Source of the DNA: Octopus vulgaris
Lineage: Eukaryota
Assembly: GCA_951406725.2 (NCBI GenBank)
Contig: OX597826.1
Span: forward strand, 26,722,001-26,786,000
Direction of reading: 5' to 3'
Length of the DNA stretch: 64,000 bases
The position numbers were made by a program, and so were the translations under genes. The number at the start of each line of letters is the position of its first letter. Position 1 is the first letter of the stretch. The notes beneath the pieces were generated by a model. That model was not told the origin of the DNA and did not search any database. It saw only the letters and a program-made list of their open reading frames with translations. This document shows positions 1-64,000 of the stretch, piece after piece.

Positions 1-557
1 AGGAACTTGTAATATTTTTGGTATTTCCATATTGAATTGAATTCTTTGTCATTGTATTTTTACAAGTCCTACAAAAATTACATCGCAGCACAAGTTGCTA
101 TGACAATAAAATTCAAACCGACATTAATAGCATACAAAATAGAATAAGACACATACAAATATACAAAAATAATGCACATAATTATCAAAATTCCACGTAT
201 AATGATATGAAAAATAAACAGTGAGCCATAGAATGTAGGATAATACTAAAATAAGTACAATTACAATAACAAAATTGTATTGAAGCAATCACATATTCCT
301 TTATTTTGCCTTTGTGTGTTGCAGCCCAAACGGTGCGACCATGCTATAGCAGCAGAGCAGTTTACTAGTAGTAATTATTGTAGGTTACTAATCGTAATCA
401 ATAATCAATACACATTTAGGGCGCATGAATTTTAGAGAATGAACGGTATACAGTGTGTATATGTGTTTGTGAGTGTGTATTTGTGTACGTATGTATATGT
501 ATGTATGCATATATATATGCACAGGCACACACCCACACATACACAAATACATATAAG

Positions 558-938
558 GTTGAGGTGTAAATGGTCCAGTGGTTACGGCAGCGGACTCGCG
601 GTTGTAGCATCGTGGACTCGAATCCCAGACCGGGCGTTGTGAGTGTTTATTGAACGAAAAACACCTAAAGCTCCACGAGGCTCCGGCAGTGGGAGGTGAC
701 GAGCCCTGCTGTACTCTTTCACCACAATTTTCTCTCATTCATTCTTCCTGTTTCTGTTGTACCTGTATTTCAAAGGGTCCAGCCGTGTCACACTCTGTGT
801 CACGCTGAATCTCCCCGAGAACAACGTTTAGGATACAAATGTCTGTGGAGAGCTCAGCCACTTGCACGTTAATTTCACGAGCAGGCTGTTTCGTTGATCG
901 GATCAATAGGAACCCTCGTTGTCGTAACCAACGGAGTT
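558..938 (+). mobile_element. tRNA-headed SINE, head C + tail 1
   Basis: A-box-like TGGTCCAGTGG and B-box-like head, body GGGCGTTGTGAGTGTTTATTG..AAAACACC, tail ending GTCGTAACC.ACGGAGT; homologous to 28482-28862 and 62003-62250. Confidence 0.85.
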
Positions 939-1339
939 CACGATATATATATATAAAATGGAAAGTAACTCATGATAGAGTAATCCATGCATCGTCACGA
1001 GAGTCCAAGAATTTCTTGTGCGTAAGTTTGTTATGAATGGGTAAATTGGTGCTCAATACTGGATCATATTTTCAGTGCAATCAGTTATAAAACCATTAGC
1101 CAACAGAAACCGACTGACTGTCCTTTAGTTTCACATTTTCCAGGAAAGAAGTTCTAAAGAGAACAAGAGGTCTTTACTCCCGATGGTTCACATACTAGTT
1201 AATCCTTAGTTGTGACCCTAACAGATCTTCCTAATCCACGATTCACGATTCAGATTCTACGTAAGAACAATAGTCGCTATAAAGTGGTTCTATGCCACTA
1301 AAAAACCCGGAAACACCCGTACCAGGGCTCCACAAACGG

Positions 1340-1645
1340 ATGCAGATTTCTTGGACCTCATTGGGTCATGACTGGCCTAGAAAGTTACCCTTCCAGGCAC
1401 AAGTCCAGGTAAGGTTGTTTTATAGAAGACCAACAGTCACCCATGTATACCGGTCTCCTCTCTCCACGCCACCAGTGTTCTCCAATGGAAAGCAAAGACA
1501 GCTTGGCACCTGTGACGTCGCAACTCATTCCTGCAGCTGAGTGAACTGGAGCAACGTGAAATAAAGTGTCTTGCTCAACAAGACAACACGCAGCCGGTCC
1601 GGGATTCAACTCGGCGCTCTAACCACTGAGCCATGCGCCTTCACA
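1340..1645 (-). mobile_element. tRNA-headed SINE, head D (CORE-like) + tail 3
   Basis: Shares GAGCAAGACACTTTATTTCACGTTGCTCCAG..CACTCAGCTG with 28125-28255 but continues into a different 3' tail. Confidence 0.75.
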
Positions 1646-2751
1646 CGATGCACATTAAAGTCATATAAATATATACATACTTATTTACATTTTAGTGGTT
1701 AGTTTGCATTTCATTTTAATGCAGTATGGAATAAATAAATAACCTTCGTCACCACAGCTTTGAAGATATCGGCTACAGAGCAATATGATCAACTCCTACA
1801 AACGGCAACATACTCTCACACTCGGATGAAATCTATGTTGTAGAGCAAAAACGTCTGATAGGATATCTTCTGACCTGAGCAGGACACCAAATGTTATGGT
1901 ACTGCGATGGTCTAAAGATACGCTCTGCCATTTTGGCAATCTCTTGCACCTTTATGCCACCTCAATCGACGATTTTATCTCTCCTCTAAAAACATTGCTT
2001 TTCATCTTTTAATTCTTTCAGTATTAAACTTTGGCGAATCTGGAGCACCATTTCCAATTGTTTTCGTGAGTGATTCGAATCCAGAATTAGAGACGTGAAC
2101 AAACCAACAGTGTTTGTCAAATGTTTGTGAGGGACAAACACAAATACAGAGACACCAACAGATTGATACGTAAACACAGAGATTCACGAAGACACATACA
2201 CACACATATATGTGTACATACGACAGGTTTCCATCGAGTTTTATTTACCAAACACATCCACAAGGCATTGGCCAGGTGCCCAAGGTGCCGTAATGGGGAT
2301 TGTACCTGAAAGCAAGAGATTGGAAACTAAACTTTCTACAGCACAGCCACACGTAACAGAGAAGCTCATACGTTTGTGACTATCTCTGTGTGTACCTGAT
2401 AAGAAAACCACCCTTCTTCACTGTAAGACATTCATGCTCAGGACTAACTTACGCTAGGACAACATCGGATGTGTAGAGCAGGCTATCCTATCGTTATATG
2501 TTTCGTGAACAATTGATGGACTCAGTGGTTGAGACCTCAATATCGAACATCAACGTTTCATGCAATATGTCTACAATTGTTACCATCCATTTTTATCACG
2601 AAAGCATTATCTAAACAAAATTTTTTATTGTATATGGATACCTCGCTCCATGTCCAAAGTTCAAGTTTTGTTCGATAATAATCTTCAAATGCATGCTGGT
2701 TCCAAAACAATAAGATATTCATATGCCGTGTAAATATTTGTATCTTTGTGC

Positions 2752-2821
<70 letters not shown>

Positions 2822-2914
2822 CATACATATACATATATATGCATATATACATATATATAAATATATATATTTATACATATATAGATATATATATGTATAC
2901 ATGTTACATACATA

Positions 2915-3317
2915 CAGGGTGTTCAAAAAGTCTCACGCGAGTGAATTTTCAAGAGTTTTTCAGTAAAGGGACTATAGCCACCAAGATAACCCGATTTAAC
3001 CCCGCAAGACTTTTTTTCTGGGGAGCAAGTAAAGGATCAGTGTACAAGAATTGCCCAAAAACCATTAGTTAAAAAACCATTAGTAAAATATGCAATTGTA
3101 ACCTTCACACGGTCCATACCACCTCAGACTCTCTAAGATGTATTTCAAAACATGTGTAGAAAAGTCAACTTATGTTCTGAAAATGAAGGACGACATTTTA
3201 AAAAAGTTTTTAAAAAGTCTTGTAAAGTTTAATATATGCTTTTGTAGTCTTATACCATCTTATAAATATTCATTTGGAATAAAATGCTTACTGCAGAGAG
3301 ACTTTTTGAACACCTAG
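2915..3317 (+). mobile_element. Internally deleted Tc1/mariner-superfamily element
   Basis: TIRs CAGGGTGTTCAAAAAGTCTC / GAGACTTTTTGAACACCTAG with TA on the left; interior has a frameshifted match to the PRSPDLTP.DFF.WG..K..VY transposase C-terminal motif. Confidence 0.85.
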
Positions 3318-3401
3318 TGTATGCGTGTGTCTATATATATATATATATATATACATCTACATATATGCATATATATAAATACACACATATATATACATAT
3401 A

Positions 3402-3559
3402 CAGGAGTGGATGTGTGACAAGAATCTTGCTTCCAACCACATGGTTTCGGGTTCAGTCCCACTGCGTTGAACCTTGGGCAAGTGTCTTCTGCTATAGCCT
3501 CGAGCCGATCAAAGCCTGGTGAGAGTACTTGGTAGACGGAAACTGAAAGAAGCCCGTCG

Positions 3560-3591
<32 letters not shown>

Positions 3592-3810
3592 CATATATGT
3601 GTGTGTGTGCGTCTGGTTTGTTTCCCCAACGTCTCTTGACAACCGATGTCGGTGTGTTTACGTCCCTGTAACTTAACGGTTTGGCAAATGACTACGATAG
3701 AATAAGTGATATTCTCACAAAGAATAAGTTCTGGGGTCAATTTGCTCAACTAAGGGCAGTGCTCCAGTATGGCCGCAGCCAAGTGACTGAAACAAGTAAA
3801 AGAATAAAAG
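3402..3810 (+). mobile_element. SINE family A with internal (TA)n(TG)n
   Basis: Head CAGGAGTGG.TGTGTG..AAG, B box GGTTCAGTCCC, CCTTGGGCAAGTGTC, tail TGACTGAAACAAGTAAAAG; many copies in this window. Confidence 0.9.
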
Positions 3811-4625
3811 AATATATACACGACGTTTTAATTATCACCATGTAGGTGGTGAAACAAATGGTAGTATTCAGCTGATACTGGAAATGAGGACTGAATGCTT
3901 TATATAGAATTTTTCATTAGCTCCCCCGACGCTACTCAGTACACTGGGCCGCAATCTTCTATCGTGTTTTGTCGTTTGTTCATCTTGTACATCCATTCAA
4001 CGTAATAATGACTATTACCCTCATCCGCTTGACGTGAGTTGGTACCCTTACCATGACTGTTTTCAAGTGCTGTTGAGGCTAGATTGGGTAGGATGTCTGT
4101 CATTGGGGCAGAATCGTCTATCTGTTACAAACTCGCGCAGTTTTCATGACCTCGTTCTTAGTGATCTCGCTCAAAATCGAATGTCATCTTTTGGTATTTG
4201 TTGAACTGTCTATTAACAGAGATTTTACACGATTGTTCTAGCAATAACATTACTCTCACATATTGACTGATGCAGAAATAAAAGGCATTTTTACTCACGA
4301 TGCCGTAGAGTGGTGTCGAATTCAGAACCGTGTGAATGAGAAGAGGAATTCACATCTAAGCCTGCGCCCCTAAATATAACCCCCCCTAATAACCAAATAA
4401 TAATAATAATAATAATAATAATAATCAATAAATATGAAGCAGACATGAAACAAAACATTTAAGATAGTCTGAAGCGTACAAAGTGCAAATAGTTTGGCCT
4501 TTTGACAGGCCAATTATAAGGTCGCACATTCACATATAAAACATATAGATTATTTCATTAATAATGAAAGAACAAGAGGTATTACGAATAAGATCCCTTA
4601 AGAAATATACATGGGAATAAAGGTG

Positions 4626-4667
<42 letters not shown>

Positions 4668-5139
4668 ATACATGTATATATGAACACACGCACACAAGCG
4701 AGCGCACACATACACACACACACACATATATAGGAAGCAATTACATAGTAACATAATTAAAAAGATACAAAAGAAAGGTAGAAAGACAGAAGCACCTCTA
4801 ATATAAAGAAATTGCTGGGAGGATTAATTCAGAAATTGAATGGGTAATTGATAATGGTATTTGTAAAGTTAAAAGTAACAAGAGTTTAGTACCTTTCAAT
4901 CATGGCCGTTGTTTGAGGGTGTGAAATTCATCGACAAAGGCGATATGTTGAAATGGAATAAAGATAGCGACTGAGATTTACTGTTTTCACTATGGAAGAC
5001 CGCTTTAAGCGGACAATGTTCACGCACTGAACATTATTTGATCGGGCACAGGACATATTACATAAAAGTGTGTGCGTGTGCGTATGTGTGGTATGTATCT
5101 ATATGAATGTGTATTAAGACATGTATACGTCCGTGCGTA

Positions 5140-5167
5140 TATATATATATATATATATAAATGTGTA

Positions 5168-5213
<46 letters not shown>

Positions 5214-5337
5214 TGTGTATGCATAAATATATATATATATATGTATATATATATACACATATATATATGCATTTATATAAATATGTCTTTGTATATATAT
5301 ATTTATTTATTTATATCTGTATTTATGCATATATGTA

Positions 5338-5383
<46 letters not shown>

Positions 5384-6048
5384 TATTTATATATATTTAT
5401 ATACACGCACATATATATTCATGTATATATCTATGTATATATATGCTTATATATGTATTTGTATATATATGTATATATGTATGTATATATACACACATAT
5501 GTTACTGGGTGTTTTATTTGTATATTTAATTTAAATATTTTTAATGTCGATCGAGAAATAAAACAAAAGGAAACACAATGACATTTAATGAAAATATAAA
5601 ATAACAATATTCTCATTGGATAAAATAAAAATCTCCGAGAAAGACAATTAAAACAATGCGTTGCCAAAAGAAGAATTAATAAAGGGGAACAAATCACAAA
5701 TAAAATACAAATGGTAGGAAAAAAAATAGAAAAAAATTTAAAAAGTACCTCACGGAATAAAATTACAAAAACAATGCAAAATAATATCCTCCCCCCACTC
5801 AAAAATTTCAGGAAATTAATTTTGCCGAACACAAACAGATATGTCTCTATGGAAATAATTTTAAATTAAATTTTGTTACATTTATGATCATCCACACTTT
5901 GATACGCACACACGCGCGTACACATGCGCACGCACATACACACACATGCACTCACACACTCACACATTCACACACACGCGCCCACCAGGAGACATACAAA
6001 CAACCACACGTACACACGTACCCATTCGCTCAAACTCATGTATGTTTG

Positions 6049-6096
<48 letters not shown>

Positions 6097-6252
6097 AATA
6101 CACATGCATATATATGTACACATTTACATATGTATATATGCTCAAATATATATATGCATGCTTATGTGTATATATGTAAGCATACACACATAATTATATA
6201 CATGTCTACAGATTTATATATATATATGAATATTTATATATATATGTATATA

Positions 6253-6303
<51 letters not shown>

Positions 6304-6456
6304 TATATATATGCATATGTATATGTCAGTATATTTATACATACATATGCATGAATATATGTATATATTTATCTATGTATATACATACATATACGTGTAT
6401 GTATATATATGTATGTATGCATGTATATATATATATATATACATGAATATATATAT

Positions 6457-6515
<59 letters not shown>
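5140..6515. repeat. Degenerate (TA)n/(TATG)n/(CA)n microsatellite fields
   Basis: Directly visible; representative of many such tracts across the window. Confidence 0.9.
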
Positions 6516-6516
<1 letters not shown>

Positions 6517-6719
6517 GCATCTGTTGCGTCTGGTGTTTATATATTTCGACGTGTGCGTAGGAATTTTATGAACACAAAAACTGTGTCTTTTGTTGAATAA
6601 TTCATTCTTTTAATTTTAGTTGTTGTATTTCTATTGTTACAATATTATTTTATTAATTAAATTCAACTTAATACATTATAAACCGATGTCTTCACTTGAC
6701 TTTGTTTTTAGTTTCTTTT

Positions 6720-6729
6720 ATTATCATCA

Positions 6730-6809
<80 letters not shown>

Positions 6810-6810
6810 T
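6720..6810. repeat. (TTA)n microsatellite
   Basis: Directly visible. Confidence 0.95.
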
Positions 6811-8427
6811 TTATTGTGTTAATCTTTCTAAAACAATTCCTGCAGCTTATCAGCCAAAATAACTAAACATTACTCTTGGAGATCTATTTTTGTTTGTTAT
6901 ATTTTGGGTGTTCCTTTGTTTTGTTTTTTTCCTGAATTTCCTCATACGTTTTGCTGTGCGATAGAAAAACAAGACAAATAAATAAATAAATAAATGAACC
7001 ATTAAAAATAATACTAAGCACAAATATAAGAATTACTTTTTTTTTCTTAAGTGGAAAATGACTTAGAAATTAGAAGATATTTAAATATCTGTAATATGTT
7101 TAGTGTGAAAACAAGAGTACGTTCCACCAAGGGTACGTATTTAACTCGAGATTCAATGGCTGATAGGTTTTGGGGTTCTGCAGTGTAAGAAAATAACTTT
7201 AAACTCTTTCACATATTTTAGTCACACAGATTTGCTATGTAAAATGACGACACTCGAAAATGCCTTGTGCTCAAAATTCGTTGTCCCTATATAAAACGTT
7301 ATACAAATATGAATACGTTAACAATACATTAATTGCTATTGTAACATTAACATATATGGGGTGTCAATCATGTTATTAGATTATATTGGGCTTTATGATG
7401 TATGTATTGTTTCAAGCATAATCATTTTTTCCCTATCACCACTGAGTTCGTCTAAATCTCACTGCATTCATTGACCAACACCTCATCGACAACAGATTAT
7501 TCGTCGATTGGAAAGTTTCACCGTTACCAACAAAAATGTCCTACTGATTTGCCTTTCATATTACCAACCGCTCCGGTCATCGCTAGTAAATGTGCTAGGA
7601 ATACCAGAGCTACTGAATTGGATCGCCTTGATAATATGTCATTTAAAGAGCAACAACTTTTCTCTCTGTTTTTCATACTGACCTTTTCCTAATATACATA
7701 CAAGACGGAATGAATGTATCAACAATAATCGAAATTATATTAAATTGAATCATATGAAAAGTGAGATAAAAATAAGGATAACCACAATAACAATTGATGA
7801 ATTACAGGGTTGCACGTTGGGTGCAGAAAGCAATGATATTCCTATAGATATCTTTGTTGCTTCCGTGCAGGGAGAGTGTTATATTGTAGATTGGAATTGA
7901 CGTTCTGATGATAATTTACAAAGCTGATATCAATGCCAGTTACGTTATCAAGTTCAGTAACATGATCTGCTATCAGGGAATTGATTTGCTGTGGGAAGTA
8001 CGTATACGATACCGCAGTTAAAGACGGAGATTCTAAGTAGAATTTAACATATATGTGCCAATGGAAGGGAAAATAATGATTTTCTTTTTAATGAATGGTA
8101 AATTTGATTAGATTTAAAATTATTTCCTTTCTTCAGATGTGTGAGTGCATGTTTTTTGAAGCATTCCCTGTGCAGAAAAGGGATTTCGGGTATGAAACAA
8201 AGGGTTTGTATTTGAGAATCGCCGATGTAATTTACATAGAACCGTAAGCATTCAGTATATCTCTAAATACATACGATGATCGTTCTCTCGATACATATAT
8301 ATATACATATATATATATATGTATGTATGTATATATATATATGTACATATGTCTATATATACGTAGGTATATATATATGTATGTATACATATATATATGT
8401 GTGTGTTTATATATAAGTATCTATCTG

Positions 8428-8472
<45 letters not shown>

Positions 8473-8626
8473 ATACATATATATATGTATATCTACCTAC
8501 CTACCTATCTACCTACCCACCTACCTATCTATCTCCATATCTATATATGTCTGTGGATGTGTGTGCGTGAGAGTATTTTGCCCGGTGGGCTAACGATTCT
8601 CTCAGCTCTCCGCCCAATTCATATTC

Positions 8627-8755
<129 letters not shown>

Positions 8756-8759
8756 TAAG

Positions 8760-9845
8760 CAACAATGAATGCAAAAGTGATCAATGCCTATGGAAAGACT
8801 TTCCTAGAGGACAGTGTGACGAATAATAGAATAATGGTCATAGAATGGAGAGGTATTCCAAGAAACAGCGGATGAAAGCGAGGAAGAAGCTGATTAAGGA
8901 AGGAAACAGTCTGATTGTTGTTGCTCAAAAACAAGCTTTACATGCTAACTGAATCAAGGGCAGCGTTTATATGACTGTGGCATCATCTTTGTGTAGGCTA
9001 TGTGGAAAATCATGTGAGAGAAATGGATTTATAATTCGTGGACGCTCAAAACTAGCACAAAAGAAATGCAAAAGAGCCATGACAGAATACCAGTTCAAAT
9101 ACACTTGGAGTTATAATATAAGTATAGTTTAGAGAAGTGGTTCCCAAACTTTTTCAGGCTGCCGCCTCCTTGTTTCTCAGGTCACATTCCTAGTGCCCCT
9201 CCCCCACTTACCATCACAGACACAGACCAGCCTCTGCAGCAAATTCAAAACAACAGTATTTCACAAATAAAATTTAACCTAACTAACCCTTTATTTTTTT
9301 TCATCCAGTGTTCCCTTTTGGCCACCCTATTTTTCTTCAGCTCCCCTCTGGATCTTTCCACCGCCCCAGGAGCAGGGGCGATACCACCCACTTTGTTAAG
9401 CATTGGTCTAAAGTGTTCCAACAAATGATATGAGCACTAACATTTACCAGTAGCAGGGAATGATCAGATGAAACTAAGGTGGGATATGTCAATATATACA
9501 GACACAAGGGTGCAACATAACCGACTAGATATCACTTCCTTACTGAAAGAGTCCAAAGAAAGAACTTACATCGGTGCACCTCTATCTAAAGAACAAAATA
9601 TTGCTTAGACAGAGGACGAGAAAGTCGAGAATTATCAAGACATAAAATTGTAAGTGAAAAGAATCCAGAGAACCTGATAAGTGAGTGTGGCACCTATTGT
9701 GATCGGTGCAGTTGGAACGATCTTAAAAAGAGCAATATTTTGGTATCAAAAGTTGGAAATGCCAAATTTCTTAGGAAATTTTCAAATGGCAGCGATACTT
9801 GGAATATCTAACTTGCTGAGGAAAATGTTGTCAAGCTGAGACGTG
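8760..9845 (+). pseudogene. Degenerate R4/Dong-type non-LTR retrotransposon 3' part (zinc finger + restriction-like endonuclease)
   Basis: Manual translation with stops and frameshifts: SLIVVAQKQAL..LCRLCGK..SKLAQK, then WDMSIYTDTRVQHNRLDI, PIVIGAVG, AAILGISNLLRKML; collinear with the 48976-50280 ORF; flanked by (AAT)n on both sides. Confidence 0.85.
9135..9405. mobile_element. hAT (Charlie-like) MITE nested in the Dong relic
   Basis: Degenerate TIRs AAGTGGTTCCCAAA / TTTGTTAAGCATTG; 8-bp TSD GTTTAGAG / GTCTAAAG; retroelement homology resumes right after it. Confidence 0.75.
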
Positions 9846-9871
9846 TCATAAACATAGATAAATCAGAAAAG

Positions 9872-9874
<3 letters not shown>

Positions 9875-9929
<55 letters not shown>

Positions 9930-9952
9930 TGATGATGATGATGATGATAATG

Positions 9953-10045
<93 letters not shown>

Positions 10046-10057
10046 TTAATAATAATA
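9875..10057. repeat. (AAT)n with (GAT)n interruption
   Basis: Directly visible. Confidence 0.95.
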
Positions 10058-10195
10058 TCCAGAAGACAGCATTATTGGGTACAGCTCGCATTCTAAGGAG
10101 AGTATTGACTCTTTGAGTCACAGGAGAAGGAACTACTTGAAACCTTTGGTGATTTGTTATTACCTTTTTTTCAATAACCGGTAATTAATAACTAT
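10058..10195 (+). mobile_element. Extremely 5'-truncated R4/Dong-type copy
   Basis: IQKTALLGTARILRRVLTL* joined directly to (AAT)n, matching the C-terminus of the 48976 ORF. Confidence 0.8.
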
Positions 10196-10380
10196 CTTTC
10201 AGAATAACAACAATAATATTTAATGATTTCATTTATTGGGCACAAAGGGCGAAGAATGACGGGAGACAATACAGATACAGATATAAAATGTGTGGGGTTT
10301 ACATGTAATAATGAAATGATAAGAAAAAAGTAAGTATACACGGTACACACTTTAAAAGTGACAATAATAATAATACTATA

Positions 10381-10765
10381 TTACTCTTTTACTTGTTTCA
10401 ATCAGTTGACTGCGGCCATGCTGGAGCACCGCCTTTAGTCGAGCAAATTGACCCCAGGACTTATTCTTTGTAAGCCTAGTACTTATTCTATCGGACTCTT
10501 TTGCCGAACCGCTATGTGACAACCAGCATCGGTTGTCAAGCGATGTTGGGGAGATAAAAGCAGTCACACAAACACACACATACATATATGCACATACATA
10601 TATACGACGAGCTTCTTTTAGTTTCCGTTTACCAAATCCACTCACAAGGCTTTGGTCGGCCCGAGGCTATAGTAGAAGACACTTGCCCAAGGTGGCACAT
10701 AGTGGGACTGAACCGGGAACCATGTGGTTGGTAAGCAAGCCACTAACCATACAGCCACTCCTGGC
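10381..10765 (-). mobile_element. SINE family A
   Basis: Reverse-complement homology to 3402-3810 and 50690-51095. Confidence 0.9.
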
Positions 10766-10769
10766 ACAA

Positions 10770-10945
10770 ACTTTTAAATTTTGGGGAGGATGGAGATAAC
10801 CAATTTCCTAAACCGCAGTGTTTGACTGGTCGTTAATTTTTTCGACCCCGAAAGAATGACAGGCTAAGATGACAACGATGAAATTCGAACTGAGAACATA
10901 AAGACGGACGAATTGCCACAGAACATTTTGTTCGGCGTGCAAATA
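10770..10945 (-). mobile_element. Degenerate SINE family B
   Basis: TCGACCCCGAAAG.ATGA.AGGC motif and head remnants. Confidence 0.65.
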
Positions 10946-11435
10946 CTTTTATGCCGGTTGCAGAATCCTTTATTCTTGTTCATAACTTAAAGGGAACAGC
11001 GGACGTGCCCTCATGGGACCTGCGGTGGACTTATGGCCCAGTGTGTCTGTGTATACTAATGTATACTTTCGGAATCGCGTATATTTGTTATCCCAAATAT
11101 AAATCCAGTGATTCCCAATAATTTCAGACACACAAATACATAATTCTCATACAAACACATACACTCACACACATTTATATGTACACAGATGCACAAAACA
11201 CGCACATACATATATTTATATAAGTATATGATGTAAAGAAATTTTGCTATTGTACTACAATGTCCACCTGCAATCACGAAATTATTGCAATGAAGTAAAA
11301 CCACATAATTTTCAAGGAATTGGAATAAAACATATTTCAACAATATTCACTTGTGAGGGAGTCTTCTTATTTAAGGGTTAATGCTTGAACTTGTTTCTCT
11401 ATCTGTATCGATCTATCAATCTGTCGTAGCTCTAA

Positions 11436-11515
<80 letters not shown>

Positions 11516-11639
11516 TCATAATATTATACGTACGTGTGAGTGTAAAACTGTATATCTAGTCTTTCTTGCATTGTGCTTATACATGTAAATGTCATCAACG
11601 CCGATGTATGACGTGTGCTATGATAATGCATCTTCCTTC

Positions 11640-12050
11640 AAACACGCAATTAAATTTCCTCTCACACTCTATAGCAATTTCCTTCTCGTGTAGCTCCTTG
11701 CCATCACTTATGATCACACATTTGCATGTCGTCCAGCATGTCCAATATTTCTAAAATCATTTGTCGAATCAGGTGCAAAAATAGAAAATCTATTCCCAAA
11801 GCCAAAGAAGTGTTGAAGAATTGGTCAAGTTGGTCTTGACCGTTCTTTGAACTCTGAAGGTGACAAATTAAAGGAAGTGGAGAATCAGATGCCGCCCCAA
11901 TGTCTCCGGTTAATCTGGTCACCTATTAAGAAGTTGTTAAATTTTTAACATGCTATGATTGAAATTGTCAGGAATTACAGTTTTCTTTCGGTAGATTCTG
12001 AAAAAATAGCTACGTCTTTCAGAGAGACAGGTATTCATCATTCGGTCGGA
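11640..12050 (-). pseudogene. Possible highly degraded mariner transposase N-terminal region
   Basis: Weak fragmentary resemblance (SEFK.G..L-like segment); not secure. Confidence 0.3.
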
Positions 12051-12106
12051 TTTTGCAGCCGCTAGCTTCAAATGGTTCCTGCTACAGATTTTCGAATATG
12101 TATATG

Positions 12107-12138
<32 letters not shown>

Positions 12139-12429
12139 TGTATGTATGTATGTATGTATATATACATACGTATATATATATGTATATATATGTGTGTATA
12201 TGTATATATATATATATAAACATGTGCAGGAGTGGCTGTGTGGTAAGTCCTGAGTTCGATTCATTCGACTAAAGGCGGTGCTCCAGCAAGGCCGCAGTCA
12301 AATGACATATATATATATATATATATATTGGTAAAAACGGTAAGACATGGCCAGGTAACGGAAGAGATGGTGGTGTGGTTTTCCAGAGTTTTATCTTGGC
12401 TACCGAATAATTGTCACATATTATTTTAC

Positions 12430-12537
<108 letters not shown>

Positions 12538-12544
12538 ATATATA

Positions 12545-12849
12545 TGTGGAGGCGCAACGGCCCAGTGGTTAGGGCAGCTAACTCGCGTTCGGAGGATCGC
12601 GGTTTCGAATCCCAGACCGGGCGTTGTGTGTGTTTATTGAGCGAAAACACCTAATAGCTCCACGAGGCTCCGGCAGGGGGTGGTGATCCCTGCTGTACTC
12701 TTTCACCACTCTTTCTCCCACTTTCTTCTGTTGGCCTGCTCGCTTAGCCAGCGGAGTGGCTTCGTACGAAGGCTATAACAATGCGAACGCATTGTGACCA
12801 GCGATGTGTAGCAACATCTGATGGTCTGGTCAGTCACGTGGTCACGTGG

Positions 12850-12852
<3 letters not shown>
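12545..12852 (+). mobile_element. tRNA-headed SINE, head C + tail 2
   Basis: Same head as 558 and 28482, different tail ending GTCACGTG.TCACGTG; second copy at 35297-35593. Confidence 0.85.
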
Positions 12853-12882
<30 letters not shown>

Positions 12883-12884
<2 letters not shown>

Positions 12885-14655
12885 CAAAATAAGCAACAAG
12901 AATGACTCCGGTAATTTGGTACGATCGTTTCGTACTACATCATTTTATTAAATGTTGTAACTATTACAACAGTTTTAAAATGCTGAGCACTCATCATGGG
13001 GTTTTCCATTAATACAAAAATTTTAATATCAAGTGGCAACATTATAGAGAAGGTAGATACATAGAAAATGATGTGGATTTAAATTTTAAGAACATTTGAG
13101 ATAGTGGAGCCCATCAACTGACTGACTAAGATTCAGTTGTTCCAGACTACTGTAAGGTTCTGAGAGGGAAGAACAAATGAAAGGAGACAGTAAAGATTTT
13201 CTAATTATAGAAATGGGGTACAGGGGCGTCATAGCTCCATATAAGGAATTTATGTAGAAGACAGCATTGTCCCAACTAGATGCCAATTACTACTATTTGA
13301 TGAACAGATTCGGCGTTAGGAGAACTAGTTCAATGTCAACTGGTCACAATAACATTCACAGACAATGCAGAGACCTTACAAACCCTATGCACATCATCAC
13401 AACAGTTGGTCTATAAGTTCCAAGTACTTTGACACGTTAGAATAAAGGAAAAAATATAAATCTAAAATTTATTCAAATTTGGAGAAAGAGACTATCACTT
13501 ATTTTGAGTAGGCATAGTACTTATTAACTGGGGGGAAAAGCCTTATTAATCAAGTGAACATATTAGGGGTCAAAATATATACTAAGAAAGATGGAAGAGG
13601 GAAAATCAAAGAAGGAAGATATTCATAGGTTTAGTAGAAGGCGATATTTTATAATATGAAGAGAGGCAATTTAGAAGAGTAACTTATTCAAATTTCATGG
13701 ATAGTGAGTTGATATTAATGAATTAAAACATAGGATCTATTGGAAATAAAATTTACTACCTTCGGATAAAAGTTAATTAGTTAGGTAAAAATATCTCAGG
13801 TTAATTATATATTAAGAAATGGGAGTGAAACAATCAAGATGAACCAAATAGTTACCCTAGGGACATAGGATTAATACTACTTAGTACTGGAGAACATTAT
13901 AAAAAAGAGGAATTTAATTCTAAGTTTGCAATGAAGTTTTTTAATTATCTATGAGTGTTAAACTAAAACCAGTATGGTATATTCGTTCCTATTTGGTTAA
14001 ATATATTTTGTAAAGATATCTTAGACTAATTATATATTAAGGAATGGAAGTGAGATAATCAAGGTGAACCGAGTAGTTTCTTTAGGGACATAGGATTCGT
14101 ACTATTTAGTATTCCTACTATTTGGGATTCATACAATTTAGGATTCCAACTATTTAGATTCATAAGTTTAATTTTAGAAAAAAGAAGAATTCAATTTAAA
14201 GTTTGCAGTGAAGTTATTTTAGTCATCTATAAATGTTAAATTGAAAGCTAGTATGGTATATTCCTACTTATTTGGTTATAAAGAATTAAAATTTGAAAAA
14301 TATAGGAATATTCACAAAATTATTATTTAAAGTATTTAAACGTTCGGGTCTCCCAGCTCCAAACGGTTATTCAACAGATTTGTATTACTCTGATCTTTCA
14401 AAATTTCATACGTTTCCATAGAACAAAGTTGACAACCATCCCTACTATTTCTATAAGATTGCGCTCTTCTAACTATATCACATTTTAGGTGGAATTCTAT
14501 ATTATTTGTTTTCAGTTCCCAAATTTTACTAGATAATGTTGTGCAACTTGCCTTATGTTTGAGCCTAAAAGAGGAAAAATGATTGTTTAGACGTTTTTTA
14601 AAATCTACCGAACAACCGAAATAAAGAAACCCATTGTTTGAAGTTATTATCGTGA
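12883..14655 (-). mobile_element. 5'-truncated Penelope-like element (endonuclease C-terminus, long 3' region, hammerhead-like motif)
   Basis: GIY-YIG fragment at 14336-14659, AT-rich 3' region with an internal ~220-bp direct repeat, hammerhead-like motif near the 3' end, terminates in (TA)n. Confidence 0.75.
12915..13001 (-). ncRNA. Degenerate minimal hammerhead ribozyme
   Basis: aUGAUGA - GUGCU..AGUAC helix II - GAAAC GAUC GUA; C3 changed and helix I unpaired. Confidence 0.6.
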
Positions 14656-14659
14656 GCAT
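14336..14659 (-). pseudogene. PLE GIY-YIG endonuclease fragment (Neptune-like)
   Basis: YFG..DFKKRLNNHFSSF..TLSSKIWELK..CQLCSME..LLNNRLE follows the PLE endonuclease pattern YIG..FK.R..H..SF..LS..W..C.LC..E..LLN.R.E. Confidence 0.85.
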
Positions 14660-15151
14660 CAGACTGCTGCGTTACAGGAGTTAGTCTGGTCATTTTTCAG
14701 CATAAATTCGTCTTCAAAAAATAGTTAAATTCCATGTTTATTATCGAATACCTTCAATATTTTACACGCACAGTCAGTCACACACTCACACACTCACACA
14801 CTCACACACTTACACATTCACATGTTTAAAAATATATATTTGTGAGTGTATATACATACACACACACGTATATACACACAGAGAAATCATTATATATATT
14901 TACGTATATCTATAAACGTATATATATATATAATGATTTCTCTGTGTGTATATACGTGTGTGTGTATGTATATACACTCACAAATATATATTTTTAAACA
15001 TGTGAATGTGTGAGTGTGTGAGCGTGTGACTGACTGTGCGTGTAAAATATTGAAGGTATTCGATAATAAACATGGAATTTAACTATTTTTTGAAGACGAA
15101 TTTATGCTGAAAAATGACCGGGCTCACTTCTGTAACGAAGCAATCAGATGC
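14656..15151. repeat. Inverted repeat, ~235-bp arms
   Basis: 14656-14899 is the reverse complement of about 14924-15151. Confidence 0.95.
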
Positions 15152-15964
15152 ATATCGAAGCAATCACACTTTCCAAATACCCGAACAATAATAACGGATC
15201 AGTATGATAGCTACATTGTTTCGATATCCAACTCAGTTGCCAAGCGAGGCTGCGTTATTTTGTAGCATGTCGTTTTAGTCTGTGTGATAACATTTCAAGT
15301 TTTATTTATGCGTTCATCAGTTGAAGCTTTCGCATCTAAAATTGCGAACTATATTATGACTTGGCACTGACCAAATGTATGCGAATTATTTGCAGCGTAT
15401 GATTAGGTATAATTTCGCATCTTATAAACATTAAATGTGATTTAATTAAGCATTTTATAAATACTAATGAATAGCAGAAAATGTGGTTATAGAACAGCTC
15501 ATAGAACTCTCGCAGTTCATATACATTTCCATCCAGATTATCGTGTCCCTTACACCAAAGCCACATTCTAAAACTTTTCCAATCAATTTCGTAGTAGTAA
15601 CATGTTAATATATCAGCTACGGTGATTTGATTTTCAGTCTCGGCATTCACCCGAGGTTTCCCATATTGCGTCGTTCTGAGTTGTAAACTAATTTCAGATA
15701 ACTTCATTTGAGTATATTTTCAGTTCCGAAAATCTTAATTGTCTTATGATTTGGAAAAGTAAAATTGTGGCTTCAGAAACGACAAAAGAAAGTAAATATG
15801 AAAAAGAAACAAAACGAATGTTTCCACCAACATAACAATTTGCGCAGTGCGGGTCGCAATTGTAGTGCTGTTTTTAAGTACAATGGGGTTTCTATGTAAT
15901 AAAATACATGTCGTGCAACGGAAGATACTAGAATAAATGACTTTTGTATATTTGACAATTTGTC

Positions 15965-16900
15965 ACGACTTGATCACTGAAGAAATAAGAACAGCATCAT
16001 GTGTGAAATTTTGTTTCAAAACGTTTACGTAGACTTTACTAATAGTTGAACATGCCGATGAGGAAAACTGCTATGAGTTGTACTTAACGACAAGAGCGAT
16101 ACTAGTGTTTCAAATTTGGAAGAATCTCCTTTGAAAAGGATTGTAAATCTAGAAGACTTTCCACGGATTGGCCCATATTTCTCCGTACAAAAGTGCAGTT
16201 TCTGATCTGTACAAATCTTTGGCATATTGTCTGGGAAGTTTTCAGAGTAGTAGGCTTCTGAGAAATGTTCATTTTATAAGAATTCTAGGTGCATTGTGCA
16301 ACCGTAAAATTTATGAGACGCGTCTGATCATAGAAAGCAAAAGAGTGCGATGTCACAGTCTGTGAGGTGTTGTTTCGTCTGTTTTAATGCCGAATAATTT
16401 TGCTGAAAGAAGTAATGTGGATGTGAAGCCTCAATGTCAAACTAAAAACGAAATTGTGTCAATGGGTGGGATCATCGATGCTACAACCCCATAAAAGTTG
16501 CTCAAAATCGATTTAGTATTAAGTTGAATTATCGTCTTTCTTTATTTGAAAGGTTTGGTCCGTGAAGTGTTGGTTGTACTTGACCAAATAGTCAATGAAA
16601 ACCTTTTACGTGGAGGCCCGGAGTTGTTTAAGAAAGACAGTGTGGAAGAGGAGTACTGGGGCTCAATCAAAAAAGACTTTATGCTGTACCACGGAAAAAA
16701 ACACCAGATTGCGAGTCACACATTATGCACGATAGTTTAATAAAACGTGTCGACAACCTTCAGGTTTTGGTCACTCCATGTTTTATTGTTTCGACCAATT
16801 TTAAACGATGTATGGAAGGAAAGGAAGAGTTTTCACGAGCCATACACTCTACTCATGAAAACGTATACCAGAATCTAGGAAAAACAGCTGAAAGTGAAAC
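15965..16900 (+). pseudogene. Degraded mariner transposase
   Basis: Fragments resembling CVKFCFK, K..LCQWVG.S..P.K, VF...KGLV.E....QIVN, ML.H; many stops and frameshifts. Confidence 0.65.
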
Positions 16901-18447
16901 AGCAATAGAGTAGGGAACATTTTGAGGGAGAAAGACCTAACCCTAGCAGGAGTTACTTGCCAGATGGATGGTTTTGGCAGGGATCCCTAATCATAGGTGC
17001 ACAAGTCAACTAAACATGCCCTAATAATAAAGATACATATCAGAAATGTAGTGAATAAATGCTATTCTTCAAAGAATAAAGCTATTCTTCAAATAGACAA
17101 TTGTAAAAAGAAAATAGGAAATCGCTATTAAACTATATCTACCTTTCCACTCTGTCTGAGAGTCGCTAATACAGCTATCGTTCATGCAGATACAAGTGCT
17201 ATAAAGTGCCAATCAACTATATCTCTTATATTATGCACCTCAAACTGTATGGTTCAGAGGGCACGTGGTTGAGGACACTGTGACATACGAAGCACCAATT
17301 GAATATAGAAACTGGCTGGCAAGAAATTTCCTTCATATAAACAGTACAGAAATAAGAATTGATAAAAACAGTAATAGCATTGCTATATTACATAACCGAG
17401 GTAATAAAGTCAAGCAATAGTCAGACTTACAAAGAGTTGGGGATTATTGAACTAAATGGTTTACATCACACACCAATGAAAGAAATGGTTAGAAAGCAAT
17501 ATTACAGCTAAAACTCTTCTGTTCCTGTAATAAGTTACGGGTTTAACATTCCCAACCAGTAGTTAATTAAATTATCAACAGTACAGAGGGATAAAAGAAA
17601 ATAAAGCAGAAACTGCATTTTGAATATAGCGCCCAAAAGCAAACAAGAAAATGTTATATTCACCAACGAACTCAGAGATTTGGTACTTCTTTACAGTTAG
17701 AAAACTATTAAAAATATCGATTCTAGAAGTAGGATCATATCTGGTGAGTAATAAAAGTAATAAAAATAGCTACGAGACATAGAACAACTCTAATATGTAT
17801 TTTGTCTTCGGGGAATCCAACGAATATAAAAGAATGGTTAAGGTGAAAGACAGCTGTGAGGAATACGAAGGCATAATAGAAATTATTAAAAATCTCAGAA
17901 CAGCATCAAACAATTTATTACCAGTTGCCATGCAAACACTTCGGCTAAAAAATACCACAACGATAGCAATATCCGACAGGGATGGACATATTGGAAGTGG
18001 ATAGAAAATAGATAAATGCAGTACTGTTTAAGAATATCAAGGCTCAAAGCTGAAGTAGACGTTTTATTTTTATCTACAAGACTAAAGAACTGGTAGCAGA
18101 AAACATCAATAGCACACCACGAATCGGAGTGACTGATAACTCGAAAATATGTGGATTCAGAGAAAAACTTAGCAATCTTATCGTATATAGGTGGATAGGA
18201 AGGATCTTAGCATAAACGTAGTGCATAAACCACCATTTTAGAGTTTTAGGCCTTTTGTATAAAACGATTTATTCCAATATTATGTTATACTCTGCAGAAT
18301 AAGATTGTACGGAATCAGACAACAAGATTTTGCAGGTTATGACAAAATGACCACCAAAATAAGACTTGTGGATTGACACAACTCCGGCGTTTAAGAAATC
18401 ATCCATTTGTCATTATCGAATATCACTCCAGAAATATCTCCCTGTTG

Positions 18448-18688
18448 AAGGCGGTAAGCTGGCCGAGAATGTTAGCACGCCGGGCGAAATGCTTAGCGGT
18501 ATTTCGTCTGCCGCTACGTTCTGAGTTCAAATTCCGCCGAGGTCGACTTTGCCTTTCTATCTTTCGGCGTCGATTAAGTAAGTACCAGTTACTCACTGGG
18601 GTTGATCTAATCGACTGGATCCCTTTGTCTGTCTTTGTTTGTCCCCGCTATATTTAGTCCCTTGTGGGCAATAAAGAAATAAGAAATA
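18448..18688 (+). mobile_element. SINE family B
   Basis: Head AAGGCGG..AGCTGGC.GAA..GTTAGC, B box GAGTTCAAATTCC, GAGGTCGACTTTGCCTTTC body. Confidence 0.9.
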
Positions 18689-19142
18689 TCTTCCTGTCGA
18701 CATATCAATTACAGCATATGAGAAGAAGACAAACGCTTTAACCAAATTTATTGAAGGAAACAGAAACGCTCAATATGTAGAAATCAAATGAAATTCTCAT
18801 GGTACCATAAAAAGTTATGCATGGTAGGGCTGTCTGAGAAGGATTTACCCGATCTCAATCCTTAACTGTTACGTATTATGTGAACTAAAATATAAAAGGT
18901 AAAAATCAACCACAACTTAGTAAAGTGTTAGAAATGTTTAAATGTATAACACACGGCAACCAAAAGGTTCAAGCCACTTTCCTTCCAATATGAAGATAAT
19001 TGTTGCAAATTTAGGCACAATACTGGTAATTTGGAAAGGGTGGGGTTAGTCAAATTCAGTAAGAATACCAATTTGACCTCCGCAACATTTGAACTCGTAA
19101 AGTTCGAGAAGAAATACTATAAGGGATTTGTTAGGAAGTTCA

Positions 19143-19305
19143 ACAACTCTGTCATCTTGGGACAATAATTATCAGGATTTCCAGTAGATGTTGTATTCAA
19201 AATGCAACAGGAAAGATGCCCGCAGACTTTGGGCATCAGAAAATGTGGACAAAGTGTGGACCTCGGTAGTTAACATCCGGTAGGGAGAAGAAACCGGTGG
19301 AAATC
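19143..19305. repeat. Dispersed repeat shared with 26490-26652
   Basis: AACTCTGTCATCTTGGGACAATAATTATC...GAAGAAAC..TGGAAAT occurs at both loci. Confidence 0.85.
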
Positions 19306-19823
19306 TTTGATCTCCATAAGAACAATGTCTATGCGTGACCAAACACATTTTTGCCGACAAATCAATGAATAAACAAATTGAGCGGATCAGTGGTCTTCCA
19401 TACATTATACAGACAAATCTCCGACTTTCCTCAATCAGTTGAATAGAGGACAAAGATATTTTTGGGGCAAAGATTTGAAATTGTAGGTGAAAGTAGATCT
19501 GCAAAAGCAGGTCCAATTGTGTAGACATGTATTGTTTCCAAAGAGAATTCCAGAACTGGGTTCAATGGTGACATTTAGTACTACGTTGCTTGTTGAGCAG
19601 AAACCGTATTTATACAGAGTGTTTAGAAGAAGCGCTACTCTACGAATTTGCACATTTTGAACTAGGTCAGTAAATAAAGAATATATGCTCATTTCTGCTT
19701 TAATTTCCATAGACCATCGTATTATTTGATCGCATTATAACGTATCAGTAAACTTAGCGCTGCTTCTAAACACACAATATTAATACAGAAATAATATATG
19801 TATACACAATTGGACCTTCTGTT

Positions 19824-19879
19824 ACAGCCTCGGGTCTTGTGTGTGGATTTGGTAGACAGAAACAGAAAGAAGACCGTTT

Positions 19880-19948
<69 letters not shown>

Positions 19949-20150
19949 TTGTGTGTCTGTTTGTCCCCCTTACATCGCTTGACAACCGATGCTACTGTGT
20001 TTACGTCCCTGTATCTGAACAGTTCGGCAAAAATGACTGATAGAATAAGTACTAGGCTTACAAAGAATAAGTTCTGGGGTCGATCTGTTCAACTAAAAGC
20101 AGTGCTACTGCATGACTGCAGCCAAATGACTGAAACAAGTAAAAGAGTGA
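19824..20150 (+). mobile_element. 5'-truncated SINE family A
   Basis: Body and tail homology, internal (TG)n. Confidence 0.85.
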
Positions 20151-20295
20151 AAAATTACACACACATACACGCACACACACAACACGCTTGCATTACACAG
20201 ATACTTTTATGTTTATGTGTGTGCATGTGAAATTAAGTGTATGTATGTCTGTAGTTGAGTGTGTTTTCATGCTTGTATGGGCGGATGCGTGTGTA

Positions 20296-20330
<35 letters not shown>

Positions 20331-20333
<3 letters not shown>

Positions 20334-20449
20334 GGTCCCGGGTTGATTCGGGGTTAACCACAGTAAGTAAGGTACTCAAGTAAGGTACTGAGCTTCCTGA
20401 AGATTTCTCTTGAATGAAACAGTACTAGTCCTGTAGAAGCTCCTTCTAT

Positions 20450-20456
<7 letters not shown>
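20331..20456. mobile_element. Miniature PLE-type element (inverted tail + hammerhead-like motif) in (TA)n
   Basis: 20331-20379 is the reverse complement of 46034-46082; 20391-20450 is a direct copy of 45946-46005. Confidence 0.85.
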
Positions 20457-20509
<53 letters not shown>

Positions 20510-20511
<2 letters not shown>

Positions 20512-21200
20512 AAAGGCTTCCAAATAAGGAAGCGTAGTGCTAGAACACAAAAAGGGATAAATTCCTGAAAGGAATGAAAATTAAAAACATTTACCATCTC
20601 AGCTGTATCCCAGACCGAACGGTTTCTACCTATTTTTAGCAAACACACAGAATATATTTGCCAGGCCAGGTTCTTCAGAGGAAAGCCTTCGTAATCCTAG
20701 ACACACAGACTGTTAGAAGCACATGTAGAAGCATTGTATATATAAAATTTTTCAAACCTCTGCGCAGACGCAAATCATACCCGGCGAACAGAGAGGATGC
20801 CGGTAAAAAATTTACGAACAAATTTATCAAGCAATATTTAAACATAATCAAATAGGGTAATAAAATAAATTACAGGTAATAATAATTTATTTTATTACCC
20901 TATTTGATTATGTTTAAATATTGCTTGATAAATTTGTTCGTAAATTTTTTACCGGCATCCTCTCTGTCGCCGGGTATGATTTGCGTCTGTGTAGAGGTTT
21001 GAAAAGTTAGGATATACAAACCGTTAGATCTACATGTGCTTCTAACAGTCTGTGCGTCTAGGATATAATTTGTTCATAGAAGGTTTGCCACTACGGTTTA
21101 TAATTCGCTCCAGTAGGTGAGCAACATCATCAGGACAGAATATACTAATCTCTCGGTAAAACTATAGATTATAAAGAGAAAAGAAAATTTACTCTGATAA
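20510..21200 (-). mobile_element. PLE-type terminal fragment with hammerhead motif and inverted repeat
   Basis: 20510-20690 is homologous to 33885-34055; inverted repeat 20695-20872 / 20883-21063. Confidence 0.7.
20607..20685 (-). ncRNA. Type I hammerhead ribozyme motif
   Basis: UUUCCU CUGAAGA - long helix II - GAAACC GUUC GGUC UGGGA. Confidence 0.7.
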
Positions 21201-21449
21201 CGTATCTCTCTCGATTTGGATAACGTTTTTCTCTCTATTTACATTACATAGAATACTTAATTCATAGAATAAAAGCATTCTCATTTTAACTAGCTTTTCC
21301 TTGTATATACATACACACACGCGCACGCACACCCACATATACACACACACGCACACAAACACATATTTAAGTAAATATACAGATTAATTTGGATGCTACA
21401 GATAAATAGGTCACGAAGTGCCTCTGAAACACAACTGAATAAATGAGAT

Positions 21450-21480
<31 letters not shown>

Positions 21481-21603
21481 TCACACACATGTACGTATAT
21501 GTATATGTATATATCTATATGTATGTATGTATGTGTATATATATATATATACATACACAGCCATGTATATATAAATATATGTATATATATATATATATAT
21601 ATA

Positions 21604-21998
21604 CTAGCAGTATCGCCCGGCGTTGCTCGGGTTTGTAAGGGAAATAATTATATAATCATTTTTAGAGATGTAAAGTATAATAGCCATCTCAATATGGCTA
21701 ACCACAAAGGGGGAGGGGTGTTACTGTAGCTTTTTACGTTCTGAGATTTAATAATAAATTTTAGAGAGTTACTTCCCTTATATATGTCAAAAATGGATTA
21801 AAAATGGGAAGAATTGATGGTAATTTTTTTTTTTAATCGTAGACTCATCGTAGACGCGCGCTAATACCCAGACGGTCTCGATATGAATCACGACTATAAG
21901 ATACCCGGTTTTGGTTAAACTGCACCGCAAAATGTGGGAGTAGTTAGGAATCTAAATCGTAGGAGACATACACACAACCTCACTTTTATATATAAAGA
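21604..21998 (-). mobile_element. Non-autonomous Helitron
   Basis: 5' TC, 3' CTAG, subterminal hairpin CCCGAGC-AAC-GCCGGG, inserted at A|T with no TSD; second copy at 23674-24306. Confidence 0.85.
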
Positions 21999-22097
21999 TT
22001 TCCTCTATTTACATAATATTGAGGTCTCTTTCTTTCTTTTGTTATCTTACTGTTTTTACCAATATACATATATATATATATATATAAATATATATAT

Positions 22098-22421
22098 AGT
22101 TACAGAGATGTACTTGCATAGCAAGTGACTTGATCTGAGATCGTGTGCTGGAACGAAAACAGTTGCAGCGTTGAAGGTGTTTATAAGCCATTTAAGAAAC
22201 ACACAAAAACCGTTAGATTCACTTCAACATTTAAATTTAATTTGTCAAAATATTTTCATCGCTTTGAGACCGCGATCTGTTAGCACGATATTTTTGTCAG
22301 TGAACAGGTCGCGGTCTCAAAGCGACGAAAATATTTTGGCAAATTAAATTTAAATGTTGAAGTGAATGTAACGGTTTTTGTGTGTTTCTTAAATGGCTTA
22401 CAAACACCTTCCACGCTGCAA
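22098..22421. mobile_element. PLE-type fold-back element in (TA)n
   Basis: Inverted arms 22163-22281 / 22303-22421, one-sided ~65-bp extension, hammerhead-shaped motif at 22293-22343. Confidence 0.75.
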
Positions 22422-22439
22422 TATATATATACACACATA

Positions 22440-22474
<35 letters not shown>

Positions 22475-22789
22475 GTGTATATGTGTATGCATGTATGTGT
22501 GTGTGTGTGCGTGTCTGTGCTTGTGATTGTCCTCCACCACTGCTTGACAACGAATGTTGGTTTGTTTACATCCCTGTCACCTAGTGGTTTGACAAAGGAA
22601 ACAGATAGAATAAGTACAATGCTTACAAAAATAAAACGAGTTGATTCATTAAACTACAATTCTTCAAGGCATTGCCCCAGCATGGCCACAGACCAATGGC
22701 TGGAAAAAGCAGAAGAATAAAAGAATACATTCTCTGCTTTGGTCTTATGTTCAAGGCATGAGAAAGCTTGAGTTTACATGAGAAGGCCT

Positions 22790-23165
22790 AACAGACCTGG
22801 TAGAAACAGCAGCCAAATCTCCCTCAAATCACACCTTACTGTCTTATGTATGTATATATATATGAGCCAATGAGGGGGACCTCTACATGGTAGCTAGACC
22901 TGGTAGAAATAGCAGCCAAATTTCCCCCAAATCACACCTTACTGTCTTATCTATGTATATATGTATGTATGAGCCTATGAGGGAGACCCCTACATGGCAG
23001 CTAGACCTGGTAGAAATAGCAGCCAAATTTCCCCCAAATCACACCTTACTGTCTTATCTATGTATATATGTATGTATGAGCCTATGAGGGAGACCCCTAC
23101 ATGGCAGCTAGACATGGTAGAAATAGCAGCCAAATCTCCCTCAAATCACACCTTACTGTCTTATC
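22790..23165 (+). repeat. Minisatellite, ~107-bp unit x ~3.5
   Basis: ACATGG.AGCTAGAC.TGGTAGAAATAGCAGCC recurs at 22885, 22992 and 23099. Confidence 0.95.
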
Positions 23166-23399
23166 TTTCTGCTACATGGATATAGGTGTTATATTCGTCG
23201 TAAAAAACTTTCCTGTCACACACTCACGCACACGCACACACACACACACACACGCGCCCTCACACACACACACACGCGCACACCCACACACACCCACTCA
23301 CACACACGCACGTTAGCTTACAATTTTATTTATATATTTGCGTGTCTGTGTGGAAAGAGGAAGTGGGAGGCAGAGTGAAAGAATCACTCACTACAGTAA

Positions 23400-23673
23400 G
23401 TCAATTACTTTCATTTTATTCGTTGCCCACTGTGTGTGTGCGTTTGCGTGTGCTGTAAACCAGACTAAGAAAAGCATTTGACACACACACCAGAATGTGA
23501 GTTTTCTGTAAATTTTGCTTAACTGGAGTTTAAATTTTAAAAACTGGACCTGGCATGACGCGATGCATTGTACTCTTAAAAATGCAAGGTAAATTGTAAT
23601 TGAAGAAATCCTATATTGTAGATTTGTATAACTCCCAAAGGGAGGCAGATAAAATCTGCCTTTTATAATAAGA
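23400..23673 (-). mobile_element. Second Helitron-like family, 5' part
   Basis: Starts TCTTATTATAAAAGGCAGAT with hairpin AGGCAGAT..ATCTGCCT; near-identical copy at 25492-25762. Confidence 0.6.
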
Positions 23674-24306
23674 CTAGCAGTATCGCCCGGCGTTGCTCGG
23701 GTTTGTAAGGGAAATAACTATATAAGCATTTTTAGAGAGTTATAGCCAAAAAATAGCAAAAATGCATTAAAAATGGAAAAAATATGATGGTAAATTTTTT
23801 TAAATCGTTGACTCATCGTAGACATTTTTAGAGAGTTACTTCCCTTATATAATAGCGAAAAAATGCATTAAAATGGAAAAAAAACGATGGTAATTTTTTT
23901 TTTAAATCGTAGACTCATGTAGACGCTTTCTTAGCCATTTCTGTTTTGGTGTCTTCAAGCCATGAAGTCGTTATCTAAAAGAACGCTGGTCTCCTTGACA
24001 ACGCATTACGACGTTGATTTCCTTACACTCCCTTCCCCACAGGTGCAGGTGTGAGCGTGGACGCCAACTCCGCCGCCATCGACACACGAAAAATTATGCA
24101 TTAAAATGGAATAAAAAATTATGTTAAATTATTTTTAAAATCGTAGACTCATCGTAGACGCGCGCTAATAGTCAGACGGGCTCGATATGAATCACGACTA
24201 TAAGCTACCCGAATTTGGTTAAACTGCACCGCAAAATGTGGGAGTAGTTAGGAATCTAAATCGAAGGGGACAGACACTCACACAACTACAGTTTTATATA
24301 TATAGA
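23674..24306 (-). mobile_element. Non-autonomous Helitron, longer variant with internal duplications
   Basis: Same termini as 21604-21998; repeated TAGACTCATCGTAGAC blocks. Confidence 0.85.
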
Positions 24307-24314
24307 TATACATA

Positions 24315-24917
24315 GCGCAGTAGTGGTGAGATGTGACAGCAAAGAAAAGCATACATTCACTCTCTGCATGCAATTAGACTCGGAAAGTTCGTGAGGAACC
24401 CATTGACCCAATTTGCTGACTTTTCCGATAGCACACAGGTCTCAATGAATGGTTGAATGACCAAATCCAAGCTTCTCTACTAGTTCCTCAACAGTTACGA
24501 TGAGATTTTGTTCCACCAGGGTTTTCAGGATGTCCTTGTCGAGTTCTACAGATCTTTCAGGATGAGGCTCGTCTTCTAGGCTGTAGTTTATGGCTCGGAA
24601 TTTCTGGAACCACCATTGACACTGCCTTACGCTTATTGTCCAATCCCCATATACTGCATTAATATTTCTTGTACTTTCCGTTGCGTTGTTGTCTTTATTG
24701 AACTCATAAAGCAAAATATGCCAAATATGCTCCTTTGTTACTTCCAATATAGCTTTGAAAAAAATAGCTGTTAAAATCGAAATGCACTCTTCAAAACTTG
24801 CACTATGAATAAAGACAAGATAAAATTACTACCTGCTTTTATAGCAAGTTAATATAAGTAGTTTATCCCATTCCCCTCTGACATTTAGTTCAAGCTGTTG
24901 AAAAAACCGCATTATTA
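24315..24917 (-). mobile_element. Mariner element 5' half (transposase HTH region pseudogene)
   Basis: ORF 24442-24747 MEVTKEHIWHILLYEF..WFQKFR..SLEDEP; past the stop the frame reads AIGKVSKLGQWVPHELS (mariner WVPHEL motif); putative 5' TIR at about 24890-24917. Confidence 0.9.
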
Positions 24918-25491
24918 TATATATATACATACATACATACATACATATACACACACACTCTCTCTCTCACACACATGCACACATTTATATTCTGTTATTG
25001 TTTTATACGTTTCAGCCTTGAGGTTGTGGCCATGCTGGATCATGTGTGTGTGTGTGTGTGTGTGTGTCTATCTGTCTGTCTCTCTGTATGTATATATGTA
25101 TATGTATGTGTGTGAACAATAATATTTTCAACAGATGTGTTGCAGATGTATCTGATTGTTCTCAAGCTTCAATACTGTGTGTGTGTGTATGTGTGTGTGT
25201 GTATGTATGTATGTATATGTATGTATGTATATATATGTATGTATGTATGTATGTGTGTATGTATGTATGTGTGTGTGTATGTATGTATGTGTGTGTGTAT
25301 GTATGTATGTATGTATGTATGTATGTATGTATGTATGTATGTATGTATGTATGAGTACTTTATTACTAATTTACTCTCTTCCAAGAACATTTTCACTCAC
25401 TCTTATGTGTTAGCTTCCCATACATTTTACTCATGTATCTATCAGCGTCATAGTCGTCATCGCATTCTATTGTCTACCTGTCAACACACTG

Positions 25492-25762
25492 AATTAGTTT
25501 CACTTTATTCGTAGCCCACTGTGTGTGTGCGTTTGCGTGTGGTGTAAACCAGACTAAGAAAAGCATTTGACACACACACCAGAATGTGAGTTTTCTGTAA
25601 ATTTTGCTTAATTGGAGTTTAAATTTTAAAAACTGGACCTGGCATGACGCGATGCATTCTACTCTTAAAACTGCTAGGTAAATTGTAATTGAAGAAATCC
25701 TATATTGTAGATTTGTATAACTCCCAAAGGGAGGCAGATAAAATCTGCCTTTTATAATAAGA
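25492..25762 (-). mobile_element. Second Helitron-like family, 5' part (copy 2)
   Basis: Near-identical to 23400-23673. Confidence 0.6.
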
Positions 25763-26231
25763 TATATATATATATATATATATAAGTACACGCGTGCACA
25801 CAAATATAGGGATGTGTGTGCCTGTGTGTGCGCACGCTTCATGTATCGTATATTGACACCGTAGTTAAGTTTCGCCCAGAGCTGAGCTATTCATCAGAAT
25901 CGCAAGCAACCGAGCCCCGAGGCGTAACTCAGATTCGACTGTCATCTTTTAACATAATAAACATGTCTATTTCTTACACAGAAACAAGCCTATTTATTCT
26001 AGTCGTATAGATATTAGAATTCTAGAAGATGATTAATCCTTTCGTTGCGTTTTGAGCAGGTGCTTGTTTATTAAAAAAGCCTACTTTTGAGACCAGTTTT
26101 TGAAATGCTTCAAAAATGGAAACATCGGTGGAAGAAAGAACTGCGGTTACAGTTTGACGAAGTAGTTTTACTGGGGAATGATTTCGTAGCATCATCTCAT
26201 GATTAGCCTTTTGGATTAACCACTTCTGGTT

Positions 26232-26440
26232 GAAGACGCCTGGCTTAATGGTTAGAGATTTTCGGTTCATGATAGTAAGGTCATGAGTTCATTTCACGGC
26301 GCTACGTTGTGTCCTTGAGCAGGACACTTTATTACACGTTGCATCAGCTAGCAAAAATGAGTTATACATGTATTTCAAAAGGGCCAGGTTTGTTACATTC
26401 TGTGTCAAGCTGAATCTCTCTGAGAAATACGTTAACTGTA
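26232..26440 (+). mobile_element. Degenerate SINE head D + tail 1
   Basis: GTGTCCTTGAGCAGGACACTTT followed by TGTATTTCAAA.GGGCCAG. Confidence 0.7.
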
Positions 26441-26882
26441 CAAGTTATAATGCAAAGATGTAATGAAGATATTCAATAAATTGTACTAAGAACTCTGTCA
26501 TCTTGGGACAATAATTATCTGGATTTCCAGTAGATATTATATTCAAAATGCAACGGGAAAGTTGGTCGCAGACTTTGGGCATCAGAAAATGTGGGTAAAG
26601 TGGGGACCTGAGAAGTTCACATCCGGTAGGGGGAAGAAACAGCTGGAAATATGTGGGACTGAACCTTGAGCCATGTGGTTGGTGATCGAGCCACTCCTAC
26701 AAGCGCTCCTGATGAGCAAGTCACACAGCTAAACCTGCACCTGTATATTCAACACTTTCGTAATCTTTTTCACCTCTATCCCGATTTTCTTTACTTTCAT
26801 TCATATACAGACGTACATATATGTATGTGTATATACATATATATATATATATATATACACATATATATATGTATGTACACAT

Positions 26883-26937
<55 letters not shown>

Positions 26938-27440
26938 GAGGTATGTGTGTGTATCGATATATATTTAAATATTATGTTCTATGCCAACCTTCTTGTGCTG
27001 TCCCCTACTAATTCATATTTTAATGCACCTCAATTCCATTATTCTCTTCTCACTCTCTTCCCGTCATGCTTCCTATTTCTCTTTTTATAGTTTTTCTAAA
27101 AATTTCCATATTTTTGTCTTTTGTAAATATCCATCATTCCTCCTGGTATTTTGGGTTTCTTGTTTTCATTTTATTTCCTCGTCATTTGTTTTTCTGTAAT
27201 TCCCTCATTTTATCTTTCCTTTTCTCCTTGTTTCAACTTTCTTTTCCTCCTGTCTTTTTTTTCTTACTTTCGTTCTTTATTTAATACGTAGTTAAGTATA
27301 CAGTCATGTAAGCATGAATATATTTATAATTACGTATATATATATGTAGGTGAAAGCGTTGTAGAAACTGAAAGAAGCCGGTGTTGGTTTGATTACCTTC
27401 CGTAACTAAATGTATCTACAAAAGAGCCGAGAGATTAACT

Positions 27441-27765
27441 GACACTCCGTCGGTTACGACGACGAGGGTCCCATTTGATTCTATGAAAGGAAGAGCCTGA
27501 TAGTCAAATAAACGTGCATGTGAACGAGCACCCGATAGACATGCGTGCACTTAACGTAGCTTTTAGAGAGAGTTCAAATGACGCAGAATATGACAAGGAT
27601 GGCCTTTGGAAATACATATGCTACTCGATTTTACCAGCTGGGTGGACTGAAGCAACTTGAAATACAATGTTTTGTTCAAGTACTGAACGGGTCGCTGTGA
27701 TCTGAAATCACGACCTTGCGATCGTGAGCCGATTATCCTAACCATTAAGCCACGCGCATTCATCT
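27441..27765 (-). mobile_element. Degenerate SINE head D + tail 1
   Basis: Homologous to 27925-28255. Confidence 0.75.
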
Positions 27766-27924
27766 GATAAATTAAGTATCAGGTTTTTTTTTAAGGATGC
27801 TCTACGGTGTTGCCCATTCATGGATGCAATCACTACAAATATATATATACATGTGGCGGAGATAGGGAGAGAATAAATATAGAGAAGGTAGAGAGACAAT
27901 CACTACAAATATATATATACATGT

Positions 27925-28255
27925 AGGAGCACTCCGTCGGTTACGACGACGAGAGTAGCAGCTGATACGATCAACGGAACAGCTTTGCTCGTGAAATTAA
28001 CGTGTAAGTGACTGAGCAATTTACAGACACGTTTACCATTAACGTAGTTCTCGGGGAGATTCAGCGTGACACAGAGTGTGACAAGGCTAGCTCTTTGAAA
28101 TACAGGTACTACTCATTTTGTGCCAGCTGAGTGGACTGGAGCAACGTGAAATAAAGTGTCTTGTTCAAGGACACAACGCGTCGCCGGGAATTGAACTCGC
28201 GACCTTACAATCGTGAGCCGAATGCCCTAACTACTAAGCCACGCACCTTCACATA
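27925..28255 (-). mobile_element. SINE head D + tail 1
   Basis: tRNA-like head with B box GAGTTCAATTCCC, CORE-like block, tail 1. Confidence 0.85.
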
Positions 28256-28446
28256 TATCCATATAGGAGTAAATGTAAGGACAAGCAACTTAGACAAGTC
28301 GATATACAAAAATATTAAATACATTTAATACAGGAAATGTAAATATCTATAAATATAAAAGAAGACCGACTTACACAGAATGGAAAAGATATCACGAATT
28401 TTGGAGGTTAATTCCTGAAAGCACTTTTTATATGTATATATATGTA

Positions 28447-28481
<35 letters not shown>

Positions 28482-28482
<1 letters not shown>

Positions 28483-28862
28483 AGGAGGTGCAATGGCTTA
28501 GTGGTTAGGGCAGCGGACTCGTGGTCATAGTACCGCAGTTTCAATTCCCAGACCGGGTGGTGTGAAAGTATATTCAGCGAAAACACTTAAAACTTCACGA
28601 GGCTCCGGCAGAGTGTCGTGGCGAACCCTGCTGTACTCTCTCACCACAATTTTCTCTCACTCTTTCTTCCTGGTTCTGTTGTACCTGCCTTTCAAAGGGC
28701 CAGTCTTGCCACACACTGTGTCACGCTGAATTTCACTGAGAACTACGTTAAGTGTACATGTGTCTGTGGAGTGCTCAGCCACTTGCACCTTAACTTCACG
28801 AGCAGGATGTTCTGTTGATCGGATCAGCTAGAGCCCTCGTCGTCGTAACCGACAGAGTGCCG
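28482..28862 (+). mobile_element. SINE head C + tail 1
   Basis: Homologous to 558-938. Confidence 0.85.
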
Positions 28863-29015
28863 TCTATATGTAAATTTTTTGTATCAAATGTATTAAATAT
28901 TCTTTTGTTTATCAACTTGCCTAAATTTTATGTCGTTATCTTTACTCCTGTATCTGCTCAGCTTCAAATATCTTAAGTACTACGAAATATATTATATACA
29001 GAGAATAACTATCTC

Positions 29016-29052
<37 letters not shown>

Positions 29053-29409
29053 ACAAAATGGAATAAGAACAACGACACAAATAAAACAAGGACGGAAAAA
29101 ACGGAGAATGCTACACAAATACAAATAACAGGACATAACAACGGTGTCTTTCGACTATAGACGAATCAAACTAAGCTGGAGTGTGGGGAAATAAAGCCCC
29201 ACGGCCGGGATACAAGATTTTAATGGCACAGGGATTTTAATGGCACAGGTCGAACGAATAAGAATAGTGACGTACAAGATTTAGATAAATATATACTTAC
29301 ATACAAGAGATCAAGGTGTACGTAACCCACTACATATATATAGAGCAAAATTTAGATTCAATTTATATATATTAATAAATATATATACACATATACACAC
29401 ATATCTTTA

Positions 29410-29615
29410 ATCTTTTAGTGCGTTCAGTCATCACATAGTGGCCCTGCGACGGCATCTCCTTTAGGAGTATGAGTTGAAAGAATCGACCCCAGCACTTCAT
29501 ATAAAATATTTTCCCCGAATCGCCAGAAGCGGTTGACAAGCGGTGATGGGTGACAAACACACATACACGTAGGTACGCGCTCACGCGCGCGCGCACACAC
29601 ACAGACGCGCTTACA

Positions 29616-29646
<31 letters not shown>

Positions 29647-29735
29647 GCACATACATATACAGTTTTCTCTTACCAAATGCACTTGGTTGGCCCGAAGCTA
29701 AAATAGAAAGCATTGGAGCAATTTCCATGCAGTGA
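29410..29735 (-). mobile_element. Degenerate SINE family A
   Basis: Tail and body remnants around a (CA)/(CG) microsatellite. Confidence 0.6.
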
Positions 29736-30399
29736 AACTAAACGCGCAAGGATAAGGTATGTATGTATATGGAATTGGAAAGACACATGCAACACTTCAT
29801 CCACCGCATGCAGTTCTATGGCTACAACGATAGTCACAAGTTTAGAGTGTACAAAGGAGCAAGGACTAAGTACAAAGCTATCATATAGAGTCATGCTAAG
29901 GGAATCTGCACGCTGTACAGGAGTAAATCATGGAGCAGCATGGGAAGGACCAGTAATATGATAGATAAGGCCAACACTTGGTATGACAACAGAAAATACC
30001 AGTGTCATGTTCTATGATACTAACCCTGGCGGCGAATTAGCACATCTCTTTAGAAAAACATTAAGGCTAATCTACGAATTAAAGTAATGGGGAGGCCTGG
30101 TGACCCTTTTAAATCCATGATTGCAATACCTATCCCTTTGATAAGTCTCCTTGTACTGAGTACAATTATAGCGCATGCAGGATGAACACACATGTTAACT
30201 GCAGAGTAATATCTTACGATATACTGAGAGACGGTACAGAAACATGACAATTACCTACATAGGAGAGACTGCACACAGAACAGGAGAATGTATAGGTGGC
30301 CATTGGCGAGAGCTGAAAGAAGGGGAAAGCTCGCCAATGCACAACAGGAACAGGCAGAACATGGAGGCTCGATTAATAGCATAGAGTTAAAGTACTATC

Positions 30400-31870
<1,471 letters not shown>

Positions 31871-32074
31871 CTCCTAATTTAACCCCATACCCACACCCTC
31901 TCCCACTCTCATACTCTTACCGATTATCTCACCCCTTACTCTCACCACCACTCCACGACCATTACCTGCAACATCACCATCACTTGTCAAGCGATAGAAA
32001 ATTGGATTACTCGTCCATTTTCTCAAAGGTCAAGAAGTGACCCATTGGACTGAGCATAGCGCTGTTCCTTTGCG

Positions 32075-32635
32075 ATGGTAGTAGTGATGATAATGATGAT
32101 GATGATGGTGTCGGAAACATGGTTAGTGATCGAGGTGGTGGTGATGACGGCGGAGGTGATCATAGTAATAGCGATGCAATTATTTGTAATGATGGCGTCG
32201 GCGATGGACGTAGTGGTGAAGCTGGCGTTGATGATGATGATAATGGTGATGATGATATTGGCAATGGAGGTATTGGTGGTAGGTGAGTGGGCGATGGTAG
32301 TAGTGGTAGTGGGAGTAGTGCTATGGGTGATGATGATAGTAGCGGCGATGGCGGTGTTGTAATGATGATGGTGTTGCCGATGGAATTCTTGATGGTTCTG
32401 GAGTCGGTGATGGTGGTATTGGTGATGGCGGCGTATACCATTCAAATGTCCATGATGGTGGTATTGGTGATGGTAGTAAAAGCGAGCTGCAATTGGTGAG
32501 AGTGATAGTGGTGATGGTGTTGATGATAATATTTGTGATGGTGATGGTGGCGATGGTCGTGCTGATAGTGGTGGCAATGTTGGTGGTGTTCTTATCAAGA
32601 GTGGCAGCAACAGTGTTGTCGGTAGTGATGGTCAC
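32075..32635. repeat. Degenerate (GAT/GGT)n trinucleotide field
   Basis: Directly visible. Confidence 0.9.
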
Positions 32636-32689
32636 CACTTCATATTATAGATTCGGCGTCGTTGTCGGTGGCATTGACAACCATAATAT

Positions 32690-32815
32690 TCTTTTCTTCT
32701 CTAGGCACAAGGCCCGAAATTTTTGGGGAGGGGGGCAGTCGATTAGATCGACCCCAGTACGCAACTGTTACTTAATTTATCGACCCCGAAAGGATGAAAG
32801 ACAAAGGCAACCTTG
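32690..32815 (-). mobile_element. SINE family B, 3' half
   Basis: CTCTAGGCACAAGGCCCGAAAT..TCGACCCCGAAAGGATGAAAG. Confidence 0.85.
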
Positions 32816-32870
32816 GCTCAACTCACGAACATTCGAACAGTCAACTGACCATCACCTGGCTCCACCCGCA

Positions 32871-33116
32871 TCACATGGTTAATGTTAACCTCAATTCTTC
32901 TCGCTGAAGGCCATCCACTTCTGGGGTTGTCTTCGGGGATTCCGCGTCCCTTTTTAAACCTTTTGTGTTAATCGAAAACCTATAAACGCAACAGCGTCTA
33001 ATCCCCTTACATTTACTGCAGTAATCTACAGACGGAGTTTTCCCAGTCGGACCAGAAACTTCAGCTGGGTATGTTGCTGTGTGCTCAATACGTGACGGCT
33101 TAAAATTAGGGATGTC
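32871..33116 (-). CDS. Candidate terminal coding exon, unknown product
   Basis: Non-repetitive island; acceptor-like poly-T-AG|ACATCC on the minus strand; only one frame stays open (~80 codons, IPNFKPSRIEH..LTLTM*); no recognised homology. Confidence 0.3.
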   Translation of the reverse strand, partial: DIPNFKPSRIEHTATYPAEVSGPTGKTPSVDYCSKCKGIRRCCVYRFSINTKGLKRDAESPKTTPEVDGLQREELRLTLTM

Positions 33117-33382
33117 TAAAAAAAAAGTACGTGAAAAAACGCACAATGGCTGAAATCACAGATATATTCATCGGATATTACATCACAACATGACGCAAAC
33201 CGCGAATCACCTCCCACTCACAACTCACGCAATACACTAAGTCCCGTTATTTCCTGGTTAAAACTCGAATACTACGTGAATAAGGTTAACGGATATAAAT
33301 ACAATTAAATACAAGCACGCATGTAAACACATACATATACACAGACACACACGCACACACACACGTCTATATATGTATTTCC

Positions 33383-33430
<48 letters not shown>

Positions 33431-33431
33431 C

Positions 33432-33502
<71 letters not shown>

Positions 33503-33724
33503 GTCTGTCTGTCTGTCTGTCTGTCTGTATGTCATTCTCTCTCTCTCTTTCTCTGTATATATATATATATATATATATTATTTCTATGTAATATATTATA
33601 TATATATAATATATACAAAACATTGTAGATCTTTAGCTGGGCTAAAAAGTCACATTCGATCACAGCACCAGTAACAGTTAAGCTTCGTGCAATGGCCATA
33701 CTTGATAACGAGGGGGCAGCGATA

Positions 33725-33772
<48 letters not shown>

Positions 33773-33776
<4 letters not shown>

Positions 33777-34257
33777 AAGAAGGGTAGTAATATTATTTAC
33801 TACCAGGTGCCCAGCACAAAAGACGAATTAGTCATAAGACAAAAATATTATTCATATAGAAAAATATTATTCATGTAGTTATACAATTAAGGGCTCCTAA
33901 ATAAAGATGCCGAGTGCTGGGAACACAAAAAGGGGATGAATTTATCGAGAGTGAAAATCAAAAACGTTTACCGATAACTTTAACAACTCGTACCGCGGTT
34001 TCTGCTTCTTTCTAGCAAAACACAGAATATGTTTGCTAAGGCCAGCTTCATCAGCAGACCTCGATTAAATTTAGGCGACTCGCTGATGAAGCTGGCCTTA
34101 GCAAACATATTCTGTGTTTTGCTAGAAAGAAGCAGAAACCGCGGTACGAGTTGTTAAAGTTATCGGTAAACGTTTTTGATTTTCACTCTCGATAAATTCA
34201 TCCCCTTTTTGTGTTCCCAGCACTCGGCATCTTTATTTAGGAGCCCTTAATTGTATA
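33773..34257. mobile_element. PLE-type fold-back element in (TA)n
   Basis: Apparently perfect ~176-bp arms 33880-34055 / 34082-34257, 26-bp spacer, one-sided ~105-bp extension, (TA)n on both sides. Confidence 0.85.
34076..34153 (+). ncRNA. Minimal type I hammerhead ribozyme with intact core
   Basis: Helix I CGACUCG/CGAGUUG, CUGAUGA, extended helix II, GAAAC CGCG GUA (palindromic ACCGCGGU); predicted cleavage after 34146. Confidence 0.85.
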
Positions 34258-34276
34258 TATATATATATATATATAA

Positions 34277-34329
<53 letters not shown>

Positions 34330-34827
34330 ATATATATACACACTTATATATATATATGTATATATATATATGTATATATAAAATAAATATAAGAGAGTGG
34401 TCACTATATTGCTCACTCTAGCACCAGTTAATCCAAAAGGTTTCAACCACGAAAATACATGCTTACCATGAAAGTCAGTACGATTGTTAGCTCACACGGA
34501 CAGGGCAAATAAAAAATAACAAAAATACAGATTATTTTGGGACAATTGTTTCGCTATTAATGAATTAAATGTAATTTTACTTACAAAAAAAAATCCATTT
34601 GTAGCTCGTCAGCCAAGACTATCTGGATGAAATCCACTCAATCACACGCCAGATTTTACCATAACGATAAATACGCGTGTGGTTCAATTGATTACATCCG
34701 ACGTTATAATTCAAATGCCCCAACCAACAGCGCGCCAAACTTTCACGGAAAACAAATACAGCATTTAGAAATAAATGCAGCATAATTATATTAATTAATT
34801 ATATGTATATATATATATGTATATAGA

Positions 34828-34874
<47 letters not shown>

Positions 34875-35290
34875 TCTCTTTACTCTTTACTCTTTTACTT
34901 GTTTCAGTCATCTGACTGCGGCCGTGCTGGAGCACCGCCTTTAGTCGAGCAAATCGACCCCGGGACTTATTCTTTGTAAGCCCAGTACTTATTATATCGG
35001 TCTCTTTTTTGCCGAACCGCTAAGTTACGGGGACGTAAACAAACCAGCATCGGTTGTCAAGCAATGCTAGAGGGACAAACACAGACACACAAACATATAC
35101 ACACATATACATATATATACATATATACGACAGGCTTCTTACAGTTTCCATCAACCAAATCCACTTACAAGGCATTGGTCGGTTCGAGGCTATAGCAGAA
35201 GACTCTTGCCCAAGATGCCACGCAGTGGGACTGAACCCGGAACCATGTGGTTGGTTAGCAAGCTACTTACCACACAGCCACTCCTGCGCC
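34875..35290 (-). mobile_element. SINE family A, full length
   Basis: End-to-end homology to 50690-51095. Confidence 0.92.
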
Positions 35291-35296
35291 TATATA

Positions 35297-35593
35297 TATG
35301 TGGAGGCGCATATATACATATACTCGCGGTCGTAAGAACGCGGTTTCGATTTCCAGACCGGGCGTTTTGAGTGTTTATTGAGCGAAAACAACTAAAAGCT
35401 CCACAATGCTCCGGCAGGGGGTGGTGATCCCTGCTGTACTCTTTCACCACTCTTTCTCTCACTCTTTCTTCTGTTGGTCTGCTCGCTTAGCCAGCGGGGT
35501 GGTGTCATTCGAAGGCTAAAACAATGCGAACGCATTGTGACCAGCGATGTGTAGCAACATCTGATGGTTTGGTTAGTCACGTGATCACGTGAT
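35297..35593 (+). mobile_element. SINE head C + tail 2
   Basis: Homologous to 12545-12852; part of the head is replaced by a short TA run. Confidence 0.85.
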
Positions 35594-35880
35594 GTATATA
35601 TATATATATATTTATATATGTATATATATATATATATATATATGTACATATACACACACACATATATTTTTTATTTTATTATTTGTCTCAATAACTTGAC
35701 TGCGGCCATACTGGAGCACCGCCTTTAGTCGAAAATAATGGACCCTATGACTTATTCTTTGTAAGACTAGTATTAATAATGTCGCCTCTCTCTGTATCAC
35801 AATCTGTTTCCCTGAAGTCGTGATACAAAGTAAAATCCACATATACCAAAGCTGTTACTATATATATGTAGTTAATCCAA

Positions 35881-35931
<51 letters not shown>

Positions 35932-36401
35932 CAACAAACAAGCACACAGGCACACACACATTCCTAGAATCAGTCACAGAGAGAAAGACACACTGAAAAA
36001 CATACAAACACATATGGAACTCTTATCGCGTCCATCAACATCGATGCGATAGCTACTCCAGCGAAGGCAAAGATGTGACAGTTGTGTAACGATTTCCCTG
36101 CCTAACACGGCGCAGGTGTCTGTCGGAAGTGTATAACTTTGGACGCTTTTAAAAACAATATATTCTGATTCATCCTAAGCGTTACTGAGGTTTACAGTCG
36201 CATGGGAATGCGAGTAAATGCGATCGACTTCAGAATTTCATTGTGTTTGATAGAATCAGAAACATTGAAATAAAATACTTCAAAATCCTTTTTCAGCGTC
36301 ATGGGGTTTAGGGTTTCTTAGTTTGTGGGTATGAATATATGAATAAGTGGATGAGTGAGCCCGAGAAATATATAGAAATACATAGAAATAATGCATGTTT
36401 A

Positions 36402-36438
<37 letters not shown>

Positions 36439-36531
36439 GCATATATATATATGCATATGTACATATATATGTATATATATATACATACATATATATATAC
36501 ATACAAATATACACACATGCATATGTATATA

Positions 36532-36598
<67 letters not shown>

Positions 36599-37142
36599 CT
36601 TTCTCCCCATTGTTCTTTCTCTATCTCTAGATGTATACATTTGTATATATTTATGATATATAAGTACAGAAGCCCACCTCATTCGCGCTGCTTCTATAGA
36701 GGTTACACGTGAGGAGAATGTTGAATACTTAAGTAGATATCAGGAATCTTACAGCATTGATCTTAATCCTTGTGGTAATTAAATATAATTTAAAAGACTC
36801 TTTGAAACACTTCTGGCTACCATCTCCCACGCTATCTCCGTATAATCACAACTAAATACATACAATTACACAGAATCATATGCAGGAGCCCGTATATGTC
36901 TGCTATGTATGCACGTGTGTATACATGTACGTATATGAGTGCTCATGTATGTGTATGTGTGTAAGTGTGTGTGTGTATGTGTGTGTGTGTCAATGCATGC
37001 ATATATATTCGTGTTTCAAGTGAGGCAGTGTTTGTTCTCCTCCCTACATATATGCATACATACACACATACAAGACTATTACTACGACTACTTCTATCAT
37101 TACCAGACACATACGTACTTATATATATATATATATATACAC

Positions 37143-37274
37143 GAACCACATGATTTGGGGTTCAGCCTTATTGCGTGGCACCTTGGGCAAGTACCTTCCA
37201 CTATAGCCTCGGGCCAAACAAAGCCTTATGAGTGGATTTGTTAGACACAAACTGAAAGAAGCTCGTCGTATATA

Positions 37275-37311
<37 letters not shown>

Positions 37312-37500
37312 GTATATGTTTGTGTGTCTGTGTCCCCCCAACATCGCTTGAAACCGATGCTGGTGTGCTTAGCGGTTCGACAATAGAACCGATAGAATAA
37401 GTACTAGGCTTACAAAGAATAAGTCCTGGGTGTCGATTTGCTCGACTAAAGGCGGTGCTCTTGCATGGCTACAGTCAAATAACTGAAACAAGTAAAAGTG
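37143..37500 (+). mobile_element. SINE family A
   Basis: Body and tail homology. Confidence 0.88.
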
Positions 37501-37551
<51 letters not shown>

Positions 37552-37994
37552 ATCACGTGACCGACCAGTCCATCAGATGTAGTAATTATTAAAACAAAGT
37601 TTTATATCTTGGACATAGTGATACCGAATATTTCGCATCCACAAAGCTAAAGCTTTGCGGACATCTATATAAAAAAATATCAAAATTATCAAAAATTATC
37701 AAATTTCTACGTCGCTGACGTAGGGGAACGCTCGGAGAACGAGAAATACGTCTTAAATAATAAAAAAATAATGGGGACGTGTTATTTCCCCTGAAGCAGA
37801 GGAAAAAACCCCAACTCTTATAGACCCAAAGTGTCCTAACTAGCAAACGGGGAGGTCCAATTTTCTATTAAGTAGCTCCACATTTAGTGGCCACATTTAG
37901 AAAGTACTTCTTTCCGACTATTTGACGCGTGTGGTTTCGTGTAGGCTCTCTCCGTGATGCAGTTCTTGGAACGACCACTTCCATTAATATATGA

Positions 37995-38560
37995 GCGTGG
38001 ATGATCAATTAATTTCCACCTGATAACACGTGGGGTACCTCGATCTTTCTGGGACTGTGGAGGAATACTGGTGGTTAAGAAGACGTCGTTTGAAGGAAGT
38101 ACTCGCAGATCCAATCTATCCACAAACGTGGGATGTGGCCCTAATCGCACTCCTGTTAGCATATGGTGCGGAGCCGGTCATTCCTGCGGTGTCGAAGGTA
38201 GGTACTTGGTCATCACCCGTGGTGTTTGTACTGGGAATAGTGGATCCCTCCTCCATGTCGTTGGTCCTGGATTGGTCATTTCTAGGCGCGACAATTGTAC
38301 TGGTGGTAACATACGTTCCGGGCCACGTCACTCTATCTGTATCAATGAAATGTTCAATATCTGTGGCGGTGGTACCGGGGTCTTCGGTGATGCTCTATGT
38401 GACTCTGGTCCTGGACTGTTTATTATCCCTGGGCGTGGCAACTGTATTGGCATAAGGACTGGTTAATCTATTGTTGGATGGTACAATACTGTCATTGCAG
38501 ATAGCATGTCTAGGTATCACCGTAGCCTCATAGATGAGGGTACTTGTTAAAATGTTTTCT
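37995..38560 (-). pseudogene. Interrupted Thr/Ser-rich reading frame of unknown origin
   Basis: One frame runs about 185 codons with only two internal TAG stops and repeats a PR(D/N)..QSRT motif. Confidence 0.35.
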
Positions 38561-39119
38561 TTTTATGTTAGGTGCACAGCTAAAGGAGACTCTTAGGTTG
38601 TGTCTTTTAAGTAAATGCCTGTAGTAATGTGTGTGTTTGTGGGAAATTTTTGTCTATCAATCTAAGGAAAATCGTTCCCACACAAGTCTTGACGTTGAGT
38701 GAGAAATGTAGAACAAACCAAACGTCATTTCTGCAGAGCTTCTTTTCCGGGTGCTCGGGTCAGGCATGCAGTCCGTAAAACCCCTCGATGCCAGTGCCTC
38801 AATCCAGTAGGGGGGGCAATTTTTACCACATTGATTCACAGCAGTCCTTTCATTATTCCTAATTGATGGGACCATTTTTAGCAGAAAATTTCAAAAACCT
38901 TGTCAATATTTGTCTCCAGTTTTCTCGAAGTTCGTCACACCTGTTTTTCCCCATTTTAGCAAAAGTTAAAGAATAATTGTTATATTATTGCAATATGAAT
39001 TAATATTCATTAGACTAATCCTAGACGTTTAGATAAAACTGGTCACTAGTCGAACAATGCCAACATAATTGTCTGGACTCATTTTAAGTACCCTAAGATT
39101 TTAATCCCCGTCCATTAAT

Positions 39120-40125
39120 TCTTCATCATGATCCTTGTCGTCGTCGTCGGCGGCGGCTGCGTTCTTGTCGTCATCATTATCCTCATCATTCTCACCATCA
39201 TAGTCATCGTCAAGAACTTCTTCATCGTTATCGTCGTCGTCATCAACATCATCATCAAGAACAACAACGACATCAACAATAGCTACAATAACATCGTCAC
39301 TCGCATCACCACCAACATACCACTGTCATGGCAAGAAACACTACGACTGCAACCAACACCACATCCACCAGCACCAGCAACACCACCACCACCGCCGCCG
39401 CCGCCAACAACAACAGCAAGAACAACAACACCACCACCACCAACAACAACAACAACGACGACGACGACAACAAGAACAAAATCGGCAGCACCACCACCGC
39501 CACCACTATCATCATTGGCGTCGAAGTCGTCGTCATAATCATCATCATCATAATCCTTACCGTCGTCATCGTCATCATCAACATCCTCAACATCATCAGC
39601 AGCAGCAACATCGTCATCATCCCCATCTTCCTACTCCTATCTCCACCACCGCCGCCGCCGCCGCCGCCGCCGCCATCACCACAACCACCAAAACCATGAT
39701 CATTATCACTGTCTTCGTTATCAACATGATCATCGTCATCATTATCATCATCATCATCCTCACCATTATCATCATCGTTATCAACATCATCATCGTCTTC
39801 ATCATCATCATCATCCTCATCATTATCATCATGATGATCATCATCAACATCATCGCTTCAACCCTCGCCATCACCGTAATCATCGCAACCCTTATCCATT
39901 ATTATCATCATCGTGATCTTCATCATCAACTTCATCTTCATCATCATCATCATCATCATCATCACCATTATCATCATCATCATCATCGTCGTCATAATCA
40001 TCGTCATCATCATCATCCTCCTCCTCATAATCATCATCGTCTTCATCATCATCATCATCGACGTCGTTGTCATCGTCATCGTCTCAAATCTCCGTCGTTG
40101 CTATCGTTGTCGTTATCATCTCTAC
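39120..40125. repeat. Degenerate (CAT/CAC/CAA/CGT)n trinucleotide field
   Basis: Directly visible. Confidence 0.9.
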
Positions 40126-40789
40126 TGAACAACGTCATCGAGACATTTCCCACACAAGAAAATTATTACCAAACGAACACAAATAATACAAATGAAAACG
40201 AGCTTTCACTTGTTACTGTAACAGTCATGAAATATTCACTAATACATGCAGACAGTGATAAACGAGTTACAGTATATTGAAGACAGGGAAATATGATAAT
40301 GCTAACAAAATTAGAATGGAAAATATTAATAGTAATGATAGCAATAATAAAAGTGATAATAATAATAACTACAATGACGAGGTAATATGCAAAACTTCGC
40401 TAAAAAAAATGAAGACAATTATAAAACGCTAAAAATACAGAACATGTATATGTGTACGTATGTGTATGTATGTATGCATCCATGTGTGTATGCATGTATT
40501 TATGTATACACATGTGTGTGAGTATATGTGAGCATGTGTGCATATATATCTATTTGTATATGCATATACATGTATATATATATACTTATATATGCATATA
40601 TATGCATTTATGTATGTATACATATATATATGTATGTGTGATTGTGTGCGTGCGTGTTACATACATGCATATATGTGTGTGTATATGTACGTATATGTAT
40701 ATTTATATATATGTATATATATGTCTTTATGTATGTATGTATGTATATATACTTACAGTCAAATATATATATATATATAATGTATATAT

Positions 40790-41072
40790 ATGTATATAAT
40801 GTATATATATGAGTGTGTGTGTGTGTATGCATTTGTGGAAATATATTATAGTATTATATTTCTTAAATAAACAAATTTCGTTCTGTGTGTATATGTGTAT
40901 CTCTTTGTGTGTGCGTGTTTGTATGTATACAATCATGTATTCATATATACAAACACGCACACACAAAGAGATACCCATATACACACACAACGAAATGCGT
41001 TTATGTAAGAAATATGCTATAATATATTCCTACAAATACATACACACACACACTCATATATATACATTATAT

Positions 41073-41075
<3 letters not shown>
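40790..41075. repeat. Diverged inverted repeat within microsatellite-derived sequence
   Basis: ATCTCTTTGTGTGTGCGTGTTTGTAT vs ATACAAACACGCACACACAAAGAGAT; ATTTCGTT vs AACGAAAT. Confidence 0.8.
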
Positions 41076-41129
<54 letters not shown>

Positions 41130-41346
41130 TGTAAGTATATATACATAATACAAACATAAATACATATATATATATATGTATATATACATAAATGCATACA
41201 CAAACTCATATATACAAGCACACACACTCATACATACAGACGCACTCATATATACATACGTATATATAACTGTAAATATACATATATATATACATATGTG
41301 TGTGATTGTGTTAGTGTTCCAGCAAACACACACACGCATGCACACA

Positions 41347-41401
<55 letters not shown>

Positions 41402-41840
41402 GCGTATGTGTTGATGCACACATATGTAGAAATACACATGAAAAGGAGACGGTGTAAAGCCGTGAGAGTAGAGAAAGAACAGACTATGTGTCAGAGACTT
41501 AAAATACGAACATAAATATGCATAATAATTTAAAACTTTGCAAAAGTTAATTAAGTAAACTAATACCGAAAACGCCGATAGATTAATGCTTCATTAGTCA
41601 AATTGTAATACAATATATTAGAAGAAACATCAAATTGTGGCATAACAATTACAGAAAATGGCGGGATGGTTGCTATTCATGTTACAGATCAATATCACGT
41701 GGTGTTGGTTTGCCATGGACGGAAAAAAAGAATTTATGAAACACGAATAAAAATATATGGGGTGAGGACGTTTGTTTTTAAATTGATGTCAAAAGTAATC
41801 TTAATATGTGCACATATGTATATGTGTATGCTTGTCTAAG

Positions 41841-41901
<61 letters not shown>

Positions 41902-41904
<3 letters not shown>

Positions 41905-42112
41905 ACTACCCACAAGGGGCTAAACACAGAGGGGATAAACAAGGACAGACAAAGGGATTAAGTCGATTACATCGACCCCAGTGAACTAGTACTTAATTTA
42001 TCGACCCCGAAAGGATGAAAGGCAAAGTCGACCTCAGCGGTATTTGAACTCAGAACTTAACGGCAGAGGAAATACGGCTACGCATTTCGCCCGGCGTGCT
42101 AACGTTTCTGCA
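41902..42112 (-). mobile_element. SINE family B
   Basis: Reverse complement of the 18448-18688 type. Confidence 0.88.
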
Positions 42113-42114
42113 TC

Positions 42115-42381
42115 ATAGGACCCCTTGCACTAGAAGGAACAGCTAAAGTCCAAACCAATAATTAGGGATAAAATTTCGAAGGAAATGAAAAATAAAACTT
42201 TTACCATCTATTTCCTGGACCATGGTTTCAGACTTTATTTAGCAAGTAAAATAATTTGCTAGGCGAAGTTTAAATGTATAGTGTATTTTATATGAATAAT
42301 ATGCATATAGTCTATTGACTAATTTTTCTATTCGCTAGGCCACTGGTGGTAAACATTTCTAAAATCTTTATTACCCTGATA

Positions 42382-42388
<7 letters not shown>
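42115..42388. mobile_element. PLE-type terminal fragment with partial hammerhead
   Basis: Related to 20520-20670 and 33900-34040; minus-strand GAAAC CAUG GUC and helix II present but CUGANGA missing; ends in (TA)n. Confidence 0.55.
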
Positions 42389-42470
<82 letters not shown>

Positions 42471-42514
42471 AATATAATTATGTATATATATATATATATC
42501 TAAGTATACATATA

Positions 42515-42785
42515 TGCAGTCGTGGATATGTGGTAAGAAGTTATCTTTCCAATCACATTGTTCCAGGTTGAGTCCCCCTGCATAGAAACGTCGGCGTGTT
42601 GAACTATAGCCTCGGACTGACCGGCGCCTTGAGAGCGGATTTGGTAGACGGAAAGTGAAAGTGATCGGTCGTACATGTGTATATTTAAGTGTGTGCTTTT
42701 CTGTCTGTACTTGTTCACCATGGCCGCTTCACAAGCGGTGCTCCAGAATGATCGCTGTATATGATTGAAATAAGTAAAAAATAAA

Positions 42786-42787
<2 letters not shown>
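42515..42787 (+). mobile_element. Degenerate SINE family A
   Basis: Head, GGATTTGGTAGACGGAAA body and tail remnants. Confidence 0.7.
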
Positions 42788-42833
<46 letters not shown>

Positions 42834-42839
<6 letters not shown>

Positions 42840-43222
42840 TATATAGAAGGAGCTTCTACAGGACTAGTACTGTTTCATTCAAGAGAAATCTTCAGGAAGC
42901 TATTTAACAAGAATTGTATTAGCATTTATACATTTAGGCAGGTTTAAAGGAGTGGTAGTGGGGGACTTTTTGGGGGTAGGAGCGCAAAATATCATACTTG
43001 GGGGAGTGGTCAAGGAGTCAGTGGTAAGTTAGATGAAAGAATAGATAAATAAAAAAATAAAAAAATAAAAAATATATATAAAAAAATATATATATAAAAA
43101 ATATATATATAAAAAAAGGGGGGGATAGAGTTATAGGTAAATAAGGAGATTCTCACTTATACCTATACACACATGTATACGTATCTACACACACATATAT
43201 ATATACACATATATATATATAT

Positions 43223-43261
<39 letters not shown>

Positions 43262-44145
43262 TACATATACACATATACACACATACATACATATCTACAT
43301 ACACACATACATACACCCGCCCACATATACAAATTTATACACATGCACATGCCTATACCTGTCTACACATACACACACGTATATATGCATACACTCACTC
43401 CCATGCATGCACGCATACACACATGTATATATATATATATACCCACGACCACACATACATATATACACATAAAAATATATATTCATACGCACATACACTC
43501 ATGCACACACAACACACCTAGTTCCCTATATACACATATTTACACCTATATATACATACACCCACATACACCTATGTACATATATATATATATAAACATA
43601 TACACGCATACATATATATACATGTGTGCACATACATACATACACACATATATACATACACATACACATACACATGTGTACCTATACATACCTACACATA
43701 CACACATACATACATACAAATATATATATACATATATATATATATACAATCCAATACAGGCCCATTCCCTAATTTTAATTTTATTATCTTCATTTATTAC
43801 TTTTGTTATCTTTGATCGCTAGAGCTAAGAATCCTGGCAATGGCTGCATGTCCATTTGTCTGTCTACTAGAAGGCAAGTACTCATTCCCGCACGCACACT
43901 CATTAGCACGTACATTCACCCATTCGTACACTCATACACATACACGTACGCACGCGTTATATTCATACATACAAACATCTACATACGTTCACGTATATAC
44001 ACATACGTACTCGTACCTACAGATTCGTGTCTACACTTTAGGAGGCTAGTCTATACATATACACCAATAAATATACATATATATATATATATACACACAT
44101 ATACATACACACACACACATATATACTCCTACATACAGATACATA

Positions 44146-44183
<38 letters not shown>

Positions 44184-44357
44184 CATACACATACACACAT
44201 ACATATACACACACATACATACACATATATATACATACACAAACATATATACACACATATATATATACATACACACATACACACATACATACGTATACAT
44301 ACATACATACATCCATACATCCATACTTACATGCATTTATACGCATACACACACCCA

Positions 44358-44394
<37 letters not shown>

Positions 44395-44431
44395 TCACAC
44401 ATACACTCATACACACATACACACATACACT

Positions 44432-44479
<48 letters not shown>

Positions 44480-44659
44480 TATAGATGGGTGTGTGTATGC
44501 GTATAAATGCATGTAAGTATGGATGTATGGATGTATGTATGTATGTATACGTATGTATGTGTGTATGTGTGTATGTATATATATATGTGTGTATATATGT
44601 TTGTGTATGTATATATATGTGTATGTATGTGTGTGTATATGTATGTGTGTATGTGTATG

Positions 44660-44701
<42 letters not shown>

Positions 44702-45585
44702 TATGTATCTGTATGTAGGAGTATATATGTGTGTGTGTGTATGTATATGTGTGTATATATATATATATATGTATATTTATTGGTGTATATGTATAGACTA
44801 GCCTCCTAAAGTGTAGACACGAATCTGTAGGTACGAGTACGTATGTGTATATACGTGAACGTATGTAGATGTTTGTATGTATGAATATAACGCGTGCGTA
44901 CGTGTATGTGTATGAGTGTACGAATGGGTGAATGTACGTGCTAATGAGTGTGCGTGCGGGAATGAGTACTTGCCTTCTAGTAGACAGACAAATGGACATG
45001 CAGCCATTGCCAGGATTCTTAGCTCTAGCGATCAAAGATAACAAAAGTAATAAATGAAGATAATAAAATTAAAATTAGGGAATGGGCCTGTATTGGATTG
45101 TATATATATATATATGTATATATATATTTGTATGTATGTATGTGTGTATGTGTAGGTATGTATAGGTACACATGTGTATGTGTATGTGTATGTATATATG
45201 TGTGTATGTATGTATGTGCACACATGTATATATATGTATGCGTGTATATGTTTATATATATATATATGTACATAGGTGTATGTGGGTGTATGTATATATA
45301 GGTGTAAATATGTGTATATAGGGAACTAGGTGTGTTGTGTGTGCATGAGTGTATGTGCGTATGAATATATATTTTTATGTGTATATATGTATGTGTGGTC
45401 GTGGGTATATATATATATATACATGTGTGTATGCGTGCATGCATGGGAGTGAGTGTATGCATATATACGTGTGTGTATGTGTAGACAGGTATAGGCATGT
45501 GCATGTGTATAAATTTGTATATGTGGGCGGGTGTATGTATGTGTGTATGTAGATATGTATGTATGTGTGTATATGTGTATATGTA

Positions 45586-45624
<39 letters not shown>

Positions 45625-46079
45625 ATATATATATATATGTGTATATATATGTGTGTGTAGATACGTATACATGTGTGTATAGGTATAAGTGAGAATCTCC
45701 TTATTTACCTATAACTCTATCCCCCCCTTTTTTATATATATATATTTTTATATATATATTTTTTATATATATTTTTTATTTTTTTATTTTTTTATTTATC
45801 TATTCTTTCATCTAACTTACCACTGACTCCTTGACCACTCCCCCAAGTATGATATTTTGCGCTATGCCTACCCCCAAAAAGTCCCCCACTACCACTCCTT
45901 TAAACCTGCCTAAATGTATAAATGCTAATACAATTCTTGTTAAATAGCTTCCTGAAGATTTCTCTTGAATGAAACAGTACTAGTCCTGTAGAAGCTCCTT
46001 CTATATAATAAATTAATTTTACTCTGCTATGTATTGAGTACCTTACTTACTGTGGTTAACCCCGAATCAACCCGGGACC

Positions 46080-46083
<4 letters not shown>
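42834..46083. mobile_element. 3.2-kb palindromic PLE-type fold-back element
   Basis: Arms about 42834-44388 / 44436-46013, near-identical; hammerhead-like motif at both outer ends; one-sided tail 46014-46083; (TA)n flanks. Confidence 0.85.
45946..45996 (+). ncRNA. Hammerhead-like motif (also at 42850-42901 minus and 20391-20441 plus)
   Basis: AGCUUC CUGAAGA uUUC-UCUU-GAAu GAAAC AGUACU A GUC cugua GAAGCU; helix I offset by 5 nt. Confidence 0.6.
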
Positions 46084-46122
<39 letters not shown>

Positions 46123-46124
46123 AG

Positions 46125-46179
<55 letters not shown>

Positions 46180-46189
46180 TGTATATCTA

Positions 46190-46248
<59 letters not shown>

Positions 46249-46889
46249 ATATATATATACATGTATATCAATATCTATATCTATATCTATATATCTATAT
46301 ATCTATATATATATATATATATGTTTCTTTCTGAAATTTGAGAAAGAAAAACTCATTATATTTTTCTTTATAAAACTTAATTGCATGGAACTGATAACAC
46401 AAAATTCCTCGAATTGAGCTCTATCATTTGAGTTTAATTAAAACATAGTTTGTTTTAAGAATAAAAAAGTTAATTATAATTTCATCCATTTTTTTACCAT
46501 ATATTTTTCATTATATCTTACCTCACAACTTTTTTAACACAAATTTTTGTTGCATGGGACAAAAATTATGAAATTCATCATGCTTTCTTGTATCATTGAA
46601 GCTCAGATAAATGTATTTTACTTTTACAATAAAAAAATTGTTTAAAACTAAACTTGATTGGGGGCGTTACTTACTCTCCTATAACGTTGGTACAAATTTT
46701 GATGCAATTTTTTTCTACCGAACGAAATATTAATTTTTGTTTATACCAAAATTTTGCTATGGATGAGTCATCTTCAAAAATGTCAACAATTTTTAATTTA
46801 GTGAGTAAACTGAGCGTAGTTGAATGATACATACATACATGCACACATACACACACACATACATATATATATGTATATGTATATATATA

Positions 46890-47660
46890 AAACAAAGTAA
46901 GTTAGGCGTTATGGGTGCAACCCACTAAGGTACAGTATTTATCCAATATATTGTTGGTAAAGTACCCACATTCTTAATACATAGATGTTTTTAATTGCAA
47001 TACAATTAACTTATTTATTGTATTAATCGCGTGAAGGTAAAGAAATATTTTACCATTAATTTATACTACAAATAAGAAAATGGAGAAACAATTTAGTTGG
47101 TTCATCAACTTTCAGATATTAGAATGTTGAATTATTTATTCATTTAACAACATGAGAATATTAATAGCATACATATATATCTTATAATTCAATACATATA
47201 AGATAAGAATAGAAATTATAAAATCATAATATTAATTATTGAAATCATTAAAATCACTCCTTATAGCTGTTTCAGCCTATGGTTAAAAGTAGTTATTTTA
47301 ATTTTTATTGCCTATAGTTGTCAATTTTATTGAGGTTGTAAGCATTTAAAAATAGGGTACTTATATATATAACTATAGGCCTCGGCAGAGATTATAAAGA
47401 ACTTTAAAAATATTAATACATGAAACAGGATACACGTATAATTTAATATATATATGAAAATATGGACAAATATCTTTATAGATTTATACATATATACACA
47501 TATACATACATAAGCAGAGTGTATATACTTTTACATGTATAAAAATACATAAACACAATTAAACAATAGGTCCAAGTAAATATACCATTCGTCATATACA
47601 TATAAATATACATATATACTGGAACATATAAACACGTCTATGCTCATGACTACATAAACA
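46890..47660 (-). mobile_element. Probable PLE 3' end
   Basis: AT-rich segment containing a degenerate hammerhead at 47258-47390 and ending at a TA microsatellite. Confidence 0.5.
47258..47390 (-). ncRNA. Degenerate hammerhead with long helix II
   Basis: CU CUGcCGA GGCCUAUAGUU...AACCAUAGGCU GAAAC AGCU aUA AG. Confidence 0.55.
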
Positions 47661-47696
47661 CTAATCAATTATTAATATTATTATTATTATTATTAT

Positions 47697-48250
47697 TGAG
47701 TGAGAGAGCAGTGCATGCCATCAAAGTGACACTGGGGTAAAATATACGAAGCCCAATATACCCATCATGACTACCCGTCTGATAAAGGTACACCAGGCAC
47801 ATGCATCACAACCATATGTGCGCGACATGGTGATCTCATATCAAGATAAACAGCACATGACCTTGCAGGTGGGGCCCAGTTAGAATTTTCTTCAGGTTGA
47901 GTAGCCCATCCCGCTCAAAAGGTCCCTGAATAAGGGTTGTTTAAGGATGTTGAAAGAACCACCCATGTTTCCAGAGGTGATTATTCAAACCTCCAAGAAT
48001 CCCTCTCAACACATGGCTATGATGCTCCCCACTACTTCTGCTCGTGATCAGAGATGCACATATCGTCAGCCCCTAAGGGACATGCTCAACTGGTTAAGGT
48101 CAAACAACTGACAAGCAAATCTGTGGTATTGAGCAGAATATTTGCTGTAGCCCATCTTTTATACCAAGACAAAACAATGTACATGATAACACTTCCAGTC
48201 AGTTAAAATCAGAGGCCATGAGAGCCACTGCCTGGTACTGCATCAGGGCA
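47697..48250. mobile_element. Non-coding insert bounded by (ATT)n on both sides, probably an AAT-targeted retroelement 3' region
   Basis: Sharp boundaries within ATT arrays, same array polarity as the adjacent Dong copies; no ORF. Confidence 0.5.
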
Positions 48251-48387
<137 letters not shown>

Positions 48388-48423
48388 TACTACTACTATT
48401 ATTATTATTATTATTATTATTAC

Positions 48424-48486
<63 letters not shown>

Positions 48487-48509
48487 TACTACTACTACTA
48501 CTACTACTA

Positions 48510-48540
<31 letters not shown>

Positions 48541-48544
48541 TATT

Positions 48545-48707
48545 CAGTAGTTTTATTTTTATAGCGTGCTTTCACTTCACTACCGAGCGCAGCTCTGTGT
48601 GCCTTGGGTATGTGCTGTGATTTGTTGTGATGCTCTGATGGTTATTGTATGGAAAGTGCTCTGCGTAGGATGTGTGCAGTGCCTAGTAGTGCAATTTTCT
48701 GTATGAT
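48545..48707 (-). mobile_element. Short R4/Dong-type 3' fragment, distinct subfamily
   Basis: IIQKIALLGTAHILRRALSIQ* plus its own 3' UTR, within (AAT)n. Confidence 0.8.
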
Positions 48708-48763
<56 letters not shown>

Positions 48764-48764
<1 letters not shown>

Positions 48765-50281
48765 TATGTTTGACTTTTGCTTTATATTTGTACAAGTTGG
48801 CTCCAAGTCTCACCCAGAGACCTCAAGAGACAACAGGGTTGGAAGTTCATGTTGTTGTTATGCCTAGTGTGCCATATATTTGGGGGGTGGGGATGTTGTA
48901 CTAATGAATGTCTAAAAAAAAAGTTTTTTTTTTTTTTTTTTTAACCGAAAATTATGGTTGTTTTAAACCTTGAGGTTACATAGAGAGTATTTTGCGTAGG
49001 ATATGAGCAGTTCCCATGAGCACTATCTTTTGAACTTCTGCCATTTTTGGGTTTCCTGGTATCTGAGTTAGGTAGCTATCAGCCCCTTTTGCTATCATTC
49101 CCAGGGCACCTATGACAACAGGTATTGTTTTAGTCTTCAGCTTCCACATTTTGCTGATTTCTATTTCAAGATCTTTATATTTGCTCAGTTTTTGGTAGGT
49201 CTTGACAGATACGTTTATATCGATTGGGACAGTCATATCAATGAGGAGGCATGTTCTTTGTTTGAAGTCTTTCAATATGATGTCTGGCCTATTTGCATCT
49301 ATCTTCCTGTCAGTTTGAATGGTGAAGTTCCAGAGGAGTGAGATGTGGTCATTTTCAAGCACTGGGGGTGGTTTGTGTTCCCACCAGTTTTTTTCATGGG
49401 GCAAATCCAGGTTTTTACAGATTACCCAGTGAATATATTGTGCAGCTCTATCGTGCCTGTTGAGATACTCTGTAGGCGCTAGAAGACTGCACTTGGAGAC
49501 CACATGGTCAATGGTTTCATTTTGTTGCTTGCATACACGACACGTTGGACTGCTTCTGATCTTTAATATGTTGGCCTGGTAGTTTCTTGTTGGTAGGCAT
49601 TGATCTTGAGCTGCTATGATAAACCCCTCTGTTTCAGATTTTAAGCCAGAGGCCATTAGCCATTGATGGGTCAGGGCTTTGTCGATATCTGCATTATTCG
49701 CTCTCTTTGGGTATTTGCCATAGAGAGGTTTTTCTTGCCATTTATTATTCAGAATATCTAAGGCCGCAGTTTTGGCACGGGTTTTCATGCGCCTAGCTTT
49801 TTCTGTGCTTGTTTCTTGTATGTCTATCTCTAATTCCGAAATTGGTTGTATTCGGAATTCACTTAGATATTCCTTTGCCTGTTTTGTGACTGAGTATGAT
49901 GCTTTCTTGTTTTCATGTTTTGAGACAAGTTTTAACATCCAGTCCTCAGAGTTTTTCAGGTAGGTGTCTAGGCCAATTGTAGCAATCTTCATTGTTATTG
50001 CCAGTTGCAAAAGACCACGGCCTCCCTCTTTTCTTGGCAGATAGAGTCGTTCTGTATCTGCCTTAGGGTGGTGCATTCTATGCATTGTCAACAGTTTCCT
50101 TATTTTTCTGTCGAGCTGACATATTTCAGTAATTGACCAGTTAACAATATTGAAACTGTAAGTCACGACTGGTATAGCTAATGCATTGATTGCTTCGATC
50201 CTGTTTCTTGCATTCAGCTCTGTCTTGAGTATTACTCTCACTCTTCGATAGCATTCTCTCCTGATCCTTTCCTTCATCTCT
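48764..50281 (-). mobile_element. 5'-truncated R4/Dong-type non-LTR retrotransposon
   Basis: Intact ORF 3' part plus ~210-bp 3' UTR; (AAT)n at both ends. Confidence 0.92.
48976..50280 (-). CDS. Retrotransposon ORF C-terminal part: RT thumb, CCHC zinc finger, restriction-like endonuclease
   Basis: RLYLPRKEGGRGL, CRVCKQQNETIDHVVSKC, YLNRHD, NRPDII..LIDMTVP..KLSKY; the poly-Ile N-terminus in the ORF track is microsatellite. Confidence 0.92.
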   Translation of the reverse strand, partial: EMKERIRRECYRRVRVILKTELNARNRIEAINALAIPVVTYSFNIVNWSITEICQLDRKIRKLLTMHRMHHPKADTERLYLPRKEGGRGLLQLAITMKIATIGLDTYLKNSEDWMLKLVSKHENKKASYSVTKQAKEYLSEFRIQPISELEIDIQETSTEKARRMKTRAKTAALDILNNKWQEKPLYGKYPKRANNADIDKALTHQWLMASGLKSETEGFIIAAQDQCLPTRNYQANILKIRSSPTCRVCKQQNETIDHVVSKCSLLAPTEYLNRHDRAAQYIHWVICKNLDLPHEKNWWEHKPPPVLENDHISLLWNFTIQTDRKIDANRPDIILKDFKQRTCLLIDMTVPIDINVSVKTYQKLSKYKDLEIEISKMWKLKTKTIPVVIGALGMIAKGADSYLTQIPGNPKMAEVQKIVLMGTAHILRKILSM

Positions 50282-51676
<1,395 letters not shown>

Positions 51677-51679
51677 ATT

Positions 51680-52530
51680 CCACGTCTGACCCTTGCCCCA
51701 TATTTGCACAAGTTGCCTCCAAGCCCCACCCAGAGACCTCAAGAGACAACAGGGTTGGAAGTTCATGTTGTTGTTATGCCTAGTGTGCCATATATTTGGG
51801 GGGTGGGGATGTTGTACTAATGAATGTCTAAAAAAGTTTTTTTTTTTTTAAATCGAAAATTATGTTTGTTTTAAACCTTGAGATTACATAGAGAGTATTT
51901 TGCGTAGGATATGAGCAGTTCCCATGAGCACTATCTTTTGAACTTCTGCCATTTTTGGGTTTCCTGGTATCTGAGTTAGGTAGCTATCAACCCCTTTTGC
52001 TATCATTCCCAGGGCACCTATGACAACAGGTATTGTTTTAGTCTTCAGCTTCCACATTTTGCTGATTTCTATTTCAAGATCTTTATATTTGCTCAGTTTT
52101 TGGTAGGTCTTGACAGATACGTTTATATCGATTGGGACAGTCATATCAATGAGGAGGCATGTTCTTTGTTTGAAGTCTTTCAATATGATGTCTGGCCTAT
52201 TTGCATCTATCTTCCTGTCAGTTTGAATGGTGAAGTTCCAGAGGAGTGAGATGTGGTCATTTTCAAGCACTGGGGGTGGTTTGTGTTCCCACCAGTTTTT
52301 TCATGGGGCAAATCCAGGTTTTTACAGATTACCCAGTGAATATATTGTGCAGCTCTATCGTGCCTGTTGAGATACTCTGTAGGCGCTAGAAGACTGCACT
52401 TGGAGACCACATGGTCAATGGTTTCATTTTGTTGCTTGCATACACGACACGTTGGACTGCTTCTGATCTTTAATATGTTGGCCTGGTAGTTTCTTGTTGG
52501 TAGGCATTGATCTTGAGCTGCTATGATAAA
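51680..52530 (-). mobile_element. Second, shorter copy of the same R4/Dong element
   Basis: Near-identical to 48764-49623; 1-bp deletion in a T-run near 52300 frameshifts it. Confidence 0.92.
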
Positions 52531-52592
<62 letters not shown>

Positions 52593-52693
52593 TATTTATA
52601 GTAATCTTCACTTGAAAATACATATAATAGATTCTAATATACCAAATATTACGATACAAGATAAACAATCCACAATCCATACAAATATATATA

Positions 52694-52755
<62 letters not shown>

Positions 52756-53230
52756 ATATATATGTATATAAATATATAAAAAAAACATACAGTTAGACTA
52801 TGGTTTTCAGTATATAGTTCTTCTTAATACATATCAATATGGGGATTTTTCCTTTTCGTCAAAGTTGAAATTAAAATTATACTTATATTTGTATTAATAT
52901 AGTATCGTAGAATAATTCCACAAAAAAGTTTTTTCAAATTATAAAGCATTTGATTATGTATGATAGATAAGCTATAATAGGTATGCTATATGTTATATTA
53001 ATGTTTTAGAGTTTCAAAATTATTGGGGGTAAGGGAGCGATTATTTTAAATCATAAGCTACTTCTAATTGGCTAACACATTTGAATTTCTAGGCTTCATT
53101 TACTGTTAGTTAAATATATATAGAATCCGTCACTTGCTATATATAGCTTTCAACTTCTTGAAGTCACTAATATTCTGTTTGCATCCTTCAGAATAAAAAT
53201 GATAACCTAACTTCCATAAGCTCATAAATA

Positions 53231-53332
53231 ACCCTGAAGTAATACTACCCGTATAGTTAGAACACGATACTGTTCTTAGCGTTTAACCAAGTGCTTAGAA
53301 CTTCTGATCAGGACTGAAACATATATGTAGGT
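53231..53332 (+). ncRNA. Degenerate hammerhead-like motif in a probable PLE 3' end (about 52780-53440)
   Basis: ACC CUGAAGu ... GAAAC AUAUAU GUA GGU; palindromic loop III and a 3-bp helix I. Confidence 0.45.
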
Positions 53333-53464
53333 ACCTTCATTTTACTTTTTCGAGCTTTACAACTTGTAATCAATTAAGTTTAACAGTTATGTTTTCTAAA
53401 AGAAATTTTTATAAGGTACAAATAATCTATACAAAAAAAATTGTGCATATACATTATACATACA

Positions 53465-53608
<144 letters not shown>

Positions 53609-53613
53609 CACAT

Positions 53614-53654
<41 letters not shown>

Positions 53655-53719
53655 AATATGTACACACATACACACACACGCAAATATATATATGTATGTG
53701 TGAGAATATGCAGAAAGTA

Positions 53720-53935
53720 AAAGGCGGTGAGTTGGTAGAAACGTTAGCACGCCGGACGAAATGCTTAGCAGTTTTTCGTCTGTCATTATGTTCTGAGTTT
53801 AAATTCCGCCGAGGTCGACTTTGACTTTCATCCTTTCTGGGTCAATAAATTAAGTACCAGTTGCGTACTGGAATCGATCTAATCGACTGACCCCCTCCTC
53901 ACAAAATTTCGGGCCTTGTGCCTAGAGTAGAAGAG
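53720..53935 (+). mobile_element. SINE family B
   Basis: Full head and body. Confidence 0.88.
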
Positions 53936-54036
53936 AATATTCAGAATGTCAGACGGAGTTACAGAAAGCGAGAGAGAGAAAGAGATGTGGAAAGGAAAGA
54001 CATAGATATCCACAAAACTTGTACATGTGTGTTGTG

Positions 54037-54140
<104 letters not shown>

Positions 54141-55049
54141 CATGTACATACAGAGATAGATTCATAGATAAAGCTATAGATATACCATAGGTGTATGGGG
54201 CCATCTCGTATTTGTAAATGAAAGTGCATATATTAATGGATCTAAAGTCATTTATTAGAAGAGAAATGCTTGGAATAAACATACATGCATAAACACACAC
54301 ACACACGCTCATATATACACACACATGCACACACAAACACACAAATATACATAATCGCGCCACTCACAATCTTAAAAGAAAAAATAATAAAAGGAAAATA
54401 AATAACAGAAGAATAAGTGAAGACAAAAGTTAAAAGAAATATGCAGGTAGATGCTGAGTTATTAGGCGGTCACATCCAGGTCTGAGTCGATGTTTGATCA
54501 TTACGTGCAGAAATACTAATCACACGATACAAAATGCTTAAGATAAAAGACAAATTTAGCAAATAGGTAAGTTTCCCTTATTTAATATTTCCTTTCAGAA
54601 GAACGATTAATAATAATCTGTCAGGAATAACAGCAATTCCTTAGAAGTACATCTTAAGATTAATCTTCAAATTTCCTCGTTTATAAATTGACCATTTCTT
54701 GGGTTCTAAGAAAAGCTAATATCATCTCGGATCGTTTAGTGAGTAATTGTGTACGAATATATTTATATATATATATATGCATTAAACATGTATATGTATA
54801 TATGTATATATGTGTAATATATTATATTTGTATATAAGATATAAGTATGTATATAACTCATATAGTGTTTCTTTTGATCCTCATTCGTTTTTATTTATTC
54901 ATTCATTCATACGGTTATTCCTCTTTCTTCCTTTCTATCTTTCGTTGACTCTTTCATAATTTCTTTTCCATTTTTCTTCATAAGCAGCCATTCATACACG
55001 CATACATACGTGCCTACCTATGCATAAACATATGCATGCATATACACAC

Positions 55050-55161
<112 letters not shown>

Positions 55162-55569
55162 CAATACACATGTGTAAGCTTATATAATTTGTCTTTTATT
55201 TTCACGGCCATATTTTCTCTCCTCTTTTTTTCTTCATCCTATTTTTCTTTCTTCATTTATATATATATATATATGGCTTGGATATTTCTACTAGTAAGAA
55301 GTGAAAAGTCAGTAGCTTAATGTTTTCTCGTTAACTGCTATATTAGCTATTAAGAAATGACTGATCACAGAAGGAAAATAATATTCTCTGACGTCACATC
55401 ACATATTTATCAACATCACATAACTTTATACTGATTTTCCTCCCGATTGATAATCCTCGACGCTTACGATTTCCTTTTAATATTAGCATAATTATTATTA
55501 ATAGTAAAAACATTCTTCTTATTTTTTTCCTCTTCTTTCTCGTTTTTGTCACTTTTTCTTCTCTGGTAT

Positions 55570-56120
<551 letters not shown>

Positions 56121-56479
56121 TTGAAATTAATAATTTTCTTATTATTATCGTTATTTTTCATTATCAATGCCATCATTATTTATTGTTAATATTGTTTATA
56201 TTGTTATGTTTATTGCTTTTCTGGAATTAATGCTAAATTTTATTTCGATTCTTCGTATCGCTTTTATTATTAGCACTAGCATTTTTAATAATATAGTTAC
56301 TCCCATGATCATAACCACCGTCACCGGCATCGTCATCGTCATCTACTCATGGACGCTCTCGATGTCGTTATCATCATCAGCAGTAGGAACATCATCATCA
56401 TCAGTATTATCATCATTATTATTATCATTATTATCATCGTCGTCGGCTTTATCATCATCGTCCTCATCACCATAACTAC

Positions 56480-56945
56480 GTCACCACCGACACCACCAGC
56501 ATCACCATCACCACCACAATCATTATCATCATGGCCTTACCACCACCACCACCACCACCACCAAAAACAACAACAACAACAACATCATCATCATCATCAA
56601 TTAATGTTATTATGCACGTCACCACCACCATCATCGTCACCATCATCGCCACCATCATCGCCAACACTGACACCACCATCATCAAGGCCTTGCCCACCAC
56701 CGCCACCACTACCAACATCATCATCGACTTAATCATCATCATCATTAATATTACTATGCACATCACCAGCACCATCATCGCCAACACCACCACAATCATT
56801 ATCATCATCGCCGCCATCATCGCCACCGCCACCACCTCAATCATTACCATAATTGCCTTACCCACCACCACCACCACCACCACCAATGGCTTCATCATCA
56901 TCATCGCCATAAGCATCACCATCATTAAGGTTATTATGCACGTGA
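56480..56945 (+). repeat. Higher-order ~160-bp triplication in a degenerate (CAT/CAC)n field
   Basis: GCCTT.CC(C)ACC and TTA.TATGCAC each recur three times. Confidence 0.7.
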
Positions 56946-57275
56946 AGAAATTCCTTTTTTCTTGGCAATATTCATTTTTATTTATTTCAGCAACACTCGG
57001 ATATGTTTCCCGTCTTGCATCCGATAACATACCAGTGCAGCATCTACAGCCGCGCCAATACGATGCTGATTATTGACTACCTGATTTCAGATATTCTGTG
57101 ATCTCTAAGACTCGCCATTTACAGTGAAATTACCAACTCTCAGAGAAATATTCACGTAATAATATTCTTACTGAAAGGTCACTGAACGAGCAGCCATCTA
57201 ACGAAATCTGCCAGAGCTGGAGTTATACAGAGAAACACATACGCAAGCATATACATGGTAATATATATGCCAATA

Positions 57276-57311
<36 letters not shown>

Positions 57312-57559
57312 CACACACATACATATGTATATGTATGTATACATTTGTATATATGCATGTGTATATGGGTGTATATATATATATATATATATATGTGTGT
57401 ATGTGTGTGTGTGTGTGTGTGTGTGTATGTATATGCAATCGTATATGCAAACACGTAGGAATCTATAAATATTCATACATATAGAGACACACAATATTCC
57501 TACATTTACAAATATGTATAAAGATATACATCTACATATATACATATAAACATTCATTC

Positions 57560-57601
<42 letters not shown>

Positions 57602-57603
57602 TG

Positions 57604-57655
<52 letters not shown>

Positions 57656-57790
57656 ATATATATATATATGCATATATATTTATAGGTATATACATATTCA
57701 TACAGACAAGAAGAGAAAGAGTAACACGCAGATATAAAAGTGCGCCATGCCTGTATATATAAATACATGCGTGTATATACATATATATAA

Positions 57791-57834
<44 letters not shown>

Positions 57835-58103
57835 GTGTGTGTTTGTATGTATATATGTATGAATGTATATTTGCGAAAAGCAGTGAAAACGTTACCTATC
57901 GCCGATGTTATATAAGACTGAAGTAGTGAAAGACCAAATACTTTGTGGTTGTTTGTAATGATATCTGACATAAGTTCGGGTTTTATTGCTTGCAAAAGGA
58001 AAGATAATGGGCGAAAATGTGAAATAACCATGACTCACAAGAAGCGTAACGCATTATATAATTAAGCACCATAAGTATATATGGACGTGCATACATACAT
58101 ACA

Positions 58104-58160
<57 letters not shown>

Positions 58161-58192
58161 TATTTATTGACATATTGTGCACGTATATTGAT

Positions 58193-58239
<47 letters not shown>

Positions 58240-58789
58240 TACATGTATATATGTATGATGTATGTTTACATTCATAGTTACCTACCTATGTACAATTCAT
58301 ACATGCAAACCTCTGGGCGCACAGAAATTTTTCTGTACACTACATCTATCTCTGTTTTATACTGCGTACGCATACACACGCATGCACATAGACGCACATC
58401 AATCCACATGCATACAAACACAAACCACATATATATAATATATAATATATAATACACACATAGACACACAGACATACACACACGCACATAAAATTGTGTG
58501 AGTTTAGAGAAATATATTATCCGGGCGGATACCGTGGTGGATCTCGGGTATGTTCCAGGTTATGGTTAACCGCATCGATTATTAGTTAACGTCTATGACT
58601 ACTGTGAGTTGTAAATCACACTGTAAATTACATAGATGGTTAAATCTGTGTTCGCTTCTCAGGATCGTAATATTATCTGGAGTGTATATTAGCGACAATT
58701 ACAGATAATATGGAGACCAGTACATCCTGAAAATTTACTTCCTTTTAATTTACAGTTTCATGCAGCATAGTTTCATCTTTATTATGATC

Positions 58790-59207
58790 TACTCTTTACT
58801 CTTTTACTTGTTTCAGTCATTTGACTGTGGCCAAGCTGGAGCACCGCCTTTAGTCGAGCAAATCGACCCCAGGACATATTCTTTGTAAGCTTAGTACTTT
58901 TCTATCGGTCTCTTTTGCCGAACTGCTAATTTACGGGGACTTAAACACACTAGCATCGGTTATCAAGCGATGTTGCGGAGGGGACAAACACAGACACAGC
59001 AACATATACACACACACATACATGTATATATATACATATATACGACGGGCTTCTTTCAGTATCCGTCTACCAAATCCACTCACAAGACTTTGGTCAGCCC
59101 GAAGCTATAGTAGAAGACACTTGCCCAAGCTGCCGCGCAGTGGGACTGAACCCGGAACCATGTGGTTGGTAAGCAAGCTACTTATCACACAGCCACTCCT
59201 ACGCCTA
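58790..59207 (-). mobile_element. SINE family A, full length
   Basis: End-to-end homology. Confidence 0.9.
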
Positions 59208-59984
59208 CATAAAAATAAAGGGCAAGTTACCATCACGAGTCGCACCGACTCATAATGGTCGGTTTCCTGTTTTTATGGCGTATAAATCCCCTATTTGGAC
59301 GCCCCTCCAGACTATGAACTACACGTTTTTCCACCGCACAGAATATGGACAGCTGGACATGATCCCGGGCATAATTTCCTGTGCAGCATCGTTGACTGTC
59401 TGTCCACTAGCCAGTCTCGAATATACCAATATACCAATATGGAATGTATATACATTATGTGTATAAGGATATTTCTATTCCTTACAATATGTTTCACGAG
59501 GTTGGTAGGAGAATCAATTAAACATGTGAAGTAGGGTTTAAAATACGTGGCTGGATTTGGAATCGTGAGATCGTATCTTATCTGGATGGACTTTGTTACT
59601 CATACACATGAATGGAAATCATACGTACTGTTACCATTTTGATTCACACGAATTTATTCACATTTGCCTTAATGAACTTCGTGGTTCGACCATTTTTAGG
59701 TACTTGACAGATTTCCTTTTTAATTTTATCGGGCTAAGGCCATGCTGGGACACCACCATGGCAGTTTTTAGTCGAAGTAATCGATGCCAGTACATACTAG
59801 ATAATCTGCTTGACTCGTACTGTCACCGGTCTCCATTGCTGAACCGGAAATATGCGCAAGTCTATCAAATCAACACTGGTTGCCTGGCCGTCGAGGGGGA
59901 TGAGAGCATTTACAAAGACACATTTACACACACACGCGCGCACGCACGCACGCACAATCATATATACATACACACACACACACC

Positions 59985-60019
<35 letters not shown>

Positions 60020-60378
60020 CATATACATGTATGTATGTATTTCACATAGTTTCACATAGTTTTGGTCAGCCACATGACATTTTTTCTTTTATTTTCAAAT
60101 TTTTAGCATTTAATAACGATGGAGCTTTTAAAGCGAAGTAGCAATGTTAACACGCCGGGATAAATACTAAGCGTTATTTCGTCTGTCTTTATTAATGATT
60201 TTTTGAGTTATTACTAGAAGGAATCAATCAATCAATCAATCAATCAATATAGATAAAAAAGCATAAATATAGAAAGCATCTTCAGCATGCGAACTGAAAC
60301 GAAGCAACAACCTTTTCATCTGCTCACCTTTGGAATTTAATTTCGGTCTTACAGATACATATGAAACGATGTTCTACG

Positions 60379-60467
<89 letters not shown>

Positions 60468-60767
60468 ATATGTACATATATATATATAGGTATATATGTA
60501 TTCTCATGCATACATATAGGTATGTATGTGTATGTATATATATATATATATGACAATTTTAAAAATAACAAAGAATCAATGCCTCACTAGTATGGCCGTT
60601 ATGAATATCAGAAGGGTTATTATCAAGATACGTTCATCTTCTTTGACCAAATCCATTCTCATTAACAGATCTCATTTGAGTGAGCCAATGAGATGAGACA
60701 AGTCTAATTAGATACAGAATGATCGATTTATGTGATAAATTGAAAGAATGAAACAGAGGGAGAGAGA

Positions 60768-60809
<42 letters not shown>

Positions 60810-61359
60810 GGTGATAGAGGGACAGACAAACAGACTGCGTGAGAAAGGGTGAGAGATTGAGAGAGTAAGAGAAGTGGATAAAGGTTGACTTAACGACTGA
60901 ACTATCCAGAAAATTCTCTGAAACAAAACCACATATAAATAACCAATATCTCTTACAAACGCAAGCCTTGCATCTGAGATATTTTGACTGACTTTCTGTG
61001 CACAAGTCTACCTTAATTATTCTGGTTTTTGTATATAGGTATCTATTGAAAATACATCGTTGTCGTCAACGTACATCCATGACCAAGGAAATAGTATATC
61101 ACTTACAATGAAAATTCGTTAGTGTTTTTATATATGATCATATATAAAAATAGGAGAAATATGTGTTTCCGTTCTTTTGACAAGTATATTTTATTTTTAT
61201 CACATTTTTTTTCAAGGCCTGGGACATATTCTATCGGTCGCTAGATTATGGGGACCTGAGCAATCCAAAATACTGGTTGTCAAGTGGTGATGGAAGACAA
61301 ACGCAGACACACACAAACCTCATGTATATATATATATATATTATATATACATATATAAA

Positions 61360-61536
61360 TACTCTCTTTTACTCTCTTATACTTGTTTCAGTCATTTGAC
61401 TGCGGCCATGCTGGAGCACCGCCTTTTTTAATCGGTCTCTTTTGCCGAACCGCTAAGTAACGGGGACATAAACACACCAGCATCGGTTGTCAAGCAATGC
61501 TAGGGGAACAAACACAGACACACAAACACACACACA

Positions 61537-61580
<44 letters not shown>

Positions 61581-61742
61581 CATATATACGACGGGCTTCT
61601 TTCAGTGTCCGTCTACCAAATCCACTCACAAGGCTTTGGTCGGCCCGAGGCTATAGTAGAAGACACTTGGCCAAGGTGCCACGCAGTGGGACTGAATCCG
61701 GAACCATGTGGTTGGTAAACAAGCTACTTACCACACAGCCAC
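61360..61742 (-). mobile_element. SINE family A with internal deletion
   Basis: Homology; part of the tail module is missing. Confidence 0.88.
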
Positions 61743-61790
61743 ATATATAATATATAAATATATATATAATATATATATGTATTATATATA

Positions 61791-61837
<47 letters not shown>

Positions 61838-61913
61838 TATATTATATATACATATATAAATATATATATAATATATATATGTATTATATATATACATACA
61901 TATATATATATAC

Positions 61914-61993
<80 letters not shown>

Positions 61994-62002
61994 GTATATA
62001 AT

Positions 62003-62250
62003 GTGGCACTCCGTCGGTTAAGACGGGGAGAGTTCAAGTTGATCTGATCAACGGAACAGCCTGCTCATGAAATTAACGTGAAAGTGGTTGGACACTCCAC
62101 AAACACGTGTGCCCTTAACGTAGTTCTCGGGGAAATTCAGCGTGACACATACTGTGACAAGGCTGGCCCTTTGATATACAGGTACAGCAGAAACAGGAAG
62201 AAACGGAAAGAAAGAGCGCAGCAGGGCTGGCTACCACCCCCTACCAGGTG
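62003..62250 (-). mobile_element. SINE head C/tail 1, 3' part
   Basis: Reverse complement of 700-938. Confidence 0.8.
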
Positions 62251-62589
62251 TTTTCTCTTAATAAACCTCCCCACACACACACACATACACACACAAACAT
62301 ATATATTTATATATATATTTGTATGTATGCATGTGCGTGCGTGTGTGGGCTATGAAGAATAAAAACAGAGGCTGGTTATATAATCTATCATTATACAATA
62401 CCTCTGTTATAGAATATTTCATATTGGATTCCTGATTTTACTTCCTCTCCTGCACTACTTTTCTTTCGTCCGCTCGTCCGCTCGTCCACTCGTCTGTTCG
62501 TCCATTCTTTCGTTCTTTCGTTCGTTCGTTCGTTCGTTTCTTTGTTCTTCTAGTTACTATTATTATTTATCATTATTACAATAATTATC

Positions 62590-63510
62590 AAGAATCGTTT
62601 GCACGCCGGGCAAAATTCTTCAGATGCTTTCATCCGTCTTTACGTTTTGAGTTCAAATTCTTCTGAGGCCGCCTTTGCCTTTCGTCCTTTAGGGTAGATA
62701 AAATAAGTACCAACTTGGGGTCGATGTAATCGACTTACCAACTCCCATGAAATTGGTGGCTCTGTGCCAAAATTTGAAATCATAATTACAATAGTTATTA
62801 AAAATAAGGCTGTGAGCAGGCAGAATTGTTAGCACGCTGGGCGAAATGCTTAGTGGTATTTTGCCTGCTGCTTCTTTCTGAGTTCAAATTCCGCCGAGGT
62901 CGACTTTGCCTTTCATCCTTTCGGCGATGAAATAGGTACCAGTTACGCACTGAAGCCGACGTAATCGACTAAATTTCTTCGCCCATGCTGCACTTGTGGC
63001 AAAAATTTGAAATCATTATTATTTCTAATAATCTTTTCTACTATAAGCACAAGGCCTGAAATATTGGGGGAGGGGGTGAGTTGATCACATCGATCCCAGT
63101 ACTTGACTGCTACTTAATTTATCGACCCGAAAGATTGAAAGGCAATGCCAACTGCGGTGGAATTTGAACTCGGAACGTAGCCACGGGCGAAATACCGCTA
63201 AGCATTTTGCCCAGCGCACTAACGATTCTGCCCGCTCACCGACTTAGTTTATTATTATTACTAACAATACCAAACACTATTATAATTACTATAATTATTC
63301 GCCCTACTACTCTATTATTTTCTCGTTAAGGTTGCGAACTCGCAGAATCTATAACCCACCGGACAAAATGTTTATCGGCATTATGTTCGTCTTTAAATTT
63401 TAAGTTTGACTTCAGCCGTTGTACCTTATGTGTCGATGTAGTAAGTACCAGTTCGCCATTGAGGTCAACGTAATCGATTAACAGCTTTTCTTCAAAGTTT
63501 AGGCCTTGAT
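62590..63510. mobile_element. Cluster of four SINE family B copies (+ 62590-62780, + 62805-63015, - 63035-63240, + 63325-63510 degraded)
   Basis: Repeated GAGTTCAAATTC..GAGG.CG.CTTTGCCTTTC motifs on both strands. Confidence 0.8.
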
Positions 63511-63824
63511 AAGTCTCCTAGATCGATCTCATCGTTCTGTCTCCGTGTACACACCTCTACTGATAAGACACATATATAATAGTTACTAAAAGGTCATATT
63601 CTCAGCGTAAACCATATTATTAAAACATGTCTTAATTCATTGTGCCAATGTACACCTCAACATGCTCATCATTTTATTCGAAGTAACATCCTGTTAACCA
63701 CATTGATCCCAACCCATCAACATGTATCATCGGCGGACATTTTCGCAAAAATTGATCTTCAATATGAACATACTGTCAAAGTCGTATATATCTGTATATG
63801 CATATGTATGTATGTATATATATG

Positions 63825-63904
<80 letters not shown>

Positions 63905-64000
63905 TGTGTGTGTATGTATGTATATATATATACTCTCTCTTTTCACTCACTCTCTTTATTCTTTTACTTGTAACAGTCATTTGACTGTGGCCATGCTGGA

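Follow-up and report, generated by a model that had tools for sequence, protein, structure and literature searches.

The window analysed here is a 64,000-nucleotide stretch of Octopus vulgaris contig OX597826.1, from a microsatellite-rich 2.8-Gb genome. On its forward strand it contains a minimal hammerhead-like motif within a truncated copy of a Penelope-like element (PLE), carried as a passenger by a larger repeat (Table 1). The initial annotation, made from the sequence by itself, had described a hammerhead topology around a non-canonical core, GUGAACA(G). All of the hammerhead parts were found at the expected places on the + strand, and the core was confirmed letter for letter.

Table 1. 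Features of the hammerhead-like motif, the PLE copy and the carrier repeat, in window coordinates.
Feature	Position	Strand	Remarks
Minimal type I hammerhead-like motif, G3:C8 core	22293..22343	+	Helices I (7 bp) and II (5 bp), with a palindromic helix III
Helix I strands	22293-22299/22337-22343	+	
Core GUGAACA (G3 U4 G5 A6 A7 C8 A9)	22300-22306	+	
Extra G, preceding G10.1	22307	+	Core plus extra G, 22300..22307
Helix II strands	22308-22312/22322-22326	+	
GAAA (includes G12 A13 A14)	22327-22330	+	
Palindrome AAUAUU, A15.1-AUAU-U16.1	22330-22335	+	Within 22327..22336
U17	22336	+	Predicted cut 22336/22337; numbering by analogy to PMC4209133
5'-truncated PLE copy	22282..22422	+	5' end near +7 of the inferred transcript; 3' end at the shorter of the family's boundaries
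First PLE ORF codons, AUG at 22393	22393..22422	+	Homology with the N-terminal end of the 1312-codon frame in the sister family
Inverted partner copy with ~60-nt tail, truncated within the core	22100..22281	-	Long hairpin with the right arm
Young non-coding composite repeat carrying the PLE fragment as a passenger	21603..23673	+	Next unit head-to-tail from 23673

The motif was compared with the minimal hammerheads described in PMC4209133. The extra nucleotide 9/10.1, G10.1-C11.1, GAAA, A15.1-U16.1 and H17 are all present; the UUU cleavage triplet counts against an active ribozyme. The literal core, C3 U G A N G8 A (or its U3/A8 form), is departed from at G3 and C8, which are Watson-Crick complementary to each other (G:C; G·G in ~3% of family copies). 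Folding of the 51-mer formed helices I and II at -13.2 kcal/mol (z -2.1, 7 of 200 shuffles equally good), a prediction that, taken alone, is weak evidence. The question of chance was settled by recurrence, since the exact scaffold had 1,925 matches in the genome as opposed to 0 for a reversed control. An Rfam scan returned no hammerhead match even at E<=10, the gathering threshold not being reached, and no related loci were found in the viral and prokaryote collections.

AAUAUU is its own reverse complement, as a helix III shared between two molecules would be, and cofolding of two copies gave a helix-swapped dimer with an intermolecular helix III (predicted, -32.7 vs 2 x -15.4 kcal/mol). The full palindrome spans 10 nt and is able, by fold prediction, to mispair A14, which also counts against activity. 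Because this longer palindrome would also pair A13/A14, a 10-nt helix III would be unfit for the active fold; the palindromic helix III that had been proposed thus survives only as the central AAUAUU. Similarly, helix I as originally drawn (UUUGUCA/UGGCAAA) describes this copy but not the family at large, in which UGACAAA occupies most copies. UGGCAAA is a subfamily change, U-A to U·G.

Overlooked in the initial annotation was a 119-nt, 95% inverted repeat (22163-22281/22303-22421) whose right arm contains the motif. When both arms were folded together, a single hairpin of -192.8 kcal/mol was predicted in which the hammerhead helices had a probability of 0.0. The flanks of the motif were also common to all 30 best-matching loci, defining a shared unit (21603-23673). 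The window copy must therefore have been amplified together with this carrier, as its passenger. The carrier junction occurs in 635 exact copies, the carrier ends were fixed in 27 and 28 of 31 stretches, and head-to-tail tandem units are present; we take the ends to resemble those of non-autonomous Helitron/Helentron repeats. On these predictions the window copy is a truncated passenger that would not fold as a hammerhead and is likely inert, since it would be enclosed in a 119-bp hairpin that is itself part of an unrelated carrier. A double change in helix II of the left arm (AUCGC/GCGAU) was considered as covariation and rejected, as other copies have one change without the other. Two further repeats were observed nearby: a second long inverted repeat of unrelated sequence (20694-21064; arms of 85, 42 and 36 nt, 93-100% complementary) and, inside the carrier, a 107-nt tandem repeat (22793-23166; 3.5 copies) whose copy number varies among loci.

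Other copies of the PLE family are pieces of 150-215 nt in (TA)n; many have an inverted partner, and a ~60-nt tail is present in some. Longer copies extend upstream, first across a UTR of ~1 kb that is rich in microsatellites and then into an ORF with GIY-YIG at its end, which matched PF01541 above cut-off; reverse transcriptase and C-terminal GIY-YIG lie in one ORF, as in endonuclease-positive PLEs. Long frames are retained in some copies, with 1025 stop-free codons in L118/L137 and a YVDD motif in L138. The linker CQSNCAVC may be compared with the CX2-5CxxC of the Neptune and Nematis clades, our tree having been built from our own loci. Sequence 3' of the motif is the start of the ORF, aligning to the N-terminus of the 1312-codon frame of a sister family. 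In 10 of 10 family loci examined (L091-L094 and L117-L122), the motif followed the stop of the GIY-YIG ORF by ~1 kb on the same strand. It sits just ahead of the next AUG, as in Poseidon of Anolis (PMC11167929), in the sense strand of the PLE pseudo-LTR. This architecture is that described for PLEs in PMC8557442 and PMC11167929, and the 5' truncation, inverted partners, optional tail and (TA)n targets likewise agree with PMC8557442. The motif occupies the PLE hammerhead slot, between the 3' UTR of the GIY-YIG ORF and the next AUG.

That G3/C8 might be the family consensus, a point raised in the initial annotation, was borne out. GUGAACAG is the core consensus of the family, and close anchors recovered 5,081 exact G3:C8 copies, a count that includes carrier-borne ones. 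Under motif-blind sampling, with anchors placed outside the motif (3,166 matches), GUGAACAG was present in 27 of 30 fetched copies by script and, by eye, in 85 of 100 among the matches listed; canonical cores were found in none of the 30 and in 0 of these 100. Subfamilies differ in the 5' flank and in loop II, of which four versions are common; the sole subfamily difference within a helix is the U-A to U·G change in helix I. U4, G5, A6, A9, GAAA, A15.1-U16.1 and H17 showed no subfamily change in copies down to 84-89% identity. In contigs of four runs bearing four organism labels, neither the core nor the 5' strand of helix I had a variant at >=3% among the variants listed. One of these runs, only guessed to be RNA, showed 14 A>G places compared with 1 in each of the three others, the pattern expected from A-to-I editing of hairpin transcripts.

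Close anchors additionally returned 188 copies with a purine at position 8 and 124 with a letter other than G at position 3. By eye, the first 100 listed of the former comprised 80 G3·G8 and 20 G3·A8, and mismatched G3·G8 amounts to ~150 copies, ~3% of the family, set against the 5,081 G3:C8 copies. G3C was far rarer (11 of the first 100 listed of the 124), and one canonical copy was among these 100. A family copy with a fully canonical CUGAAGA-G (L265; contig 18, 35457835) was observed, ~0.4 such copies being expected by chance from G3·G8 copies. The G3·G8 form is spread over several subfamilies; one inverted pair has it in both arms, and it was seen in four ORF-linked older copies. Unpaired templates were thus probably propagated, whether they mark an ancestral step or arose through repeated reversion. 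In a 27-row tree, G8 and C8 were interleaved among older copies under weak branches. At least 20 G3·G8 copies of shared subfamily background are clustered on contig 16 at 1.7-6.7 Mb (L251-L264), a cluster that may be the product of retrotransposition or of duplication.

To place the core among its relatives, the 3' regions of 24 related PLEs (the G3:C8 family, the sister family and 22 metagenome loci) were scanned with a descriptor left free at positions 3, 4, 7 and 8, which was written after the relatives' tails had been viewed. Ten motifs were recovered, against 0.21 expected from shuffles; the motif was absent from 14 of the 24 tails, several of them short. Eight of the 10 are complementary at 3:8 (three C:G, three U:A, one A:U and one G:C), where permutation gave a mean of 2.8 (p=0.0007, uncorrected for kinship). 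In the remaining two, L109 (A·G) and L116 (G·G), 3:8 is unpaired unless read as C3 plus an insertion. The distant tails of L103, L116 and L109 contain CUA-GUGANGA or C-A-UGAAGA, cores that may be read either as C3 with an insertion or as lacking a pair at 3:8. L106 carries a hammerhead-like core, AUGAAUA-G, with an A3:U8 pair ~385 nt after its ORF match; no report of such a pair was found in the PLE and hammerhead literature examined.

A quick tree of 18 rows (six short rows excluded) grouped the sister family with the G3:C8 family (SH-aLRT 98). The sister family is the nearest relative found and has C3:G8, so that G3:C8 was likely derived by two transversions. No family intermediate between the G3:C8 family (81-95% amino acid identity) and its sister (~50%) was found in 50 loci examined. 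Within the sister family, which has many intact frames of ~1310 codons (L123-L136 and L140), the canonical CUGAUGAG is carried by a minority and CUGAUGCG, with A9C, by most copies, intact ones included. A9C in this recent intact lineage suggests relaxed constraint on the core; L097 likewise has C9. The covariation of 3:8, together with its family-wide consensus, argues against decay of a single copy. The earlier reading of a compensatory variant in place of decay can therefore be retained for the family, G3:C8 being fixed and the pair kept in 8 of 10 relatives, but not in full: with ~150 mismatched G3·G8 copies the case for selection on the pair is not airtight, and the window copy itself is a truncated passenger.

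The 5' ends of copies were examined for traces of the transcript. A set of 87 starts reaching the region was assembled from loci that were not randomly drawn, L061-L090 being excluded as their search pattern forced the boundary. In 26 of these starts the match extends upstream as far as the A of UC-AGAUG and ends there; three of the 26 are long copies with a point change. Among the remaining 23 boundary starts, 17 were preceded by G (~22% expected; binomial ~2e-7, by hand). An adjacent inverted arm may be the source of some of these Gs, and after a rough filter for such cases 10 of 15 kept the G. An untemplated G is a known trace of reverse-transcribing a cap. A capped RNA start is thus inferred ~23 nt before G3, which would place the cut site at +59, the AUG at +116 and the motif in the 5' UTR. 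The boundary was also considered as a 3' splice site (CUAAC...UUUCUCAG) and this was rejected; a capped start is preferred because the copies end mostly 2 nt upstream of the junction and with an extra G. CUAAC...UUUCUCAG may nevertheless serve as a splice acceptor in read-through transcripts. Short copies share a single start nucleotide (L093:3905), often with an extra G, which suggests that they are full cDNAs running from an internal priming site to the capped 5' end.

Of 30 copies anchored downstream of the cut, at most 18 start within 3 nt of the boundary. Copies starting at the cut site numbered 0 of 30 by alignment (1 by eye) and ~2 of 100 by eye among the matches listed, using a search pattern that under-samples one class of long copies. 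Since copies begin at the likely capped start and not at the cut site, their templates were mostly uncleaved. In the sister family, taken as a control, ~3 exact and 4 near starts at the cut site were counted by eye per 100, not clearly above background. Cut-site starts cannot separate a weak ribozyme from a dead one, because the canonical Anolis element shows none either (PMC11167929).

Comparison with known systems places the motif close to the minimal hammerheads of metazoan PLEs (Cervera and de la Pena 2014, PMC4209133). Shared are the pseudo-LTR position, type I topology, the 9/10.1 nucleotide, G10.1-C11.1, a short palindromic helix III needing a dimer, and thousands of truncated copies; the extra nucleotide, G10.1-C11.1 and palindromic helix III are listed in that paper as emerging without being searched for. 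It also reports U3:A8 and low dimer activity. In contrast to the octopus motif, its 56-row supplement alignment holds only C3:G8 and U3:A8, and the octopus helix I, at 7 bp, exceeds theirs in length. Hammerheads with a natural U3:A8 pair (Perreault et al. 2011, PMC3088659; Schistosoma Cercyon families) represent a compensatory 3:8 change of the same kind, though U3:A8 requires two transitions whereas G3:C8 requires two transversions that reverse purine and pyrimidine. Poseidon of Anolis carolinensis (Frangieh et al. 2024, PMC11167929) shares a hammerhead adjoining the start of the ORF, a tail that results from having two 3' boundaries, and an unprocessed RNA template; its cleavage is protein-dependent and its insertion independent of cleavage. 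An engineered C3G/G8C double mutant, the same swap as the octopus core, partly restored activity of that hammerhead. There the swap was engineered into a naturally canonical core, whereas here it is natural and fixed, and the octopus AUG lies 57 nt downstream of the cut. In a full pairwise scan of a type III hammerhead, no double change in the region other than the G:C swap restored activity (PMC9901934), and PMC8495972 and PMC3884650 agree on partial rescue. No natural G3:C8 hammerhead was found in the literature searched, although papers or supplements outside this coverage could list one; passages of PMC6765202, PMC11014351, PMC6155905 and one preprint contain nothing on G3:C8.

Three other accounts of the motif were weighed. 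A chance look-alike arising in a repeat, with no hammerhead ancestry, might be argued from the missing Rfam match and a folding z of only -2.1, but it is largely refuted by position and homology: the slot is identical to that of the canonical hammerheads of the sister family and L101, and the related tails held 10 matches vs 0.21 expected. We regard it as very improbable. It is also improbable, if less extremely so, that G3 and C8 arose or were kept by pairing of the core with CUGUUACU, ~35 nt upstream, and not with each other, whether as a templated mutation or as a switch that hides the core in read-through transcripts. The pairing accommodates both changed letters, and in a 130-nt fold extending over CUGUUACU C8 is paired at a probability of 0.87 while helix I falls to 0.11. 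However, the hammerhead returns in a 290-nt fold (helix I 0.87), the inferred capped start lies downstream of CUGUUACU, the covariation in relatives is left unexplained, and the pairing was noticed post hoc.

More weight is due to a catalytically dead descendant, in which C3G was followed by G8C drift once cleavage ceased to matter. Helices I-III would then be a 5' UTR structure or protein-binding site, and the restored pair either luck or of use only in stabilising the fold. The ~3% of G3·G8 copies, A9C in the sister lineage and the uncleaved templates are all in keeping with this account. Moreover, hammerhead mutants did not impair insertion of Anolis Poseidon in vitro (PMC11167929), and Naiad PLEs thrive without canonical hammerheads (PMC8557442). 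Against it stand the constancy of the other core letters across the subfamilies and a pair kept in 8 of 10 relatives through four different letter pairs. On balance, we consider a dead descendant unlikely, albeit well short of negligible.

We lean instead towards a compensated, attenuated hammerhead of the PLE family, dimer- or protein-assisted, in which 3:8 is fixed as G:C and for which cleavage is predicted. This builds on the observed position and strand of the motif in the element, its family-wide fixation and the covariation among relatives. By analogy, the motif would work like a PLE minimal hammerhead yet fails the literal core consensus. Putative self-cleavage would be slow, would occur when two copies pair through the AAUAUU palindrome and would probably be assisted by the element's protein. 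Such a weak, conditional ribozyme could occasionally cut tandem read-through RNA while sparing most capped mRNA, and might be tolerated or favoured because fast cleavage would remove the cap.

A wider reading, which we offer tentatively and consider unlikely, is that this PLE clade tunes its hammerheads down in place of losing them. All four 3:8 pairs would have been traversed because the ribozyme lies between cap and AUG, the family would constitute an active natural G3:C8 ribozyme present in an animal genome in thousands of copies, and the G3·G8 copies would record the single-mutant step over a fitness valley that has been documented to date only in laboratory work. The chemistry itself is no surprise, the G:C swap being already known to be partly active in vitro. 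Hammerhead searches fix CUGANGA (or UUGANAA), and G3:C8 and A3:U8 families are therefore invisible to them; some PLEs reported to be without hammerheads may carry such 3:8 variants. The starts of short copies map the likely PLE transcription start from genome sequence alone. Finally, selection on PLE hammerhead cleavage is left open by the cited papers, and a natural, family-fixed G3:C8 core, together with both single-change forms in one genome, provides a ready test of it.

Follow-up and report, generated by a model that had tools for sequence, protein, structure and literature searches.

Inverted insertions of a predicted 445-bp retrozyme in (TA)n tracts of Octopus vulgaris pair two different fixed end sites

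The window, a stretch of 64,000 nucleotides of Octopus vulgaris DNA that was analysed as a whole, contains insertions with inverted arms associated with (TA)n tracts (Table 1). At 33774-34257, two inverted arms that are identical at 176 of 176 positions enclose a 26-bp spacer, with a one-sided tail of about 106 bp and (TA)n on both sides. The initial annotation, which presented this locus as the type example of fold-back elements targeted to (TA)n, had described the same arrangement, and all of its parts were confirmed.

Table 1. Positions of the insertions, their parts and associated elements in the window.
Feature	Position	Strand	Remarks
Presumed Helitron-like non-autonomous carrier, TC...hairpin-CTAG ends	21603..23673	-	holds the 22098 fold-back
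Two-ended insertion of a further TA-targeting family, older and fixed within the carrier	22099..22421	.	no hammerhead found
Stub of the predicted Hydra-clade element; a short B end (-), inverted, precedes a hammerhead with core 20397 and cleavage predicted after 20435, which is followed by the A end (+)	20331..20456	.
Inverted copy of a diverged 445-bp-unit subfamily with its A end on the left and a damaged helix I	20509..21064	.
Left (TA)n target	33734..33773	.	TA tract
Tail, unit ~112-222, between putative start sites A and B; outer end at site B	33774..33879	-	runs on from the left arm within the 445-bp unit
Left arm, putative B-primed copy, from unit 381 across the cut site to 111; its ribozyme is without the 5' strand of helix I	33880..34055	-
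Spacer, unit 355-380, 5' extension of the right arm	34056..34081	+	junction microhomology 1-2 nt
Predicted type I hammerhead: core 34083; cleavage predicted after 34146 (GUA); helix III palindromic, helix II arm long	34074..34155	+
Right arm, putative A-primed copy with its end at unit 111, site A	34082..34257	+
Right (TA)n target	34254..34391	.	TA tract
A-ended arm: 3' UTR of the predicted Hydra-clade element with hammerhead (core 42895)	42846..44389	-
B-ended arm: 3' UTR of the predicted Hydra-clade element, hammerhead (core 45952), tail	44454..46084	+

When the right arm was searched against the genome to which the window belongs, matches were found in tandem, 445 bp apart. A 445-bp unit was derived from locus L011 and numbered from the predicted ribozyme cut (u positions). 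In this numbering the window copy runs on the minus strand from u222 to u381, joined on the plus strand to u354 through u111. Tail, arms and spacer are thus pieces of one tandem unit with ordinary unit sequence, and the window copy is a sub-monomer stub of it. Because all parts derive from this one unit, we reject the reading of the locus as a designed fold-back element. The (TA)n flanks of the earlier interpretation stand, but the fold-back identity does not: the unit, a non-coding tandem repeat with a predicted type I hammerhead, is classed by its sequence as a non-LTR retrozyme. Exact matches in the genome number 135 for a 22-mer at the cut site and 300 for a 30-mer common to the subfamilies.

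The hammerhead predicted on the plus strand of the right arm has a 9-bp helix I, the core CUGAUGA at 34083 and GAAA at 34135, and the descriptor match places the predicted cut after 34146, at GUA. The copy in the left arm lacks the 5' strand of helix I; both the full motif and the incomplete copy had been described before and were confirmed. A relaxed descriptor, in which the base of helix II need not be paired, matched four distinct sites in the window (20397, 34083, 42895 and 45952), compared with one match in 30 shuffled windows. An Rfam search at the gathering threshold gave no match, and the active core was not formed in the lowest-energy fold (z -1.14). The motif had been called minimal, which for Penelope-like elements (PLEs) means no helix III, a helix I of 4-5 bp and a helix II of 7-8 bp (PMC4209133). 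That label does not hold, as helix I has 9 bp, a helix III of 2 bp carries a palindromic tetraloop, and the helix II arm is 45 nt long, which is unusual. By the definitions in the same paper, the predicted motif is of the canonical type I found in metazoans, with a helix III that is short and palindromic. Between subfamilies, all five inner pairs of helix I are replaced with pairing intact, and helix III is palindromic or nearly so in three sequence forms, which bears out its palindromic nature. Because pairing and palindrome are kept despite sequence change, the comparison argues for selection that maintains a ribozyme working as a dimer.

Sixty-three insertions of the unit were mapped from 40 scored arm matches and the first 100 of the 135 listed 22-mer matches; they were classed after removal of a secondary segment at L111 and a 24-bp duplication at L017. 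The 3' ends concentrate at two sites 111 nt apart, A and B: 80 of 93 ends lie within u97-116 (A) or u207-230 (B), windows that were drawn after the data had been seen. About half of the sampled inserts (30/63) are inverted, and these comprise 22 A/B pairs, no A/A or B/B pair and 8 inserts in which one of the ends lies off-site (p = 5e-7 against 50:50); every inverted insert with both ends on-site (22/22) pairs A with B. The 33 direct inserts end at B in 20 cases, at A in 8 and elsewhere in 5. TA flanks are present on both sides of 49 of the 63 insertions, on one side of 12 and on neither side of 2, in agreement with the TA targeting proposed initially. The inner junctions of inverted inserts are spread over the unit and mostly show 0-4 nt of overlap or short filler. 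In 35 of the 63 inserts the run is longer than one unit, with arrays of up to about 10 units (L095). A consensus fold around A and B, in which 5 of 32 pairs are changed on both sides among 10 sequences from few lineages, gains weak support from these paired changes.

Calls at common SNPs agree between the two arms of one insert in 117 of 117 cases (21 inserts), compared with 58% between inserts, and units within one insert differ by 0.6%, compared with 2.2% between inserts. A shared haplotype of this kind fits both a circle and a linear multimer; at L106, variants are common to neighbouring units only. Both the pairing and the haplotypes bear on the idea that the arms are made by two separate RNA-protein complexes or by two successive insertions into one (TA)n. 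Several TA tracts do hold elements side by side, as at 20331 and 20509 in the window and at L111, L230, L414 and L424 (the extra ends at L414 were read as neighbouring insertions), which suits separate events. Were the events independent, same-site pairs (A/A and B/B) and mixed haplotypes would be expected, and neither is seen; we regard this origin as largely refuted and very improbable.

A relative of the type example, about 70% identical and with a unit of about 440 bp, occupies 20509-21064 and was absent from the initial annotation. Its arms are identical at only 167 of 174 positions and it carries an insertion of 11-15 bp near unit 265 (window 20790-20990), which marks it as older than the type example. 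It adjoins the stub at 20331-20456, 50 bp away in the same TA tract. Among 30 loci of this diverged subfamily, read by eye, 17 are inverted: 11 are A/B, none pairs a site with itself, and 6 have an off-site end. A block of about 34 nt at unit ~279-310 (L011; region of 20755-20775 in the window) retains 91-94% identity between the subfamilies that are otherwise about 70% identical, and is a candidate promoter or protein-binding site.

The inverted layout had also been reported, with unrelated sequence, at 42834-46083 and in reduced form at 20331-20456. The layout is real, but the two insertions belong to one family, in which a 37-mer has 1889 exact matches and a 40-mer at the B end has 2250. 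The arms of the longer copy (42847-44389 and 44454-46000) are identical at 1538 of 1539 aligned positions, and this 3.2-kb palindrome consists of two copies of a microsatellite-rich 3' UTR. Family members, located by pattern searches, include tandem copies 5.2-5.4 kb apart (unit 5193 bp) in which ribozyme and tail are followed by an ORF. Intact copies (L241, L244) encode 713 amino acids in a single ORF, in which, as read by eye, an RT is followed by a C-terminal GIY-YIG domain, with DKT, a CxCX5C linker, CxxC and CxH, and without CCHH. At 1e-20, 1116 of 7992 scored proteins are related to this protein, and its relatives carry PF26215 and, in a few cases, PF01541 or PF00078. Neither an RT nor a GIY-YIG family was detected when both pieces of a frameshifted copy were scanned with Pfam, and the 713-aa protein matches a Pfam-positive PLE protein weakly (22%, E 3e-6), in keeping with the divergence reported for the Hydra clade. 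From these features we assign the insertions at 20331 and 42834 as truncated ends of a coding Hydra-clade PLE; they are the 3' UTR and ribozyme of an autonomous element and not the non-coding family envisaged before.

The end pairing of the 445-bp unit recurs in this family. All 19 inverted pairs that were fetched, as well as the two window copies, are A/B. An inverted insertion mode common to unrelated families, as first suggested, is upheld; the Hydra family, too, lies in (TA)n. For 90 B-anchored ends among the first 100 listed, the nearest outward-facing partner is an A end in 67, one of which belongs to a neighbour, leaving an inverted partner at 66 of the 90 sampled B ends, the figure from this one family that bears on the initial proposal of a major source of long palindromes; none has a B partner, and 23 have no partner in the stretch fetched, which for 11 of these was 1.5 kb only. 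Extra ends at L227 and L228 were read as neighbouring insertions.

The inner ends of these arms have a preferred position. Of the 90 B arms, 35 have their 5' end by the ribozyme's 5' edge (-45 to -35 relative to the cut) and another 35 beyond -200; among the A arms, 37 of 67 begin 35-45 nt ahead of the cut. This junction hot spot (L351-L440), which sits at a self-complementary 4-mer and is possibly an RNA start or an RT stop, yields palindromic stubs of about 220 bp, to which the copy at 20331-20456 is related. The 3' UTR itself (L211, L212; 42846-46084 in the window) comprises about 2.9 kb of TA/TG-rich microsatellite that includes (TA)n, and the element thereby spreads its own target sequence. 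Two loci (L214, L219) have the ORF of another PLE family inside or beside Hydra-element copies. Many near-identical copies (L231-L240) have an ORF stop at 501 aa, others being intact at 713 aa, and this broken sublineage appears from its sequences to be spreading in trans. A second Hydra-clade family (L291-L320) has a 711-aa ORF that is intact in many copies, a hammerhead, RWK and two 3' ends about 70 nt apart.

The insertion at 22098-22421, likewise listed as a recurrence of the layout, has arms (22163-22281 and 22303-22421) that are identical at 113 of 119 positions. The relaxed descriptor found no hammerhead in it, and no link to an ORF was found. Both of its flanks are common to the loci compared (30/30 and 30/30, one of the latter with an internal deletion; 649 matches), which places it in a carrier of about 2.07 kb with about 650 copies. 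The layout at this locus is real, but we reject an independently spreading palindromic element, since the loci lie in the same carrier; its roughly 650 copies are those of a passenger. Outside the carrier there are three parent-like copies, whose ends fall at two sites in TA, and the insertion therefore probably arose as the type example did. The carrier we take to be Helitron-like from its termini, as it starts with 5' TC, ends with a 3' hairpin and CTAG, is inserted between A and T, and occurs in head-to-tail copies. It also holds SINE-like pieces and a 107-bp tandem repeat, and the end of another carrier copy follows head-to-tail at 23673.

Ribozyme cut sites were considered as insertion ends and rejected. 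In the 445-bp family 117 cut sites are read through and of 108 segment 5' ends only 2 coincide with the cut, as does 1 of 90 B-arm 5' ends in the Hydra family. Given the tandem unit and its arrays, the A and B sites and their pairing, the variable inner junctions, the common haplotype of the arms and the TA flanks, we think it probable that the copy at 33774-34257 is a double-primed inverted insertion of the 445-bp unit, made in trans by the RT/GIY-YIG enzyme of a PLE. Such an enzyme would cut both strands of (TA)n, and one DNA end would prime at A and the other at B, fixed internal sites of the RNA; a dimeric enzyme probably would act on one RNA, or on RNAs of one source locus. Both cDNAs, which have the same sense, would extend 5'-ward across the ribozyme in its uncut or religated state, end at varying positions and be joined by 0-4 nt of microhomology or short filler. 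The stretch between A and B would remain as the one-sided tail, the longer 5' reach of one arm would form the spacer, and a primer yielding little or nothing would leave a plain direct insert. Because cut sites are read through, the template would be an uncleaved multimer or a religated circle. We infer a single RNA with strand displacement; arm identity could also come from gene conversion or from two RNAs of one locus.

Arm identity and the one-sided tail would also be directly accounted for by self-priming or fold-back, in which one cDNA, or an antisense template (PMC3846280), copies itself and an endonuclease resolves one end short to leave the tail. The length of 9 of the 22 A/B inserts is compatible with fold-back of a B-primed cDNA, and the self-complementary 4-mer at the Hydra-family hot spot suits it. 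Against this, in 13 of the 22 inserts, including the window copy, the A arm extends further 5' than the B arm, so that neither arm was copied from the other: the A arm has 5' sequence missing from the B arm, the B arm has a tail missing from the A arm, and fold-back cannot produce these inserts. The same pattern of mutual absence is found in 18 of 50 short pairs of the Hydra family, in which 7 B arms end within the tail and have no overlap with the A arm. We consider fold-back unlikely, and return to double priming. A stricter version, which we see as evenly balanced between right and wrong, would make asymmetric double priming obligatory: an enzyme dimer would hold both ends of the TA break on a single uncleaved RNA, with its active sites fixed at A and B and the trailing RT displacing the leading cDNA; retrozymes would hitch-hike because they keep the folded two-site domain, and the ribozyme would serve RNA maturation and not the insertion ends. 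The Hydra-family stop at the ribozyme 5' edge would then be an RNA start, and 5' pLTR priming would mass-produce the ~220-bp palindromic stubs.

The link to PLEs drawn in the initial annotation holds; in the Hydra family, ribozyme, tail and ORF lie in one unit. Weighing against the proposed origin of the 445-bp insertions, a partner of the unit was not found among three coding PLE families (781-aa, 713-aa and 711-aa), none of which has sequence similarity to it. Nor was pLTR homology of an autonomous PLE to the unit seen among the 63-150 candidates scored of 6,000-34,000 in the genome. Both Hydra families have hairpin boxes after their start sites (one box in one family, two in the other), and none was found 3' of A or B in the 445-bp unit. 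The 781-aa family (L113-L120), with RT and GIY-YIG, has TA-ended copies, two ends 34 nt apart and a long repetitive 3' UTR; the descriptor pattern found no hammerhead core in it, and we presume it to be Neptune-like from its linker motif.

No RNA record containing the 445-bp family was listed; contigs of four short-read runs cover it, and none of them spans the junction or an empty (TA)n site. That no independent record bridges the junction, the contigs being short-read only, would suit an origin of the palindromes as assembly or library artefacts. Chimeric reads do not fit the A/B asymmetry, which is fixed across dozens of loci of three families, nor the filler bases at junctions and the age-diverged arms (113/119 at 22098), and we judge this explanation extremely unlikely.

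Inverted copies that carry a tail on one side, insertion into (TA)n and a pair of start sites have already been published, and taken by itself the insertion joins classes that are known. What these data usefully add is that its ends nearly always occupy two different fixed sites. The origin of tandem and inverted PLE insertions and the role of the hammerhead have been stated as open questions (PMC8557442; PMC11167929), and counts from young families place quantitative constraints on PLE integration, namely A/B end pairing, one arm haplotype and cut sites that are read through. A 445-nt RNA and intact Hydra-clade ORFs of 711-713 aa in one genome provide a compact test system, suited to asking directly if retrozymes can be mobilised in trans by a PLE enzyme. 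In the passages of the literature that describe these insertions we found neither a strict count of A/B pairing nor a stop at the ribozyme 5' edge; supplements may hold these families or counts. The main text of the 2026 octopus repeat annotation reports active Penelope-like families, without hammerheads, retrozymes or Hydra (PMC13282606).

Tandem type I hammerhead repeats are known as retrozymes (PMC7229834; Cervera and de la Pena, 2020), for which a PLE origin has been proposed (Li et al., 2026; bioRxiv 10.64898/2026.07.22.740005). Like metazoan non-LTR retrozymes, the 445-bp unit is a non-coding, head-to-tail repeat of a few hundred bp (range about 150-450 bp) with low GC and one type I hammerhead per unit, dispersed as monomers to multimers, with movement by PLEs proposed. 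Two or more consecutive intact type I ribozyme motifs, the feature used by Li et al., occur in one run in 14 of the 63 inserts. The unit differs in lying at the upper end of the size range, in its 45-nt helix II arm, in its ends at two fixed internal sites and in the inversion of about half of its sampled inserts. Its footprint, with an inverted truncated copy, a tail, two 3' ends and a TA target, is that of a non-autonomous PLE derivative.

PLE insertions with an inverted 5'-truncated copy, a one-sided tail and a bias for (TA)n have been described (PMC8557442). The EN-bearing PLEs with inverted pLTRs share the inverted 5'-truncated copy, a tail at one end and microsatellite targets (PMC8557442, Figure 2 legend; PMC3846280), but their tail has 30-40 nt, compared with about 111 nt in the 445-bp unit and about 75 nt in the Hydra family; in the passages concerned the tail is termed optional or placed 'often at one end', and A/B pairs are not counted. 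The Hydra clade is defined by DKT, CxCX5C, CxxC and CxH without CCHH, with elements generally under 3 kb and RWK (PMC8557442, section 11). The 713-aa family shares the clade motifs, a canonical hammerhead and (TA)n insertion, but has RWR and, because of its ~2.9-kb microsatellite-rich UTR, a unit of 5.2-5.4 kb; small size and RWK are typical rather than strict features of the clade.

The closest experimental system is Poseidon PAc of Anolis (PMC11167929; Frangieh et al., 2024), in which both strands are cut and extended in vitro by a predicted dimer, two internal RT start sites bound the tail, and ribozyme cleavage is dispensable. In common with the 445-bp unit, it has two RT start sites downstream of the hammerhead, an AT-rich target and an uncleaved RNA template. 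The start site was the same for both strands in vitro, the pairing of sites lying outside those assays, and the PAc sites have no homology to the target, whereas sites A and B of the 445-bp unit both have TA-rich microhomology.
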